In this document: positions 1-64,000 of the stretch, piece after piece
How positions within the stretch are numbered: the stretch's first letter is position 1
Layout: each line of letters starts with the position of its first letter
Source: Escherichia phage S143_2
Sequence record: MZ189261.1
Reading direction: 5' to 3' (one strand)
Length of the DNA stretch: 64,000 nt
Position numbers and translations under genes: made by a program
The notes under the pieces: model-generated
Seen by the model: the letters and a program-made list of their open reading frames with translations, nothing else
Databases searched by the model: none
What the model was told of the DNA's origin: nothing

Positions 1-950
<950 letters not shown>

Positions 951-951
<1 letters not shown>

Positions 952-1187
952 TGGACGATTTAATTCAAGCTATTAAATCAAACGACCTCGTTGCTACTCG
1001 AAAGTTTTTTGAAAGTGCAATGGCAGAAAAAACGGTTCGTTTGATTGAAGCACGCAAAGCAGAAATCGCGTCTCAATTTTTGATTGAAGGCGAAGAACCT
1101 GAAGAAGAAAAGAAAGCTAAAGCTTCGGAAGACGACGCTGATGAAGGCGATGACGACGAAGACGAAGATGATGAGGACGATGAATAA
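951..1187 (+). CDS. 67: Prohead core protein gp67
   Basis: 78 aa with poly-acidic C-terminus ([12 protein letters not shown]); start overlaps gene 20 stop; T4 synteny. Confidence 0.85.
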
Positions 1188-1612
1188 TGTATCTTATCCC
1201 TGAATCTTATGAATTGGTACTCGAAAATGTCGAAGCACTTATTCCTGAAGCACAGGGCCGAATCGATGCATTGTCTTCTGCTCTCGATATTGACGATATA
1301 AATACTATTATCGAGAACATGCTTGAAACTGAAACGGATTTAGCTGTTGCAATGGCTTCCATTATTAATGAAGAACAGTTAAATGAGTTTATTGTTAAAC
1401 ATGTTTCTTCTCGTGGTGAAGTCACCCGCACTAAAGACCGTAAAACTCGTGAACGTAACGCGTTCCAAACAACCGGTCTTTCTAAAGCAAAACGTAGACA
1501 AATCGCTCGTAAGGTCGTTAAAGCTAAAAAAGCTAACCCTTCAGGCCAAGTTAAAGGCTTGCGTAAGCGTAAAAAAGCTCTTAAACGTCGTAAAGCATTA
1601 GGATTAAGCTAA
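1187..1612 (+). CDS. 68: Prohead core protein gp68
   Basis: 141 aa, basic K/R-rich C-terminus, ATGA-type overlap with flanking genes; T4 synteny and size. Confidence 0.8.
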
Positions 1613-2259
1613 TGAATAAACCCGAGTTACTTATTGAAACTTGGGGTCAACCCGGTGAGATTATTGATGGCGTTCCAATGTTGGAATCTCATGATGGAAA
1701 AGATTCTGGCTTAAAACCAGGGCTTTATATAGAAGGTATTTTTCTTCAGGCAGAGGTTGTTAACCGAAATAAACGTTTATATCCTAAACGCGTTTTGGAA
1801 AAAGCAGTAAGTGACTATATTAAAGAACAAGTCGCAACCAAACAAGCCCTTGGAGAATTAAACCATCCACCTCGTGCAAATGTTGACCCCATGCAAGCCG
1901 CTATCATTATTGAAGATATGTGGTGGAAAGGAAACGATGTATATGGACGTGCTAGAATTATTGAAGGCGACCATGGTCCCGGCGATAAATTAGCTGCTAA
2001 TATACGAGCTGGTTGGATTCCAGGTGTTTCCTCTCGTGGTCTTGGTTCTTTAACCGACACCAATAAAGGGTACCGTATCGTGAACGAAGGATTTAAATTA
2101 ACCGTCGGCGTAGATGCCGTATGGGGACCTTCCGCTCCAGATGCTTGGGTTACTCCTAAACAAATATCAGAATCAGAATCAGAAAATTCGGTGGAAACCG
2201 CCAAAAACAGTGCTGATGAAGCATTTAAAGCTCTCGCAGAGAGTTTAAAAGCATTATAA
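1612..2259 (+). CDS. 21: Prohead core scaffold protein and protease gp21
   Basis: 215 aa; position and size match T4 gp21 (212 aa). Confidence 0.9.
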   Translation: MNKPELLIETWGQPGEIIDGVPMLESHDGKDSGLKPGLYIEGIFLQAEVVNRNKRLYPKRVLEKAVSDYIKEQVATKQALGELNHPPRANVDPMQAAIIIEDMWWKGNDVYGRARIIEGDHGPGDKLAANIRAGWIPGVSSRGLGSLTDTNKGYRIVNEGFKLTVGVDAVWGPSAPDAWVTPKQISESESENSVETAKNSADEAFKALAESLKAL

Positions 2260-2262
2260 ATA
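2255..2262 (+). promoter_or_regulatory. Late promoter TATAAATA (gene 22)
   Basis: Exact T4 late consensus about 30 nt upstream of gene 22 ATG. Confidence 0.55.
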
Positions 2263-2292
2263 ATAATGTAATCTAAACCACAGGACACTAAA

Positions 2293-3105
2293 ATGATCAA
2301 AGAACAACTTTTGAAAGAAGCTCAGAACATCGAGACTTCAGTTGCTCTTAATAGTGTTTTCGAATCAGTAGAACTGTCTCCGGACGTTAAAGCTAATTTC
2401 AGCACTGTATTCGAAGCCACCGTTAAGCAGGAAGCAGTCAAACTGGCTGAATCTCATATCAAAGCCATCGCCGAAAAGGCCGAAGAAGAAGTTGAAAAGG
2501 CTAAAGAAGATGCTGAAGAGAAAGCTGATAAAAAATTGGCTGAACAAGCTTCTAAATTCCTAGACCATCTTGCAAAAGAATGGCTCGCAGAAAACCAAAT
2601 CGCAGTTGATAAAGGCATTAAAGCTGATTTGTTCGAATCCATGCTTGGTGGTCTGAAAGAACTGTTTGTTGAACATAACGTTGTTGTTCCAGAAGAATCT
2701 GTAGATGTTGTAGCAGAAATGGAAGAAGAGCTGGCCGAACATAAAGAAGAAACCGCTCGTTTGTTCGAAGAAGTTACCAAACGTGATGCATATATCAATT
2801 ACGTTCAGCGTGAAACCGCTATTAATGAAAGCGTAAAAGACCTGACTGAATCTCAGAAAGAAAAAGTTATTGGCCTGGTTGAAGGTATGGATTATTCTGA
2901 CGCATTTGGTACTAAGTTAACTGCTATTGTAGAAATGGTTAAAGGTTCTACTAAAGAAGAAGCCGCTATCACCGAAAGTATAAATACAGTTGACAATGAC
3001 GCTGCCGGTCTTAATTTTGTTGCCGAAGCAGTTGACACTACCACAACTCAGGTAGAACAGAATTCTAATGTAAGTTTATATGCGAAAGTCGCATCTCGTT
3101 TCTAA
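2293..3105 (+). CDS. 22: Prohead core scaffold protein gp22
   Basis: 270 aa, highly charged E/K-rich helical protein; preceded by TATAAATA late promoter; T4 synteny. Confidence 0.9.
   Translation: MIKEQLLKEAQNIETSVALNSVFESVELSPDVKANFSTVFEATVKQEAVKLAESHIKAIAEKAEEEVEKAKEDAEEKADKKLAEQASKFLDHLAKEWLAENQIAVDKGIKADLFESMLGGLKELFVEHNVVVPEESVDVVAEMEEELAEHKEETARLFEEVTKRDAYINYVQRETAINESVKDLTESQKEKVIGLVEGMDYSDAFGTKLTAIVEMVKGSTKEEAAITESINTVDNDAAGLNFVAEAVDTTTTQVEQNSNVSLYAKVASRF
2979..2986 (+). promoter_or_regulatory. Late promoter TATAAATA inside 3' end of gene 22 (gene 23)
   Basis: Exact motif about 135 nt upstream of gene 23 ATG, as for T4 P23. Confidence 0.5.
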
Positions 3106-3122
3106 TTTAAAGGTTAACACAA

Positions 3123-4691
3123 ATGACTACTATCAAAACTAAAGCTCAGCTCGTAGACAAATGGAAAGAACTGCTGGAAGGCGAAGGCCTGCCGGAAATC
3201 GCTAATAGCAAGCAGGCTATTATCGCTAAAATCTTCGAAAACCAGGAAAAAGATTTCGAAGTATCCCCTGAATATAAAGACGAGAAAATCGCTCAGGCAT
3301 TTGGTTCTTTCTTGACCGAAGCTGAAATTGGTGGTGACCACGGTTATAATGCTCAGAACATCGCAGCAGGTCAAACCTCTGGTGCAGTAACCCAGATTGG
3401 GCCAGCAGTTATGGGTATGGTTCGTCGTGCTATTCCTAATCTGATCGCTTTTGATATTTGTGGTGTTCAGCCTATGAACAGCCCGACCGGTCAGGTATTT
3501 GCTCTCCGTGCAGTATATGGTAAAGACCCTATCGCTGCTGGCGCTAAAGAAGCTTTCCATCCGATGTATGCCCCGGACGCGATGTTCTCTGGTCAGGGTG
3601 CTGCTAAGAAATTCCCAGCTCTGGCTGCTGGCACACAAACCACAGCAGGTGATATCTATACTCACTTCTTCCAGGACACTGGTACTGTGTATTTGCAGGC
3701 TTCTGTTCAAGTAACAATTGATGCTGGCGCTACCGATGCAACTAAATTAGATGCTGAAATTAAGAAACAAATGGAAGCCGGTGCACTGGTAGAAATCGCT
3801 GAAGGTATGGCCACTTCTATCGCTGAACTTCAGGAAGGCTTCAATGGTTCTACCGACAACCCGTGGAACGAAATGGGCTTCCGTATCGACAAACAAGTTA
3901 TTGAAGCTAAATCTCGTCAGCTGAAAGCAGCTTACTCCATCGAATTGGCACAAGACCTCCGTGCAGTACACGGTATGGATGCTGATGCTGAACTGAGTGG
4001 TATTCTTGCTACTGAAATTATGCTGGAAATCAACCGTGAAGTTGTTGACTGGATTAACTACTCCGCTCAGGTTGGTAAATCTGGTATGACTAATATCGTT
4101 GGTTCTAAAGCTGGTGTATTTGACTTCCAGGACCCGATTGATATCCGTGGTGCTCGTTGGGCCGGTGAAAGCTTTAAAGCTCTGTTGTTCCAGATTGATA
4201 AAGAAGCAGTTGAAATTGCTCGTCAAACCGGTCGTGGTGAAGGTAACTTCATTATCGCTTCCCGTAACGTAGTTAACGTACTGGCTTCAGTTGATACTGG
4301 TATTTCTTATGCTGCACAGGGTCTGGCTTCTGGTTTTAATACCGACACTACTAAGTCTGTATTTGCCGGTGTACTTGGTGGTAAATACCGCGTATACATC
4401 GACCAGTATGCTAAACAGGATTACTTCACCGTTGGTTACAAAGGCGCTAACGAAATGGATGCAGGTATTTACTATGCTCCTTACGTTGCACTTACCCCAC
4501 TGCGTGGTTCCGATCCTAAGAACTTCCAGCCGGTAATGGGCTTTAAAACTCGTTACGGTATCGGTGTTAACCCGTTTGCTGAAAGTTCCCTGCAGGCTCC
4601 AGGTGCTCGCATCCAGTCCGGTATGCCGTCTATCCTGAACAGCCTTGGTAAGAACGCTTACTTTAGACGCGTCTACGTTAAAGGAATTTAA
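3123..4691 (+). CDS. 23: Major capsid protein gp23
   Basis: 522 aa (T4 gp23 521 aa); highly biased codon usage typical of a very highly expressed gene; followed by CUUCGG hairpin terminator. Confidence 0.95.
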   Translation: MTTIKTKAQLVDKWKELLEGEGLPEIANSKQAIIAKIFENQEKDFEVSPEYKDEKIAQAFGSFLTEAEIGGDHGYNAQNIAAGQTSGAVTQIGPAVMGMVRRAIPNLIAFDICGVQPMNSPTGQVFALRAVYGKDPIAAGAKEAFHPMYAPDAMFSGQGAAKKFPALAAGTQTTAGDIYTHFFQDTGTVYLQASVQVTIDAGATDATKLDAEIKKQMEAGALVEIAEGMATSIAELQEGFNGSTDNPWNEMGFRIDKQVIEAKSRQLKAAYSIELAQDLRAVHGMDADAELSGILATEIMLEINREVVDWINYSAQVGKSGMTNIVGSKAGVFDFQDPIDIRGARWAGESFKALLFQIDKEAVEIARQTGRGEGNFIIASRNVVNVLASVDTGISYAAQGLASGFNTDTTKSVFAGVLGGKYRVYIDQYAKQDYFTVGYKGANEMDAGIYYAPYVALTPLRGSDPKNFQPVMGFKTRYGIGVNPFAESSLQAPGARIQSGMPSILNSLGKNAYFRRVYVKGI

Positions 4692-4718
4692 TGCTTTAAC
4701 GTTAAAATACATAACCTT

Positions 4719-4748
4719 ATGGGAGACTTCGGTCTCCCATTTTTGGTT
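4719..4748 (+). terminator. Rho-independent terminator after gene 23 (GGGAGAC-UUCG-GUCUCCC + U tract)
   Basis: Perfect 7-bp GC-rich stem with UUCG tetraloop followed by TTTTGGTTTT. Confidence 0.7.
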
Positions 4749-5018
4749 TTATTTCTGTGCAATTTCGATGTAAGTTTTCAAAATATTTTGCCAATTAGGC
4801 ATACCTTCTTGGACATATGCCGGAGAACCGTCTTTGTTTTTGAATGATGCAAGTTTATCAGTGGCCCAATAACCTTTAGCTCGAGCTTCAGAATCAACTT
4901 TCATCCATACTTTGTTGAAGGCGTTACCATTAACTTTTGCACCATATTTTTCTACCAACTTAACTGCTTCAGCTTCTAGAACTTTTAAAGTATCTCGTAA
5001 GAAACGTGCTTTAGTCAT
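4749..5018 (-). CDS. Hypothetical protein, 89 aa (antisense to flanking late genes)
   Basis: ORF with strong RBS (AGAGGAG 8 nt upstream) and its own early-type promoter; occupies the 23/24 intergenic slot where T4 carries segD. Confidence 0.55.
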   Translation of the reverse strand: MTKARFLRDTLKVLEAEAVKLVEKYGAKVNGNAFNKVWMKVDSEARAKGYWATDKLASFKNKDGSPAYVQEGMPNWQNILKTYIEIAQK

Positions 5019-5048
5019 TTTGTTTACTCCTCTGTAGTTGATAAGTTT

Positions 5049-5078
5049 ATAGTATCACATACCAAATACGTTGTAAAC
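5049..5078 (-). promoter_or_regulatory. Early sigma70-type promoter (-35 GTTTAC, 18-nt spacer, -10 TACTAT)
   Basis: T4 early-promoter pattern on - strand upstream of ORF 4749..5018. Confidence 0.5.
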
Positions 5079-5084
5079 AATCTT

Positions 5085-5092
5085 TATAAATA
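5085..5092 (+). promoter_or_regulatory. Late promoter TATAAATA (gene 24)
   Basis: Exact motif 28 nt upstream of gene 24 ATG. Confidence 0.55.
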
Positions 5093-5119
5093 ATCTATAT
5101 CACATAAGGAAAAAATGCA

Positions 5120-6403
5120 ATGAGTAAAATCCAAAAATTATTGCGTGAATCTACAACGTCTACTAGCAACTCAATTGGTCGCCCAAATCTCGTTGCTTTG
5201 ACTCGCGCTACGACTAAATTAATATATTCTGACATTGTAGCAACACAAAGAACTAATCAACCTGTTGCTGCTTTTTATGGTATCAAATATCTTAACCCAG
5301 ATAACGAATTCACATTTAAAACTGGTGCTACTTATGCTGGCGAAGTTGGATATGTAGACCGAGAAAAAATTACTGAGCTCACAGAAGAATCAAAAGTCAC
5401 ACTAAATAAAGGCGATTTTTTCAAATATAATAATATCGTCTATAAAGTGTTAGAAGATACACCATTTGCAGATATTCAAGAAAGTGATCTAGAATTAGCT
5501 CTTCAGATTGCAGTCGTTCATTTAAAGGTACGGTTATTTTCAGATGCAGCGGTAACAAGCAAATTTGAAAGTTCTGGTAGCGAAATTTCTGATGCAAGAT
5601 TCCAGATTAATAAATGGCAAACTTCGGTCAAATCTCGTAAACTTAAAACAGGTCTCACGGTTGAATTAGCGCAAGATTTGGAAGCGAATGGATTTGATGC
5701 CCCTAACTTCTTAGAAGATTTGCTTGCTACTGAAATGGCTGATGAAATTAATAAAGATATTCTTCAGTCTTTAATTACTGTATCGAAACGCTATAAAGTT
5801 ACTGGAATTACTGACACCGGATTTATTGACTTGAGCTATGCGTCCGCTCCAGAAGCAGGTCGTTCGTTATATCGAATGGTGTGTGAAATGGTATCACACA
5901 TTCAAAAAGAGACAACTTATACTGCAACGTTTTGTGTAGCCTCAGCTCGTGCAGCTGCTATTCTTGCTGCTTCCGGTTGGTTAAAACATAAGCCAGAAGA
6001 TGACAAGTATCTTTCACAAAATGCTTATGGATTCTTGGCAAATGGATTACCTCTTTACTGCGATACCAACAGTCCGTTAGATTATGTTATTGTGGGTGTT
6101 GTAGAAAATATCGGCGAAAAAGAAATTGTAGGGTCCATCTTTTATGCTCCATACACTGAAGGAGTAGATTTAGATGACCCGGAACATGTCGGTGCATTTA
6201 AAGTTGTAGTTGATCCAGAAAGCTTGCAACCGTCTATCGGATTATTGGTTAGATACGCTTTATCAGCAAATCCTTACACAGTAGCAAAAGATGAAAAAGA
6301 AGCGAGAATAATTGATGGCGGGGACATGGATAAAATGGCAGGACGTTCAGACTTGTCTGTTTTACTCGGTGTTAAATTGCCTAAAATCATCGTTGATGAA
6401 TAA
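5120..6403 (+). CDS. 24: Head vertex protein gp24
   Basis: 427 aa (T4 gp24 427 aa); TATAAATA 28 nt upstream; gp23-paralog position. Confidence 0.9.
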   Translation: MSKIQKLLRESTTSTSNSIGRPNLVALTRATTKLIYSDIVATQRTNQPVAAFYGIKYLNPDNEFTFKTGATYAGEVGYVDREKITELTEESKVTLNKGDFFKYNNIVYKVLEDTPFADIQESDLELALQIAVVHLKVRLFSDAAVTSKFESSGSEISDARFQINKWQTSVKSRKLKTGLTVELAQDLEANGFDAPNFLEDLLATEMADEINKDILQSLITVSKRYKVTGITDTGFIDLSYASAPEAGRSLYRMVCEMVSHIQKETTYTATFCVASARAAAILAASGWLKHKPEDDKYLSQNAYGFLANGLPLYCDTNSPLDYVIVGVVENIGEKEIVGSIFYAPYTEGVDLDDPEHVGAFKVVVDPESLQPSIGLLVRYALSANPYTVAKDEKEARIIDGGDMDKMAGRSDLSVLLGVKLPKIIVDE

Positions 6404-6431
6404 AAAAAAAGGGACCTTACGGTCCCTTTTT
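6402..6431. terminator. Bidirectional terminator between gene 24 (+) and rnlB (-)
   Basis: A9-GGGACC-TTAC-GGTCCC-T5: hairpin flanked by A run and T run. Confidence 0.65.
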
Positions 6432-6433
6432 CG

Positions 6434-7432
6434 TTATGATACTAATTCAATCCATGCAGGACGCAGAACATCTTGCACCATTCGGACTAATTCTTTCTTA
6501 ACAAGATTCGGATTATCAGATGATGTTAATACAATACCTTCACGAGAAGTTTCTTCCAGAATATCTTGAACAGTCAATCCCATCACTTTGCCAAAATCTT
6601 TTGGCGTTACAGTCCCAATCTTAGAAATAACATTATTAACACGATTTAATGTAACATAACAAGCTAGAACACCAAGCAAGTTTTTGTCAATTTCGGTTAA
6701 TGGAACCTGAGTTTTAATAGGCTTATCAGACTTTTTCTTTTCACTGAATTTAGAGTTCTTGCACTTAATAGCTACACGAGTACCGTTTGGCAGCCATTTA
6801 GGGAAACAAGGCTTCAGAACATAACCTTCTGCTGTATTATTGCCAATAACATTAGCATCAAATACACAATTATTTGCTTCTACAAGGTCTTCTGACGCAG
6901 TAGCATTATAAGCGGCTAAGACTGAATCAAGGTCGTTTGGAATCATGATAAGAGCATCAAATGTTCCACGACCAAGCATTGGTGCCATTTTAAAACCGAA
7001 TTCATTACAGAAATCTTGCATTTCGTAATCGGTCAAATACGTATTATCACCACTTTCTGTATTGATAATGATATCGAACACATAAAAATCTTTTTCACCG
7101 TAGTCAACACCTTTCTGGATTCCACCACCAGCGAATTCACCGAATACTTGATATGATACGGCTCGAGCTTCGTGCATTAATTCCTGAACGGCTTTAATAG
7201 CCTTATCATACTTCTTGAGTACGATTTCATAGCCGTAAAAATCTTCTGCTGGAAGAATAGGGCCTGTGCGCTTGGCGCATGTGACGTTGTCACGTTCAAT
7301 TATTAACGAGAAGTTGGTCCCGTGGATTTTCTCACGTGCTACCCAAACACCAGTAGTCAAACCATTAGTGTAGAGTTTTTCAATAAACTTAGAGTTGTAG
7401 TGGTTTTCAAGACTGCTGTATTTCTTAAACAT
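6434..7432 (-). CDS. rnlB: RNA ligase 2 (Rnl2)
   Basis: 332 aa; N-terminus [19 protein letters not shown] matches T4 Rnl2 as remembered; nucleotidyltransferase motif I KIHGTN. Confidence 0.9.
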
Positions 7433-7551
7433 AAATCACCATTATAAATAATAATATCAAAATAATTAGCAGAGACTCTATCTCCGACCCGATGTTTAAT
7501 TTGAATGGATAGAACCTAGATTCATTATACCATCAAAAAATGTAAAGCATA

Positions 7552-7803
7552 CTAGAACTTGATTTCTATCCAGTGCCCATCACGTTGGTCGTGATTAATT
7601 TTGTACTGAAAGCCGTTATCACGGAACCACTGGCCGATTTGCTCGGTGATAGTTAAATCATTCTTTGACGGATAGTATGTAAATTGTGTCTGGCCTTTGT
7701 CAGCGGCTTTCTCTGCCATCACAGAGAAGTTAGTAATAAAATCTTTCAACAAATTGGCTTTAGTGGCCAGGGCCCTTTCTCTTAATTCCTGTGCAAAACT
7801 CAT
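7552..7803 (-). CDS. Hypothetical protein, 83 aa
   Basis: ORF in the rnlB-hoc interval where T4 has small ORFs 24.2/24.3. Confidence 0.5.
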   Translation of the reverse strand: MSFAQELRERALATKANLLKDFITNFSVMAEKAADKGQTQFTYYPSKNDLTITEQIGQWFRDNGFQYKINHDQRDGHWIEIKF

Positions 7804-8000
7804 TTCTTCACCTTTCTGTTAATCAAACGTTTACGGTATACAACTTTTTCTTTTGCTTTAAACTTTGACCGAGCTGTCTCGGCTTTAGTCCATAGTAATC
7901 CAACTTCTTTAGGTTGTAAACCGATTTTTTGAGCAATTTCTACGAATGAAAATCCCGCCTCATGTAATGTATAAACTTCAACTTCAGCTCTCATAATCAA
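7800..8000 (-). CDS. Hypothetical protein, 66 aa, possible helix-turn-helix
   Basis: ORF overlapping downstream gene by 4 nt; segment GFSFVEIAQKIGLQPKEV resembles an HTH; basic C-terminus. Confidence 0.5.
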   Translation of the reverse strand: MIMRAEVEVYTLHEAGFSFVEIAQKIGLQPKEVGLLWTKAETARSKFKAKEKVVYRKRLINRKVKK

Positions 8001-8060
8001 TCCCGTATTATTTGGTTTGTGCCATTATACATCAATCTCAAGATGTGTTTTGTATGCTTT

Positions 8061-8087
8061 AAAAACGAAGAAAGGGGCCGAAGCCCC
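8061..8087 (-). terminator. Terminator after hoc
   Basis: GGGGC-UUCG-GCCCC hairpin on - strand RNA followed by U-rich tract. Confidence 0.6.
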
Positions 8088-8093
8088 TTACGA

Positions 8094-9224
8094 TTATGGA
8101 TATGTATAGATGATACCAGTTTCTAAAGCAGTTTTATGGATGATGTATCCATTACGTGATTCTTGAACATCAACTTCTGGATAATCTTGTATCATCTTCT
8201 GAAGGGTGTAACGATGCAGGTAATATTTACTATCTGGGTCGTCAGTTTTCCAATCTTTACCTTCTTCAGTCATTTTTTGGATTTCATCCATAACCCACCA
8301 ACCACACCAGATATAAGCTGAAGTACGATGTGGAAGAGGATGAACATAAGGTAGTTCACCTTCTGGTTCTGGAGCAACTTTATCAGTTACCTGAACTTGA
8401 CCTTCTGCTGTAATAGTTTTGCTATCGTAATCAGTTGCAGTAATAGTTGCAGTAACTTCAATAGTTTGACTTCCAATAGATGATGTATCAACGGTGTATA
8501 CGTTAGTTGACCCTTCCACAGGAGAAGAATCTTTCTTCCATGAATATTCGATTTGCGCTTCTTCAGGAGCATCGGTTACATTAGCAGTAAATGTAGCCGA
8601 AGCATCTTGATGAACGTTAATAGAAGGAGGAGTCAATGTAACCTGTGGATTCATTGTCTTCTTATTAACCGTTAATGATACTTCATTCGAAGTAACTTCC
8701 TTTGCATCATAATCTGTTGCGGTTACTTGGGCTACACATTTAATTCTTTTTACACCACTTGTAGTTGGAGTATAGCTAAATGTAGAGTTAGTTTCTCCAC
8801 CAATTTGAGAATCATCAACATACCATTGATACGTAGCAGATGCGCCTGATGGCTGTGAAGCTAAGGCGGCAGTAAATTGAACTGGGGTTCCAATTACTCC
8901 AGCTGAAGGACTATTAGGAGTTACTGCCAATGTAGTTGACTGAGTTTTATTTTTAACCGTGATAGTCGTAGTAATTTCTGCTGTTTCAGCGTCAGTATCA
9001 GGAATAGTATTTGTTGCAACAACTTTAATTGTTTTTGTTCCAGCAGGTCCTTTTAACACATAATCAAAAGTTTCTGCCGATCCTACTTGAGGAGCATCGT
9101 CTACACTCCATGCATAGGTAATAGTTCCACCTCCAGTTTCACCACTGGGAGTAGCAGTAAACTGCTGAGTCTGATCTATAACTCCAGTAGGTGTTTTAGG
9201 AGTTATATCAACTGTAAAAGCCAT
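8094..9224 (-). CDS. hoc: Highly immunogenic outer capsid protein Hoc (Ig-like domains)
   Basis: 376 aa, same length as T4 Hoc and matching it closely as remembered; T/S-rich Ig-like repeats plus conserved C-terminal capsid-binding region. Confidence 0.9.
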   Translation of the reverse strand: MAFTVDITPKTPTGVIDQTQQFTATPSGETGGGTITYAWSVDDAPQVGSAETFDYVLKGPAGTKTIKVVATNTIPDTDAETAEITTTITVKNKTQSTTLAVTPNSPSAGVIGTPVQFTAALASQPSGASATYQWYVDDSQIGGETNSTFSYTPTTSGVKRIKCVAQVTATDYDAKEVTSNEVSLTVNKKTMNPQVTLTPPSINVHQDASATFTANVTDAPEEAQIEYSWKKDSSPVEGSTNVYTVDTSSIGSQTIEVTATITATDYDSKTITAEGQVQVTDKVAPEPEGELPYVHPLPHRTSAYIWCGWWVMDEIQKMTEEGKDWKTDDPDSKYYLHRYTLQKMIQDYPEVDVQESRNGYIIHKTALETGIIYTYP

Positions 9225-9233
9225 AAGTTATCC

Positions 9234-9902
9234 TTATTTTAATGTTACGAAAGAAGAATTACGAGATTCACGAATTAGAACTGATCCATCGCGATTAATA
9301 TAATAAATTAAGCTAAATAATGTTTGGTGAGCAGAAGCATGCACAAAACTAGTTGGGCGAGATTTCCAATCAGGCGTTTCGGCTATCCATTGATAAATCC
9401 ACCAAGGAACAGTAACATATCCTGGGCTTTTGCCTAATTTAATGAGTGTAGGACTAAAATTTTCAGGCAGAACAAATGTTACTTCTTTATTTACCTCTGC
9501 CTCAGGCTCTTTTTCAGATTCAACAACCTGAGTAATTGCTTCTTCGAATTTATCATGGTCGAATTCTTTTTCTTGTTCGACAACTTCTAATACTTCAACT
9601 TGTTCTGTTGGAGAATCAAACAACAGAATAGCTTCTTCTTTAACTTCTTCGTTGGTGAAATTAACACCGTCCACATCATCTGCGGCAGTAATTAAATCGG
9701 TGATAGATAATCCATCAGTTTCAGGTAATGGTTCATCAGCCAGTGCGTTAAGAGCTTCTTCGATATCAATAACAATATTATCAAATGATTTTGTTTTCTT
9801 AACACTAATGCCAAATTGTTCCGCATATTCAAACAGTTTAGCTTTAGCTTCCTTTTTATCAGAAAGAGCACGTAACTCTTCAATATAGTCTTTATCGATC
9901 AT
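9234..9902 (-). CDS. inh: Inhibitor of prohead protease Inh
   Basis: 222 aa acidic protein immediately upstream of hoc on same strand; T4 synteny. Confidence 0.7.
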   Translation of the reverse strand: MIDKDYIEELRALSDKKEAKAKLFEYAEQFGISVKKTKSFDNIVIDIEEALNALADEPLPETDGLSITDLITAADDVDGVNFTNEEVKEEAILLFDSPTEQVEVLEVVEQEKEFDHDKFEEAITQVVESEKEPEAEVNKEVTFVLPENFSPTLIKLGKSPGYVTVPWWIYQWIAETPDWKSRPTSFVHASAHQTLFSLIYYINRDGSVLIRESRNSSFVTLK

Positions 9903-9915
9903 GATATTTCCTCAT

Positions 9916-9923
9916 TATAAATA
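9916..9923 (+). promoter_or_regulatory. Late promoter TATAAATA (uvsW)
   Basis: Exact motif 30 nt upstream of uvsW ATG. Confidence 0.55.
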
Positions 9924-9952
9924 TAACTATATTTATTACATGGTAATTTGAC

Positions 9953-11467
9953 ATGACTGACATTAAAGTACATTTTTATGATTTTAGTCACGTGCGCATT
10001 GAATGCGACGAAAGTACGTTTTACGAACTTCGTGACTTTTTTAGTTTTGAAGCTGACGGGTATAAATTTAACCCAAAATATCGCTATGGGCAATGGGATG
10101 GTAGAATTCGACTTTTAGATTACAATCGTTTGTTACCATATGGACTTGTAGGACAAATAAAAAAGTTCTGTAACAATATGAGTTATTCTGTATGGATTGA
10201 CCCTAAAATCTTTGAGACTGAAGACCTTACCAGGGAAGATTTTGACGCATGGCTTTCTAAACAAGAAATTTATTCGGGCAACGCCAAAATCGAACCACAT
10301 TGGTATCAAAAAGATGCAGTATACGAAGGATTAGTTAATCGTCGTCGAATTTTAAACCTTCCGACATCAGCAGGTAAATCACTAATCCAAGCACTTTTAG
10401 CTCGATATTATCTAGAGAACTATGAAGGTAAAATTCTCATTATCGTCCCTACAACAGCATTGACAACCCAGATGGCTAATGATTTTGTTGATTATCGCTT
10501 GTTTAGTCATTCGATGATTAAGAAAATTGGCGGTGGTGCTGATAAAGCGGACAGAGCTAAAAACGACGCTCCAATTATTGTTGGCACATGGCAAACAGTA
10601 GTTAAGCAGCCTAAAGAATGGTTCTCTCAATTCGGTATGATGATGAACGATGAATGCCACTTAGCGACAGGCAAAAGTATTTCTTCAATCATCTCAGGAT
10701 TAAATAATTGCATGTTTAAATTCGGTTTATCTGGCTCATTAAGAGACGGAAAAGCCAATGTAATGCAGTATGTAGGTATGTTCGGTGAAATCTTCCGTCC
10801 TGTTAGCACGTCTAAATTAATGGAAGATGGACAGGTAACTGAGCTTAAGATTAATAGTATTTTCCTTCGTTATCCAGATGAATTCGCCATTAAATTAAAA
10901 GGTAAAACATACCAAGAAGAAGTTAAAATTATTACCGGACTAAAACGTCGTACAAAGTGGATTGCTCAACTTTCAGTCAAATTGGCTAAGAAAGACGAGA
11001 ACGCCTTTGTAATGTTTAAACACGTTACACACGGTAAAGAAATATTTGAAGCTATTAAAGAGCTTGGATACGAAAAAGTTTATTACGTATCAGGTGAAGT
11101 TGATACTGAAACACGTAACGCGCTTAAAGTCATGGCAGAAAATGGTAAAGGCATTATTATTGTCGCATCATACGGAGTATTCTCTACTGGTATTTCAGTC
11201 AAGAATCTTCATCATGTTATTTTTGCTCATGGTGTTAAATCAAAAATTATCGTACTTCAAACCGTAGGTCGTGTGCTTCGTAAGCATGGTTCTAAAGCTG
11301 TTGCTACAGTTTGGGATCTCATCGATGACGCAGGTGTAAAACCTAAATCATTAAATACTAAAAAGAAGTATACTCATCTTAATTACTTGTTAAAACACGG
11401 TATTGATCGTATCCAACGTTACGCTGATGAGAAATTTAACTATGTAATGAAAACAATTAATTTATAA
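9953..11467 (+). CDS. uvsW: UvsW DNA/RNA helicase
   Basis: 504 aa; SF2 helicase motifs (Walker A PTSAGKS, DECH box MMNDECH); late promoter upstream. Confidence 0.9.
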   Translation: MTDIKVHFYDFSHVRIECDESTFYELRDFFSFEADGYKFNPKYRYGQWDGRIRLLDYNRLLPYGLVGQIKKFCNNMSYSVWIDPKIFETEDLTREDFDAWLSKQEIYSGNAKIEPHWYQKDAVYEGLVNRRRILNLPTSAGKSLIQALLARYYLENYEGKILIIVPTTALTTQMANDFVDYRLFSHSMIKKIGGGADKADRAKNDAPIIVGTWQTVVKQPKEWFSQFGMMMNDECHLATGKSISSIISGLNNCMFKFGLSGSLRDGKANVMQYVGMFGEIFRPVSTSKLMEDGQVTELKINSIFLRYPDEFAIKLKGKTYQEEVKIITGLKRRTKWIAQLSVKLAKKDENAFVMFKHVTHGKEIFEAIKELGYEKVYYVSGEVDTETRNALKVMAENGKGIIIVASYGVFSTGISVKNLHHVIFAHGVKSKIIVLQTVGRVLRKHGSKAVATVWDLIDDAGVKPKSLNTKKKYTHLNYLLKHGIDRIQRYADEKFNYVMKTINL

Positions 11468-11492
11468 GGGCTTCGGCCCTTAGGAGATAAAA

Positions 11493-11723
11493 ATGGTACT
11501 TGAATTTAAACAATTTTTATACGAAGCATCTATTGACGAATTCATGGGTAAAATTGCTAGTTGTCATACCTTAGAAGGGCTTGAAGAATTGGAAGCTTAT
11601 TATAAGAAACGTATAAAAGAAACGGAATTAAAAGATACAGATGATATTTCTGTCAGGGATGCCTTAGCAGGTAAGCGTGCCGAACTTGAAGGCGATGATG
11701 AGGATGCGGAAGAAGACTTCTAA
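11493..11723 (+). CDS. uvsW.1: UvsW.1 small acidic protein
   Basis: 76 aa ORF directly after uvsW with RBS AGGAGA; T4 synteny. Confidence 0.7.
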   Translation: MVLEFKQFLYEASIDEFMGKIASCHTLEGLEELEAYYKKRIKETELKDTDDISVRDALAGKRAELEGDDEDAEEDF

Positions 11724-11725
11724 TT

Positions 11726-11760
11726 AAAAAAAGGCCCGACCTTTTTGGAAGGGCCAAAAA
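11726..11760. terminator. Possible bidirectional terminator between uvsW.1 and uvsY.-2
   Basis: GGCCC...GGGCC stem with larger loop flanked by A and T runs; weaker than the others. Confidence 0.35.
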
Positions 11761-11780
11761 CCATAGGCAAAAAGGTAACA

Positions 11781-11948
11781 CTATAGTAAAAGTTGGGTTT
11801 CGTTCAATTGCTCTTCTGAACTTTCTGAAACCGGCAATTGTTGGACATAATTATAACAAGGACCAGGATGTGCTGGACCTTTGTCTGTTTCAACAACCAA
11901 TGCAGAATCGATTGGAGTTTTACAGACAACACAAATCTTATCTGACAT
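11781..11948 (-). CDS. Small Cys-containing protein, 55 aa (uvsY.-2 position)
   Basis: Not in ORF track (<60 aa); ATG at 11948 preceded by AGGAGG; C-x2-C...H-x3-C pattern; translated by hand. Confidence 0.5.
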   Translation of the reverse strand: MSDKICVVCKTPIDSALVVETDKGPAHPGPCYNYVQQLPVSESSEEQLNETQLLL

Positions 11949-11980
11949 GATTGCCTCCTAAGTTGAAATTACATATCTAT

Positions 11981-12205
11981 TTATACCACTCGCATGCACA
12001 TATCGATACCCATATCTTTTGTATAAAAATACTCGTCGATGTACCCGGCAAACTTCCCTTTAATATAAAGGACGTCTTCGCCACAAGGATGGTCTGCCAG
12101 GATACGAATATCCTGACGACGTAGACGATACTTTTCCATTAAGAATTTAATTTCAGTTTCAAATTCTTCATCATTATTAAAGGCATCTTCAATTGAATAA
12201 CGCAT
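11981..12205 (-). CDS. Hypothetical protein, 74 aa (uvsY.-1 position)
   Basis: ORF overlapping uvsY start; T4 synteny. Confidence 0.55.
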   Translation of the reverse strand: MRYSIEDAFNNDEEFETEIKFLMEKYRLRRQDIRILADHPCGEDVLYIKGKFAGYIDEYFYTKDMGIDMCMRVV

Positions 12206-12618
12206 TATTGCCCCGCTTCAAATTCTCGCATATCCTGGATATGTTTAAGTGCAAAACTACGAGATTTAACTGCGTCAAGTGCACCACTACAGAACTCAAG
12301 TAAAATTCCCCAGTATTGTAAAGTAGTCTCTATTTTAAGCACATCTTTATCTGCGGCCAAGACAGTTTTCATTTCAGATTTCTCGTATCGGTCCATACTG
12401 AATTCATCACCGTCACCTCGTCCCGAGTAGTAGTCTAATCTTGCTTTTAGAGCAGTTTTCTTCTGAGTCTCTATACGCAACATTTCTTTACGAATAAATG
12501 AGTGCTTACGTAGCCATTTGCTGTATAACTTAACATTATTCGCTGTCTCATATTGCAACTTTGTCATATCAATAGCTAAGTCTGCGTCTAACTCTTCCTG
12601 TAAATCTTCCAGCTTCAT
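12205..12618 (-). CDS. uvsY: UvsY recombination mediator protein
   Basis: Internal start MKLEDLQEEL gives 137 aa, matching T4 UvsY length and sequence as remembered; the 164-aa extension of the ORF track is rejected. Confidence 0.85.
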   Translation of the reverse strand: MKLEDLQEELDADLAIDMTKLQYETANNVKLYSKWLRKHSFIRKEMLRIETQKKTALKARLDYYSGRGDGDEFSMDRYEKSEMKTVLAADKDVLKIETTLQYWGILLEFCSGALDAVKSRSFALKHIQDMREFEAGQ

Positions 12619-12698
12619 AATGTTCTCTCTTTTAACTAATAATCTCCCGGCTGTATCGGAAGGACCTAAAACCATTATACATAGGTTGCCTTGAAGCA

Positions 12699-13097
12699 TT
12701 ACACTCTATTGCTTGACGCTAACTGAAGTTTAATTTGTTCAATATCGTCAGGGTTGTCTACGACCGAAAATCTAATCTCTACTATAACCGTATAGTCATC
12801 ATATACTGGCGTTACACTTACAGAAAGTTTGTCGATGCGTGGTTCATAGTTACGAACAGCCGCCTGGATATTACGCTCAATCGTATCGGCTGTAAGTGGT
12901 GTCATGTTCTCGAAAAGTTCGTCGACCAAATCGCATCCAAATTCAGGGTCGAAGGGGCGTGAGCCTTTTCTAGTTGTCACTATACCAAGAAGACTATTTT
13001 TAATAGAACGAAGTCCTACAGAACGAGCAACGTCCTTGTTCCAATCCATACGCATTTCTGGGTCGATATCTGAATAAAGTTTATTGATATTAGACAT
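12699..13097 (-). CDS. 25: Baseplate wedge protein gp25
   Basis: 132 aa, same length as T4 gp25; T4 synteny. Confidence 0.9.
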   Translation of the reverse strand: MSNINKLYSDIDPEMRMDWNKDVARSVGLRSIKNSLLGIVTTRKGSRPFDPEFGCDLVDELFENMTPLTADTIERNIQAAVRNYEPRIDKLSVSVTPVYDDYTVIVEIRFSVVDNPDDIEQIKLQLASSNRV

Positions 13098-13723
13098 TAT
13101 AGTAACTCAAAGAATTCTTTGAGGCCTCGTATTGTGTGAACGTGTGACGCCCCACATTTGGGACATTTAATAGGGGTTGCCAGATAAATTGATGGCGATA
13201 CTAAAAGATTTTTAATATTGATCATGTCATCTTCTGTTATAAGGCCGTAAAGGTCGTTTATTTCTGCTTCAGTTAAATCTTCAACAGGGATGGACTCTCC
13301 ATTGACAAAAACGGCCTCAATACATGAAGCAATCATTAATGCGATATTTTTATCGTCAAATAATTTAGGTTGACGGAACTTAATTTTAATACCACTAAAC
13401 GAATACCAGGGATCGGCCTGTTCATCCAATTGAGTGTGCAATAAATTCATATAGACTTGAAATGAATGCCCACAGGAACAATTCCAGGTGTGTTCTTGAT
13501 TCACTTCACCTAACGAATGTGCCCACAGATTTACCAACAATAGCTCGGCTTCTTGTTTAGTCAAGTTTTTAGCGTTAGAGCAATTAGTGATAATATTGTT
13601 CACTGCTGATTCAATAGTACCGGTAGCCCGCGCACCAATGAGTCCTAAATATTCTTTTAAAGTAAAGGCTCTACAATTCACTTCTTTATCGCCTAAACGT
13701 ACGGTAAACGTATATTTGTACAT
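13097..13723 (-). CDS. 26: Baseplate hub protein gp26
   Basis: 208 aa (T4 gp26 208 aa); RBS AAGGAG; late promoter upstream. Confidence 0.85.
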   Translation of the reverse strand: MYKYTFTVRLGDKEVNCRAFTLKEYLGLIGARATGTIESAVNNIITNCSNAKNLTKQEAELLLVNLWAHSLGEVNQEHTWNCSCGHSFQVYMNLLHTQLDEQADPWYSFSGIKIKFRQPKLFDDKNIALMIASCIEAVFVNGESIPVEDLTEAEINDLYGLITEDDMINIKNLLVSPSIYLATPIKCPKCGASHVHTIRGLKEFFELL

Positions 13724-13741
13724 GTTAACTCCTTTATTGTG

Positions 13742-13753
13742 TATTTATAAATA
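13742..13753. promoter_or_regulatory. Bidirectional palindromic late promoter TATTTATAAATA (genes 26 and 51)
   Basis: 12-bp perfect palindrome containing TATAAATA on both strands, between divergent genes 26 and 51. Confidence 0.5.
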
Positions 13754-13770
13754 ATAGAAAAGGAGTAATT

Positions 13771-14523
13771 ATGGCTAATATAATTCGTTGTAAATTACCG
13801 GATGGTGTTCATCGTTTTAAGCCGTTCACTGTGGCGGATTATAGAGACTTTTTACTAGTTAGAAATGATATCGAACATCGTTCGCCACAAGAACAAAAAG
13901 AAATAATTGCCGATCTGATTGATGATTATTTTGGCGAGTACCCTAAAACATGGCAACCATTTATATTCCTGCAAGTTTTTGCAGGCTCTATAGGCAAAAC
14001 AAAAGTTCCCGTTATTTTCACTTGCCCTAAATGCTCTAAAGAAAAAACTGCACCATTTGAGATATATCAAAAAGAACTAGTCGAACCTGAACTTGATGTT
14101 GCTGGTATAAAAATACGTTTTTCTTTCCCTGAAAAGTTTTATGACAATAAGGCATTAATGATAAGTGAAAACATAAAAGAAATATATTATAATGATGAAT
14201 GGTACCCATGGAATGATTTGACTGAAGAGAACCAAATCCAAGTAATAGAAGCAATAGACATTGACTCGCTCGAGAAGGTTATTGCTTCTATGAACCCTAT
14301 TAATTTGACCCTTAGATTAGGTTGTTGTGAACGTCATGTTAAAACATATACTGATATCTTAGAGGTTTTTAAATTGTTAGTTAACCCTGATGAGATTTTT
14401 ACATTCTATCAGATAAACCATTCACTAGTAAAGAGTCAATACACATTGGATTCTATTATGCAAATGATTCCTGTTGAACGTGGTATTGCTTTAACATTAG
14501 TAGAAAAGGACCATAAAAAATGA
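13771..14523 (+). CDS. 51: Baseplate hub assembly catalyst gp51
   Basis: 250 aa; divergent from gene 26; RBS AAAGGAG; T4 synteny. Confidence 0.85.
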
Positions 14524-15692
14524 CAGTATTCCAACGTCCAGGATATCCTAACTTAAGCGTTAAATTATATCAAGATTATTCGGCTTGGCAAGAAAATAGA
14601 TATGTTGAACTCGCAGCAACAATAACAACTTTAACCATGCGAGATTCGCTATATGGAAGAAATGAAGGGATTCTTCAATTTTATGACACTAAAAACATCC
14701 ACACTAAAATGGATGGTAGACAGATAGTCCAAATCTCTGTTTCAAATTCAAACACACCTCTCCAAGTTAGAACTCGAATTTATGGATGTAGACATTATTC
14801 TGTGTCTGTGGACTCAAAAGGTGACAATATTATTGCAATTGAGCTTGGAACAATACATTCTATAGAGAACCTTAAATTTGGGCGACCATTCTTCTCAGAC
14901 GCAGGAGAATCTATACGTGAAATGTTAGGTGTCATATATAAAGACCGTACGTTAATTACTCCGCCAATAAACACTATTAATGCTTATGTTCCTGATATTC
15001 CTTGGACAAGCACATTTGATGATTATTTGGCATATGTCAGAGAATTAGGACTTGCTACAGCGAGTGATAAGTTCGTATTCGTATGGCAAGATATTTTAGG
15101 CGTAAACATGATTGACTATGATACTCTTATTGGTCAGGAAGGCATTAAGATGGTTGTAGGTGAGCCAAATACTGTAGGTCAGTATATTCAAGAGCTTGAG
15201 TATCCATTAGTATGGGATTTCACCTGGATGACTAAAGCTAACCAATTTACAAGAGACCCTATTAAAAACGCCACGATATTCGCTCATTCATTTTTAGATA
15301 CATCTATTCCGGTTATTGTTACAGGCGATGGTGATAATGCTATTCTTGTGTCAAGATCAGGTGGATATTCCGAAATGACCTATCGTAATGGATTTGAAGA
15401 AGCAAGTCGTCTTCAGACAATGGCCCAATATGACGGATATGCTAAATGCACTACTACAGGTAATTTTAACATAACGCCTGCTACTAAAATTATATTTGTT
15501 GACCAAAAGAACCAATTCAAATCCGAATTTTACGTGGATGAAGTTATTCATGAGTTATCAAATAACAACTCACAAACTCATCTGTACATGTTTACCAACT
15601 CAATGGTGTTAGAACCTGTTAACCCAGTTAAGGTTAAAAATGAACTTAAATCTGATTCTACCTCTAAAGAAAATAATTCTACCACAGTCTAA
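14520..15692 (+). CDS. 27: Baseplate hub protein gp27
   Basis: 390 aa (T4 gp27 391 aa); T4 synteny. Confidence 0.9.
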
Positions 15693-16173
15693 TAAAAAGG
15701 TAATGATTCCCAAATTAGGGCTTAAACATTATAATCTTTTAAAGGACGTTAAAGGCCCTGACGAAAACATGAAAATCTTAGCTGATTCTATTTGTAAAAA
15801 TATGAGTCCAGCAGATTTTGATTTTGCATGTCTACACATATTGGAATTTAATAATAAACTTAATTCTGAAGTTGAAAAAGATGGATTCACTTATAAACTA
15901 GATGACGTCTATGTATGCCAACGAACAGAATTCCAATTTCAAGGTAATACTTTTTATTTTAGACCCCCAGGCAAATTTGAACAATTCGCTACAATCAGTG
16001 AAATGCTATCAAATTGCTTAATAAAAGTTAATGACGAAGAGAAAGAAATTTCTTTCCTTGAGATGCCTGCTTTTGTAATCAAATGGGCAGAAGACCTTTC
16101 GACAACTATTGCTATTCCAGGCCCTAATGGCCCTATTAAGGGTATAGCAGAAATTATTGGATTGCTTGAATGA
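15640..16173 (+). CDS. 28: Baseplate hub distal protein gp28
   Basis: 177 aa, same length as T4 gp28 and similar N-terminus as remembered; 53-nt overlap with gene 27. Confidence 0.85.
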
Positions 16174-17942
16174 AACCTGAAGAAATGAAATCCATGCGTA
16201 GAAATAAGGTCATTGCCGATAATAAACCACAAAAAGTAGCTGCAACAGCAGCTACTGATTCATTAGAAGCATTGAATAACATTTCATCAAAACTGGACGA
16301 TGTCCAAGCCGCGTCTGAACTCACATCACAAAGTGTAGAAGATAAAGGCAATGGAATTATTGAATCAATTGGAGACTTAAAGAATTCGACAGATAATACT
16401 GCTGAAGGCACAGAGCTTATCGCAGAAGTTATTGAAAAACAAACTGAAGTCACTAAAAGTATAAACGAAGTTTCTAGTGCAATAAGCTCCAAGTTAGACC
16501 GATTAGCTACATTATTAGAGCAAAAATTACAAACATCTACCGCTATTCAAAATACAGGAGGCACCTCTCTTGAAGTAATTGAGAACGCAATACCTGTTAA
16601 AGTGGTTGAGAATGAAACTTATGATGAGCTGTTTAAAGCATTACCTACACCTGAAAAGATTGATAATAAGCCAGACGAAGATTTCTTCCCAGCCCCGGTT
16701 CAAGAAAGTGCTAATTCTACTTCCGATTCTAAAGGCGGGATTAGCTTTAAATTGAGCGATAAAATTGCAATGCTCACCAAAACAGTTCAAGCCGGGTTTA
16801 ATAAATCAATATCAATTTCTGACAGAATTGCTGGAATGCTTTTCAAATACACTATAACGGCTGCTATTGAAGCAGCAAAAATGGCCGCACTTATTCTTGG
16901 TATTGTTATCGGTATTGATTTATTGATAGTCCATTTCAAATATTGGACAGACAAGTTCACTTCTGCCTGGGATTTATTTGATGAAAACTTTACTAAATTC
17001 TCCGATGAAGCTAAAGAGTGGGGTAAATTCTTAAGTGATATATTCACTTCTATTGACTCTATAAAACAATTGTGGGAAGCTGGAGACTGGGGTGGTTTAA
17101 CCGTTGCTATTGTCAAAGGTGTAGGAACAGCGTTAATGAACTTAGGTGAACTAATTCAATTAGGAATGGCTAAACTCTCTGCGTCTATATTGCGTGCTAT
17201 AGGTTTTGGTGATACCGCAGACGAAATAGAAGGACGTGCTTTGGAAGGATTCCAAGAAACTACTGGGAACAAATTAAAGAAAGAAGACCAAGAGAAAGTC
17301 GCTAAATATCAAATGAAGCGTGACGATGGGGAATTAGGAACCGTTTCTAAAGGTCTTGATATGTTACAACGCGGCAAAACATTCGTTACTAACTGGGTTC
17401 GTGGTAATGACAATAAAGAAGAGTTTAGTACAAGCGATGAGCGTGCTGCGGAATCGGCAAAATTAAAAGAGTTACCTGAAGAGGAGCGTAAAGAGGCGTA
17501 TATAAAAGCTAATGAAACTCGTGCGGCACTGGTTAGATTTGAGGATTATATCGATAAAATCGATATGACTAATCCGGAAAATGCTAAAAACGTCGAGAAG
17601 TCTTATGCTGATTTAAGTAAACTTATTAAAGACCCTGAACTTAATAAAACTCCTGTTGTTAAAAAGGAATTAGATGCTAGATTTGAAAAGCTAAATAATA
17701 AAATGGCTGAAGCCAAAAAGGCTCAGACAACAGTTAAGCCTGAATCTTCGACTAAATCTCCGGAAGCAAAACAAGTTCAGTCAATAGAGAAAGGACGTGC
17801 TTCTGAATCTAAACAACAGCAACCGGTAGCGGCGATTAGTAACACAAATAATGTCGTCAAAAAGAATACCGTAGTCCAGAATATGACCCCTGTAACAAGT
17901 ACAACGGCTCCTGGAATTTTCCATGCCACCGGTGTTAATTAA
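16170..17942 (+). CDS. 29: Baseplate hub / tail length determinator gp29
   Basis: 590 aa (T4 gp29 590 aa); T4 synteny. Confidence 0.9.
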   Translation: MKPEEMKSMRRNKVIADNKPQKVAATAATDSLEALNNISSKLDDVQAASELTSQSVEDKGNGIIESIGDLKNSTDNTAEGTELIAEVIEKQTEVTKSINEVSSAISSKLDRLATLLEQKLQTSTAIQNTGGTSLEVIENAIPVKVVENETYDELFKALPTPEKIDNKPDEDFFPAPVQESANSTSDSKGGISFKLSDKIAMLTKTVQAGFNKSISISDRIAGMLFKYTITAAIEAAKMAALILGIVIGIDLLIVHFKYWTDKFTSAWDLFDENFTKFSDEAKEWGKFLSDIFTSIDSIKQLWEAGDWGGLTVAIVKGVGTALMNLGELIQLGMAKLSASILRAIGFGDTADEIEGRALEGFQETTGNKLKKEDQEKVAKYQMKRDDGELGTVSKGLDMLQRGKTFVTNWVRGNDNKEEFSTSDERAAESAKLKELPEEERKEAYIKANETRAALVRFEDYIDKIDMTNPENAKNVEKSYADLSKLIKDPELNKTPVVKKELDARFEKLNNKMAEAKKAQTTVKPESSTKSPEAKQVQSIEKGRASESKQQQPVAAISNTNNVVKKNTVVQNMTPVTSTTAPGIFHATGVN

Positions 17943-17950
17943 GGATTATT

Positions 17951-19060
17951 ATGATTAGTGTAAAAGAAATAGTAGTAGATGCAAAGGATTTAAATAAAGC
18001 AATCCCAGTCTCAGAAAGTGCTGGGCAAAGCACTAAAACCGAAACAACTACTAAAACTTATGTTGCTCAATTTCCTACAGGAAGAGCAGCCGGAAATGAC
18101 TCCACAGGAGACTTCCAGGTAACAGACCTTTATAAGAATGGATTATTATTTACCGCGTACAATATGTCTGCACGCGATTCAGGATCCCTCAGGAATTTAC
18201 GTCCGGCATACGCCGGCACTTCATCTAACGGTATCATATCAGATTTAACTGATAATGTGAAAGATGCAGTGACTAAATTCTCTAATGGGTTGCTTCCTGC
18301 TGGAGCTAATAAACCTACTATAAATAAAACTCCTGTTGCTAATATACTTTTGCCACGTTCCAAATCTGACGTTGATACAACTTCACATCGTTTTAATGAT
18401 GTTGGTGATAGCCTTATTACTAAAGGTGGAGGTACTGCTACGGGTGTTTTAAGTAACATTGCTTCTACTGCAGTTTTTGGTGCATTAGATTCTATTACTC
18501 AAGGGCTTATGGCTGATAATAACGAACAGATTTATACGACTTCTCGTAGTATGTATGGCGGTGCAGAGAACCGTACTAAAGTCTTTACATGGGATTTAAC
18601 TCCGCGTTCAACTGAAGACCTTATGGCTATTATAAACATTTACCAGTATTTTAACTATTTCTCATATGGTGAGACCGGTAAATCACAATACGCCCAAGAG
18701 ATTAAAAGTTATTTAGACGAATGGTACCGTTCAACGTTTATTGAGCCTATGACGCCTGATGATGCAGTAAAAAATAAGACATTGTTTGAAAAGATTACTG
18801 CGTCATTAACAAATGTATTAGTTGTAAGCAACCCTACAATTTGGATGGTTAAAAACTTTGGTTATACGTCTAAATTTGATGGATTAACTGACGTATTTGG
18901 CCCATGTCAAATTCAAAGCGTACGTTTTGATAAAACTCCAAATGGACAATTTAATGGTCTTGCTGTTGCTCCTAACTTACCGTCAACATTTACGTTAGAG
19001 ATAACAATGCGAGAAATTATTACATTAAACCGTTCTTCACTTTATGCGGGGACTTTCTAA
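17951..19060 (+). CDS. 48: Baseplate-tail tube junction protein gp48
   Basis: 369 aa; T4 synteny. Confidence 0.85.
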   Translation: MISVKEIVVDAKDLNKAIPVSESAGQSTKTETTTKTYVAQFPTGRAAGNDSTGDFQVTDLYKNGLLFTAYNMSARDSGSLRNLRPAYAGTSSNGIISDLTDNVKDAVTKFSNGLLPAGANKPTINKTPVANILLPRSKSDVDTTSHRFNDVGDSLITKGGGTATGVLSNIASTAVFGALDSITQGLMADNNEQIYTTSRSMYGGAENRTKVFTWDLTPRSTEDLMAIINIYQYFNYFSYGETGKSQYAQEIKSYLDEWYRSTFIEPMTPDDAVKNKTLFEKITASLTNVLVVSNPTIWMVKNFGYTSKFDGLTDVFGPCQIQSVRFDKTPNGQFNGLAVAPNLPSTFTLEITMREIITLNRSSLYAGTF

Positions 19061-20022
19061 TGTACTCTTTAGAAGAATTTAATAATCAAGCTATAAATGC
19101 AGATTTCCAACGAAACAATATGTTTAGTTGTGTATTTGCTACTACACCATCAACCAAATCGTCTTCACTAATTTCGTCAATTGGTAGTTTTGCTTATAAT
19201 AACTTAGGGTTGGATTCTGATTGGTTAGGATTGACTCAAGGTGATATCAATCAGGGCGTAACAACCCTGATTACAGCAGGAACACAGAAATTAATTCGAA
19301 AATCAGGTGTAAGTAAATATCTGATTGGAGCAATGAGTCAACGTACGGTACAAAGCTTGTTAGGCGAGTTCACAGTAGGATCTTATCTGATAGACTTCTT
19401 CAATATGGCATATAATAATACAGGTTTAATGATTTATTCTGTAAAAATGCCTGAGAACCGATTATCTTATGAAACAGATTTCAACCATAACTCCCCGAAC
19501 ATCCGAATTACCGGCCGTGAAATGGACCCGTTAGTAATAAGCTTTAGAATGGATTCCGAAGCATCTAACTTTAGAGCAATGCAAGACTGGGTAAACTCAG
19601 TCCAAGACCCTGTAACAGGTCTTCGTGCTTTACCACAAGACGTCGAAGCAGATATTCAGGTTAATTTACATGCACGAAATGGTTTACCGCATACCGCTGT
19701 CATGTTCACCGGATGTATTCCTGTTAGTGTCTCTTCTCCTGAGTTAACGTATGATGGTGATAATCAGATAACAGTTTTTGATGTAACATTTGCTTATCGC
19801 GTTATGCAATCAGGTGCTGTAAATAGACAGGCTGCTTTAGAATGGCTGGAATCAGGACTTATTAGTAGTGTTTCAGGAATGTTTGGAAATAATCAGAATG
19901 ATTCTGGTCTAGGAAGTGCGGTATCAAGACTTTCTAGATTAGGTGGGACTGCCGGAGGTGTGTCTAATATAAACACATTGACAGGTGTGGTGAATTCTGC
20001 GTCAAGAGTTTTAGGACTATAA
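19060..20022 (+). CDS. 54: Baseplate-tail tube initiator gp54
   Basis: 320 aa (T4 gp54 320 aa); T4 synteny. Confidence 0.85.
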   Translation: MYSLEEFNNQAINADFQRNNMFSCVFATTPSTKSSSLISSIGSFAYNNLGLDSDWLGLTQGDINQGVTTLITAGTQKLIRKSGVSKYLIGAMSQRTVQSLLGEFTVGSYLIDFFNMAYNNTGLMIYSVKMPENRLSYETDFNHNSPNIRITGREMDPLVISFRMDSEASNFRAMQDWVNSVQDPVTGLRALPQDVEADIQVNLHARNGLPHTAVMFTGCIPVSVSSPELTYDGDNQITVFDVTFAYRVMQSGAVNRQAALEWLESGLISSVSGMFGNNQNDSGLGSAVSRLSRLGGTAGGVSNINTLTGVVNSASRVLGL

Positions 20023-20050
20023 AGAAAAAGGGAGACAACGTCTCCCTTTA
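20022..20050. terminator. Terminator between gene 54 (+) and alt.-1 ORF (-)
   Basis: GGGAGAC-AAC-GUCUCCC hairpin (20030..20046) flanked by A-rich and T-rich tracts. Confidence 0.55.
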
Positions 20051-20055
20051 GGGGT

Positions 20056-20349
20056 TTATTTACGGAATGAAAGGAATGCTGGTGCTCGGAATGGAGTATC
20101 ATCTTTAGAGTATTTAACTAATACGACCATTGGTACCTCTGTTTCTAAATGACCCGTCACTACACCGACAAAAATTTGATCAGTGTGTTCAGGGTCACGA
20201 AAGTTTTTAAGAGGTTCCATAGCAATATGGAATGCACCTGGGAATACTCGATTCAATTCGTCAATCACAGCTTCGTTAAAAGCATCATCCGCTGGGATAA
20301 CATCTTCAACTACTAGTTCTTGACCATTAAAGCGAAGCATAGATTTCAT
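20056..20349 (-). CDS. Hypothetical protein, 97 aa (alt.-1 position)
   Basis: Start moved to internal ATG at 20349 (RBS GAGGA), which lies downstream of an early promoter; ORF-track start at 20421 would lie upstream of that promoter. Confidence 0.5.
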   Translation of the reverse strand: MKSMLRFNGQELVVEDVIPADDAFNEAVIDELNRVFPGAFHIAMEPLKNFRDPEHTDQIFVGVVTGHLETEVPMVVLVKYSKDDTPFRAPAFLSFRK

Positions 20350-20378
20350 AACGTTTTCCTCATGTTGTTGATGGGATG

Positions 20379-20408
20379 ATAGTATCACACATCCATGTGT
20401 TTGTAAAC
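20379..20408 (-). promoter_or_regulatory. Early promoter (GTTTAC / TACTAT)
   Basis: Pattern inside 3' end of alt, upstream of ORF 20056..20349. Confidence 0.45.
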
Positions 20409-22495
20409 TATCCTTGGACAAATTTAAACGGAACTGATTCTAAATCCATTAAAGATGCTAACAATTTCAATCCTTTAGGAGCACTAGTTTTTTCTACAAA
20501 TGAGGAGAACGATATCGGCTCATCTGATTCGATTTCACCCGTCATAGCAACCACCTCACCTGTTTCCATGAGAACATCACCGTCGTAAATGACAGCTTCG
20601 TCCAACTGGTCTGAGGACATGACTTCAGCTTGAATAAATTTAAGGTTGGATTCTAAACCTGCACCAGTGTCAGATGACGCATCTGTAATTTTATTTATCT
20701 GCAAGAGAATGCCTCTAGGCAAAATAATTTCTTGCTCATTAGGGTGATTACTCAACTGTCCAGGATAAATCACGTTAACTTTATGGGCGCCATCAATAGC
20801 CCATCCAACGTTAACACGGATTTGGTCTGGTGCATGCATAGCTGTTCTTACTTGACTAGGAGAAATAGTAACACCTTCGTCATTATTGTCAATGTTAAGC
20901 TCTTTGCGAACTTCTTCAGGAGCAAGTCCAAGGGCAACGTTCTCTTTAAACCCACCAAAAATAATAGGAGCTAGTGAAGTAGAAACATAGTTTCTGAAGT
21001 AGAATACCTTATTTTTAACCATTGCTTCGTAAATAGGCATTCTGATAGACTGGGCTCTATATAACGTTAGTCCTTCAGGTAAACGGTCTCCATTTAAAAA
21101 CGCTGAATCAAGACCATCAATAGCGCGTTTAACTTCATCTTCATCTGCAACATCGTAAAAATCTGGTTTATAACGACCTAACAACATATTATTGATATCC
21201 GTATACGCAGAAGAGGCATATTCACGAATAGCTCGTTTTTCAGCAACAGAGTATTGATTAGGGACCCGATTCATTGTTATATTAAAGGTGCCTCTAGCCG
21301 ATTCTCGTGCATAAGTATACATCACATTAGACAAGAACGCTGATTTACGTTGTTTCCAAGTTCTTTCAGATACTTCAGCTAAAACGTCGTCGGGCAGTTG
21401 GAAATTATCACGTCTAAAATCTTCAAACCATTCGTCTTTAATAGAGTCTGCAATTTCATTTGCAGCTTCGACAAAAGCAGCTAATGCTTTAACAGATGTT
21501 GTTTTTTCAGTTTTAATTTTCTTAGCAAACTTTTCTAAAGTTGGCTTAATAACACTACCATAAGAAACTTCATCAGCAAATCTAAAGGATTCATCAATAC
21601 GATTATAAATCTTATTTTCGATATCAGCAACTAAAGTGCCTTTTGCTGTGGACGATGCTTGGGCTAGTACGATTTCATATGCTTCAGGAAGTAATTCGGC
21701 TGTAGCTGGGCCACTAACTTCTTTAGCAGAATTTTCGTATTTCTGGAATAACTCACCTTCTTGGCGGTCAGCTTCTAAAGATTGACTTGCTGCAATAGCA
21801 CGACGAGAAATTTTAGTACGAGCAATAACAGGCTTATCTTTACGTTTTTCTTCTACCGCAGCAATAGAACCAGCGATAGCCGTTTCTTTGGTGACCATTT
21901 CGCCAGTCTTTTTACTCACATAAACTTCGCCAACATCAGAATCTACTTTCGTGTACAACTCTGTGTTAATGTTAGGGATGCCTTTAATATCTTCAATGTT
22001 GGCATTTTTACGAACCATCATCACATAGGTGTGTTTACCTGTGAATTGATACATTGCCGACAATACTTTAAAACGACCACCGGTTTTAGTAGAAACTAAA
22101 CGAGCAAGAAGAGTTTGAAGCTGCTGTCCGCGTCCTTTCAATTTCTTGGTAGGGAATCGGAATAGAACTGCATCCATACGAAGAGCTTTAACCTGTTCAT
22201 ATACTGTATTGAAAATGGTGTTGATTGCATCAATAGGAGCAGGACCAAGGCCATTTTTCAATTCAGCGAGATTGCCCTTTTCAGATAGACTCATAATAAC
22301 AACATGAGCGTATTTGTCGCCAAGTTTAACTTGTTTTACAGCATCACCTTCGGAAAGGTAAGAGAATAAGCGAACTACGATGTTTGTATCGATATCACCA
22401 ATTTTCCAGACTTGTGGAACTTTAGCTTTAGGGTTCAAATTGACGACAGGAAGACTGCCTTCAGATTCAAACACTTCATTTAATTGTTCAGACAT
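20408..22495 (-). CDS. alt: Alt, packaged mono-ADP-ribosyltransferase
   Basis: 695 aa (T4 Alt 682 aa); C-terminal ART fold motifs R (LYRAQ), STS (YVSTSL), E-x-E-like (NEQEIILP). Confidence 0.9.
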   Translation of the reverse strand: MSEQLNEVFESEGSLPVVNLNPKAKVPQVWKIGDIDTNIVVRLFSYLSEGDAVKQVKLGDKYAHVVIMSLSEKGNLAELKNGLGPAPIDAINTIFNTVYEQVKALRMDAVLFRFPTKKLKGRGQQLQTLLARLVSTKTGGRFKVLSAMYQFTGKHTYVMMVRKNANIEDIKGIPNINTELYTKVDSDVGEVYVSKKTGEMVTKETAIAGSIAAVEEKRKDKPVIARTKISRRAIAASQSLEADRQEGELFQKYENSAKEVSGPATAELLPEAYEIVLAQASSTAKGTLVADIENKIYNRIDESFRFADEVSYGSVIKPTLEKFAKKIKTEKTTSVKALAAFVEAANEIADSIKDEWFEDFRRDNFQLPDDVLAEVSERTWKQRKSAFLSNVMYTYARESARGTFNITMNRVPNQYSVAEKRAIREYASSAYTDINNMLLGRYKPDFYDVADEDEVKRAIDGLDSAFLNGDRLPEGLTLYRAQSIRMPIYEAMVKNKVFYFRNYVSTSLAPIIFGGFKENVALGLAPEEVRKELNIDNNDEGVTISPSQVRTAMHAPDQIRVNVGWAIDGAHKVNVIYPGQLSNHPNEQEIILPRGILLQINKITDASSDTGAGLESNLKFIQAEVMSSDQLDEAVIYDGDVLMETGEVVAMTGEIESDEPISFSSFVEKTSAPKGLKLLASLMDLESVPFKFVQG

Positions 22496-22530
22496 AGTGT
22501 TTTCCTTTTAGTAATAATTTATATTTATGC

Positions 22531-22551
22531 CAAAAAGAGCCCGAAGGCTCT
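22531..22551 (-). terminator. Hairpin/terminator between ORF 22551..22739 and alt
   Basis: AGAGCC-UUCG-GGCUCU on - strand RNA followed by UUUUUG. Confidence 0.45.
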
Positions 22552-22739
22552 TAATCCACAATCGGGAGCAAAGTACGATAAACTTCAAAATTAGGGCCTT
22601 TTTCGTACCCATTAACGTTATCTACGAAAACCCGATACGAATTTTCATTAGGAAAATCTAATATAATCTGAGAGCAAGAGGTGGAAACATCTCCACCATC
22701 CTTCTTAGCTACAATAACTGTTTCTAAATAAGCTTTCAT
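22551..22739 (-). CDS. Hypothetical protein, 62 aa
   Basis: ATG at 22739 overlaps the gene 30 stop (TAATG coupling); longer ORF-track N-terminus rejected. Confidence 0.45.
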   Translation of the reverse strand: MKAYLETVIVAKKDGGDVSTSCSQIILDFPNENSYRVFVDNVNGYEKGPNFEVYRTLLPIVD

Positions 22740-24232
22740 TATAAACCTGTCTGGGACCACGGTCCAAATACGTCTTCAAACGAATCCGCTTCTGTTTTAT
22801 CAAAACGGAACCCTTTAATAATTGGAAGGAAAATACCTACAGTACCTTCACGGCCTTTAGAATGAACCCAACCATTACATTCACAATCAGCGATACGTCC
22901 AATTAATTTACCTTCACGAGCTTCGGTCATTAATCGTTCACGGTCTAAATCATGACGCTCGTCTAAAGGAATAAGAACCTTTACACCGTCAACTGTTTTA
23001 TGAGTTGTATCTTTAAACCCTGAACCACAATCGGTTGTAATACGACGACAACGTGATACGAGTTCGACACCACCTAATTTGTTAGGGTCTTTAGAGTGTT
23101 CATAGTATCCTACAACTTCTAAAGCGATATCAATAACTTCTTTAAATTTAATTAGGTTCTTAGAGCGTTTGTTTTCCCAATATGAATCACGGTTTTTAAG
23201 GATAATACCTTCAAGACCTTGGTCAACATATTTTTTATAAACTACTTTAGCTTCGTCAAGATTACGAACTAACTGATTTTCAATTGGTTCAATTCGCTTA
23301 AAGCCTTCAGCCATATTTTCAAGAGCAGCAAAACGAACATCGTATTTCTGACCTTTAATTTTGCCGTCAGAATAGACTTCATCTAAAGGAACATAGTCCC
23401 AGGCTTGAAGAACCATACCTTCCGCTTCTTTAGGAGAAATAGTCCCTTGAAGAGATTTATTTGCTAAACCATTTGAAGTGCTACGGTCTGCAACTTGTAC
23501 TTCTTCGGATTCTTCATTATCACCAAATAAGAACGACAGGTCATTTCCTGAGCTCACAGCCTTTTTAATATCGAATGAATGATAAACTAATTCACCGTCG
23601 ATTAAAACCCCATTAGGGTGTCTTTCACGAGCTTCTTTAGTCATTTCCATTAGTTCATCCGCTAATAGAGTAAGACCATGGTATTCGTTACCAGCACGAG
23701 AAAAGAATTGAACACCATCATCGCGAACTTCAGCGAAACAACGAGCACCATCTGCTTTTAATTGGGCAAATGCGGGCCATTTAATATTTTTAGTAATCAA
23801 TTTCTCATCATATGCAGATGCTAACATCTGTGGTTGCAATTGAATAAGTCCAGGCCACACCTTATTCGCGATAGACACTGAAGCACCTACTTCAAGGTCG
23901 CGCATCATTACACGACGAAGGACTTCTACATCATCAGGTTTACCGTCAGCGATATAACCCATGAGCTCTTTAATTGCGGCATTACCGGTGAGTTTACGAG
24001 TGGCTAATGTGAACTCAATAAAATCCAACATGTCATCTAATTCAAGAAGACCATATGCTTGGGACCTTTCACCCGGCCCCGGCCATTTCTTAATATAATA
24101 CTGGATACCACGTGCATATGTTAAACGATACACACGTTCAAGTAATTTGTTGTCCTTATTTTTCTTAAGGATTTCTTGTTTTGTTTTAGTAGAACCGATC
24201 GCAGCTATTTGGTTTAAAATATCTAAAATCAT
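22739..24232 (-). CDS. 30: ATP-dependent DNA ligase gp30
   Basis: 497 aa; N-terminus and adenylation motif KADGAR match T4 DNA ligase as remembered. Confidence 0.95.
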   Translation of the reverse strand: MILDILNQIAAIGSTKTKQEILKKNKDNKLLERVYRLTYARGIQYYIKKWPGPGERSQAYGLLELDDMLDFIEFTLATRKLTGNAAIKELMGYIADGKPDDVEVLRRVMMRDLEVGASVSIANKVWPGLIQLQPQMLASAYDEKLITKNIKWPAFAQLKADGARCFAEVRDDGVQFFSRAGNEYHGLTLLADELMEMTKEARERHPNGVLIDGELVYHSFDIKKAVSSGNDLSFLFGDNEESEEVQVADRSTSNGLANKSLQGTISPKEAEGMVLQAWDYVPLDEVYSDGKIKGQKYDVRFAALENMAEGFKRIEPIENQLVRNLDEAKVVYKKYVDQGLEGIILKNRDSYWENKRSKNLIKFKEVIDIALEVVGYYEHSKDPNKLGGVELVSRCRRITTDCGSGFKDTTHKTVDGVKVLIPLDERHDLDRERLMTEAREGKLIGRIADCECNGWVHSKGREGTVGIFLPIIKGFRFDKTEADSFEDVFGPWSQTGL

Positions 24233-24498
24233 TTGATGTCCTCGATTTTGGTTACGGTTCTATTATAAGCCACTTCATCTAGAAGCGATTTCAGCGTTTT
24301 CTGATAAGTGGTAATCCATTTACCGAGTCCTTCAACATAGTATTCTGAAATGTAGATGAACCCTTGTTCAACACACTCTTTAAATATTTCCGCGTCTTTT
24401 ACTGAACGAAACAATGGCCAGTCTCGAAAGAACATGTTAACGTGACCGTAGTCACGCGTTGTGTTTTTGCCATCTGTAATATCATGAACTACAAACAT
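24229..24498 (-). CDS. Hypothetical protein, 89 aa (30.1 position)
   Basis: ORF with 4-nt overlap onto ligase start. Confidence 0.5.
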   Translation of the reverse strand: MFVVHDITDGKNTTRDYGHVNMFFRDWPLFRSVKDAEIFKECVEQGFIYISEYYVEGLGKWITTYQKTLKSLLDEVAYNRTVTKIEDIK

Positions 24499-24510
24499 AA
24501 TTAACCCTTA

Positions 24511-25323
24511 TCAATTTGTAGACCAAGTCCATTTGGACGAATCTAAAGGAAAGTTTTGAATCGTCCACCATGGCTGCATATCAGTCGGTCCTGGGGTTCG
24601 CCAGGTATACGGATTCGACGGAGCGCCAATTTGATTAGGCCATGCACCTGGACTTGTTGTACCAGATTCTTTAAGCAAATCCGCCAATCGTTTTAAAAGG
24701 TCTTCACGATCTGAATCTGAATTATGCTCGGGTGGAACCAAACGAGATTCAATATCATCCCACGTGTGTACACGTTGTGCAGTACGAGGAATGGCATCAC
24801 GTTCACCACGAGCCAACCAATAAATCGGTACATTAAGAATTTCTGCTGCATGGTCACAGTGATGAGCTAAATCGTCAACGTAACAAATCACGTTATATTT
24901 TGTTTTAGCTAGTTCGAATAATTGTTCCTTTGAAGAATCATGACCACACATCATTACTTCAGAGAAAGCGCCTGGGAACAAAGCATTCAAATTAAATTGT
25001 CTATTCAATCGAGCATCAATTGAATCACCTAGCGCCGTCACGGCTACAAAATTATAGTCTTCTTTTAGTTTATTGATAACTCGAAGAGCATCCGAATAAG
25101 GCGCTAAGTAACGAATAAAATCAGAGCTATTATATTTTTCTATCAATTGTTTACCAAGGTTATCGTCGGTATTGAACAGTTTACCAGGAGAAATAAATTT
25201 TTCGTCCTGAATCATTTTTAAAATATGTTCTAATGGAAGATTATATTTTTGGGCAAAATAAGGAAGTCCAGATTGCCAGCTTAAACATACACCATCAATA
25301 TCAGTCAAAATAGTAGGTTTCAT
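24511..25323 (-). CDS. HAD-superfamily phosphatase-like protein (30.2 position)
   Basis: 270 aa; N-terminal DxDGV motif (ILTDIDGV) and later DD motif (YVDDLAHH) typical of HAD hydrolases. Confidence 0.6.
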   Translation of the reverse strand: MKPTILTDIDGVCLSWQSGLPYFAQKYNLPLEHILKMIQDEKFISPGKLFNTDDNLGKQLIEKYNSSDFIRYLAPYSDALRVINKLKEDYNFVAVTALGDSIDARLNRQFNLNALFPGAFSEVMMCGHDSSKEQLFELAKTKYNVICYVDDLAHHCDHAAEILNVPIYWLARGERDAIPRTAQRVHTWDDIESRLVPPEHNSDSDREDLLKRLADLLKESGTTSPGAWPNQIGAPSNPYTWRTPGPTDMQPWWTIQNFPLDSSKWTWSTN

Positions 25324-25787
25324 AAAGAGTCTCTTAATAGGTTTAACACATCAATAAATTCAGCTTCGGTTAGTATTGTATCATCTTTTGTTAGACCGCT
25401 AGCCATGCTGTGCTTCAAAATTTTTCCTTTAGAGGCTTGTAAGGCATCACGAAACCCCTTGTTTTGGATCGCGGCTTCAAAATATGCATTTGTGTATAAT
25501 TCTTTCCACGCTTCGGAGTATCTTGAAAATGGAACTCCTAACCAGAAGAGAGTTCCACGGTCCTGAGCTCTTGCATAAGACCTTCCAGCTTGCTGTGCAG
25601 CCAATCCAGACATCCCAAATATGCGTCTTTGTTGTTCAACATTTTTCACCTTACATCCTTGGAGAAATCCTTCAAGTCCTCCGAATTGAATACCATCCAT
25701 AACGAAAGGCCATTGAGCAAAGTTACTTAATGCACATGACGGCCATTTGAAATTGCTTCTTATTTCTAATTCAGACATCTTTAACAC
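25320..25787 (-). CDS. NADAR/YbiA-like (DUF1768) protein (30.3 position)
   Basis: 155 aa; motif LSNFAQWP...DG closely resembles YbiA FSNFAAWP...DG, plus EGFLQGCK vs EHYFQAQK. Confidence 0.55.
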   Translation of the reverse strand: MLKMSELEIRSNFKWPSCALSNFAQWPFVMDGIQFGGLEGFLQGCKVKNVEQQRRIFGMSGLAAQQAGRSYARAQDRGTLFWLGVPFSRYSEAWKELYTNAYFEAAIQNKGFRDALQASKGKILKHSMASGLTKDDTILTEAEFIDVLNLLRDSL

Positions 25788-25989
25788 TTATAATTTCAAC
25801 ATCAGCCCAATGGCCATATCCAGGTATACGGTCTTCGATAGATAAATTTCCGTCATTTTTAGGCATTTTAATTGACGTAACGTATGGTTCTAAACGGTTT
25901 TCTGCATAATACGGAAAAACGTCTGTTACACGATAAGTAACTTCGATCATTTCCGTACCAAACAATTTCTGGATTAATTTATTCAACAT
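25771..25989 (-). CDS. Hypothetical protein, 72 aa
   Basis: ORF in 30.x early region, overlapping neighbours. Confidence 0.4.
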   Translation of the reverse strand: MLNKLIQKLFGTEMIEVTYRVTDVFPYYAENRLEPYVTSIKMPKNDGNLSIEDRIPGYGHWADVEIISVKDV

Positions 25990-26176
25990 GTTTCAACCCT
26001 TTAATAGGAGATAACTCTTTACCCATACGTATGTCAGAAGTCCCATCAACCCATTGAACAGCATACGCTTCATTGATAATTCCAGCAGTGGTTTTAAATT
26101 CACGGAGAACTTTAAAAATCATCCCAGGAATTCCAACACCTTTTAATTGAACTGTTTGTGCTATTAAAAATTTCAT
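25979..26176 (-). CDS. Hypothetical protein, 65 aa
   Basis: ORF in 30.x early region. Confidence 0.4.
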   Translation of the reverse strand: MKFLIAQTVQLKGVGIPGMIFKVLREFKTTAGIINEAYAVQWVDGTSDIRMGKELSPIKGLKHVE

Positions 26177-26230
26177 ATTTTTCCACTTACTAAAGAAATC
26201 ATTATACTCTAATCCGTCCTTGGATGTAAA

Positions 26231-26848
26231 CTACTTAACGAAATTAATTTCTACCGGATGAACAACAGGTTGAGCAGTGATATATTGGGTAATTGCTTTC
26301 AAGACTAGAGCTTCAGACCCAGGATTTTTCTCAACGAATTCACGTGCTTGGTTATGAGCTTCAAGTTCACTTAGTAAACCACTTCGTTGGCATCCACGGT
26401 CTTGAGTACCCTGTTCAGATAAAAAGACGACGATGTATTTTTCATCATCGTCATACGGTTTAGACGGTTGAGCAAATGTTCCTTTACTTCCAAAAGGAGA
26501 GTTATGACGCCACATCACGCCGTGAGGAGTTTCAACCTTCGTATATTCGTGCGGGCCGTTTTTCTTAGTTTCTTGATGTGGAACTTTGTAGACCTTAGGG
26601 TTAGGACATTCAATAAAATGCTCATCTAAATCGGTCGAGAATATTAAAGTAAAACAATTACTAAATTTACCAACACCCGCCTGATAAATTTTACCTTCAG
26701 AAGTTCTAATTTCACAAACTGAGCCGGCATCAGTAACTTCTAAAACTTCAAAAGGCTCGATAAGGTCATATGAGAACATGTTTTTAAGGCGTGGAGTAAT
26801 ATCCCCATTTTTAAAATTCATTTTATAAAAAGTATTAACTTTAAACAT
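26231..26848 (-). CDS. Hypothetical protein, 205 aa
   Basis: Long ORF; GC-hairpin (GGGAGC-UUCG-GCUCCC) immediately 5' of its RBS. Confidence 0.5.
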   Translation of the reverse strand: MFKVNTFYKMNFKNGDITPRLKNMFSYDLIEPFEVLEVTDAGSVCEIRTSEGKIYQAGVGKFSNCFTLIFSTDLDEHFIECPNPKVYKVPHQETKKNGPHEYTKVETPHGVMWRHNSPFGSKGTFAQPSKPYDDDEKYIVVFLSEQGTQDRGCQRSGLLSELEAHNQAREFVEKNPGSEALVLKAITQYITAQPVVHPVEINFVK

Positions 26849-26883
26849 AATTTCCTCAGTGGGAGCCGAAGCTCCCAGTTAAA

Positions 26884-27249
26884 TTAGATGTCGAATTCGT
26901 TAAGAACTACATCAAAGATTGCTTCGAGATGTTCAGGTTTAGCTCGGTTGCTCAGGATATGACGAATCCAAGTTTTAACCAGAAGTTTACGATTAACACC
27001 GTTCCAGCAAGGATGAGTACCTAAATCACGTTGACGGAAATCGTCATCTAATGCAATTTTGAAGTTAGAACCTTCCATCGTGATTGAAACCGTGATGCCA
27101 TTTTCAAATCGCATATAAACGTAATTAGGAGTCATATACTGCTCAATTTCGCATACTGAACCGTTATTATGCTTCCATAAGCAAATTGTATCGATAGAAC
27201 CAGCAATACCGTTAGAAACATATTTACGTTCGAAGTTGATGTAGTTCAT
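26884..27249 (-). CDS. Hypothetical protein, 121 aa
   Basis: ORF with own early promoter and RBS GGAGAAT. Confidence 0.55.
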   Translation of the reverse strand: MNYINFERKYVSNGIAGSIDTICLWKHNNGSVCEIEQYMTPNYVYMRFENGITVSITMEGSNFKIALDDDFRQRDLGTHPCWNGVNRKLLVKTWIRHILSNRAKPEHLEAIFDVVLNEFDI

Positions 27250-27290
27250 TTTATTCTCCAGATGTTTAAGTTGTTTGTTGGTACAGGTCT

Positions 27291-27319
27291 ATAATAACAA
27301 AACCTGTACCAAAGTAAAC
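27291..27319 (-). promoter_or_regulatory. Early promoter (GTTTAC / TATTAT)
   Basis: Upstream of ORF 26884..27249; -10 lies inside 8-bp inverted repeat GGTACAGG/CCTGTACC. Confidence 0.5.
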
Positions 27320-27323
27320 ATTT

Positions 27324-27695
27324 TTATTTGATTTTTGTCCACTTAGCTGAATCAATAACACCTTTTGCTTTAATCTTCTCGATTAATGCCTCTGCACGAT
27401 TTCTGGCATTTTCGTACCATACAACATCTTCAGAGTAACCAGTCTCTTCATCTTCGTAAGTTTTAGAACGAATACAACCATAAACTGTAGAATTCAGACG
27501 GTAAATTTCACCAGTGAAAAAGTTTTCGATTTCGATATGATAACAAAAATCGTCTGAAGGGCCATCAGGAGTTGTACAATAAACTACATCACCTTGAACT
27601 GAACGAACCATCCACTGTAACTCGTTAACAACTTGAGATTTATATCCATCATGGTCACGGCATTTAATTGTAGCATTTAAATTGATAGTGTTCAT
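27324..27695 (-). CDS. Hypothetical protein, 123 aa
   Basis: ORF with own early promoter and the same leader/RBS module as 26884..27249. Confidence 0.55.
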   Translation of the reverse strand: MNTINLNATIKCRDHDGYKSQVVNELQWMVRSVQGDVVYCTTPDGPSDDFCYHIEIENFFTGEIYRLNSTVYGCIRSKTYEDEETGYSEDVVWYENARNRAEALIEKIKAKGVIDSAKWTKIK

Positions 27696-27737
27696 TTTAT
27701 TCTCCGGTTGTTTTTATTGATTAGGTGGTACAAGTCT

Positions 27738-27766
27738 ATAGTAACACATCCTACAGGAGAGTAAAC
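27738..27766 (-). promoter_or_regulatory. Early promoter (GTTTAC / TACTAT)
   Basis: Upstream of ORF 27324..27695; shares leader module with 27291..27319. Confidence 0.5.
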
Positions 27767-27796
27767 ATCTTTTTTTAAACTTTTTCTGCCCTAAAC

Positions 27797-27822
27797 GCAC
27801 AAAAGGGAGACCGAAGTCTCCC
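27797..27822 (-). terminator. Terminator (GGGAGAC-UUCG-GUCUCCC + U4) upstream of rIII region
   Basis: Same 18-nt hairpin as at 4721, 42910, 51229; U tract follows on - strand. Confidence 0.55.
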
Positions 27823-28170
27823 TAAAATTATGCAACAACCTTTCCAAAACGAGAAGCATCATCTCGAAGAACTGCACGTGCTCTGCGCATGATCTTCTCA
27901 ACTGTTTGATTAATACGAGAGTTCGACCCACGCTTGTATCCAGCGCGTTTAGAGGTACCATCAACTTTCTTTTCTACTGCTTTCTTTGCTTTAGCTTGTT
28001 TTGCCATTATAAATTCTCTTTAAATGAAAATGCAGGACTTATTGACATTGCCTGCTCAAGCCCTCAAGGGGAACATAGGTTTTGGATATTTAACGACAGG
28101 ATAACCATAAACCCGTCATCATACCGACCACGACTTACACAGCTAACATTTTGCTGACGCATGATAGTAA

Positions 28171-28419
28171 TTATTTCAAAGTAATAACAAAATGACGAAC
28201 TGCTTTACGTGCTGCAGAAGCCAGAGGCTTAGCATATTTCAATTCATCTTTCTGGACCAGGATATCGCGAAGATCGGCTTGTGCTGGATTCAGATGTTTG
28301 AAATACTGTAAGATTTCAAGAGCTTCGGCTTCAACATCAATAGATGCGCCGTAATTGTCATGGCCATTATTCCATGCATGGCGTTGCAGTTCAAGAGCGT
28401 GTTGTAATTGTTTAATCAT
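28171..28419 (-). CDS. rIII: rIII lysis-inhibition accessory protein
   Basis: 82 aa (T4 rIII 82 aa) immediately before gene 31 as in T4. Confidence 0.65.
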   Translation of the reverse strand: MIKQLQHALELQRHAWNNGHDNYGASIDVEAEALEILQYFKHLNPAQADLRDILVQKDELKYAKPLASAARKAVRHFVITLK

Positions 28420-28543
28420 TTTAAATTCTCAATTCGAGATAATACTTAGTAGCCACGTTCTTCTGAATTTCACTTTCTTTCGTCAAGTCTCTCAGTTGTA
28501 GGCTACCGCTTAGAAGAGTGTTCTCTTCATATAGTTATTTATA

Positions 28544-28876
28544 TCACTTATAAAGACATGGAATAGCTTTATAGTGGCATGTTACGAATTTCTGTTTAAT
28601 TTCTTTAGGTTGTTTAAGACCTAAAGCCACAAATGGATGTGGAACATTTCGAATTTGTCCAACTGGTAGTGGAGTCAAATCACCGACTTCAACAAAACCT
28701 TCAGGAACATCAGGACCTACAGAATGAACTACACATAGTTCAGGAACTTCACCTTGAACACGTTTACCAATCACAAGTCCTGATTCGGTAACTTCTTCAT
28801 CACCTGCTTGAGCGGGTTCAGAAACCAGAATGACATATTCACCAACAGCACGAATTGGGAGTTGTACTTCAGACAT
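28544..28876 (-). CDS. 31: Co-chaperonin gp31 (GroES analogue for capsid folding)
   Basis: 110 aa; sequence [28 protein letters not shown]... matches T4 gp31 nearly residue-for-residue as remembered. Confidence 0.9.
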
Positions 28877-28933
28877 CTTATTTCCTTGTTGTTTGACGAT
28901 AGATTAATAATACCATACTATTCGTAAAGCATA

Positions 28934-29242
28934 TTACATAAGAAGCAAACGTTCCACCGGAGTACCATCAACCGAAATTACTTTATCAAGGCGGAAAGAA
29001 CGCCACTGACCTAACTTGGTGTCGAATGCTCGAGCTGATTCACGAGGTTCATAACGAACTTCTGTTGCTGGATTGTTATTTTCATATTTGACTTCAAGTT
29101 CATCGCGCGAAGCAAACATAGTGCGTACCTCGCCGTTAGCCTTTTCAAATACAACACAATGAACGCCTACAGACAGAATAGTTTTAATACGTTCACGAAG
29201 AACCATAGTTTCTTGTTCAGTTAAAATCATATTATTCACCAC
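28934..29242 (-). CDS. Hypothetical protein, 102 aa (31.1 position)
   Basis: ORF between gene 31 and cd. Confidence 0.5.
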   Translation of the reverse strand: MVNNMILTEQETMVLRERIKTILSVGVHCVVFEKANGEVRTMFASRDELEVKYENNNPATEVRYEPRESARAFDTKLGQWRSFRLDKVISVDGTPVERLLLM

Positions 29243-29813
29243 AAAAGTTTCGGATTTGTTCCCAATTCAGAGAACGAAGATTATTACGAGAGTACTGAAT
29301 TACTTCAATACCGGCTTGTTTTAGAATGTCTGCCCAATTTTCAGGAGATCTGTCATATAATTCTGCGTATACAACCTTTTTAATACCTGACTGCGTAATA
29401 GCTTTAGTGCAATCAGGACATGGAGAAAGCGTCGTATATAACGTAGCACCTTCAATAGAATTACCTTTACGAGCTGCAAACAAAATTGCATTCAATTCTG
29501 CATGGATTTCATTATTAGCAGACCATGCACTATGAGCGGCCCGATGTTCTTTAGCCAAAACAAAATTATCTGCCCGTCCAAATGCTGTAGTGCCTTCTTT
29601 ATGTCCAGCAACGATGACCGGACTTGGTTTATTCTTCAACCAACCGTTTTCGGATGCATGTTCGCAACAGTTTGTACCACCTGAAGGAGAGCCATTATAA
29701 CCTGTAGAAATAATGCGTCCATCTTTTTCAATGACTGCGCCAACTTTCCATGAACAACATTTTGATTCTTGAGAAATCAGATATGCAATCTGAAGGTATG
29801 TGCTAGCTTTCAT
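29232..29813 (-). CDS. cd: dCMP deaminase
   Basis: 193 aa (T4 Cd 193 aa); zinc-deaminase motifs HAE and PCxxC (SPCPDC). Confidence 0.9.
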   Translation of the reverse strand: MKASTYLQIAYLISQESKCCSWKVGAVIEKDGRIISTGYNGSPSGGTNCCEHASENGWLKNKPSPVIVAGHKEGTTAFGRADNFVLAKEHRAAHSAWSANNEIHAELNAILFAARKGNSIEGATLYTTLSPCPDCTKAITQSGIKKVVYAELYDRSPENWADILKQAGIEVIQYSRNNLRSLNWEQIRNFCGE

Positions 29814-30805
29814 TATTGAACCTTATTAATATAAGTTAACAGCTCTTTAGTTTGTTCCCAACTGATGCACGCATCGGTAATGGAAACGCCATAGGACATA
29901 TTATCAGAAATTTTTTGATTTCCTTCATGTAGGAATGATTCTATCATAATTCCTTTGACCAAATCATTAGCTGCTAAATTTTTACCAATACCAATTTGAT
30001 TGCTATAATACCCATCAGCGTTTGCGTGGCTACAGTCAACCATTACATAATGATTCAGACCTAATGCACTTGCTTTGTTAGAAGCTTCTTGAATATCAGA
30101 AGAATGATAGTTCGGGCCGTTAGTCCCGCCACGCAATACGATATGCGTATTCTGATTACCTTCAGCTTCAACAATGCCTACAGTACCATCGACGTCCATA
30201 CCCATATACCGATGAGGCCAGGCGGCACTATACATCGCGTCTGTAGCTACTTTAATAGAACCATTGGTTGCGTTCTTGAAGCCTACGCACATCGGTAGAC
30301 CTGAAGCAATTTCACGATGTGTCTGACTTTCAGTCGTACGGGCGCCAATAGCAACCCATGAGAAAATACCAGAAAGATACTTAATCGTGAATGGGTCTAA
30401 TACTTCAGTTGCTAATGGAAGTCCCATACGTAGAAGTTTACGACACAATGTTCGTGCAACTATAAGACCGTGGTTCATATCAAAACTTCCGTCAAGATAT
30501 GGATCATTTACAAGACCTTTCCAACCTACGGTAGTTCGAGGCTTTTCAAAATAAACGCGCATCACTAACAGAACATTAGGAAGACGAGTTTGAAGTTCAG
30601 CCAGACGTTTGCCGTATTCAACAGCAGCAATAGGGTCATGAATTGAACAAGGACCTACAACAATAAGTTTGCGTGGGTCTTCACCGTTCATAATCGAATT
30701 AACTTGTTCGCGATGAGAAGCCACTTGTGATGCGTAAGCTTCCGACAAAGGAATAATCTCAGCCAGTTCTTTTGGAGAAATAAGTTTTCTGACGACAGGT
30801 AACAT
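29813..30805 (-). CDS. 3-deoxy-D-arabino-heptulosonate-7-phosphate (DAHP) synthase, class I (AroG/AroF/AroH-like)
   Basis: 330 aa; conserved blocks VVGPCSIHD, MRVYFEKPRTTVGWKG, AIGARTTESQ, GFKN, IVLRGG, DCSHAN, ESFLHEGNQ, SITDACI colinear with E. coli AroG; stop overlaps cd start (TAATG). Confidence 0.85.
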   Translation of the reverse strand: MLPVVRKLISPKELAEIIPLSEAYASQVASHREQVNSIMNGEDPRKLIVVGPCSIHDPIAAVEYGKRLAELQTRLPNVLLVMRVYFEKPRTTVGWKGLVNDPYLDGSFDMNHGLIVARTLCRKLLRMGLPLATEVLDPFTIKYLSGIFSWVAIGARTTESQTHREIASGLPMCVGFKNATNGSIKVATDAMYSAAWPHRYMGMDVDGTVGIVEAEGNQNTHIVLRGGTNGPNYHSSDIQEASNKASALGLNHYVMVDCSHANADGYYSNQIGIGKNLAANDLVKGIMIESFLHEGNQKISDNMSYGVSITDACISWEQTKELLTYINKVQ

Positions 30806-30925
30806 AACAATCCTTAGGAGATATAAACAGATTCTGATTCAACAATACCTTTAACCGGATTAGACAGGCTAAGTTGGTAGTGCTAAGATTTATGACCATT
30901 CTCGATAGTAATGAGATAGCTCTCA

Positions 30926-31162
30926 TTATAGTGTTCCATATACTCGAGTTGCTTCAACAAGACCATCACTGCCTAATTTAAGGCTAGTAATCTGGTCACC
31001 ATCTTTAGGATTAACGATTATGAGAAAAGAACGAGGAGATTCTTGAATAACTCGTAATGTTGCATCTTGGAAACGTTCAGACACTTTATTGATGAGTGCT
31101 TGAGCAAATTCTTTTACTTTAATCTGAAATTCGTGTACTGTAATTGGGTTTTCACTTAGCAT
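30926..31162 (-). CDS. Hypothetical protein, 78 aa
   Basis: ORF with RBS GAGGA and early promoter at 31191..31220. Confidence 0.5.
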   Translation of the reverse strand: MLSENPITVHEFQIKVKEFAQALINKVSERFQDATLRVIQESPRSFLIIVNPKDGDQITSLKLGSDGLVEATRVYGTL

Positions 31163-31190
31163 TTCTATTTCCTCATTTGTTGGTAGAGTT

Positions 31191-31220
31191 ATAGTATCAC
31201 AACTCCACCATGTTGTAAAC
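31191..31220 (-). promoter_or_regulatory. Early promoter (GTTTAC / TACTAT)
   Basis: Upstream of ORF 30926..31162. Confidence 0.45.
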
Positions 31221-31222
31221 CA

Positions 31223-31498
31223 TTAAATTGCTTTGCATTCAATTTTTTGTGTACCGAAATTGATATCACATTGGATAACTAAATCGCCGTCAAGATCAAA
31301 TACCACTATGACGTGTGCAGACCCAGGGAGAAGAGTAATAGCAATAGAATCTACTTGGTCTGGGAGCAAAGCATTGAGTACATGAGTTAGTTGAGCATGA
31401 ACTCTGAGTTCGGCTGCATTATCAAGCACTTCAAACATATTATTAGCAATAATCTGACTGAAGACTACCTTTACAATTTCAGAATAAGTTGGGAACAT
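31223..31498 (-). CDS. Hypothetical protein, 91 aa
   Basis: ORF in cd-pseT interval (T4 cd.x position). Confidence 0.45.
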   Translation of the reverse strand: MFPTYSEIVKVVFSQIIANNMFEVLDNAAELRVHAQLTHVLNALLPDQVDSIAITLLPGSAHVIVVFDLDGDLVIQCDINFGTQKIECKAI

Positions 31499-31505
31499 AA
31501 TTACC

Positions 31506-31730
31506 TCAGTGCACAGTATTTACTTTAACTCGAACAACAAATCGCTCGGTTGGTTCACCTACAGGAACAAACTCTACATGATATTCACCTTTGTAACGAG
31601 TATTCAGATCATTACGAATTCCTGCGAGTTTGTTGATTAATGTAGGACTCATATTAAGTCCCACTAGTTTACGAAGCATTTTGTATGCTTCATCTTCGAT
31701 TTCATGATGTTTATCGTACATAGTTTTCAT
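31506..31730 (-). CDS. Hypothetical protein, 74 aa
   Basis: ORF in cd-pseT interval. Confidence 0.45.
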   Translation of the reverse strand: MKTMYDKHHEIEDEAYKMLRKLVGLNMSPTLINKLAGIRNDLNTRYKGEYHVEFVPVGEPTERFVVRVKVNTVH

Positions 31731-31901
31731 TTAACCATTCAATTGCCTGGTCGACGTTATCAAATATACTGCCGTCCAACCATTCTTCATGTTCATAGTC
31801 CAGCACATCAATGCCGAACCGTCCATTTACTAAAGGCCATACTACAAACAAATATTCTTTATGCTGTTCGATGGCCTCAATCACTTCATATAATCGTTTC
31901 A

Positions 31902-31902
<1 letters not shown>
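31711..31902 (-). CDS. Hypothetical protein, 63 aa
   Basis: ORF in cd-pseT interval, overlaps neighbours. Confidence 0.45.
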
Positions 31903-32988
<1,086 letters not shown>

Positions 32989-32989
<1 letters not shown>

Positions 32990-33288
32990 TATTTTATTCC
33001 TAAGAAAGTTTCAAGAATACGAATGTTATGCTCGCGCCGGTCTTTATTAATTTCAGCAACGTTTTTATTAATTGACGTACTTCTAACGTTTGAAGAAATA
33101 AATTTAATCATATGACTTTTGAGTTGTTGCAAATCCAACCCTTTTTCTTTAGCAGCTTTACGAAGAGCTTTACCTGCTTCATCTAGTGCCTTTGCTGCAT
33201 CTTTGTCATAATTGCCGAGTGACATTCCACGACAGATATCAATATACTCATCAGACCGTTTGATGTAATTCTCTAGTAATGTTTTCAT
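32989..33288 (-). CDS. Hypothetical protein, 99 aa
   Basis: ORF with RBS GAGGAAAT and early promoter at 33317..33346. Confidence 0.5.
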
Positions 33289-33316
33289 TTAGATTTCCTC
33301 AATTATCCATAGGAGC

Positions 33317-33346
33317 ATTATACTCTGCTCCTGAGAGTTTGTAAAC
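33317..33346 (-). promoter_or_regulatory. Early promoter (GTTTAC / TATAAT) with inverted repeat around -10
   Basis: Upstream of ORF 32989..33288; arms AGGAGCA/TGCTCCT flank the -10. Confidence 0.5.
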
Positions 33347-33570
33347 TATTTTACTAAAGATTCAATATACTCGTGAAGAGCTTTAGTCGCTACTGCCCAC
33401 TTATTCTGATATTCATTTTTCAGATTAGCACGAGACTGAACTAACAATCGGTCATTAGTCGGAGGCAAAGATTCTAATCGTTGAATCTGGCGCCCATAAA
33501 TCATAGCCGCCATTTCAGATTCATAGATAAGCCCTTTAATGTATTCATGTTGTTCTTTAGTCATTGGCAT
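33346..33570 (-). CDS. Hypothetical protein, 74 aa
   Basis: ORF downstream of spanin genes. Confidence 0.45.
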   Translation of the reverse strand: MPMTKEQHEYIKGLIYESEMAAMIYGRQIQRLESLPPTNDRLLVQSRANLKNEYQNKWAVATKALHEYIESLVK

Positions 33571-33851
33571 TTTTCCTCTTTTAAACCACTACGATAATAA
33601 CATATCATAGTCTTCTGGTCGTGTACATATCTTTTTACATCGTTTAACCAGATACGAAATTCTTGAGAGTCTTCAAATGGCATTCCAACCCACGGATTAC
33701 CATCAATAACCTTTACTTGCCATTTCTGGTTATATTCAACAATAGATTCAGGCCATGGCGGATGTAAAGTTTCTTTAGGGCTTAAGGGCACATCCTGGGC
33801 ACATCCGGCCAAAATGCCAATAGATAATACAACTGCGGTTAATTTAATCAT
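33561..33851 (-). CDS. Outer-membrane spanin (o-spanin, Rz1-like lipoprotein)
   Basis: 96 aa; lipoprotein signal with lipobox ILAGC; Cys residues in mature part; directly follows i-spanin with 4-nt overlap. Confidence 0.6.
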   Translation of the reverse strand: MIKLTAVVLSIGILAGCAQDVPLSPKETLHPPWPESIVEYNQKWQVKVIDGNPWVGMPFEDSQEFRIWLNDVKRYVHDQKTMICYYRSGLKEEKCQ

Positions 33852-34204
33852 TCTGAGAGCTTCCTGAGGTCTTCTGCAAAGGAATCGAAGGACCTGTTGA
33901 TTTGTTTTTCGACCAATCCTGGTTTACTTGCCACCACGTTCTTCTTCTTCGAATCCTTACGGAGCTTTTCATTTTCGGCCTTAAGTTGGTCAACTAAAAC
34001 ACGGTTCTTATAAGTCATTTCTTCGATTGACTGATATTGAACCTTGAAGTCGTCTAATACTTTAGCATTGTTTTTAGCGGTCTCTTTGACAGAAGCTAAT
34101 TCAGTATTCAACGAATCAACTTTGTTGTTTAAGACCACTATTGTTATCGTAGAAACTAGAGCAAAAGCTGCTACTATAGCATAAATCGGATTTACTTTAA
34201 GCAT
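33848..34204 (-). CDS. Inner-membrane spanin (i-spanin, Rz-like)
   Basis: 118 aa; N-terminal TM helix then charged coiled-coil region. Confidence 0.6.
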   Translation of the reverse strand: MLKVNPIYAIVAAFALVSTITIVVLNNKVDSLNTELASVKETAKNNAKVLDDFKVQYQSIEEMTYKNRVLVDQLKAENEKLRKDSKKKNVVASKPGLVEKQINRSFDSFAEDLRKLSE

Positions 34205-34692
34205 GTTTTAATAATCTCAATGATTTCATCTCGGGATAAACCATTAATAAGAACGGTTTTCAAACCATCACACTGGATTTTGTACGATTCAAACAATACA
34301 CACAACTCTTCTGCTGTATGATATGGACTTGAAATTCCGAGGCGGTTGAATTTGTCGGTAAGAGGGTCGCAAATAATGTAGAATTTTATACCTGCGATAT
34401 GTACATTCGGTTGACTAATATTAATGAACACATTAGCGTCATATTTAGTCAAATTGTTTTGAAGAAATTCTACCATGGCATTAACTGCTTCTGGCATCGC
34501 TTCACGTTTCTCTTCGGCGTAACGTGTTGAATATTCCTTTTGCTTTAACTTCTTTTTAGCATTTTTCGCTAGAGTAGTACGAAGGTCCGTAAGATAACCA
34601 ACTGCACGGCCTTTCTTAAAGACCCGGATTCCATCTGTAGAATCACCAAATGCTGCCACAACCATATCGTTAGTAATCAATTGCATATTCAT
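34192..34692 (-). CDS. Hypothetical protein, 166 aa, at the position of T4 alc
   Basis: Start set at internal ATG 34692 (RBS GAGGAG) which lies downstream of an early promoter; size and position fit T4 Alc (167 aa) but sequence identity could not be confirmed from memory. Confidence 0.45.
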   Translation of the reverse strand: MNMQLITNDMVVAAFGDSTDGIRVFKKGRAVGYLTDLRTTLAKNAKKKLKQKEYSTRYAEEKREAMPEAVNAMVEFLQNNLTKYDANVFINISQPNVHIAGIKFYIICDPLTDKFNRLGISSPYHTAEELCVLFESYKIQCDGLKTVLINGLSRDEIIEIIKTCLK

Positions 34693-34722
34693 AATTTTCT
34701 CCTCGTGATGTTGATAAAAACC

Positions 34723-34752
34723 ATAGTAACACCTTCCTTGGTGTTTGTAAAC
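34723..34752 (-). promoter_or_regulatory. Early promoter (GTTTAC / TACTAT)
   Basis: Just downstream of rnlA stop, upstream of ORF 34192..34692. Confidence 0.45.
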
Positions 34753-34754
34753 CA

Positions 34755-35888
<1,134 letters not shown>

Positions 35889-35905
35889 TCAGTTAGTTTT
35901 TTTAA

Positions 35906-35935
35906 ATTGTACCACAATCCTTGTGGCATGTAAAC
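35906..35935 (-). promoter_or_regulatory. Early promoter (GTTTAC / TACAAT)
   Basis: Upstream of rnlA ATG at 35879. Confidence 0.45.
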
Positions 35936-36345
35936 TACTTTTTCTTATGTTGGATATTCCAAGGCGGGTTGAACTTTTTGATAAAAAGCGGTTCTTCAAG
36001 GTCCATTGTTGCGATGGTCATTGAACCAAGTTCGTTGGTGACTGAAAGGTCAAAACATTGGCGGGCCCAGAATTCAACCTTTTTGCCTTGCATTAAGGCA
36101 TCCAAAATCATAAGTGATTTTCTTGAATCTGAAGTCTGGTCTTTTCGATTTATGGCTGTTCGATAATAGTTAATGCGTTTCTTTAAATTCTTGGTTTTAC
36201 CAATATACACAAGTTCGTCATCTATAGCAATAGCGTATATGACATTTTTCTTATTAGGGACATCAACTGTTTTAATTGTTGCATCTTCTAATAGCTCCAA
36301 TTCTGTATATTTAATAAAGGAATATTCGGCGGCAATATCTTTCAT
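35935..36345 (-). CDS. denA: Endonuclease II (GIY-YIG family)
   Basis: 136 aa (T4 EndoII 136 aa); GIY-YIG-like motif VIYAIAIDDELVYIGKT...R..YY; T4 synteny. Confidence 0.7.
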   Translation of the reverse strand: MKDIAAEYSFIKYTELELLEDATIKTVDVPNKKNVIYAIAIDDELVYIGKTKNLKKRINYYRTAINRKDQTSDSRKSLMILDALMQGKKVEFWARQCFDLSVTNELGSMTIATMDLEEPLFIKKFNPPWNIQHKKK

Positions 36346-36367
36346 AATAAAGTGGGACCGAAGTCCC
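36346..36367 (-). terminator. Intercistronic hairpin between nrdB and denA (possible attenuator)
   Basis: GGGAC-UUCG-GUCCC on - strand RNA followed by U-rich tract; lies between nrdB stop and denA start. Confidence 0.45.
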
Positions 36368-36371
36368 GTCC

Positions 36372-37511
36372 TTAGAAATATTTTTTGTATGAATTGATTA
36401 CATTTTGGTCTACATCATTATCAATTTGTGCGACAAGATAAGAACTGATTTCAACTTCCTGAGGAGCTGCTTGAACTAAATCAGAGTTCAGATATTCACG
36501 AATCCAAGGATACGGATGCTTGGTCGGAGCATCAGTGATTGGGCAGGGCAAACCACACTGTTTCATACGAGACACAGTCAAGTAATCAACAAAAGCACAC
36601 ATACTCTGCGTATTGATACCTGGACATGTACCGTCTTTAAAGAGGTGTGCAGCCCATTCCTTCTCTTGACGGTTAACTTCCATAAAAATGTCAACTGCTT
36701 CTTGTTCACATTCTTTAGCAATTTGAACCCACTCATCGCCGTCAATACCAGATTGAAGTTGACGAATAATGTACTGAGTACCCTTGAGGTGGAGTTGTTC
36801 GTCACGAGCAATGAACTTCATAATCTTTGCATTACCTTCCATAATTTCCATATTTTTATGGAAGTTGAAAGTACATGCAAATGATACGTAAAAACGAATA
36901 GCTTCCAGAGCGTTGATTACGTGCAGACAGAGGTAAAGAGAACGCATTAGTTCGTATTTAGCCTGTTTTACGCCTTCGCTAAACTCGTGATATTCTTCTA
37001 AAGCATTCTGGTAAAGGCGAGTCTTGACTAGAACATCATCGTAATATTTACCTATTGATTCAGCTCGTTTCATGATTGCTTCGTCTAATACAATTTCATC
37101 AAATACCTTAGATGGATCCGTATAAAGATTTCGCATAATATGAGTATACGAACGAGAGTGAATAGTTTCACTGAATGTCCATGTTGCAACCCACGTATCT
37201 AATGAAGGGTCGGAAATCAGTGCCATAAGTACCGCAGATGGGGCCCTGCCTTGGATAGAATCTAATAATGATTGATACTTAAGATTGTTTGTAAAGATGT
37301 CCTGTTGGAACTGAGGAAGCTTATTGAACTGCGCAGAGTCCAACATCAAGTTTACCTCTTCTGGGCGCCAAAAAAACGATAATTGCTTTTCGGTCAAATC
37401 TTCAAAAACTTTATGGCGTTGAATATCATAACGCGCAATACCAAGACCAGAACCAAAGAACATCGGTTCATTCAAAACATCGACTTGTTGTGTGTTAAAA
37501 ACTGTACTCAT
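36372..37511 (-). CDS. nrdB: Ribonucleotide reductase small subunit NrdB (uninterrupted)
   Basis: 379 aa contiguous ORF; T4 synteny. Confidence 0.9.
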   Translation of the reverse strand: MSTVFNTQQVDVLNEPMFFGSGLGIARYDIQRHKVFEDLTEKQLSFFWRPEEVNLMLDSAQFNKLPQFQQDIFTNNLKYQSLLDSIQGRAPSAVLMALISDPSLDTWVATWTFSETIHSRSYTHIMRNLYTDPSKVFDEIVLDEAIMKRAESIGKYYDDVLVKTRLYQNALEEYHEFSEGVKQAKYELMRSLYLCLHVINALEAIRFYVSFACTFNFHKNMEIMEGNAKIMKFIARDEQLHLKGTQYIIRQLQSGIDGDEWVQIAKECEQEAVDIFMEVNRQEKEWAAHLFKDGTCPGINTQSMCAFVDYLTVSRMKQCGLPCPITDAPTKHPYPWIREYLNSDLVQAAPQEVEISSYLVAQIDNDVDQNVINSYKKYF

Positions 37512-37564
37512 TATATTTTCTCACTTAGTTTAACTCATCCATGAGTAAATTATAATCAAAAGTC

Positions 37565-39820
37565 TTAAAGCTTACAAGCAGAACAATCTTCAGCTTTAGG
37601 TGTTTCTAATTCATAGTCATCTGTACCTGACCCATCACGAGTGTTATGATAGTAGAGATTTTTTCCGCCAAAGTACCAGAAGTAAAGTAGATCGTCAAGC
37701 ATTACTGACATTGGTACTTTACCTTTCTCAAATACTGCAGGGTCATAGTAAGTATTAGCAGAAGCAGATTGGCACACCCATTTCAACATGATAGCAACTT
37801 GGGTCAAATAAGGTTTATTACCTTTCTTGGCAAGTTTCCACGCGTAGTCGTAAAGACTCATGTTATGTTCTATATTAGGAACAACCTGACGGAAGTTGCC
37901 TTCTTTAGATTCTTTAATACTTACTGGACCACGCGGGGGCTCAATCCCGTTTGTAGAGTTTGATACTTGGCTGCTTGACTCACAAGGCATGAGTGCAGAC
38001 AACGTTGAGTTACGAATTCCGTGTTCTTTGAGTTCAGCTCGAAGTTCTTCCCAGTCACAGACGTAGTTCGGGGCTGCGATTTGGTCAATCTTTTTATTGT
38101 ACCAGTCGATAGGTAATTCGCCTCTAGACCATTTAGTGTCTGAATAATACTCGCAACATCCTTTTTCTTTGGCGAGTTTGATTGAAGCTTTGATAAGGCC
38201 ATATTGCAATCTCTCAAACAATTCATGAGTCAAATCGTTAGCGTCTTCATACGAAGCAAAGTTAGAAGCTAACCATGCAGCATAGTTCGTAACACCAACA
38301 CCAAGATTACGACGCTTTTTAGCTTTTAAAGCTTCTGGAACCGGATAATCTTGATAGTCTAACAGGTTATCAAGTGCACGTACTTGTACTTCAGCAAGTT
38401 CATTAATTTTATCTTGGTCTTGCCAATCAAATTTATCTAATACAAAAGCAGATAATGTGCATAAACCAATTTCAGCATCGGGACCATTCACATCATTAGT
38501 TGGAATAGCGATTTCACAACATAAGTTACTCTGACGAATTGGAGCTTTTTCACGAATAAATGGAGTGTAGTTATTCGTGTTATCAACAAACTGTGGATAA
38601 ATTCGAGCAGTACCAGAACGTTCAGTCATGAACAATTCAAAGAGTTCTAGTGCTTTGATTCTTTTCTTTCTGATTGTTGGGTCTTTTTCAGCTTTCTCAT
38701 AAAGCTCACGGAATTTATCTTGGTCTTCAAAGAACGAGTAGTATAGTTCGCCTGACATTTCGTGAGGGCTAAATAAAGTAATATAATCATTTTTACCAAG
38801 GCGTTCCATCATAAGGTCATTAATCTGAATTCCGTAGTCCATATGACGAATACGGTTTTCATCCACACCTTTGTTATTTTTCAGAACTAATAGGTTCTCT
38901 ACTTCTAAGTGCCACATCGGATAATACGCTGTAGCAGCACCACCACGAATACCACCTTGAGAACAAGATTTTACTGCAGTTTGGAAATGTTTCCAGAATG
39001 GAATAACACCTGTATGTCGAACTTCACCCATACCGATCTTAGAACCTTCTGCACGAAGCATACCAACGTTGATACCGATACCAGCTCGTTTAGAAATATA
39101 TTCAATAATTGATGCTGAAGTTTTGTTAATAGATTTTAACGAATCACCTGCTTCAATAACTACACAACTAGAGAACTGGCGAGTCGGAGTACGAGCACCT
39201 GCCATAATTGGGGTAGGCAATGAAACTTGATGAGTAGAAACGGCATCATAAAAACGAATAATATGTTTCAAACGGTCATGAGTTTCGTCTTGGTGTAAGG
39301 CCATACCAATAGCCATGATAGCAAACTGTGGAGTTTCATAAATCTTCCCGGTTGTTTTATCTTTAACTAGATATTTTTCTTTAAGCTGCATAGCACCAGC
39401 ATAAGTCAGGTCAAAGTCTCGTTCATGTTTAATCTGTGAATCGAGATAAATGATTTCTTCTGCTGAATATTGAGACAACAACTCAGGGTCATATTTGCCT
39501 TCATTAACACAGTAAGAAATATGGTCGATAAAAGCAGGCGGTTCAAACTGCCCGTATACATCTTTACGAAGTGCAAACATTAATCCTTTAGCGGCGACAT
39601 ACTGATAATCAGGTTCTTCGACAGAAATCGAGTTAGCTGCAACTTTAATACAAATCTTCTGAATATCTTTGGTGCTCATCCCATCGACAAGATGGGTCTT
39701 AATTTCTTCGTACAATTCATATGGGTCAATTTGTGTTCCTTCACATTGCCAAGTTAAAACTTGAATAATTTTCTGTGCATCAAAATTTTGGGATACACCA
39801 CTGCTCTTAGTTACTTGCAT
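37565..39820 (-). CDS. nrdA: Ribonucleotide reductase large subunit NrdA
   Basis: 751 aa (T4 NrdA 754 aa); C-terminal CxxC...CSACKL tail. Confidence 0.95.
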   Translation of the reverse strand: MQVTKSSGVSQNFDAQKIIQVLTWQCEGTQIDPYELYEEIKTHLVDGMSTKDIQKICIKVAANSISVEEPDYQYVAAKGLMFALRKDVYGQFEPPAFIDHISYCVNEGKYDPELLSQYSAEEIIYLDSQIKHERDFDLTYAGAMQLKEKYLVKDKTTGKIYETPQFAIMAIGMALHQDETHDRLKHIIRFYDAVSTHQVSLPTPIMAGARTPTRQFSSCVVIEAGDSLKSINKTSASIIEYISKRAGIGINVGMLRAEGSKIGMGEVRHTGVIPFWKHFQTAVKSCSQGGIRGGAATAYYPMWHLEVENLLVLKNNKGVDENRIRHMDYGIQINDLMMERLGKNDYITLFSPHEMSGELYYSFFEDQDKFRELYEKAEKDPTIRKKRIKALELFELFMTERSGTARIYPQFVDNTNNYTPFIREKAPIRQSNLCCEIAIPTNDVNGPDAEIGLCTLSAFVLDKFDWQDQDKINELAEVQVRALDNLLDYQDYPVPEALKAKKRRNLGVGVTNYAAWLASNFASYEDANDLTHELFERLQYGLIKASIKLAKEKGCCEYYSDTKWSRGELPIDWYNKKIDQIAAPNYVCDWEELRAELKEHGIRNSTLSALMPCESSSQVSNSTNGIEPPRGPVSIKESKEGNFRQVVPNIEHNMSLYDYAWKLAKKGNKPYLTQVAIMLKWVCQSASANTYYDPAVFEKGKVPMSVMLDDLLYFWYFGGKNLYYHNTRDGSGTDDYELETPKAEDCSACKL

Positions 39821-39907
39821 ATAGTCCTCAGTATAGGTTGATAGACATTACTCCAAACGGGATAGTATTTATCCCGTTAATTTATTATACACTTTTAAAC
39901 TGAAGCG

Positions 39908-40162
39908 TTAATTATCCTCAGCAATAATTTCTTCGTATTCTTTAGGTGTCAAGACTGTGATATCGAAATAAACCACCGGTTCTTTTTCTATACCGTAACC
40001 ACCACAAAATTCACGATATCCATAAATTCGTTCGTGTGAATAGCAAATGAATCGCTCACCTTTAACTGTGATTTCACTATTCGGTGAAGGGATATCCAGT
40101 TCGGTAGGATTTTTCATTTCAAAAATTGTGGTGCCATATGAATTAATAAAACGTAAAATCAT
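39908..40162 (-). CDS. Hypothetical protein, 84 aa
   Basis: ORF between td and nrdA. Confidence 0.45.
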   Translation of the reverse strand: MILRFINSYGTTIFEMKNPTELDIPSPNSEITVKGERFICYSHERIYGYREFCGGYGIEKEPVVYFDITVLTPKEYEEIIAEDN

Positions 40163-40163
40163 T

Positions 40164-41849
<1,686 letters not shown>

Positions 41850-41851
41850 AA

Positions 41852-42100
41852 TTATTTCCTCAGATTTTTCTTAACAACTTTCCAATCAGCTTTAAACTGA
41901 TCGACGTCAGAATGATAAATCCAGAATCCTGCACTTTCACCATCTTCGTAGAGTGGACATCCATCACATTCTTCGTTCCAACCCATTTCTCGTAAAGCTT
42001 CTTCAGCTTGTTCAAGGAGTTCAGCGTCTTTACCGACGATGTTGAAGTACCATTTACCTCTAACTTCCGAATCTTTGATGCTCTGGCGTTGCAATCTCAT
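41852..42100 (-). CDS. Hypothetical protein, 82 aa
   Basis: ORF with RBS GGAGAAT and early promoter at 42136..42165. Confidence 0.5.
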   Translation of the reverse strand: MRLQRQSIKDSEVRGKWYFNIVGKDAELLEQAEEALREMGWNEECDGCPLYEDGESAGFWIYHSDVDQFKADWKVVKKNLRK

Positions 42101-42135
42101 TTTATTCTCCGCTTCACTTTTGATTTGATAGGGCT

Positions 42136-42165
42136 ACTATAACATAGCCCTATCTTGTTATAAAC
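42136..42165 (-). promoter_or_regulatory. Early promoter (GTTTAT / TATAGT) with perfect 10-bp inverted repeat around -10
   Basis: Arms GATAGGGCTA (42127..42136) and TAGCCCTATC (42145..42154); upstream of ORF 41852..42100. Confidence 0.5.
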
Positions 42166-42557
42166 TACTTTTTAAAAGTTTTTTGCAAAAGTTCAATGAC
42201 TTCGTCGACGTTGGTTTCATCTACAATACAATGTATTTTTGTTACACCTAAAGCTATACCTTTGTTAGTAGGTTGAGGCTTTACTAAATCTACCTCAGTA
42301 AAGTATTTGAACTCGTTAGGATAAATCTCAAAATAAGTTTCAATTTCACCACCAGCAGAACATACCGTACCATCTTCCATAGTTACACTTACTACGTTTG
42401 ACGTATCGCTATCATAATCAGGTTCCATTCCGTTTACAACAAAACTAGGCCCGTGGAGTTCAATCAATTTTAACATCTTAGCGTTATTGTGTGGTGCTTC
42501 TTGAACAAAGTCGTCTTTAAACAAAGGGTTAATGATATAAGATTTTCCGATTTCCAT
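42165..42557 (-). CDS. Hypothetical protein, 130 aa
   Basis: Start at internal ATG 42557 with RBS GAGGAAAT; avoids overlap with upstream ORF. Confidence 0.45.
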   Translation of the reverse strand: MEIGKSYIINPLFKDDFVQEAPHNNAKMLKLIELHGPSFVVNGMEPDYDSDTSNVVSVTMEDGTVCSAGGEIETYFEIYPNEFKYFTEVDLVKPQPTNKGIALGVTKIHCIVDETNVDEVIELLQKTFKK

Positions 42558-42567
42558 TTTGATTTCC

Positions 42568-42819
42568 TCATTTGTTGATGTGTTGTAATAAAGATTCTGC
42601 AAACATCTCATATGATTCCAGGTGTTCTTCTTTAATGCGAACTGCATGATTATCACCCGAAGAATAGAACATCTGTACGATAAGAGCTTCGTAATCAGAC
42701 GAAATACATGCTACGTTTTCCGGCTTCAGGCATTCATTGTATGTCGCAACTGGGTCAGTGAAAGCTGCAACGTTTTTGCTACCGCAGTAATCCATACTTC
42801 TTTGAATAATAAAAATCAT
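42568..42819 (-). CDS. Hypothetical protein, 83 aa
   Basis: ORF with early promoter at 42850..42878. Confidence 0.45.
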   Translation of the reverse strand: MIFIIQRSMDYCGSKNVAAFTDPVATYNECLKPENVACISSDYEALIVQMFYSSGDNHAVRIKEEHLESYEMFAESLLQHINK

Positions 42820-42849
42820 TTTATTTTCCTCTCATTTGTTGATAAGTCT

Positions 42850-42878
42850 ATAGTATCATGTTTAAAGGAAAAGTAAAC
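42850..42878 (-). promoter_or_regulatory. Early promoter (GTTTAC / TACTAT)
   Basis: Upstream of ORF 42568..42819, just downstream of the gene 32 terminator. Confidence 0.45.
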
Positions 42879-42905
42879 AACTTTTTTGGCAATTTACAGA
42901 TACTC

Positions 42906-42927
42906 AAAAGGGAGACCGAAGTCTCCC
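42906..42927 (-). terminator. Terminator after gene 32
   Basis: GGGAGAC-UUCG-GUCUCCC followed by UUUU on - strand RNA, 7 nt after gene 32 stop. Confidence 0.65.
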
Positions 42928-42933
42928 AATTTA

Positions 42934-43833
42934 TTATAGACCAGCTAACAGGTCATCGAGGTCACCATCGTCAGAAGACGAGGAACTCATGAAGTCATCT
43001 TCAGTTTTTGCAGAACTAAAGGCTTCCATGTCTTTATCAAAATCGTCGAGGTCAGAAGCAACTTTATCTGCAACAGAAGCTGCGGCAGCTGCTGCACCAC
43101 CAAGAGCGGCAGTACCAAGAACTTGATTAAATTTAGTATTCAGTTCTTCAAACGATTTGAACTTATCTTTAGAAGTCATTTCAGAAAGGTCAACCATTTG
43201 TTCGAACAATTCTTTCTGGAAAGATTCATCATCAATGTTTGGAATCGCAGATTGATTCAGGAATTTAGATTCGTCGTAGTTACTGAAACCAGAAACCTGT
43301 TTAACTTTCAGCACAAAGTTAGCACCTTCCCATGGGCAAGTTACATCAACAGGAGTTTCACCCATTTCAGTATCGACTGCAATCATTGCATTGATTTTGT
43401 CCCAAATCTTTTTACCAAAACGGTATTTGAATACTTTACCTTCATTATCTGGAGCTTGTGGATCTTTAACAACCAGGATATTAGCCCAATAAGAAGTTTT
43501 ACGTTTCAGTTGAGAATATTCTGTTTTGTTTGTATTGTACAGATCATTTTTACTAATGTACTGACATACCGGACAAGAGTCATAATCGCCGTGTGTAGAT
43601 GAACAGGTTTCAATATACCATTTGCCGTTTTTCTTGAACCCGTGGTTAACAAGAATTGCAAACGGAAGTGCGTCATCTGTTTTTGCCGGCAGGAAACGAA
43701 TTACCGCTTGACCATTACCGGATGCATCGAGTTTCAGCTTCCATTCACCTTTATCTTCTGAAGAGAAACCTTTGTTACCATTCAGTTTAGCCATCTGAGC
43801 TGCAAGGTCTGCGGTACTTTTACGTTTAAACAT
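42934..43833 (-). CDS. 32: Single-stranded DNA-binding protein gp32
   Basis: 299 aa; N-terminus [17 protein letters not shown] and zinc ligand pattern match T4 gp32; acidic C-terminal tail. Confidence 0.95.
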
Positions 43834-43910
43834 TTTATTTGCCTTTATTTAGATTAATTAAATTTTACAGTTGGTTGCTACGACACTTATACCTCGTAGC
43901 TGGTATGATT
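43834..43910 (-). promoter_or_regulatory. Gene 32 5' leader: stem-loop plus A/U-rich unstructured tract (candidate gp32 autoregulatory operator)
   Basis: 7-bp stem GCUACGA/UCGUAGC (43876..43900) followed toward the ATG by UAAA/UUAA-rich sequence, as in the T4 gene 32 operator. Confidence 0.45.
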
Positions 43911-43918
43911 TATTTATA
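43911..43918 (-). promoter_or_regulatory. Late promoter TATAAATA (gene 32)
   Basis: Motif on - strand about 75 nt upstream of gene 32 ATG. Confidence 0.45.
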
Positions 43919-43947
43919 AAGTAATTTTAACACACAAGAAATAAAGC

Positions 43948-44601
43948 TTAATACTTACATGATTTGATTGTTTCTATGAACAATTTCTTAGCAGCATTTC
44001 CATCGATTTGAAGTATTTTTCGATATGCCTTTAATTTGGTAGAATAATTTTGCCAGACTAAGTTATCGGTTAGTTCGTCGTGCTTATCTATAATATTCAA
44101 AAATGAGTCCAACAATAAGAAAGTCTCAAATGAAATTATATTGCTTTGTAGCAATTTGAATATGTAGCTCGACTGAACATTGTTATTATAATCAAATATC
44201 TCTTGAAGCGCACTAACTTCAACTTTCTTACCGAAATAGTAGATGTTACGTACATCTTCAGCAAACGTCTCCTTGGCTTGTTTGAGACGTCCAATATATT
44301 CCCTATAGAAAACTAATGCATCAGCGTCTGATATCTCACCAATCCATGCGTCTTGGTTAGCAACTAAGTTGCTTATGAATATCAAGGTGAGTTCCTTCAA
44401 TTTATATTTCTCTGCTAGTTTTTCAAAGAAATATTTATCTCGGCGTTTTTGATACGCATTATCCGAAACACGCATGCACCAGTTATATTTGATTACGTCA
44501 TACCGACCATTAAAATGTTGTTTGCACATCAAGTATAGTTTGTATACCGATTTTCCGTTAATATAACGTTCTCCATCAGGAGGCATGCGTATTTTAATCA
44601 T
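43948..44601 (-). CDS. 59: Helicase loader gp59
   Basis: 217 aa (T4 gp59 217 aa); close match as remembered. Confidence 0.9.
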   Translation of the reverse strand: MIKIRMPPDGERYINGKSVYKLYLMCKQHFNGRYDVIKYNWCMRVSDNAYQKRRDKYFFEKLAEKYKLKELTLIFISNLVANQDAWIGEISDADALVFYREYIGRLKQAKETFAEDVRNIYYFGKKVEVSALQEIFDYNNNVQSSYIFKLLQSNIISFETFLLLDSFLNIIDKHDELTDNLVWQNYSTKLKAYRKILQIDGNAAKKLFIETIKSCKY

Positions 44602-44936
44602 AATAAGAAATCTAACGTATTAGTTTTTTCACCACGAGCAACTGATGGGCGAAGCATATTTTCGTCAATTGCTTCGCTTGTAATTTTTTCAACAATTCCT
44701 GTAGGAATAAATTTAGCAAATTGTGTTTCTGGAATAGAATTTTCTTCCAAGAAAGCAGTTGTTGCTTCTAAATAAGACATACCAAATTGTTCAACCATGG
44801 ATTCGATAATGAATCCATTTTCTTGACGGTCAAGCAATTTAGCGATATCATCTTTATCGTGTTTTACTGCTAATTCTTGTTCAGATAAACCGGCCTCATC
44901 AACCGGTTTAATATCACTTAGTGAAAACTGTGTCAT
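44598..44936 (-). CDS. 33: Late transcription co-activator gp33
   Basis: 112 aa (T4 gp33 112 aa); close match as remembered. Confidence 0.85.
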   Translation of the reverse strand: MTQFSLSDIKPVDEAGLSEQELAVKHDKDDIAKLLDRQENGFIIESMVEQFGMSYLEATTAFLEENSIPETQFAKFIPTGIVEKITSEAIDENMLRPSVARGEKTNTLDFLL

Positions 44937-45183
44937 AAAGCTCGACTACCTCTTCGTTTTCAGCTTCAAATTGGTCACGAGCGTCTTTATGATAAAGAGC
45001 TAACAAACGATTAAACATTTTTCCATCGACGCCAAGCTCTTCTTTAGCACGAGTACGAATGTCTTTAATCAGTTCATTATAACCAGAAATTTTAAGTTTG
45101 TTATCAGAAGCTTCCTTGACTAGTTTAGCCAGTTCTTCACCATGCACATCTTGATTAAATTCAACTGCTTCTTTCTTAGCCAT
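44914..45183 (-). CDS. dsbA: dsDNA-binding protein DsbA
   Basis: Start at MAKKEAVEF (RBS GAGG) gives 89 aa, the T4 DsbA length; 95-aa ORF-track start rejected. Confidence 0.7.
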   Translation of the reverse strand: MAKKEAVEFNQDVHGEELAKLVKEASDNKLKISGYNELIKDIRTRAKEELGVDGKMFNRLLALYHKDARDQFEAENEEVVELYDTVFTK

Positions 45184-45190
45184 GTTTACC

Positions 45191-46108
45191 TCAGAATTCA
45201 TTAATTACACTTGTTAATTTAGAAAGACCAGATTTTACAAAGTATGAATAAATCTTGCCTTTAGGTTGTGGTTTATATGAGTTATAATACTCTATAATAG
45301 TTGAAGCAATATTATCAGGGATATAATCAAAATCAATGAGAACCAAATTTTCTTGATACCGTTTATATTCTTCAGCACTTAATAATACTTCAGCTTGAGA
45401 ACGGTCGTTAGCAATTGCTTCAATAATTGAAGTTTTCATGCTCGGAGTTCGTTCACCATCAACTCTGGTAAACCAGAAGTCGCCACGAACTCGAACAGAT
45501 GCAACCCCGTCTTTACGGTCACCTTTAAGAATTTTAGTCATGCAATCAATTTCAGCAGAACCGTTCTTAATTTTAACCCATTTTTTCTGTGGTGGTGACC
45601 ACTGTTTAACGTTAGGATATTTGTGTAATTGTGTAAAGTCACCGTCTGATGCAACAATACATACCTTATGTCCAGCTAATGACAAATATTTAGTTAATAC
45701 ACCGATATGGTCATCCGCTTCATATTTGTCAATATCCATTACAACGTATGGCATGTATTTCTTAATCTCATCAACAACTTGACGGAGTGCAGTAAAATAT
45801 CCTTCCCAATCCCACTTTGAAGCTTCACGATCGGTTTTACGATTTTTCTTGTAATAGTAAGCAAAGTCACGACGCCAATAACCTGAAGTAGCATTATCCA
45901 TACACAATACAAATTTTGTATAGCCTTGCTTACGGAACATCACCACGTTTTTACGAATTGAATTCAAGATTACATGGCGAACCATCGGAACAGTAATTTT
46001 ATCACCGTCTTCAAAGTTGTTTAATGCAGCTGCCAATGCAATGTTACTAAAGTCGGCAAGTGCAATACCTTCTTTGTAATCTTCATCCAACATCATTTCT
46101 AAATCCAT
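45191..46108 (-). CDS. rnh: RNase H (5'-3' exonuclease / flap endonuclease)
   Basis: 305 aa (T4 RNase H 305 aa); early promoter upstream. Confidence 0.9.
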   Translation of the reverse strand: MDLEMMLDEDYKEGIALADFSNIALAAALNNFEDGDKITVPMVRHVILNSIRKNVVMFRKQGYTKFVLCMDNATSGYWRRDFAYYYKKNRKTDREASKWDWEGYFTALRQVVDEIKKYMPYVVMDIDKYEADDHIGVLTKYLSLAGHKVCIVASDGDFTQLHKYPNVKQWSPPQKKWVKIKNGSAEIDCMTKILKGDRKDGVASVRVRGDFWFTRVDGERTPSMKTSIIEAIANDRSQAEVLLSAEEYKRYQENLVLIDFDYIPDNIASTIIEYYNSYKPQPKGKIYSYFVKSGLSKLTSVINEF

Positions 46109-46140
46109 ATGAACCTCTTGTTCAGTTAGTCAACTTGACT

Positions 46141-46169
46141 ATAGTAACATACTCATTTGAAAGCGTAAA
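46141..46169 (-). promoter_or_regulatory. Early promoter (GTTTAC / TACTAT) for rnh
   Basis: Upstream of rnh ATG 46108; back-to-back with the + strand late promoter of gene 34. Confidence 0.45.
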
Positions 46170-46173
46170 CTGG

Positions 46174-46181
46174 TATAAATA
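46174..46181 (+). promoter_or_regulatory. Late promoter TATAAATA (gene 34)
   Basis: Exact motif 31 nt upstream of gene 34 ATG. Confidence 0.55.
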
Positions 46182-46211
46182 AGTATTATTGAAACAATAA
46201 AGGAAAAACGA

Positions 46212-49200
46212 ATGGCCGACATCAAACGTAAGTTCAGAGCCGAAGACGGTCTGGACGCCGGTGGCGACAAGATTGTTAACGTAGCATTAGCCGACCGTAC
46301 AGTAGGTACTGATGGCGTAAACGTTGACTTCCTGGTACAAGAAAACACCGTTCAAGTATATGATTCTACGCGTGGATATAACAAAGGATTTGTTGTTCTT
46401 TATGACAACCGTTTATATCAAGCAATAAATGATATCGTGTCTCCTTCCGGGGCATTTAACCTTTTACAATGGCGTACAGTTCGCACCGATGCACAATGGA
46501 TAACTGTCGCTTCTGGGACTTATCAACTTTCTTCAGGTGAATCGATTTCGGTTAACACTGGCGCCGGCAATGATATGGTTTTCACGTTGCCAAATGCGCC
46601 GGTTGATGGTGATACTGTTGTTTTGGCTGATATTGGTGGAAGAACCGGGACAGTTAAAGTACAGATTAACGCGTCTGTGCAGAGTATTTTAAACTTTAGA
46701 GGTGAACAAGTTCGTACAGTTTTAATGACGCGACCACGTTCACAACTAGTGTTTGTGTTTAGTAATCGTTTGTGGCAGATGTATATCATTGATTACGGTA
46801 AAGAATCAATCACTGTTACACCTGCGGCACCATATCAAGCACAAGCAAATGATTTTATCGTTCGTCGTTTTACTAGTGCAGCACCAATCAACATTACACT
46901 TCCACGTAATGCTAACAATGGTGATATAATCAGCCTAGTCGATTTAGATAAATTAAACCCACTGTATCATACAATTGTTAAAACATTTGATGATACAACG
47001 TCTATTGGTGAAGTCGGGACTCATACTGCCGAAGGCAGAAATGACTCTGACGCGTTTTTTGTTTTTGATGCTGCAAATAGTTTATGGCGTATATGGGAAG
47101 GCGACCAGAAATCGCGTCTTCGTATTATCCGTGCGGATTCAAATATTCGTCCAAATGAAGAAGTTCTTATTTTTGGCACAAATAACGCTGCAACCGGAAC
47201 TATTAATCTTACGCTGCCTACCGGAATTTTGAGTGGTGACACTGTTAAAATTTCAATGAACTACATGCGTAAAGGCCAAACAGTAAAAATTAAAGCTGCC
47301 GAAGGTGATACAATTGCTTCTTCTGTTGCGTTGCTTCAGTTCCCTAAACGTTCTGAATATCCACCTGATGCTCAATGGGTCTCTGTTACTGAACTAGAAT
47401 TCAATGGCACTACTTCATATGTTCCTGTATTAGAATTATCGTATATCGAAGACACCGTTGCTGGTACACGTTATTGGGTTGTGCAACAGAATGTCCCTAC
47501 GATAGAACGTGTTGATGCTGGAACTGATGCTACACGAGCTCGTTTAGGTGTTATTGCTCTTGCAACTCAGGCACAGGCAAACGTTGATTTTGAAAATTCT
47601 CCGGCTAAAGAAGTTGCTATTACTCCTGAAACGTTGGCAAATCGTACAGCAACTGAAGCTCGACGTGGTATCGCTAAAATTGCTACAACAGCACAAGTTA
47701 ACCAGAATTCCACAGCATCATTTGTGGACGATACTATTGTTACGCCTAAAAAACTAAATGAGCGTACAGCAACTGAAACTCGTCGCGGTCTTGCTGAAAT
47801 TGCTACTCAGGCTGAAACCGATGCTGGTCTTGATGACACAACGATTATTACGCCTAAGAAATTACAGGCACGTCAGGGTTCCGAAACACTATCGGGTATA
47901 GTTAAATATGTATCGACTACTTCTGCTATTCCTGCTGAAACTCGTGGTGCCGCAGGCACTAACGTTTATAATAAAACCGTAAATAATTTAACTATTTCTC
48001 CTAAAGCCCTTGACCAATATAAAGCAACTTATGCTCAACAAGGTGCAGTAATTTTAGCTATTGATAGTGAAGTAATTGCTGGACAATCTCAGTCTGGATA
48101 CTCTCACGCTGTAGTAACTCCTGAAACACTACATAAGAAAACTTCTACTGATGGACGTATTGGTTTAATTGAAATTGCTACGCAAGCAGAAACTAATGCT
48201 GGGACTGATTATACACGTGCAGTAACGCCTAAGACGTTAAATGATAGGAGAGCGACGGAAGGATTATCCGGCATAGCCGAAATTGCTACGCAAGTTGAAT
48301 TTGATACTGGAACTGATGATACTCGTATCTCGACTCCACTGAAAATTAAAACTCATTTTGATTCTTCTGACCGTACCAGTGTTAATTCTGATTCCGGACT
48401 TATTGAAGAAGGAACCTTGTGGAACCATTATACTCTTGATATTTCTAAAGCAAATGAAACACAACGTGGTACACTTCGCGTAGCGACCCAGGCAGAATCT
48501 AATGCAGGAACTTTAGACGATGTTCTTATTACTCCTAAAAAGCTTTTAGGGACTAAGTCCACTGAAACGTCTGAAGGCGTAATTAAGGTTGCTACTCAGG
48601 CTGAAACTGTAACAGGAACTTCTGCTAATACTGCTGTATCTCCTAAGAATTTAAAATGGATTGTGCAGAGTGAACCAACATGGGCTGCTACTACGGTGAT
48701 AAGAGGTTTTGTTAAAACTTCATCTGGTTCAATTACATTCGTTGGTAATGATACAGTCGGTTCTACACAGAACTTAGAGCTATACGAGAAAAATAGCTAT
48801 GCAGTATCACCGTATGAATTAAACCGTGTATTAGCAAATTACTTGCCATTAAAAGCAAAAGCTGCTGACACGAATTTATTGGATGGTCTAGATTCATCTC
48901 AGTTCATTCGTAGGGACATTGCACAGACGGTTAATGGTTCACTAACCTTAACCCAACAAACGAATCTGAGTGCCCCTCTTGTATCATCTAGTACTGCTAC
49001 GTTTGGTGGTTCTTTAGCTGCTAATTCTACATTTACTATTCGTAATACAGGTGCTTCAACTCGTTTGATATTTGAAAAGGGACCACAAACTGGAAATAAC
49101 CCGTTTCAAACCATGAATATCCGAGTATGGGGTAACCAATTCGCTGGTGGTTCTGATACAAGTCGTTCTACGATATTTGAAGTTGGTGATGAAACGTCTA

Positions 49201-50087
49201 ATCACTTTTATTCTCAACGTAATAAAGCTGGGAATATAACATTTAGTATCAATGGTACTGTAATGCCAATAAATGTTAATGCTTCGGGTTCTTTGAATGC
49301 GAACGGCGTTGCAACATTTGGTAGCTCAGTTACTGCTAATGGTGAATTCATCAGCAAGTCTGCAAACGCATTTAGAGCTATTAGTGGTAATTACGGATTC
49401 TTAATTCGTAATGATGGTTCTAATACCTATTTTCTGCTAACTAATTCAGGTGAACAGACAGGTGGTTTTAATGGATTACGTCCTATCGCGATAAATAATG
49501 CCTCCGGTTTAGTATCTATTGCCGAAGGATTAATTATTGCTAAAGGTGCTACTATAAATTCAGGTGGTTTAACTGTTAACTCTAGAATTCGTTCTCAGGG
49601 CACTAAAACATCTGACTTATATACCAGTGCTCCAACATCTGATACTGTAGGATTCTGGTCAATCGATATTAATGATTCAGCTACTTATAACCAGTTCCCA
49701 GGTTATTTTAAAATGGTTGAAAAAACTAATGAAGTGACTGGACTTCCATACTTAGAACGTGGTGAAGAAGTTAAATCTCCTGGTACATTGACTCAGTTTG
49801 GTAACACACTTGATTCGCTTTACCAAGATTGGATTACTTATCCAACAACTCCAGAAGCACGTACAACCCGTTGGACACGTACATGGCAGAAAACCAAAAA
49901 CTCCTGGTCAAGTTTTGTTCAGGTATTTGATGGTGGAAACCCTCCTCAACCTTCTGATATCGGCGCTTTACCTTCTGATAATGCAACAATCGGAAACTTG
50001 ACAATAAGGGATTTCTTAAGGATTGGTAATGTCCGCATTATTCCAGACCCTGTGAATAAATCTGTTAAATTTGAGTGGATTGAATAA
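46212..50087 (+). CDS. 34: Long tail fibre proximal subunit gp34
   Basis: 1291 aa (T4 gp34 1289 aa); late promoter TATAAATA at 46174..46181; internal periodic repeats. Confidence 0.95.
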   Translation: MADIKRKFRAEDGLDAGGDKIVNVALADRTVGTDGVNVDFLVQENTVQVYDSTRGYNKGFVVLYDNRLYQAINDIVSPSGAFNLLQWRTVRTDAQWITVASGTYQLSSGESISVNTGAGNDMVFTLPNAPVDGDTVVLADIGGRTGTVKVQINASVQSILNFRGEQVRTVLMTRPRSQLVFVFSNRLWQMYIIDYGKESITVTPAAPYQAQANDFIVRRFTSAAPINITLPRNANNGDIISLVDLDKLNPLYHTIVKTFDDTTSIGEVGTHTAEGRNDSDAFFVFDAANSLWRIWEGDQKSRLRIIRADSNIRPNEEVLIFGTNNAATGTINLTLPTGILSGDTVKISMNYMRKGQTVKIKAAEGDTIASSVALLQFPKRSEYPPDAQWVSVTELEFNGTTSYVPVLELSYIEDTVAGTRYWVVQQNVPTIERVDAGTDATRARLGVIALATQAQANVDFENSPAKEVAITPETLANRTATEARRGIAKIATTAQVNQNSTASFVDDTIVTPKKLNERTATETRRGLAEIATQAETDAGLDDTTIITPKKLQARQGSETLSGIVKYVSTTSAIPAETRGAAGTNVYNKTVNNLTISPKALDQYKATYAQQGAVILAIDSEVIAGQSQSGYSHAVVTPETLHKKTSTDGRIGLIEIATQAETNAGTDYTRAVTPKTLNDRRATEGLSGIAEIATQVEFDTGTDDTRISTPLKIKTHFDSSDRTSVNSDSGLIEEGTLWNHYTLDISKANETQRGTLRVATQAESNAGTLDDVLITPKKLLGTKSTETSEGVIKVATQAETVTGTSANTAVSPKNLKWIVQSEPTWAATTVIRGFVKTSSGSITFVGNDTVGSTQNLELYEKNSYAVSPYELNRVLANYLPLKAKAADTNLLDGLDSSQFIRRDIAQTVNGSLTLTQQTNLSAPLVSSSTATFGGSLAANSTFTIRNTGASTRLIFEKGPQTGNNPFQTMNIRVWGNQFAGGSDTSRSTIFEVGDETSNHFYSQRNKAGNITFSINGTVMPINVNASGSLNANGVATFGSSVTANGEFISKSANAFRAISGNYGFLIRNDGSNTYFLLTNSGEQTGGFNGLRPIAINNASGLVSIAEGLIIAKGATINSGGLTVNSRIRSQGTKTSDLYTSAPTSDTVGFWSIDINDSATYNQFPGYFKMVEKTNEVTGLPYLERGEEVKSPGTLTQFGNTLDSLYQDWITYPTTPEARTTRWTRTWQKTKNSWSSFVQVFDGGNPPQPSDIGALPSDNATIGNLTIRDFLRIGNVRIIPDPVNKSVKFEWIE
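47531..48660 (+). repeat. Periodic intragenic protein repeats in gp34 (motif ..R.G(I/L)..IATQAE...G.D.T..(I/V)TPK.L)
   Basis: At least six degenerate copies spaced about 35-40 codons apart in the gp34 translation. Confidence 0.55.
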
Positions 50088-50095
50088 GAGGTATT

Positions 50096-51223
50096 ATGGA
50101 AAAATTTATGGCTAAGTTTGGACAAGGATACGTCCAAACGCCATTTTTATCGGAAAGCAATTCAGTACGATTTAAATTAAGCATAGCGGGCTCTTGCCCG
50201 TTATCAACATCTCCTACTTATATTAAGTTCCAAGATAATCCACTTGGGTCCCAGGTTTTTTCCGTTGGATTAAACGTTCGTGTAATAAATCCTACAACAG
50301 GTGCAGTAGTTGAATCCAAGTCGTATGATTTCTCTACTGAAAACGACGCCACGTCAAGTGCATTTGTTACTTACATGGACACATATGCTTCTAATTTTAT
50401 ATTTGCTCTTGTTACTAATGCTAAAACAAACTTTCCACCCGAAGTTCTTGCATGGTTTACCAAAGCTGGGAGTTCTGTTATTCCATTAGCCCAACAAGTT
50501 TTAAATATAGTGGACATTTCTTATTCGGCATTTTATATTTCTGGTAAGAATGCTATAGCACTAGAACATATTAAGTATAGTAATAAGAAAACTTCAACCG
50601 ACTATAGTACACCACTTGATGTTGTGTATGACACGATTGATGATATTGGTGCTACCGGCTTCCCTAGTCGTACGTACGAATCGTCAGACACATTTTTATC
50701 TGCTGTTGGAGGTACTAATAATGAAATTAAAAGGATGCCTACAACATCCCTTATTACACCTCTCGCTGGGTATAAATTGAAGGCTGGAGATTTCCTTTAT
50801 ATGAAATTCCAACTAATGGCCGATGCTGATTTGTTAGCACAAGGGACGACACGACTTTCTATTCGGTTCTTTAAATCTCCTTCTACTTCACCTATTTCAT
50901 TTAAGGATATAAACTTTGATGGGGGTGCAGGTGAATGGAAGATATATGAAGACTACATAGAAATTCCTGCTGGTGCCGACGGGTTCACGATTTATTGTTA
51001 TCGTACAGCTCCAGTAGGGCAAGGTGGATTAAGAAACGTTATATTCACTGAAGTATCATGTAATGGAAGCGTTTCAAAACCTGCAGAGTTTGGTATAAAT
51101 GGTATTCGTGTAAATTATGTTTCAGAATCTTTAAGCGCCCCAGACATAATGACATTACCTACTCAATCTTCAACTGATACTGGTAAGGTATTTGGACAAG
51201 AATTTAAAGAAGCATCAGAATAA
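50096..51223 (+). CDS. 35: Long tail fibre hinge protein gp35
   Basis: 375 aa (T4 gp35 372 aa); T4 synteny. Confidence 0.85.
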   Translation: MEKFMAKFGQGYVQTPFLSESNSVRFKLSIAGSCPLSTSPTYIKFQDNPLGSQVFSVGLNVRVINPTTGAVVESKSYDFSTENDATSSAFVTYMDTYASNFIFALVTNAKTNFPPEVLAWFTKAGSSVIPLAQQVLNIVDISYSAFYISGKNAIALEHIKYSNKKTSTDYSTPLDVVYDTIDDIGATGFPSRTYESSDTFLSAVGGTNNEIKRMPTTSLITPLAGYKLKAGDFLYMKFQLMADADLLAQGTTRLSIRFFKSPSTSPISFKDINFDGGAGEWKIYEDYIEIPAGADGFTIYCYRTAPVGQGGLRNVIFTEVSCNGSVSKPAEFGINGIRVNYVSESLSAPDIMTLPTQSSTDTGKVFGQEFKEASE

Positions 51224-51228
51224 ATTTA

Positions 51229-51252
51229 GGGAGACTTCGGTCTCCCATTTTT
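51229..51252 (+). terminator. Terminator after gene 35
   Basis: GGGAGAC-UUCG-GUCUCCC followed by ATTTTT. Confidence 0.65.
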
Positions 51253-51253
51253 G

Positions 51254-51261
51254 TATAAATA
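51254..51261 (+). promoter_or_regulatory. Late promoter TATAAATA (gene 36)
   Basis: Exact motif 25 nt upstream of gene 36 ATG. Confidence 0.55.
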
Positions 51262-51285
51262 TGGTATACATATAAGGAGACAACT

Positions 51286-51948
51286 ATGGCCGATTTAAAA
51301 GCTGGTAGTACAACTGGCGGTGCCGTTATATGGCACCAAGGTAATTTCCCTTTAATGCCAGCAGGTGATGACGTCCTGTATAAAACGTTTAAACTCTATT
51401 CAGAATATAATAAACCACAAGCTGCTGATAACGATTTCGTTTCTAAAGCTAATGGTGGTACTTACGCCGCAACTGTTCGATTTAATGGAGGCGTACATGT
51501 TCCTACTATAGGTAGTAGTCAACAGTGTGGTGTTTATCCAGGTAACGGTGATGCAGCTACTTTTGCTATGGCAAATATTGACATCGTTTCGTGGAATGGT
51601 ATTGGTTTTAAGTCATCACAAGGTTCAGCCGACCGAACTGTTGTAATTAATGCACGTAATGGTGATATTAGTACAAAAGGCGTTGTGACAGCAGTAGGTC
51701 AAATAAGAACTAATGCAGTTGCTCCAGTTGCAGCGAATGATCTCACAAGAAAAGATTACGTTGATGGACGAATAAATATTGTTACAGATAACGCAAATTC
51801 CCGTGTATTGCGTTCTGGCGATACCATGGCTGGTACTTTAACAGCACCAAACTTTTTCTCACAGAATCCGGCGTCTGAGGCTAATCATGTTCCTCGTTTC
51901 GACCAGATTGTAATTAAAGATTCTGTTCAAGATTTCGGCTATTATTAA
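51286..51948 (+). CDS. 36: Long tail fibre distal-half connector gp36
   Basis: 220 aa; late promoter at 51254..51261. Confidence 0.85.
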
Positions 51949-51956
51949 GAGGACTT

Positions 51957-54900
51957 ATGGCTACATTAAAACAGATACAATTTAAAAGAAGCAAAGTAGC
52001 AGGAGTTAATCCTACTGCAGCACAATTAGCCGAAGGCGAATTAGCGATAAACTTAAAAGATCGAACTCTTTTTACTAAAGATGACCTCGGTAATATTATT
52101 AGCCTAGGCTTTGCTAAGGGCGGGGATATTAACGGTAATGTAACTCAAAATGGAGATTATTTACAGAACGGTACATATAATCTCAATGGAAACCAGTTTG
52201 TTTATGCAGGAAAATATATTGAATTTTTACCTAAAACTGCAGGCAATGGTGCTTGGGCTAACCAACATCTGAATAAAGCTCCTATCTTTACAGATTTGAG
52301 TTCAACTACTTCTGTTTCAGAATATCATCCGCTGATTAAACAACGCTATAAAGATGGAACTTTTTCTGTTGGTACGTTAGTAAACGAAGGAAGTTTTAAA
52401 ATTCATTTTATGAATGAATCTGGTGATTCGAAATATTGGACGTTTCGCCGTGACGGTGGATTTACTGTTGATGGTGGAGGTTTAGCAGTATCAGGAGGTA
52501 GTATAACTACATCTGGAAATATTGCAGCTCTCGGAAATATTACTTCGCCTCAGATTAATACTAAAAATATTATTTTAGACACAAAAGCATTCGGACAATA
52601 TGATTCACAGTCATTAGTTCAATATGTTTATCCTGGAACAGGTGAAGAAAATGGTATAAACTATCTTCGTAAAGTTCGAGCTAAATCAGGCGGAACTATT
52701 TACCATGAAATTGCTTCTGCGCAGACTGGTAAGAATGATGAAATTTCTTGGTGGACCGGAAATACACTTACCACTAAATTAATGGGTCTTCGTAATGATG
52801 GCGCAATGGTATTACGTCGTTCACTTGCTATTGGCACAATTACCACTGATGAAAATACTAACAACTATGGCTCTCCTACTCCAATGGGAGAAAGATATAT
52901 TGCTTTAGGTGATGCCGCCACTGGTTTAAAATACATTAAGCAGGGTGTTTATGATTTAGTAGGTAATTGGAATTCTGTTGCTTCTATTACTCCTGACAGT
53001 TTCCGTAGTACTCGTAAAGCATTATTTGGACGCTCAGAAGACCAAGGCGGAACCTGGTCAATGCCTGGCACTAATGCCGCTTTCTTGTCTGTTCAAACAC
53101 AAGCTGATAATAACAATGCTGGAGACGGCCAGACACATATTGGTTATAACTCCGGTGGAAAAATGTCGCACTATTTCCGTGGTACAGGTCAGATGAATAT
53201 CAATACCCAACAAGGTATGGAAATTAACCCGGGTATTTTGAAATTGGTAACTGGCTCTAATAATGTACAGTTTTATGCTGACGGCACTATTTCTTCTATT
53301 CAATCTATTAAATTGGATAATGAGATATTTTTAAATAACTCTAATAATATTGCAGGCCTTAAATTTGGCGCCCCTAGCAAAGTTGATGGAACAAGAGCTA
53401 TCCAATGGAACGGTGGTACTCGCGAAGGACAGAATAAAAACTATGTGATTATTAAAGCATGGGGTAACTCATTTAATGCCGCTGGTGATAGATCTCGCGA
53501 AACGGTTTTCCAAGTATCAGATAGACAAGGATATTATTTTTATGCTCATCGTAAAGCTCCAACCGGCGACGAAACTATTGGACGTATTGAAGCTCAGTTT
53601 GCTGGAGAACTTAATGCTAAAAGTATTAATGCCATCGAAAATTTTAAAGTTAATGGGTCAAGCACTTTAGTCGGTAATGTTACCGTGTCTAATGGTTTGT
53701 TTGTCCAAGGTGGTTCTTCTATTACCGGCCAAGTTAAAATCGGCGAAACTGGCGACGCATTAAGAATTTGGAATGCCGAATATGGCGCTATTTTCCGTCG
53801 TTCAGAAGATAAGCTTTATATTATTCCAACTGCGCAAAATGCTGGTGAATCAGGTGATATTTCTAATTTACGTCCGTTCTATATTACATTAAGTAACGGT
53901 AAAGTTGTCATGGGTCATGATGTAGATATCGGTGGCGGTAGATTTAAAGTAGAAACTAGTGGAACAACATCAGGGCAAGCTATCACAATTAACGCTAATA
54001 ACGCCGCGCTTATTATTAACTCGGCTTCATCGACCAACGCTGTTTATATTCAGGGTAAAAAAGCTAATACGGTTAAATGGTACGTTGGTAATGGGAGTGG
54101 TAGTTCAGATGAACTTAACTTATATAATAATGCATTAGGTCATGGGGTTGCATTTAGAACCGACGATGTTCTTTTTTCAAAACCATTAAAAGTTGGTAAT
54201 GCTCAATTCGGTACTGACGGTAATATCACTGGTGGTTCTGGTAATTTTGCTAACTTGAATACCACAATAAATAACCTTAAGATAGATATTGTGTCGAGTT
54301 ATCCAATTGGTGCTCCGATTCCTTGGCCTACTGATACACCTCCTGAAGGTTATGCCATCATGGAAGGCCAGACGTTTGATACTGACTTGTATCCTAAGTT
54401 AGCTGCGGTGTATCCTTCCGGCGCTCTGCCTGATATGCGTGGTCAAACTATCAAGGGTAAACCATCTGGGCGTGATGTATTAAGTACAGAAGCAGACGGT
54501 GTTAAGTCACATAGCCATAGTGCAAGTGCGTCAAGCACGGATTTAGGTACTAAGACCACTTCTAGTTTTGATTACGGTAGCAAAACGACTTCAAGCTTTG
54601 ATTATGGTACTAAAACCAGTAATACTACTGGTAACCATAACCATACAGTGAGTGGTAATACTAGTGCCGCTGGTAACCACCGGCACTCACAAACTGGCCC
54701 AAGGGGTCCTAATAACCAACCAACAGGAATATATCCTAATGGAGCTACTGCAATTAGTGGATCCCAGGTTCTTTCTTTTGCCACAAGCAACAAAATCGTG
54801 CCTGGTATAGGCCAATATATTGCAAAGTCATCGACAGAAGGTAACCATACCCACTCTTGGTCAGGAACTACTAGCACCACAGGTAACCATGCCCACACTG

Positions 54901-55058
54901 TCGGTATTGGTGCACATACACATACTGTAGGCATAGGTGCTCATACTCACACGGTAGCTATTGGTTCCCATGGTCATACAATAACCGTAAATGCCACAGG
55001 AAATACAGAAAACACAGTTAAAAACGTTGCTTTTAACTATATCGTTCGTTTAGCATAA
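51957..55058 (+). CDS. 37: Long tail fibre distal subunit gp37 (receptor-binding tip, T4 type)
   Basis: 1033 aa (T4 gp37 1026 aa); C-terminal His-rich HxH repeats and conserved terminal sequence ...[17 protein letters not shown]. Confidence 0.9.
54546..54620 (+). repeat. In-frame tandem 30-bp repeat in gp37 tip region ([11 protein letters not shown] x 2.5)
   Basis: Units at 54546..54575 and 54576..54605 plus partial third; encode [10 protein letters not shown] / [10 protein letters not shown] / GTKTSNTTG. Confidence 0.7.
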
Positions 55059-55091
55059 GGAGAAGGGACTTCGGTCCCTTTTTATAATATG
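55057..55091 (+). promoter_or_regulatory. Gene 38 translation initiation region: SD AAGGAG separated from AUG by a CUUCGG hairpin
   Basis: AAGGAG at 55057..55062 overlaps gene 37 stop; hairpin GGGAC-UUCG-GUCCC at 55065..55078; ATG at 55089; folding would shorten effective SD-AUG spacing. Confidence 0.5.
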
Positions 55092-55640
55092 AAACTCTAT
55101 CACTATTATTTTGACACTAAAGAATTTTACAAAGAAGAAAATTATAAACCATTAAAAGGCGTAGGATTTCCGGCTCATTCGACACCAAAAAAACCTTTAG
55201 ACCCTAAAGAAGGCTATGCTGTTGTATTTGATGAACGCGAACAAGAATGGGTATATGTTGAAGACCATCGTGGAAAAACAGTATGGACTTATGATAAGCA
55301 AAAAATTGTTATTGACACTCCAGGTGCTCTTCAAAATGTTACTACAGAAGAACCTGGTGAATTTGACATTTGGACCGACGACGGGTGGAAGGAAGATGAA
55401 GCGTATAAACGCGTAGTTCAACGTGATAGGAAAATTCATGAACTCTATAAATTATTCAGTGTTTTAAGTTCTCTTATTGGCGCAGAGGTTGCTAATAGAG
55501 AAGAAAAACGAAAATTTAAAGAGCTCAAAAAATTCTTTGCCCTTTTAGAAAAACATGAACATCTTGGCGGTGAATTCCCTAAATTCCCTGACCTTGAAAA
55601 CAAATCTATTGTCAAAGCGATTATAAATATCTTTAAGTAA
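55089..55640 (+). CDS. 38: Tail fibre assembly chaperone gp38 (T4 type)
   Basis: 183 aa (T4 gp38 183 aa); N-terminus MKLYHYYFDTKEFYKEENYKP matches T4 gp38 as remembered. Confidence 0.8.
   Translation: MKLYHYYFDTKEFYKEENYKPLKGVGFPAHSTPKKPLDPKEGYAVVFDEREQEWVYVEDHRGKTVWTYDKQKIVIDTPGALQNVTTEEPGEFDIWTDDGWKEDEAYKRVVQRDRKIHELYKLFSVLSSLIGAEVANREEKRKFKELKKFFALLEKHEHLGGEFPKFPDLENKSIVKAIINIFK
55622..55629 (+). promoter_or_regulatory. Late promoter TATAAATA inside 3' end of gene 38 (holin t)
   Basis: Exact motif 21 nt upstream of t ATG. Confidence 0.55.
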
Positions 55641-55649
55641 GGAGGTATT

Positions 55650-56309
55650 ATGGCAACACCAAAAGTATCATTTTCACTTAGTGATATTCTATTTGGGTTG
55701 CTAGATCGTATTTTCAAAGATAACGCTACTGGAAAGGTTTTAATGTCCCGAGTAGCGGTAATTATTCTTTTGTTCCTAATGGCACTAATATGGTACAAAG
55801 GAAGTATTTTGCTGGATTATTATGTAAGAGCTAAGTATGATACTTATACTGAAATAATCCAAAAAGAACGAGCTTTACGTTTTGAATCTGCGGCTCTAGA
55901 ACAACTGCAAATAGTTCATATCTCATCTGGTGCAGATTTTAGTGCTGTGTATTCTTTCAGACCTAAAAACTTAAATTATTTCGTCGACCTTATAGCTTAC
56001 GAAGGCAAACTACCTAGCACAATTTCTGAAAAGTCCCTTGGCGGATTCCCTGTGGATAAAACGGCCAATGAATATATAATTCATTTAAGTGGCCGTCATT
56101 TCTCATCTAAATCAGAATTTGCATTTTTGCCTACAAAATCTAAGACTGCCGAACTTTCTTATATGTATAGTTGTCCATACTTTAATTTGGATAACATCTA
56201 TGCTGGGACTGTGACGATGTATTGGTATAAGGGGAGTAATATACTTGAGGAGGATCGCTTAGCTGCTATATGCAACCAAGCGGTCCGAATACTAGGAAGG
56301 GCTAAATAA
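55650..56309 (+). CDS. t: Holin T
   Basis: 219 aa; single N-terminal TM segment and large periplasmic domain; close match to T4 T as remembered; late promoter at 55622..55629. Confidence 0.9.
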   Translation: MATPKVSFSLSDILFGLLDRIFKDNATGKVLMSRVAVIILLFLMALIWYKGSILLDYYVRAKYDTYTEIIQKERALRFESAALEQLQIVHISSGADFSAVYSFRPKNLNYFVDLIAYEGKLPSTISEKSLGGFPVDKTANEYIIHLSGRHFSSKSEFAFLPTKSKTAELSYMYSCPYFNLDNIYAGTVTMYWYKGSNILEEDRLAAICNQAVRILGRAK

Positions 56310-56582
56310 TTAGTTGTTAGAATACATCGCTAAATGACGATAAATATTTTCAAAACCTTCATTGAATTCACTAATCAGTGTTTTCTTTTCTTCGGCAGTT
56401 AAATTTGTAATTAGTTTTCTGAACGAATTCTGATTTAGCTGCCGACCATCTTTTTTAATTCCAATCTCATTCAAGAATCCGATGAAACTTGCTCGGTCTT
56501 CAACAATATCTTCCCTAGAGAATTTAATCAAAATAGAAGCAATAGTAATAATTTCACGTACGATTTCAATATCTTTATTCAT
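56310..56582 (-). CDS. asiA: Anti-sigma70 factor AsiA
   Basis: 90 aa (T4 AsiA 90 aa); N-terminus MNKDIEIVREIITIASILIKFSREDIVE matches T4 AsiA as remembered. Confidence 0.9.
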   Translation of the reverse strand: MNKDIEIVREIITIASILIKFSREDIVEDRASFIGFLNEIGIKKDGRQLNQNSFRKLITNLTAEEKKTLISEFNEGFENIYRHLAMYSNN

Positions 56583-56628
56583 AACGTTTTATTCATTCCA
56601 CTTAGTTGGTATGGATATAGTACCATTA

Positions 56629-56790
56629 TCAGTGTTGATTGTAAATGGCTTTTTCTACGCTTTTAACGTAATCGATGTAGTCTTCCTGTTCGTACGAGTG
56701 TAAGGCCAAGAACGGAACTAATAGTTCATTATAGACTAAAGCCTCACGCTCACGTTCGGCCTCTACTACGTTCTGAAGATTATGACTCAT
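56629..56790 (-). CDS. Hypothetical protein, 53 aa
   Basis: Start at internal ATG 56790 with RBS AAGGA; longer ORF-track start lacks RBS. Confidence 0.4.
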   Translation of the reverse strand: MSHNLQNVVEAEREREALVYNELLVPFLALHSYEQEDYIDYVKSVEKAIYNQH

Positions 56791-57079
56791 ATCGTTCCTT
56801 ATAACTATCAATATAGTCCTGTATGTCGAAGAACGACATTTCATATTCTAGGGCATTAAGAGCCCGTTCTTCAGTATAGTCAGAACCAAAGACGATAGTG
56901 ATTTCACCAGGCTTCATATGATTGAAATCAACACTAAACTCAAGTCGAGAGCAGACTTCATCTTCCATATCTATGATAACACTACGATACACTTCTCGGT
57001 TAACCTGATAAAGCTCTGCAAGTTCTTCACAACGAATAACAAGTTCAGTGGCAGGATTTTCTTTGATTTTAGTAAGCAT
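56780..57079 (-). CDS. Hypothetical acidic protein, 99 aa (arn position)
   Basis: Internal start at 57079 chosen; position corresponds to T4 arn but sequence could not be verified. Confidence 0.4.
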   Translation of the reverse strand: MLTKIKENPATELVIRCEELAELYQVNREVYRSVIIDMEDEVCSRLEFSVDFNHMKPGEITIVFGSDYTEERALNALEYEMSFFDIQDYIDSYKERYES

Positions 57080-57162
57080 AGTCTTTACCCTTATGTTTTT
57101 GTTTACGTTTAGATTGAAGTTCTGATTTCTTCTTGTCCTTATGAACAGAAGCCTTATTGAAA

Positions 57163-57381
57163 TCATGTTTTGCTACAAGATTGTTCATAATGCTTTATAA
57201 CCTCATTTAAACATTTATCGGTAAAAGAAAACTTTTTAGCCACAGAACATTCGATAATGTGCTCTTTCAAATCTTTAGAGTCGGTATATCCCATCTCAGT
57301 AATAAAGTGGCGAATTAAAGCTTTATTCTTATCATTAACAGAATTAAAATAATCTGCTTTAGAATCAATTATTCTCATCAT
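57163..57381 (-). CDS. Hypothetical protein, 72 aa
   Basis: ORF in asiA-motA interval (T4 arn.x position). Confidence 0.45.
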   Translation of the reverse strand: MMRIIDSKADYFNSVNDKNKALIRHFITEMGYTDSKDLKEHIIECSVAKKFSFTDKCLNEVIKHYEQSCSKT

Positions 57382-57646
57382 CTAATTTCCTTAATTGATA
57401 TTGCAACGAGCTAATAATTTCTTCGTTCATTTTAATATACATGTCGCGCAAGAAAGGTTTTAACCCATCACGAATAATTGCTAACGTATCACCTTTACAT
57501 AAATTAACCAAATAAGGATGGTCTAAAGCGTCCCAACCAGGCTGATTAGCATACATACCATAGTTTTCTTCCATCATATGATTAAGACGTTTGATATCTT
57601 GGATACGTGATTCGATAGCATCTTTCTGGAGTTGTTTAATATTCAT
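57365..57646 (-). CDS. Hypothetical protein, 93 aa
   Basis: ORF in asiA-motA interval. Confidence 0.45.
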   Translation of the reverse strand: MNIKQLQKDAIESRIQDIKRLNHMMEENYGMYANQPGWDALDHPYLVNLCKGDTLAIIRDGLKPFLRDMYIKMNEEIISSLQYQLRKLDDENN

Positions 57647-58107
57647 TAATAAAGGTCCTCTGAATAAAGTTCTTTCTCACTTCCGCCACGTTCAATACGT
57701 ACCTGTCCAGCATACGTTGCAATAATCATTGCTTCTTCACGAGTCCAGTAATTAGAGTATTGGTCGATAAAGCCTTGGTCGTCACCGCAAACTTGTTGCG
57801 AGACTAATTGAGGACCAACTATATCAAGTACTTCAGCCATATCTTTAGAGTAATGACGAACTCCAGGAATAACCAGAGTTCCACCACTCTTCAATTTAAA
57901 CCTATTAGCTGCACATACTATAACACGTTGAACTTTTTGGTCATTATTCCAATAGCACGTTTGCCAACAGATTTCAGGAACTTCATTCATTATATCATCA
58001 GCAGAATAATTATAACCGTAGGACTGGAATTTTTCTGCTAGACTTTCAGGAGTCTCACGAGACAAGGCCAAATCTAATAGCTCTAAACGTTCTTTAAATG
58101 ATTTCAT
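57646..58107 (-). CDS. Hypothetical protein, 153 aa
   Basis: ORF in asiA-motA interval. Confidence 0.5.
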
Positions 58108-58433
58108 TTAAACCATTCCTTAATACGTTGCCAAATAGATTTTTGTGCTTGTTTATTTACACCAATCGAACGAATAACCGGTTGTGACTGCTGATATTCT
58201 TTATAATCTTCTTTATAGATTTCGTAAGCGACATCAACAAATGAACTTATCGCTGCCATAAAGTTTTTACGAAGGCCAAATGGTGCGTCATTATTTTCAC
58301 GAATAACCATATATTGGCCTGCTTTAATCTTTACAATTGTCCCTAAATAAGCCCCGTGGTACCAAATATCCCATCCTTCCTGAGTAGGTTCTGCACATTT
58401 ACGAAGTTCGTTAATAATATTCAGCTTATTCAT
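58104..58433 (-). CDS. Hypothetical protein, 109 aa (motA.1 position)
   Basis: ORF immediately downstream of motA with 4-nt overlap to next gene. Confidence 0.5.
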
Positions 58434-58443
58434 TATGTATTCC

Positions 58444-59076
58444 TCACAGTACGTTAGTTACAAGGGTAATGATTTCTTTGGACACATTAGGGAAGTCAAT
58501 GTAAGTATATTTACCACCGATCTTAATCTTAACATCATTTTCAAGAGAAGTAAACAGTTTTGATTCGGTTTCTGACATGTTGTATGCAAATATTCTAAGA
58601 GAACCATCTCGACGAATTTCGATCTGACGAATACCTAGAACTCGTTTTGCAAATCGAACTTCCAAGTTACTACGGTTTTCACCAATTTCTTTAACTTCAA
58701 CTTTATCTTTAATATTTTCAAAAACAAAGTTTGCTAGTTCATGCATTTCAGGAGTAACTCCACGTGCTTTTCTAGTGTTACGTTTCTGAAGAAGTTCTGG
58801 AGCATTTTCTTGGGCAAAGAGGTCTGCAGCTTTTTGGATAATATCCATTGCTTCGCCTGTTGCTATAAGTCCATCACCAGATTTTTCGACTAAACCTTTC
58901 TTAATCAATACGCCAATGTTAGAGTTAACAACCGATGCATTGTATTCCGCTTCCAGAGCTTCACGGACATTGGCAGCAGTGGTGAAGTTGTTCTTAATGA
59001 TATAAACCATTATTGCAGCAGTTTTTTCATTCAGAGCGTTTTCGGAAGCTTTGATGATGTAAGTAACTTTAGACAT
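58444..59076 (-). CDS. motA: Middle-transcription activator MotA
   Basis: 210 aa (T4 MotA 211 aa); similar N-terminus and central GLLIKKGLVEKSGDGLI segment as remembered; early promoter upstream. Confidence 0.8.
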   Translation of the reverse strand: MSKVTYIIKASENALNEKTAAIMVYIIKNNFTTAANVREALEAEYNASVVNSNIGVLIKKGLVEKSGDGLIATGEAMDIIQKAADLFAQENAPELLQKRNTRKARGVTPEMHELANFVFENIKDKVEVKEIGENRSNLEVRFAKRVLGIRQIEIRRDGSLRIFAYNMSETESKLFTSLENDVKIKIGGKYTYIDFPNVSKEIITLVTNVL

Positions 59077-59115
59077 TTTATTTCTCCAATTTGGTTGTTT
59101 TGTTTTGATAGGTCT

Positions 59116-59144
59116 ATAATATCATGTTTGAAGCACATGTAAAC
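59116..59144 (-). promoter_or_regulatory. Early promoter (GTTTAC / TATTAT) for motA
   Basis: Upstream of motA ATG 59076. Confidence 0.5.
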
Positions 59145-59165
59145 TGTTTTGTGAGAAAAATGCAC

Positions 59166-59185
59166 AAAAGGGAGCTTCGGCTCCC
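59166..59185 (-). terminator. Hairpin/terminator between gene 52 and motA
   Basis: GGGAGC-CGAA-GCUCCC on - strand RNA followed by UUUUG; note the UUCG orientation is on the + strand here. Confidence 0.4.
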
Positions 59186-59261
59186 TAATCATGTTTGTCC
59201 AACCAATACAGCCAAATCACTAGTGCAGCTATTGCACCGAGAAATCCTAAGGCTAGGGCAC

Positions 59262-60587
59262 TCAAAGTGCCTCCAAGTCTTTAGTGTACTCTGTCACAAC
59301 ATCAGTAGACTTCCAATACTCATTTTCTTCTTTCTTAGCTTTAGCTTCTTCTGCCAGTTTACGGGCTTCGTCGGAAGTGATATGGAAGATGTTAAGACCT
59401 ACCAGTTTATCGACATGTTCTTTATACATTTCGATTTGTGCTAGCTCTTCAGTCAAAGCTTTACGAGTCTTGCCCTGAATCACAATTTCACCTGTAATAA
59501 CTTTTTTGATGAAGTGTGCCTTAGCAAAAGCAAGTTTAAATGCTTTTTCAGATTCAAGGATTTTGTTGTCAATACGTTTCTGAACGTAAGTCTTACGGAC
59601 TTCAACAAAATCTTTGATTAAGTCCACTACGTTATCGTAGACAGCTAATTTACCCTTTTCATTAATCACTGTAATGTTTTGTGAACGACGTTCGATGAGA
59701 CTAAAATCTTTCATGATTTTTTCATGACGTAGCTCTTCATCATCAGGAAGCGAGTACTCTTTACGGAACTTCACCTTAAACCCAAAGCCGTGTTCACCAC
59801 AATCATCTTCCCATGAGATTAGACCTTTGTCTTCCAACGGGTCAAGAACCTTACTCACATACGTTTCACGGTCGAATTTATATGGGATTTCAGTTATCTG
59901 CATTTGAGTACGAGATGTGAACTTGTATGTTCCGTGAATCTCATAACGCCCGTCAACTTCATGTACTTCACCACGGAATTCCGGGAATTCAACTTTTGGC
60001 TTAGTGACATTTTTACCTTGAAGAGCTTGTAATACAGCCTTTTTGACTGATTTAAAACTATGAGGCAGAATATTTGTTGCGTAACCGGTTGCAATACCAG
60101 AGACACCATTCAAAAGAACTGTCGGAATAATAGGAAGATAGAATTTTGGTGGAATGTGTTCTTTATCTTCATGAGCCGGAGCATATTCGGTATCTTTATA
60201 TACGTTATAGAAATTTTTACTTACACGAGCAAAAATATAACGAGATGCTGCAGCTTTTTGGACTGTTCGAGAACCAAAGTTGCCTTGGCCATCTAACAGT
60301 GGATAGTTGTTGTTCCACGTGTTAGCCATCAATGCACCTGCATCTTGTGCAGAAGATTCACCATGGTGATAACCTAAATCTGCAACACCGCCTGCAATTG
60401 ACGCAAGTTTATGAAATTTTTCTTTATTACCACGAGCCAAATCTAACGCACGATGAACCACAAAACGTTGAACCGGCTTAAATCCATCAATCATGTTTGG
60501 GATTGCACGGTTTTCAACGGTGTACATCGCATATGCTAAGGCTTCGTTATCAATAATACTTTTTAGATTACGAGAATTCAATTGCAT
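59262..60587 (-). CDS. 52: DNA topoisomerase II medium subunit gp52
   Basis: 441 aa (T4 gp52 442 aa); GyrA-like N-terminal region. Confidence 0.9.
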   Translation of the reverse strand: MQLNSRNLKSIIDNEALAYAMYTVENRAIPNMIDGFKPVQRFVVHRALDLARGNKEKFHKLASIAGGVADLGYHHGESSAQDAGALMANTWNNNYPLLDGQGNFGSRTVQKAAASRYIFARVSKNFYNVYKDTEYAPAHEDKEHIPPKFYLPIIPTVLLNGVSGIATGYATNILPHSFKSVKKAVLQALQGKNVTKPKVEFPEFRGEVHEVDGRYEIHGTYKFTSRTQMQITEIPYKFDRETYVSKVLDPLEDKGLISWEDDCGEHGFGFKVKFRKEYSLPDDEELRHEKIMKDFSLIERRSQNITVINEKGKLAVYDNVVDLIKDFVEVRKTYVQKRIDNKILESEKAFKLAFAKAHFIKKVITGEIVIQGKTRKALTEELAQIEMYKEHVDKLVGLNIFHITSDEARKLAEEAKAKKEENEYWKSTDVVTEYTKDLEAL

Positions 60588-60591
60588 ATTT

Positions 60592-60732
60592 TCACCATAT
60601 TAATGAACGAATAACCATTATAACATCTGAAATGAAAAGCACTACTTGGATTAGTCCAAACATCACACCATAGTACAGAACCGTAAGCAACAACAAGAGC
60701 CCGAAGGCTCCTGCTAAGATTTTCTTAATCAT
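60592..60732 (-). CDS. Small hydrophobic protein, 46 aa
   Basis: Not in ORF track; ATG overlaps stop of upstream small ORF (TAATG); predicted single TM helix; translated by hand. Confidence 0.35.
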   Translation of the reverse strand: MIKKILAGAFGLLLLLTVLYYGVMFGLIQVVLFISDVIMVIRSLIW

Positions 60733-60878
60733 TACTCGCCTTTTAATACGTTAAAAAGAGCTAAGACCGCTAAGGTACCTTGTGCCACCGCCTGTTGAAA
60801 TACTGATGTTTCGCCTGTAACTAAAGTGTTAACGAATAAAAACGACCAACACAACAATGCAATAATCCATGTTACCAT
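60732..60878 (-). CDS. Small hydrophobic protein, 48 aa
   Basis: Not in ORF track; RBS GAGG 9 nt upstream of ATG at 60878; predicted TM helix; sits where T4 has 52.1/ac/stp. Confidence 0.45.
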   Translation of the reverse strand: MVTWIIALLCWSFLFVNTLVTGETSVFQQAVAQGTLAVLALFNVLKGE

Positions 60879-60930
60879 TTTAATTACCTCAAAAATAAAT
60901 TAAAGGCCCAACTTAATAGGCCTGTATAAA

Positions 60931-61377
60931 TTAGTAACTCTGCAGAATGAATTTGAAATTATCAGCCAGAAGACGGTTCATTTCAGTGAGTGTTTGATAT
61001 TCTGATGTATGGTTGCGAGTGAATGCCAGAGCCAATTGTCCTTTACCATAACCGGTAGTCAGGGGTTTCATGTTCTTAGCTGAAACAAAGATTACATCAT
61101 ATTCAATATTATTAGTGCCCATGGTACGAGCCAGTTGCGAACGGCCTTGACGAATGTGAGAAAGAATTGCATCCAACCCTTGTTTAGAACGTTGACGTCC
61201 TACAAAGAATCGTGCTGCTACTTGTCGCCAATCAGATGAACCTTTAACAAAGAAGTAAAAACCTTCACGAAAACGAAACTCTTTAGAAACTTCAGAACCG
61301 TATTCGCCATTACGAACTACTGCAACAACTTCACCGCCAACTGCCAGAAGGTCTTTACGAGTTAAATATTTGGACAT
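60931..61377 (-). CDS. ndd: Nucleoid disruption protein Ndd
   Basis: 148 aa (T4 Ndd 151 aa); C-terminal part ...SKQG..A.LSHIRQ.RSQLART...[38 protein letters not shown] matches T4 Ndd as remembered. Confidence 0.75.
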
Positions 61378-61421
61378 GCTAATTTCCTCAATTGATTAAT
61401 GTTTTTGTAATCCATGAGAGC

Positions 61422-61451
61422 ATTATACTCTGCTCTCAAGAGTTTGTACAA
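61422..61451 (-). promoter_or_regulatory. Early promoter (TTGTAC / TATAAT) for ndd, with inverted repeat around -10
   Basis: Arms GAGAGCA/TGCTCTC; near-identical to promoter at 33317..33346. Confidence 0.5.
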
Positions 61452-61453
61452 TT

Positions 61454-61654
61454 TTATTCGGCTATATCAGAACGTTCAAAAAGCTCTTCAACAGTTAAAC
61501 ATTCAGTGTCGTCTTCAATAAAGAATCGAGTCCAACACGTTGGGGCGATACAGTTATGAGTTTGTCCGGCGATAGAAGCTACACGAATAAGCTGCTGACC
61601 GTTATTCAGAACAAATTTTTCACCAATTTCAACATCTTTAAAAAGCTTAGCCAT
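61454..61654 (-). CDS. Hypothetical protein, 66 aa
   Basis: ORF with RBS GAGGAA and early promoter at 61683..61712. Confidence 0.5.
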   Translation of the reverse strand: MAKLFKDVEIGEKFVLNNGQQLIRVASIAGQTHNCIAPTCWTRFFIEDDTECLTVEELFERSDIAE

Positions 61655-61682
61655 TTTGTGTTCCTCATGTTTAAGTAGGACT

Positions 61683-61712
61683 ACTATACCATAATCCTAC
61701 CTTGATGTAAAC
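61683..61712 (-). promoter_or_regulatory. Early promoter (GTTTAC / TATAGT)
   Basis: Upstream of ORF 61454..61654; 6-bp arms GTAGGA/TCCTAC flank -10. Confidence 0.45.
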
Positions 61713-61901
61713 AATTAAATTACATTAAAATATGTTAAAGCCAACCATGTTCCAGTGAACGAACATGCGATGTAAAAACCAGTATCACAAATTGTTCTTA
61801 GTACAATAAGTGCATTTTTCATAAGTACCTCAATGCAATTGAAAATATTATACAAATCATAGGGATACTAAGCAACCATATTCCGATCCACATTTTAGAG
61901 C

Positions 61902-62165
61902 TCATATCTCAACTTCCGCGAGCTCCATATATCCTTTGTTGATAACATCTTTAAGGTCTTTAGAAAGAATAACACTAAAATGGTCATTCATATGTCCATT
62001 AACCAGACGAGTTATTTCGGCTTCAGATGACATATAAGGCACATCTGAGTCCCAATGAGATAGGCCCAAATGGGTATAAATCATCCCTTCATCATCTGCA
62101 GTGTTGTACATTGAAACAAATTCGCCTGTTACTTTGTGTTTTGCGTAGAAAAATTTAAATTTCAT
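61902..62165 (-). CDS. Hypothetical protein, 87 aa
   Basis: ORF with RBS AGAGGA and early promoter at 62192..62221. Confidence 0.5.
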   Translation of the reverse strand: MKFKFFYAKHKVTGEFVSMYNTADDEGMIYTHLGLSHWDSDVPYMSSEAEITRLVNGHMNDHFSVILSKDLKDVINKGYMELAEVEI

Positions 62166-62191
62166 GATGTTATCCTCTTTTAGATAGGACT

Positions 62192-62221
62192 ACTATATCA
62201 TAGTCCTACTTAGTTGTAAAC
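62192..62221 (-). promoter_or_regulatory. Early promoter (GTTTAC / TATAGT)
   Basis: Upstream of ORF 61902..62165; 7-bp arms TAGGACT/AGTCCTA flank -10. Confidence 0.45.
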
Positions 62222-62233
62222 ACTTTTATGAAA

Positions 62234-62791
62234 TTAAAGTTGAAGATACCACCCGTTGTAGTTGCTCTTGCGGACGATTTTCTTTAGGTCTTCATGGTCT
62301 CCCACGAACTTTATAGAATAAGAGAAGACGTCAGGTGAGGTTTCTTTGACATCTAATATAATAATGCAATCTGCGACTCGATGGTTCAAGAAGGGCCCTA
62401 TATTGATTCCATTACCACCCGGATAATCACCACTGTATCCTGTGGTAACCGAAATCCATTTAGAATCTATCTGGTGTGTCTTGACTTCTACACGAATTCC
62501 ACAATACTTGGGATGGGCTAACACGTCCCATGCATACGTGTACGGGTCTTCTACGTCTTCAATACCTTTATTAACATATCCGTCTAGCCAATTTGCTACT
62601 ACATACTCTGCAAAGACCGCAACCTTACAACGTCGAACTACGTCTTCTTTGTTTTGGCCAGGATTTTGGCTCAGGGAATACCGAGCAGTGTCAGCAATCT
62701 TCACCTTCATTTCACTAGTCAAAAACTCATTCGACAGGATAAATGTCGGAAGACTCTTCAGTCTCAACAATCCCAAGTTCGTCTTTACCAT
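62234..62791 (-). CDS. denB: Probable endonuclease IV (DenB); start uncertain
   Basis: Start at ATG 62791 (RBS GAGGT) gives 185 aa, the T4 DenB length; position before rIIB fits T4; sequence identity not verified. Confidence 0.45.
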   Translation of the reverse strand: MVKTNLGLLRLKSLPTFILSNEFLTSEMKVKIADTARYSLSQNPGQNKEDVVRRCKVAVFAEYVVANWLDGYVNKGIEDVEDPYTYAWDVLAHPKYCGIRVEVKTHQIDSKWISVTTGYSGDYPGGNGINIGPFLNHRVADCIIILDVKETSPDVFSYSIKFVGDHEDLKKIVRKSNYNGWYLQL

Positions 62792-63014
62792 AGATACCTC
62801 TGATGTGTAGTTCACCAAAATAAATGCGGTCACCTTCTTCAAGATATTCTGCATCTATAGGCGGAATTTCAATAACAACTTCGTCGCATTCTAACCAGCC
62901 GTAGTGTGCATCGCCAGGATGTTTTACCAATTTAGCACAATAAACTGATTTACACTTATGATGACCACGAAGATTAGCAATTTTGGATTCTGATACGTCA
63001 AATGGATGAATCAT
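62727..63014 (-). CDS. Hypothetical protein, 95 aa (denB.1 position)
   Basis: ORF between rIIB and the probable denB. Confidence 0.45.
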   Translation of the reverse strand: MIHPFDVSESKIANLRGHHKCKSVYCAKLVKHPGDAHYGWLECDEVVIEIPPIDAEYLEEGDRIYFGELHIRGIYGKDELGIVETEESSDIYPVE

Positions 63015-63027
63015 AATTACCCCTAAA

Positions 63028-63050
63028 GAAAAAAGGGGACCGAAGTCCCC
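63028..63050 (-). terminator. Terminator after rIIB
   Basis: GGGGAC-UUCG-GUCCCC on - strand RNA followed by U6. Confidence 0.6.
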
Positions 63051-63055
63051 AATTA

Positions 63056-63991
63056 TTATTCTGCAAATAATTCAGTAACGTCTGAAATTACTTCATAACG
63101 ACAAGTACGCATCTTAGCATCACCATAGTCAACTGGGATAGATACAACATCACGTGGATGAACTTTAACCTTAACAACTTTATCTGAGCTAGAACTAAAG
63201 TAACGAATATATGATTTAGCACAAACATGTAGACCACGGGAACAAGTTTGTGTATCATCATCGTTAACACGAGTACGAGGCATTGAAACAACTTTACCAG
63301 GCGAGTTATCAAATGTGCCACTATAACAGTCTAAATAGTCCTTACGAACTACTTTCCACGCATAGAAATGCCCGTCTTCAGTGATTTCAATATCGTTTGC
63401 AACCAAGAAGTCGAATAAACGTTGTACAGCTTTTTCGCTTGGGTTTTCTAACAGGTTTTCAAGGAACGGCAGATAGAATTTAAAGTCTTCGCCTTTTTCC
63501 ATTGAATCAATAATACGGTTAACCAGCCCTGAACGAATCTCTATACCTTGATAAAATAAACTACCACCTTCAATAGTAACATTACCGTCAACAAACTTAG
63601 TAATAGCTTTCTTGATGTTAATAAGTTCGACAGCTTTACTAAGGTTTCCTGCGACCAAATTGGCTTTAATTTCTTCAAAATTTGCATGACTTGTTGGGGT
63701 CGCATTGTATGCTACGCGTCCTTCAATGATTGAAATAAATTTAGATGACGCGTTCCATACGATTTCTGGACGATGACCTATAATAATAGGGTCATTATTT
63801 TCTGGGACCTGTTCTTCGTCTTCAAATTCAGCTGCTTTCTCTTCAGCTTTAAAATTCTTAACAATCTTACGAAGAGTATCTGTTGAAATGTCAAAGTAAT
63901 CGGCAATTTCTTTACGGGTCCATTTGCCTGATTTGACCAGGTCGTAAGCTTCTAACTGTTCTTCTTGGGACAAGCATTTGATATTGTACAT
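63056..63991 (-). CDS. rIIB: rIIB protein
   Basis: 311 aa (T4 rIIB 312 aa); N-terminus MYNIKCL and C-terminal block TQTCSRGLHVC.KSYI...KVVKVKVHPRDVVSIP match T4 rIIB as remembered. Confidence 0.85.
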   Translation of the reverse strand: MYNIKCLSQEEQLEAYDLVKSGKWTRKEIADYFDISTDTLRKIVKNFKAEEKAAEFEDEEQVPENNDPIIIGHRPEIVWNASSKFISIIEGRVAYNATPTSHANFEEIKANLVAGNLSKAVELINIKKAITKFVDGNVTIEGGSLFYQGIEIRSGLVNRIIDSMEKGEDFKFYLPFLENLLENPSEKAVQRLFDFLVANDIEITEDGHFYAWKVVRKDYLDCYSGTFDNSPGKVVSMPRTRVNDDDTQTCSRGLHVCAKSYIRYFSSSSDKVVKVKVHPRDVVSIPVDYGDAKMRTCRYEVISDVTELFAE

Positions 63992-64000
63992 AATGTTTCC

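Follow-up and report, generated by a model that had tools for sequence, protein, structure and literature searches.

[quoted passage not shown] In this tip an ascending stem (residues 882-931) leads to a head (932-959), from which a descending stem (960-1009) runs back, and the last residues of the chain, 1010-1026, belong to domain D10 (PMC9603124). The residues of T4 that contact the receptor have been mapped to the head (932-959) and not to the stem (PMC6957217); a location in the head domain is given by a second source as well (PMC10844046). Mosigviruses AV117 and AV118, which have a T4-like gp37 and a gp38 chaperone, use OmpC (PMC10844046), and in a 2026 screen the 17 Straboviridae specific for OmpC all had a gp37 D10/D11 tip whose 'tip' subdomain varied (bioRxiv 10.64898/2026.04.02.716166). 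A 2025 cryo-EM paper has suggested that the number of HxH motifs scales with needle length (PMC12609058).

Here we describe the corresponding tip of Escherichia phage S143_2 (sequence record MZ189261.1). All positions refer to the window, i.e. the whole stretch of 64,000 nucleotides that was analysed. The region upstream of the gene 37 stop codon very probably codes for needle and head (D11) of a gp37 tip of the T4 type, modular in build and with one pair of units more than that of T4.

Gene 37 and its surroundings

Gene 37 (51957..55058, plus strand) encodes the distal long-tail-fibre subunit of 1033 aa (plus stop). Pfam detects gp37_trimer at aa 684-759 and Collar (PF07484, E=1.6e-11) at aa 785-832; the latter domain, also called the 'knob' or D10 (54309..54452, plus strand), aligns to the 2XGF collar and lies directly N-terminal to the needle. 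In a phmmer search against PDB the C-terminal 279 aa of S143_2 gp37 matched 2XGF with E=6.6e-87 (query residues 74-352 against residues 2-242 of 2xgf_A), the homology to the solved tip covering the collar, the stem and the C-terminus. Big differences are found in this alignment at three places only: the ascending strand has a gap of 10 residues, the descending strand one of 9, and the third place is the head. The C-terminal segment of 24 residues (54984..55055, plus strand), the counterpart of T4 residues 1010-1026 and expected to return into the collar, is an equal-length, near-identical tail in every tip examined. Judged by this homology, the S143_2 tip is a T4 gp37-type receptor-binding tip (collar D10 followed by needle and head D11); it is an ordinary T4-like long-tail-fibre adhesin, a routine allele of a well-studied protein.

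The Pfam model PF03335 (Phage_fiber repeat) had no match in S143_2 gp37 at E<=0.01, while a precomputed PF03335 annotation is present on many homologous prophage tips. The missing match probably reflects a weak model of a short repeat and has no bearing on the fold. An AlphaFold2 monomer of the 252-aa tip, made from a 72-sequence alignment, had a mean pLDDT of 54 and a pTM of 0.22; this low confidence is expected, because the monomer was taken from an interwoven trimer. An open reading frame of 110 aa on the minus strand (54602-54934) lies wholly within the conserved gp37 tip and has a Pro/Val/Trp/Leu-rich translation. Judged by position and composition, it was rejected as a gene and looks like an accidental antisense of the HxH-coding repeats.

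Downstream of gene 37 lies gene 38 (55089..55640, plus strand), coding for a T4-type tail-fibre assembly chaperone of 183 aa. It is homologous to the T4 chaperone over its full length (68% identity over 179 aa, E=6e-92) and, more distantly, to lambda Tfa (32% identity, E=8e-19); the only Pfam match, Caudo_TAP, is weak and below the curated cutoff. With its 183 aa the downstream gene does not fit a gp38 adhesin of the T2/T6 type (roughly 260 aa, with glycine-rich motifs and hypervariable segments). An earlier note on this DNA, made from the sequence, had described the architecture as a gp37 tip with a 183-aa gp38 chaperone, T4-type and not T2-type, and the homology bears this out. S143_2 gp38 serves as folding chaperone and does not enter the virion. 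The transcript is predicted to form an RNA hairpin with a UUCG loop after the gp37 stop and ahead of the gp38 start (55060..55083, plus strand; -15.7 kcal/mol, z = -4.45), and T4 has an equivalent g37-g38 hairpin with a compensatory base-pair difference. Despite this strong hairpin, a consensus terminator scan of 54400-56400 found nothing.

Histidine motifs and two tandem arrays

Histidines are distributed very unevenly along gp37: the first 850 residues contain nine and no HxH motif, whereas the last 183 residues contain 16, all of them in eight HxH motifs. When the tip residues were shuffled 20,000 times, eight HxH were never obtained (mean 1.3, maximum 6); therefore the clustering is not due to chance. 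Seven of the motifs (GNHNHT, GNHRHS, GNHTHS, GNHAHT, GAHTHT twice and GSHGHT) had been listed in the earlier note, which likened them to the T4 needle. All seven are present, and in the alignment all seven T4 motifs have in-register counterparts, on both strands. The remaining motif, SHSHS at H852/H854 (54510..54518, plus strand), lies 10 codons upstream of the region then considered; it is the first in the chain, aligns with T4 H883/H885 and is predicted to be the collar-proximal iron site. The third motif (H908-R-H910; 54678..54686, plus strand), equivalent to T4 H929/H931, would be the last iron site of the ascending strand, and the fourth (H964-T-H966; 54846..54854, plus strand), equivalent to T4 H966/H968, the first of the descending strand. 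S143_2 thus has one HxH more than T4 (8 vs 7), and this additional motif is located on the descending strand.

The region singled out earlier, 54546-55058, is correctly bounded by the first base of a 30-bp array and the last base of the gp37 stop. TRF finds this array at 54546-54616 (30-bp period, 2.4 copies, score 86), in agreement with the in-frame tandem repeat of 2.5 copies claimed before. Translated, it reads as two full decapeptide units followed by GTKTSNTTG. The full units, of the form G(T/S)KTTSSFDY, occupy aa 864-873 and 874-883 (54546..54605, plus strand). The single unit stated for T4 is also right: both the 2XGF chain and the T4 GT7 genome DNA have one full decapeptide and an identical partial unit. 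The two 30-bp copies of S143_2 differ at 7 of 30 bases (77% identical), with five synonymous codon changes and one non-synonymous. A degenerate third unit of 13 residues, the 'cap' (aa 884-896; 54606..54644, plus strand), ends in the second HxH (H894/H896), and its pattern, GTKxTNxxGxHxH, recurs at every needle length examined, and both T4 and lambda Stf have it.

A second in-frame tandem repeat, which the earlier note had not linked to the first, was found by TRF at 54894-54957 (27-bp period, 2.4 copies). It encodes GIGAHTHTV twice in S143_2 and once in T4, and is part of a descending array of HxH nonapeptides (aa 974-1009; 54876..54983, plus strand) with four units vs three in T4. Between the two GIGAHTHTV copies there are 6 differences in 27 bases (78% identity), all of them synonymous. 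Position-specific counterparts of the two copies exist in several related phages, and the single unit of T4 resembles the second copy.

The head, or receptor-binding region (aa 911-963; 54687..54845, plus strand), was delimited by gap arithmetic; HMMER aligns it to T4 only with gaps. The flanking HxH motifs are 56 residues apart vs 37 in T4, so that the S143_2 head is about 19 residues longer, and its sequence is unrelated to that of the T4 head. A search with a 62-residue query showed the same head allele, with identities of 74-95%, to be carried by about 30 phage records. Since this head differs completely from that of T4, and since the T4 receptor contacts map to the head, it is more probable that the head domain, rather than the extra repeat unit, determines receptor specificity. 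By analogy with characterised relatives, the receptor of S143_2 is most likely OmpC and/or the LPS core.

Numbers of ascending and descending units are matched

In 237 of 238 distinct homologous tips, the count of 9-residue HxH descending units follows from that of the 10-residue ascending units, which varies from 0 to 5. The extra ascending unit of S143_2 is half of such a matched pair, the other half being the descending unit about 330 bp downstream. In a set of 142 distinct tips, drawn from prophage proteins and from loci in IMG/VR, the values for the first HxH gap and for the number of trailing 9-residue gaps were 32 and 2 in 37 tips, 42 and 3 in 91, 52 and 4 in 10, 62 and 5 in two, and 72 and 6 in one, with one exception. 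An independent set, comprising cluster representatives at 50% identity and including one zero-unit case, left the rule unchanged. The homologue search gave mostly short prophage Stf proteins; the T-even tips were therefore taken individually from a phage collection.

The sole exception, L004 from a metagenome contig, combines two ascending units with the T4 number of descending units; either the mismatch is tolerated or the contig is misassembled. The two-unit state was observed in 120 of the 238 distinct tips and the T4-like one-unit state in 96. All nine T-even tips fetched besides T4 and vB_Eco_F26, the nearest relative of S143_2 included, have the S143_2 unit number. The two-unit state is, therefore, common and not special to S143_2, being found also in lambda Stf and other T-even tips.

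We considered whether shared ancestry only could couple the two counts. Every needle length is found with several head lengths, the one- and two-unit needles with about twenty each. A rough neighbour-joining tree needs about 40 changes for each count vs one change of their difference, a count of independent changes that is itself rough because the tips are related and recombine. The pairing of needle lengths with several head lengths, along with this parsimony count, led us to reject coupling by shared ancestry only.

Proposed architecture of the needle

In T4 the ascending residues 886-914, which include no His, lie opposite the three descending HxH motifs nearest to the collar, as determined by counting residues from the collar and not from coordinates. 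By the published T4 boundaries, the two extra units of S143_2 fall on opposite stem strands; their pairing is inferred from the register of the sequences and from published work on T4. Judged by its homology to the crystal structure of T4, the tip would have three chains that emerge from the collar and extend outwards as an ascending strand of decapeptides, poor in His. They would then form a small head contacting the host receptor and return as a descending strand of h-G-x-H-x-H-x-h nonapeptides (h stands for a hydrophobic residue), the paired histidines of the three chains coordinating iron on the fibre axis. A homotrimer with octahedral iron on the threefold axis, as in T4, is predicted for S143_2.

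This needle has a modular build, in which one ascending decapeptide goes with one descending HxH nonapeptide, and S143_2 exceeds T4 by one such pair: it has two units on the ascending strand and four on the descending one, with eight HxH motifs vs seven. Having one extra matched pair, the needle is most likely one rung longer. The rung would add an eighth iron site to the collar-proximal series and 9-10 residues of extended chain, roughly 3 nm. A rung of 10 residues up and 9 residues down means that the strands cannot both be simple in-register beta strands; it may be conjectured that the outer strand takes the longer path.

A more general and in our view unlikely proposal is that the T4/lambda-type needle serves as a quantised modular ruler. 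Each rung would consist of an outer 10-residue unit, an inner 9-residue HxH unit and one iron, from zero to five rungs would be added to a fixed core, and the length would be selectable and engineerable. If so, a change of length would need two coordinated duplications or deletions, given that the halves of a rung are about 330 bp apart, or an exchange of the whole needle. Needle length could then be selected, e.g. tuned to the depth of LPS or capsule crossed to reach OmpC or the LPS core, and could be engineered by adding or removing matched pairs.

Irrespective of the ruler, the matched-pair rule is a design constraint for chimeric or length-altered gp37/Stf tips and a check for misassembled fibre genes. 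It also predicts one Fe per HxH motif per trimer, i.e. eight in S143_2. Annotators and fibre engineers who use T4 as the reference should expect varying needle lengths and count the units on both strands. Most of the host-range information of S143_2 probably resides in its head cassette, one that about 30 sequenced phages already have.

Origin of the repeats

A possible, though somewhat doubtful, alternative is that the repeats are mainly DNA-level recombination sites for swaps of head cassettes, the unit number being a neutral by-product. In many T-even records the DNA that flanks the head is ~95% identical to that of S143_2 to the left and to the right, but the match does not extend across the head (H27-H40: 88% coverage in two pieces), while the whole tips of these records are only 75-80% identical in protein. 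Heads of 26-79 residues (from the cap to the first descending unit) occur with both one- and two-unit needles, and a lambdoid origin of the end of T4 g37 and of g38 is established (PMC3157838). Neutral unit numbers, however, would not yield matched counts in 237 of 238 tips. The unit peptides, moreover, have been kept through synonymous change, and therefore selection appears to act on the protein and not on DNA identity. A role in recombination is, in any case, compatible with the structural explanation, by which the units are matched halves of needle rungs, and not an alternative to it.

Much less probable is a recent slippage or unequal crossing-over beside the tip that added a decapeptide and thereby changed receptor specificity or host range. 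The units are indeed tandem and in frame, and two relatives (L002 and L003) have 30-bp units without a single difference (100% identity), which shows that this array does undergo homogenisation or new duplication. It is also reported that duplications in gene 37 of T4 expand host range, which we count in favour of this possibility. Yet with 7 of 30 and 6 of 27 bases differing, almost all synonymously, the duplications in S143_2 are not products of recent slippage (five of the six changed codons in the 30-bp units are synonymous). An expansion of the contingency-locus kind was rejected for the same divergence of the copies (77% and 78% identical) and because the nine T-even tips fetched besides T4 and vB_Eco_F26, the nearest relative among them, all have the unit number of S143_2. 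Lambda Stf and 120 of 238 distinct tips share the two-unit layout, a compensating unit stands about 330 bp downstream in 237 of 238, and the T4 receptor contacts are in the head and not in the stem (PMC6957217).

The earlier note had proposed that repeat expansion next to the tip could alter fibre geometry or receptor specificity. The first part is plausible, because the extra unit pairs with a descending unit and lengthens the needle; the second is not supported, as specificity more probably resides in the head. Nor is the expansion a free-standing change beside the tip, the extra unit being half of an ascending/descending pair.

Finally, the HxH iron has been discussed as a bait for siderophore receptors in HxH-bearing fibres (the 'Ferrojan/Trojan horse' idea, PMC11705849), in which case the eighth motif would mean more iron cargo, but this is extremely improbable here: the irons of T4 lie buried along the axis of the trimer and have been described as critical both to folding and to the structure (PMC6957217), phages of this architecture use OmpC or LPS and not siderophore receptors, and the strict pairing with a His-free strand fits a structural role.

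Comparison with known systems

Systems of the T2/T6/S16 type, in which a gp38 adhesin caps a cleaved gp37, share with S143_2 the locus, a gene directly downstream of g37. In S143_2, however, gp38 is a T4-type chaperone and gp37 has its own adhesin tip, so that this system is absent. Laboratory host-range mutants of T4 with duplications in gene 37 resemble S143_2 in having an in-frame tandem duplication in the His-motif region of the gp37 C-terminus. Those mutants, selected for their ability to grow on Yersinia, are said to carry newly arisen duplications of a segment that has His-box motifs at its ends, while the S143_2 repeats are old, form a matched pair on the two stem strands and are widespread in nature.

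With T4 itself the S143_2 tip shares the collar, the order of ascending decapeptide, head and descending HxH nonapeptides, and the near-identical C-terminal tail GNTENTVKN(I/V)AFNYIVRLA; the gp38 chaperones are equal in length and 68% identical. It differs by one more ascending decapeptide, one more descending HxH nonapeptide (8 vs 7 HxH) and a head that is 19 residues longer and without clear similarity, the 252-aa tips being only 58% identical.

Lambda Stf (the C-terminal part, orf-314, which is paired with Tfa) and many Stf tips of E. coli lambdoid prophages have two decapeptide and four descending units, as does S143_2. The HxH gap pattern of lambda Stf is [42,14,48,14,9,9,9] vs [42,14,56,14,9,9,9] in S143_2, and the identity over the 252-aa tip, 62.8%, is above that of T4. 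Lambda Stf has, however, another head allele and is a siphovirus side fibre and not a T-even distal half-fibre, and its chaperone Tfa, 32% identical to S143_2 gp38, is far more diverged.

Mosigvirus and other T-even phages such as C6, mar005P1, slur03/14, HY126 and SSE1 carry the S143_2 head allele (74-95% identity); their DNA aligns unbroken with that of S143_2 over the tip and gp38, at 92-95% identity, with point differences only. The nearest tip, that of 348Ecol098PP gp37, which was checked directly, is 94.8% identical over 252 aa and matches S143_2 in needle length and gp38 type; its 30-bp units are identical in DNA, whereas those of S143_2 have diverged to 77%.

Repeats and HxH motifs at the end of gp37

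The repeats lie, together with a group of HxH motifs, at the 3′ end of gp37, a 1033-codon ORF on the plus strand of the window (51957-55058) with Pfam gp37_trimer and Collar domains. ORFs of 1291, 375 and 220 aa (the last identified by Pfam as gp36) are situated upstream, and ORFs of 183 and 219 aa downstream, with a weak Pfam match to Caudovirales tail-fibre assembly proteins and a match to T holin, respectively. Over the surrounding 22 kb, T-even phages (e.g. HX01, ST0 and phi25-307) share 96-97% identity with the window. The best match to the 252-residue tip (collar, needle and head) comes from phage 348Ecol098PP (94.8% identity), classified in the genus Mosigvirus. From the Pfam identities, the T-even identity over 22 kb and the Mosigvirus relative, the phage is T-even and the locus is its g34-g35-g36-g37-g38-t block. 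Over 179 residues the 183-aa gp38 shares 68% identity with the T4 gp38 chaperone, and with lambda Tfa it shares 32%. The architecture is thus T4-type, as the earlier note proposed: gp37 bears the adhesin and gp38 is its chaperone.

Two repeats are called by Tandem Repeats Finder: one of 30 bp (2.4 copies) at 54546-54616, starting exactly where the earlier note had placed it, and one of 27 bp (2.4 copies) at 54894-54957. The first codes for two full decapeptides G(T/S)KTTSSFDY (20 residues) followed by a degenerate 10-residue unit; the second codes for GIGAHTHTV twice and then for AIGSHGHTI. Every HxH motif listed earlier is present in gp37, along with an eighth, SHSHS (H852/H854), ten codons upstream of position 54546. 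The first 850 residues of gp37 contain nine histidines and no HxH motif; the last 183 contain 16 histidines, all within the eight motifs. This clustering at the C-terminus is far beyond chance (eight motifs were reached in none of 20,000 shuffles of the last 183 residues). The tip-coding region also wholly contains a minus-strand ORF of 110 aa (54602-54934) with a high content of Pro, Val, Trp and Leu. It is most likely no gene but a frame that happens to be open on the strand opposite the HxH-coding repeats.

Hairpins upstream of gp36 and gp38

A hairpin with a UUCG loop (55054-55091, inner stem 55060-55083; −15.7 kcal/mol, z = −4.45) is located between the gp37 stop and the gp38 ATG. Its T4 counterpart, GGGGC-TTCG-GCCCC, differs from the GGGAC-TTCG-GTCCC of the window by a compensatory G:C to A:T change. 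A GGAG motif is found 27 nt upstream of the gp38 ATG, just before and partly within the stem; T4 gene 38 is a classic example of a start codon to which a hairpin draws a remote Shine-Dalgarno sequence. Related records carry a terminator annotation at this hairpin; our scan for consensus terminators gave no call there. A second UUCG hairpin (51228-51261, GGGAGAC-TTCG-GTCTCCC, then a T-run) directly follows the gp35 stop. It is followed by TATAAATA, the T4 late-promoter consensus, and the gp36 ATG comes ∼25 nt downstream of this sequence; an 11-bp 'repeat' called by Tandem Repeats Finder at 51253-51273 overlaps the promoter motif.

Two insertions relative to T4

The C-terminal 279 residues of gp37 match the T4 gp37 tip (PDB 2XGF, E=6.6e-87), whose sequence we confirmed from the T4 GT7 genome DNA. 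T4 has one full decapeptide, as the earlier note had stated, and one GIGAHTHTV (the second gap in the 2XGF alignment), whereas the window has two of each; the T4 alignment does not give the equal unit number and out-of-register His motifs that the earlier note had named as its refutation. The remaining large difference is in the segment from the third to the fourth HxH, 56 residues start-to-start in the window versus 37 in T4.

In T4 each chain runs outward along an ascending stem (882-931) to the head (932-959) and then returns along a descending stem (960-1009) (PMC9603124, PMC6957217). With the tip numbered by these boundaries, the T4 decapeptide falls within residues 886-914, where the ascending stem has no His, and GIGAHTHTV in the descending stem; counting residues from the collar, the collar-proximal descending HxH motifs (980/982, 989/991 and 998/1000) oppose the His-free ascending stretch. 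Thus the two insertions of the window, ten residues up and nine back, appear to lie in one stretch of the needle, each on a different strand, a placement based on sequence register and published boundaries rather than on coordinates.

The matched-pair rule

Fibre tips were collected from IMG/VR contigs, from a large protein collection (mostly E. coli lambdoid prophage Stf), from annotated genomes of phages (lambda and T-even phages from four genera among them) and, in an exhaustive search, from representatives of clusters at 50% identity. Two measures were taken: the spacing between HxH motifs one and two, which comes to 22 + 10n residues when there are n decapeptide units, and the count of consecutive 9-residue spacings that end the descending strand. 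In the first set of 142 distinct tips the two values were (32,2) in 37, (42,3) in 91, (52,4) in ten, (62,5) in two and (72,6) in one, with a single exception, (42,2). The representative set follows the same rule, adds a zero-unit case (22,1) and has no exceptions; tips that looked exceptional had truncated proteins, single-residue indels, or HxH motifs gained or lost at unchanged total length. In the combined sets the number of descending spacings equals the number of ascending units plus one in 237 of 238 distinct complete tips. In needles with one to five ascending units the collar end, the cap GTKxTNxxGxHxH and the C-terminal tail are constant, and only the number of paired units varies.

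Every needle length is paired with several head lengths, the one- and two-unit lengths with ∼20 each. Parsimony on a rough neighbour-joining tree gave ∼40 changes in each count versus only one in their difference, although the tree, built from the conserved flanks, is a short one with recombination ignored, so that the figure of ∼40 is only indicative. On this tree, a single shared ancestry is ruled out as the explanation of the coupling.

The sole rule-breaker (IMG/VR UViG 3300030021_000020, locus 1501-2226) has two ascending decapeptides with the T4 number of descending HxH units, and indeed codes for just one internal GIGAHTHTV. It may represent a tolerated mismatch, possibly an evolutionary intermediate, or else a metagenome assembly error in which a repeat was collapsed.

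In long needles with three to five ascending units (tips P0101, L014 and L038) ascending units ending in FDY alternate with units ending in (T/P)DL, and descending units starting with AIGAH alternate with ALGTH or VMGAH. This alternation suggests growth by duplication of a two-rung block, or a structural period of two rungs, a rung being one ascending decapeptide, one descending HxH nonapeptide and one predicted iron. Ten residues up versus nine down per rung imply that the strand paths are not identical; we conjecture that the His-free strand takes the outer, longer path.

Age of the repeats

The two decapeptide copies of the window differ at 7 of 30 bases (five synonymous codon changes and one non-synonymous), and the two GIGAHTHTV copies at 6 of 27, all synonymous; purifying selection acts on both peptide sequences. 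The first nonapeptide copy has 96% identity with its counterpart, also the first, in 348Ecol098PP and in another relative (L088); the second resembles the second copies of relatives and the single copy of T4. Since copies match position by position, the nonapeptide duplication is older than the split between these phages. The 30-bp units are 100% identical in DNA within 348Ecol098PP and within the IMG/VR tip 2706795401_000001 (77% in the window), and the 27-bp copies included no pair of comparable identity. This suggests that the ascending array is the more dynamic, with occasional homogenisation or re-duplication in some lineages. Neither array of the window has the look of recent expansion. 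The observation of the earlier note is confirmed, and its interpretation holds in the parts that rest on homology. The proposed 'repeat expansion' is better read as half of a pair of matched units, old in origin, that sets needle length.

Head and receptor

Many T-even records match the window DNA at ∼95% identity on both flanks of the head segment (54687-54845) with no alignment across it, and the locus is a mosaic, consistent with exchange of head cassettes between conserved stem repeats. The head allele of the window occurs in ∼30 phage records (74-95% identity), all from E. coli or Shigella phages. As the receptor-contact residues of T4 map to the head, stem glycines and histidines being structural (PMC6957217), and natural T4-like gp37 proteins differ mainly there (PMC10844046), the head is the likely receptor-binding element. 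OmpC was shown to be the receptor of mosigviruses AV117 and AV118, which have the same architecture (PMC10844046), and in a large 2026 screen OmpC-specific Straboviridae have gp37 D10/D11 tips with variable tip subdomains (bioRxiv 10.64898/2026.04.02.716166). By analogy only, our best guess for the receptor of the window phage is OmpC and/or LPS core. An AF2 monomer model of the tip (mean pLDDT 54) was unusable.

Comparison with known fibre tips

The nearest matches in the large protein collection (P0001-P0120) are for the most part tail-fibre proteins of lambdoid prophages in E. coli, Shigella and E. fergusonii, short or incomplete, rather than full-length T-even gp37. This agrees with published work in which the end of T4-type g37, together with g38, derives from a lambda-like phage (PMC3157838). 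Of the 238 distinct tips, 120 have two units and 96 have one, as T4 does; fibre tips of the T4, lambda and prophage types commonly have a two-unit needle. A 2025 cryo-EM study proposes that the number of HxH motifs goes with needle length (PMC12609058), so that variation of needle length is already known qualitatively; of the results of this follow-up, only the matched-pair rule is of modest interest. Most likely, the tip is a T4-type adhesin with a needle one rung longer than that of T4; by homology, it should have eight irons per trimer versus seven and be longer by 9-10 residues of extended chain (∼3 nm, estimated from ∼3 Å per residue). The same needle length is found in the fetched T-even tips from Mosigvirus, Tequatrovirus and Gaprivervirus and in lambda Stf.

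Follow-up and report, generated by a model that had tools for sequence, protein, structure and literature searches.

The gene 37/38 junction

The window analyzed here is a stretch of 64,000 nucleotides of Escherichia phage S143_2 (MZ189261.1). Its tail fibre region follows the order 34-35-36-37-38-t-asiA, which is the same as in T4, and a 24-kb stretch of the window is 96-98% identical to Mosigvirus genomes, e.g., those of phi25-307, HX01, and DCP548. This report concerns the short interval between genes 37 and 38, in which the following elements, all on the plus strand, can be distinguished.

51957-55058, plus strand: gene 37, distal long tail fibre subunit (open reading frame; product name from related records)
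55056-55058, plus strand: gene 37 stop codon TAA, read from the sequence
55056-55062, plus strand: Shine-Dalgarno sequence (SD) UAAGGAG, overlapping the gene 37 stop; its AAGGAG part occupies 55057-55062
55065-55078, plus strand: core hairpin GGGAC-UUCG-GUCCC, 5 bp with a C(UUCG)G tetraloop (sequence and fold)
55060-55083, plus strand: predicted extended helix, 10 bp, in which GAGAA (55060-55064) pairs with UUUUU (55079-55083) (minimum free energy (MFE) and centroid folds; pair probabilities 0.90-1.0)
55079-55083, plus strand: U5 tract directly 3′ of the core stem, a possible terminator tail (sequence)
55084-55088, plus strand: AUAAU, the 5 nt predicted to stay single-stranded between the extended helix and the AUG
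55089-55640, plus strand: gene 38, T4-type tail fibre assembly chaperone of 183 aa, with its ATG at 55089-55091 (open reading frame)

The junction reads GCA TAA GGAG AA GGGAC UUCG GUCCC UUUUU AUAAU AUG on the plus strand. The spacer between the SD and the ATG of gene 38 is 26 nt long (55063-55088), which exceeds the limit of approximately 15 nt; at 26 nt, an SD is too far from its start codon for direct initiation. The region upstream of the gene was scanned with a sliding duplex against the 3′ end of 16S rRNA, which we take to be ACCUCCUUA. The strongest anti-SD duplex in the 50 nt upstream of gene 38 (-9.3 kcal/mol) is located at 55055-55063, and the scan revealed no nearer SD for this gene, as no 9-mer starting at or beyond 55074 reaches -2 kcal/mol. 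The claim of the initial annotation that AAGGAG at 55057-55062 is the sole good SD of gene 38, 26 nt from its ATG, is therefore correct, coordinates included.

Gene 38 begins 30 nt after the gene 37 stop codon, and the 10 nt that precede its AUG consist of A and U only (the UUUUUAUAAU tract). The TAA at 55056 and the gene 38 ATG share a reading frame, with ten codons between them; no ATG, GTG, or TTG that could provide an alternative start occurs among these ten in-frame codons. The in-frame arrangement of stop and start here raised the possibility of a gp37-gp38 read-through fusion, which was rejected because relatives do not preserve the frame: NC_000866.4 has a gap of 26 nt, and in phage LF82-41 31 nt are counted from the T of TAA up to the nucleotide that precedes the ATG. 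In tblastn comparisons, the gene 38 product shows 68% identity to T4 gp38 (residues 1-179) and 96-99% identity to the gp38 of Mosigvirus phages. Its N-terminus, MK(L/I)YHYYFDTKEF, is conserved from residue 1, and its match to the Pfam family Caudo_TAP is weak, below the curated cut-off. No Rfam family matches positions 54500-55700.

Predicted fold of the junction

The CUUCGG hairpin was found exactly where it had initially been annotated, at 55065-55078 between the SD and the ATG, and the pairing probability of its core stem is 1.0 in contexts of 135, 285, and 535 nt. The predicted energy of the 41-nt element is -15.5 kcal/mol (z = -4.2), and an equally stable fold was obtained for 0 of 200 shuffled sequences. 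Predicted helix energies are -13.2 kcal/mol for the 10-bp helix, -10.0 for a 7-bp helix, and -7.5 for the core alone, the extension thus being worth approximately 3 kcal/mol. In free RNA, the extended helix is predicted to pair the last three bases of the SD, weakly, until the ribosome binds. It should be noted that the extended helix is absent from the RNAalifold consensus.

When the SD and the AUG are constrained to be unpaired, a 7-bp hairpin (55063-55080) is predicted to remain, which leaves 8 nt (55081-55088) before the AUG; the full 10-bp helix would leave 5 nt between its base and the AUG. These predictions are in line with the proposal made at the outset that folding of the hairpin brings the SD and the start codon to a functional spacing.

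The start codon itself may be involved in another, weak pairing. In a predicted 4-bp outer helix, CAUA/UAUG, formed by 55054-55057 with 55088-55091, the last bases of gene 37 pair with the start codon of gene 38; the helix is present in the MFE folds of the window, T4, and phage DCP80, and not in that of LF82-41. The gene 38 AUG has an unpaired probability of only 0.12-0.28 in the longer contexts.

Correspondence with T4 gene 38 and other known systems

The hairpin at T4 gene 38 reduces the distance between the SD and the AUG from 22 nt to 5 nt, which is functional, and mutations that destabilize the intervening structure lower initiation at both T4 gene 38 and T4 gene 25 (PMC3014915). The same account of T4 gene 38, with reference to Gold 1988 and Nivinskas 1999, is given in PMC7297116, where such sites are termed non-contiguous, or split. 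At the 26-25 junction of T4, a hairpin shortens the distance for gene 25 from 27 nt to 11 nt and efficient expression depends on it; close T-even phages have conserved this hairpin, and distant relatives lack it (PMC3014915).

The T4 37/38 junction in record KJ477684 reads TAAGGAG A GGGGC UUCG GCCCC UUCUAAAU AUG, with a spacing of 23 nt. The junction in the T4 RefSeq record, NC_000866.4, has one C fewer and a spacing of 22 nt, which is the figure given in the literature. The difference lies in the 3′ arm, which is GCCC in NC_000866.4 (L022 9620-9652) and GCCCC in T4 ‘wild’ KJ477684 (L003 1470-1503), so that the shorter arm forms a G-U closing pair instead of G-C; the strains may differ at this point, or the hairpin, being very stable, may have caused a compression in the older sequencing.

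The window and T4 share the 37/38 locus with near-identical flanks, a UAAGGAG that overlaps the gene 37 stop, a 5-bp G/C-rich stem with a C(UUCG)G loop, and the same T4-type chaperone gene downstream. They differ in spacing, which is 26 nt in the window as opposed to 22 (NC_000866.4) or 23 nt (KJ477684) in T4; in stem pair 4, which is A-U in the window and G-C in T4; and in an extra A before the stem and the U5 tract after it, which in the window add A-U pairs and a terminator-like tail. The match to the T4 gene 38 arrangement, noted in the initial annotation, is borne out by the aligned flanks, the 68% identity of gp38, and the published descriptions (PMC3014915; PMC7297116).

Other systems resemble the junction in part. 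The split initiation region of T4 gene 25 (Nivinskas 1999; Malys and Nivinskas 2009) likewise has a hairpin between the SD and the AUG (PMC3014915), but it is located at another locus, outside the window, and its hairpin is unrelated. The E. coli thrS leader (Sacerdot et al. 1998, per PMC7297116) is similar in that a stable hairpin that interrupts the ribosome-binding region is tolerated by the 30S subunit. The thrS hairpin, however, is a repressor operator upstream of a normally spaced SD, whereas that of gene 38 lies between the SD and the AUG and has no known protein ligand.

Comparison of 37/38 junctions among related phages

Relatives were taken from the GenBank phage collection, and approximately 30 regions were retrieved, out of roughly 1000 Tevenvirinae genomes; scans of IMG/VR with the gp38 protein and the 3′ end of gene 37 gave 2-3 loci. 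A 75-nt junction query identified 208 phage records with a homologous junction, 24 of them at 99% identity or above, 70 at 95-99%, and 108 at 80-90%, the last corresponding to the T4 type. A chance origin of the junction element was rejected on the grounds of orthology, the shuffles, and these 208 homologous junctions. Ten distinct junctions, grouped by type, were compared for stem pairing.

Window type: the window, an IMG/VR contig (L001), and O157 typing phage 3 (L021)
T4 type: T4, VR25, PhiZZ30, DCP80, and S1P5QW
LF82-41: a stem variant of its own
Moon: SD located 3′ of the hairpin

In each of the ten junctions, every pair of the 5-bp stem can form (50 of 50 stem cells). Pair 4 is G-C in six of them (T4, VR25, PhiZZ30, DCP80, S1P5QW, and Moon), A-U in the three of the window type, and C-G in LF82-41, while the other four pairs are invariant. 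The covariation score of the stem was matched by only 1 of 500 shuffles, in a set of related sequences, which can covary without constraint. With one variable pair of five, the compensatory support that these alignments offer for the 37/38 stem is modest. The GGAG of the SD is invariant in 9 of 9 split-type junctions compared, even though it lies outside the gene 37 coding sequence. The 3′ tail after the stem, on the other hand, varies in both sequence and length (TTCTAAAT, TTCTGAAT, TTCTGAAC, TTTTGAAT, TTTATAATA, TTTTTATAAT).

The variants can also be compared by the residue, i.e., the number of SD-to-AUG nucleotides left after removal of the part of the helix that contains no SD bases.

T4: linear SD-to-AUG distance 22-23 nt, residue after folding 7 nt
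LF82-41: linear distance 24 nt, residue 8 nt
Window: linear distance 26 nt, residue 8 nt
O157 typing phage 3: linear distance 27 nt, residue 9 nt

The collapsed spacing, as predicted from the folds, is nearly constant across the split variants (7-9 nt) and is, in our opinion, more telling than the covariation. The three extra bases of the window type amount to one extra A-U pair and one tail base.

Several individual junctions deserve mention. In O157 typing phage 3 (KP869101.1; L021 256-312), the loop is changed from UUCG to UUAU and the U run contains an extra T; jointly, these changes place an AUG in the loop of the hairpin, in frame with gene 38 and 9 nt downstream of GGAG. In the record, gp38 starts at this AUG and is thereby longer by MSLFYN; the loop AUG may offer the phage another way of obtaining a start at normal spacing. 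IMG/VR contig 3300030021_000020 (L001 1466-1506) has a window-type junction with a UUCU loop and an intact stem; the exact UUCG tetraloop is therefore not strictly required. Phages JQD51 (L017 ~1440-1512) and JK45 (L008 ~240-312) encode gp38 proteins 92-96% identical to that of the window and carry a T4-type junction together with T4-like first codons of gp38, which indicates a recombination joint just inside gene 38.

Taken together, orthology, covariation, and geometry support the reading of the 37/38 element as a split translation initiation region, to which a function is assigned by reference to T4. We consider it probable, with good though not full confidence from the sequences compared, that the element is the split, or non-contiguous, initiation region of gene 38 and the ortholog of that in T4.

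A second split site between nrdB and denA

All start codons of the window were scanned for an architecture consisting of an SD, a hairpin, 3-13 nt, and the start, without a nearer SD. The real gene starts recovered by the scan were those of gene 38 and denA only. The features of the second locus are as follows.

36372-37511, minus strand: nrdB (open reading frame ending in UAA)
36345-36377, minus strand: nrdB/denA split site, with the nrdB stop TAA at 36374-36372, the hairpin at 36367-36354, and the denA ATG at 36345-36343

This junction reads UAAGGA C GGGAC-UUCG-GUCCC ACUUUAUU AUG, and its 14-nt hairpin is identical to that of the 37/38 junction. The protein encoded after nrdB is endonuclease II, which has a GIY-YIG domain and matches PDB 2wsh from residue 1. 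The corresponding T4 junction, UAAGGAG U GGGCC-GCAA-GGCCC AUUUUAUU AUG, has a different stem and a GNRA loop. The nrdB/denA architecture is conserved in 10 genera, with a linear spacing of 22-28 nt and without a nearer SD; beyond the window and T4, the eight genera are those of Klebsiella phage Roth21, Kanagawavirus, Winklervirus, Gelderlandvirus, Gaprivervirus, Marfavirus, Karamvirus, and Dhakavirus. In a loop-anchored alignment, the inner five pairs of the stem are always paired, compensatory changes occur in 5 of 7 pairs, and the covariation score was reached by no shuffle. As at the 37/38 junction, all nrdB/denA junctions examined have an SD that overlaps the stop codon.

The presence of the same architecture at nrdB/denA in 10 genera indicates that the design is in use in T4-like phages. 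Tentatively, and with rather less confidence than an even chance, we suggest that the combination of a stop-overlapping SD, a tetraloop hairpin, approximately 8 nt, and an AUG could be a recurrent translational device of Tevenvirinae that extends beyond genes 38 and 25. No description of the denA split site was found in the open-access literature, in which the T4 split sites named are those of genes 38 and 25, and the nrdB/denA site might be new to the literature.

The annotated starts of denA differ between records. The T4 RefSeq record NC_000866.4 (137951, minus strand; L023 3952) annotates denA from a GTG inside the hairpin, giving 144 aa, and the record of phage E33 (L031 301) from an ATG at the hairpin base; both starts directly abut the SD, with zero spacing. 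The conserved start is the downstream AUG, which gives 136 aa and from which PDB 2wsh aligns. It was probably the split site that led to erroneous starts in the T4 RefSeq and E33 records.

CUUCGG hairpins without a split site

CUUCGG hairpins with stems of at least 5 bp number 13 in the window, where 0.37 are expected from dinucleotide shuffles (approximately 35-fold over-representation); CTTCGG itself occurs 37 times, as compared with 16.0 expected.

CUUCGG hairpin sites in the window: 4719, 8072, 11465, 22535, 26860, 27804, 36354, 42910, 51229, 55060, 59169, 60691, 63035

The stems are 5-11 bp long and mostly intergenic, and several are followed by U runs. Two of the hairpins, at 11465-11482 (plus strand) and 26860-26877 (minus strand), directly precede a normally spaced SD. 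The 37/38 hairpin fits the class of T4-type intercistronic C(UUCG)G hairpins (Tuerk et al. 1988, per PMC4371310) in its loop and closing pair, G/C-rich stem, intergenic position, location on the transcribed strand, and over-representation. Unlike most members of this class in the window, which follow a gene or precede a normal SD, it lies between an SD and its AUG, a position shared only with the nrdB/denA hairpin. Another member, a 7-bp hairpin at 51229-51246 (plus strand), lies 3′ of gene 35, is followed by AUUUUU, and is terminator-like on both strands; the consensus of the gene 36 late promoter begins 8 nt past it, at 51254-51261, and the arrangement is the same in T4.

A hairpin without the split is also found after gene 37 itself. 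The T2 junction (PV648364.1, L032 4350-4260, minus strand) reads UAA AAGA GGGC-UUCG-GCCC UCU AAGGA UUUUUA AUG, and the T2 gp38 is an unrelated adhesin. The junction of phage Moon (L007 1464-1506) reads UAAUAGAUU GGGGC-UUCG-GCCCC UCU GAGGA AACU AUG. In both phages, the CUUCGG hairpin is kept 3′ of gene 37, and the SD is located downstream of the hairpin, 5-6 nt from the AUG. Judging from these junctions, the CUUCGG hairpin 3′ of gene 37 has a wider distribution than the split. It probably persists because of a role connected with the 3′ end of gene 37 or with intercistronic RNA in general; the split would then be a lineage-specific solution of Tequatrovirus, Mosigvirus, and Gaprivervirus phages with a T4-type gp38. 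Because the hairpin is present in the unsplit junctions of T2 and Moon, its conservation alone is no proof of a role in initiation. The T2 and Moon pattern suggests that split sites arise where an intercistronic hairpin already exists and an SD comes to lie on its side remote from the start codon.

Transcription across the junction

Whether the hairpin can terminate transcription depends on how gene 38 is transcribed, and the relevant promoters are the following.

51254-51261, plus strand: T4-type late promoter consensus TATAAATA upstream of gene 36 (exact-match scan; putative activity)
55622-55629, plus strand: late promoter consensus TATAAATA for the holin gene t (55650-56309), inside the end of gene 38 (exact-match scan)

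On the plus strand, exact matches to TATAAATA occur at 46174 (before gene 34), 51254 (gene 36), and 55622 (t) only; none is present between 51262 and 55089. Six sites with one mismatch, at 52347-54266, lie without exception over 800 nt ahead of gene 38. On the basis of the exact and one-mismatch scans, we rejected the idea that gene 38 has a separate late promoter. The T4 RefSeq record has the same late-promoter layout, including the position before t. Gene 38 is therefore transcribed through the hairpin, and any termination at the hairpin must be partial; t, which has the promoter at 55622, is independent of read-through of the hairpin, unlike gene 38.

These observations bear on the proposal that the hairpin with its U tract acts as the gene 37 terminator, a role that is possible at the level of sequence and would at most be partial. 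The hairpin may resemble an intrinsic terminator, with a G/C-rich stem followed by a U run 3′ of a long gene, and it is annotated by prediction as a putative terminator in the Mosigvirus records G2469 and NBG1. However, it has only five strong pairs and five U, and the downstream gene, lacking a late promoter, relies on read-through. The 37/38 hairpin is missing from the output of the terminator scan, probably because its U run becomes part of the extended stem. Nor is the U tract conserved, as the stem is followed by UUCU in T4 (UUCUAAAU), by UCUAAGGA in T2, and by UCUGAGGA in Moon. No RNA 3′-end mapping for the T4 37/38 junction was found in the literature. Attenuation or RNA stabilization by the hairpin is possible on these sequence features.

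A broader version of this proposal, in which the hairpin is primarily an RNA element of the end of gene 37, that is, a partial terminator and/or a barrier to 3′-exonucleases that stabilizes the 36-37 message, while its position between the SD and the AUG is secondary, seems to us a serious but somewhat doubtful alternative. It would account for the presence of the hairpin 3′ of gene 37 in T2 and Moon, whose SD comes after it, and for the 13 such hairpins of the window, mostly between genes and several with U runs; the terminator-like hairpin after gene 35, directly followed by a late promoter, is a similar case, and the U5 tract and the two putative terminator annotations agree with it as well. 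It is less easily reconciled with the promoter layout: the nearest exact TATAAATA upstream of gene 38 is at 51254, with the same layout in T4, and efficient termination would abolish expression of gene 38. The variation of the sequence after the stem (UUCU in T4, UCUAAGG in T2, UCUGAGG in Moon), the absence of the hairpin from the terminator scan, and the short stem, with five strong pairs and -7.5 kcal/mol for the core, also argue against it. It should be noted that an end-of-gene role is compatible with a split ribosome binding site, and the two could act together.

Proposed mechanism of gene 38 initiation

For the split site, the following sequence of events can be envisaged. Genes 36, 37, and 38 would be co-transcribed late from the promoter at 51254. 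The sole ribosome-docking sequence of gene 38, UAAGGAG, would be too far from the AUG, at 26 nt, for direct initiation, and the C(UUCG)G hairpin between them is predicted to be folded essentially always. Pairing of the 30S subunit with the SD would open the weak A-U/G-U extension and leave the 7-bp hairpin, which would loop out 18 nt and reduce the distance between the SD and the AUG to approximately 8 nt, a workable spacing. As the extension covers three bases of the SD, the hairpin probably both enables and tempers initiation, and tempered initiation would suit a chaperone needed in small amounts. On the strength of the T4 literature, the hairpin would be expected to improve gene 38 initiation. 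The A/U-rich tail and the nearby gene 37 stop codon nevertheless allow other initiation routes.

One such route, by which gene 38 would be translated mainly by termination-reinitiation from gene 37, with the SD holding the 30S subunit and the refolding hairpin delivering the AUG, we regard as unlikely. The geometry does suit it: in all split-type 37/38 and nrdB/denA junctions examined, the SD and the stop codon overlap (UAAGGAG); at gene 38, only 30 nt separate the stop codon and the AUG; and, given the size of the ribosome footprint, a terminating ribosome would have to unwind the 5′ arm of the hairpin. Against this, T2 and Moon have a normal SD after the hairpin, so coupling is not generally required at the junction, and in reviews, the T4 case is presented as initiation assisted by structure, without recourse to coupling (PMC3014915; PMC7297116).

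Tracts of A and U near start codons are known translational enhancers, and the 10 nt before the AUG are all A/U, but initiation that is independent of the SD and dependent on S1 via the U/A-rich UUUUUAUAAU, with AAGGAG incidental, is very improbable, given that GGAG is invariant in nine split junctions while the A/U tail varies, and that T2 and Moon replace the upstream SD with a downstream one instead of having none, which indicates that an SD is apparently needed at the junction.

Structure-assisted initiation at a split site thus remains the preferred reading of the 37/38 junction. The split site of gene 38 is itself already described biology in T4; the parts that might be new are the nrdB/denA site and the wider distribution of the hairpin relative to the split, and only these.

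Implications

Mosigvirus keeps the classic split ribosome binding site of T4 with a compensated stem and a longer spacer that is predicted to collapse to the same geometry, and its junction provides natural-variant support for the folding model. The result is also of practical value for annotation, in that gene finders misplace starts at split junctions, as in the gp38 of O157 typing phage 3 and the denA of the T4 RefSeq and E33 records. Together, the recurrence of the architecture at nrdB/denA and the wider occurrence of the hairpin than of the split would make T4-like phages a good natural series for understanding how ribosomes accommodate a hairpin between the SD and the start codon.
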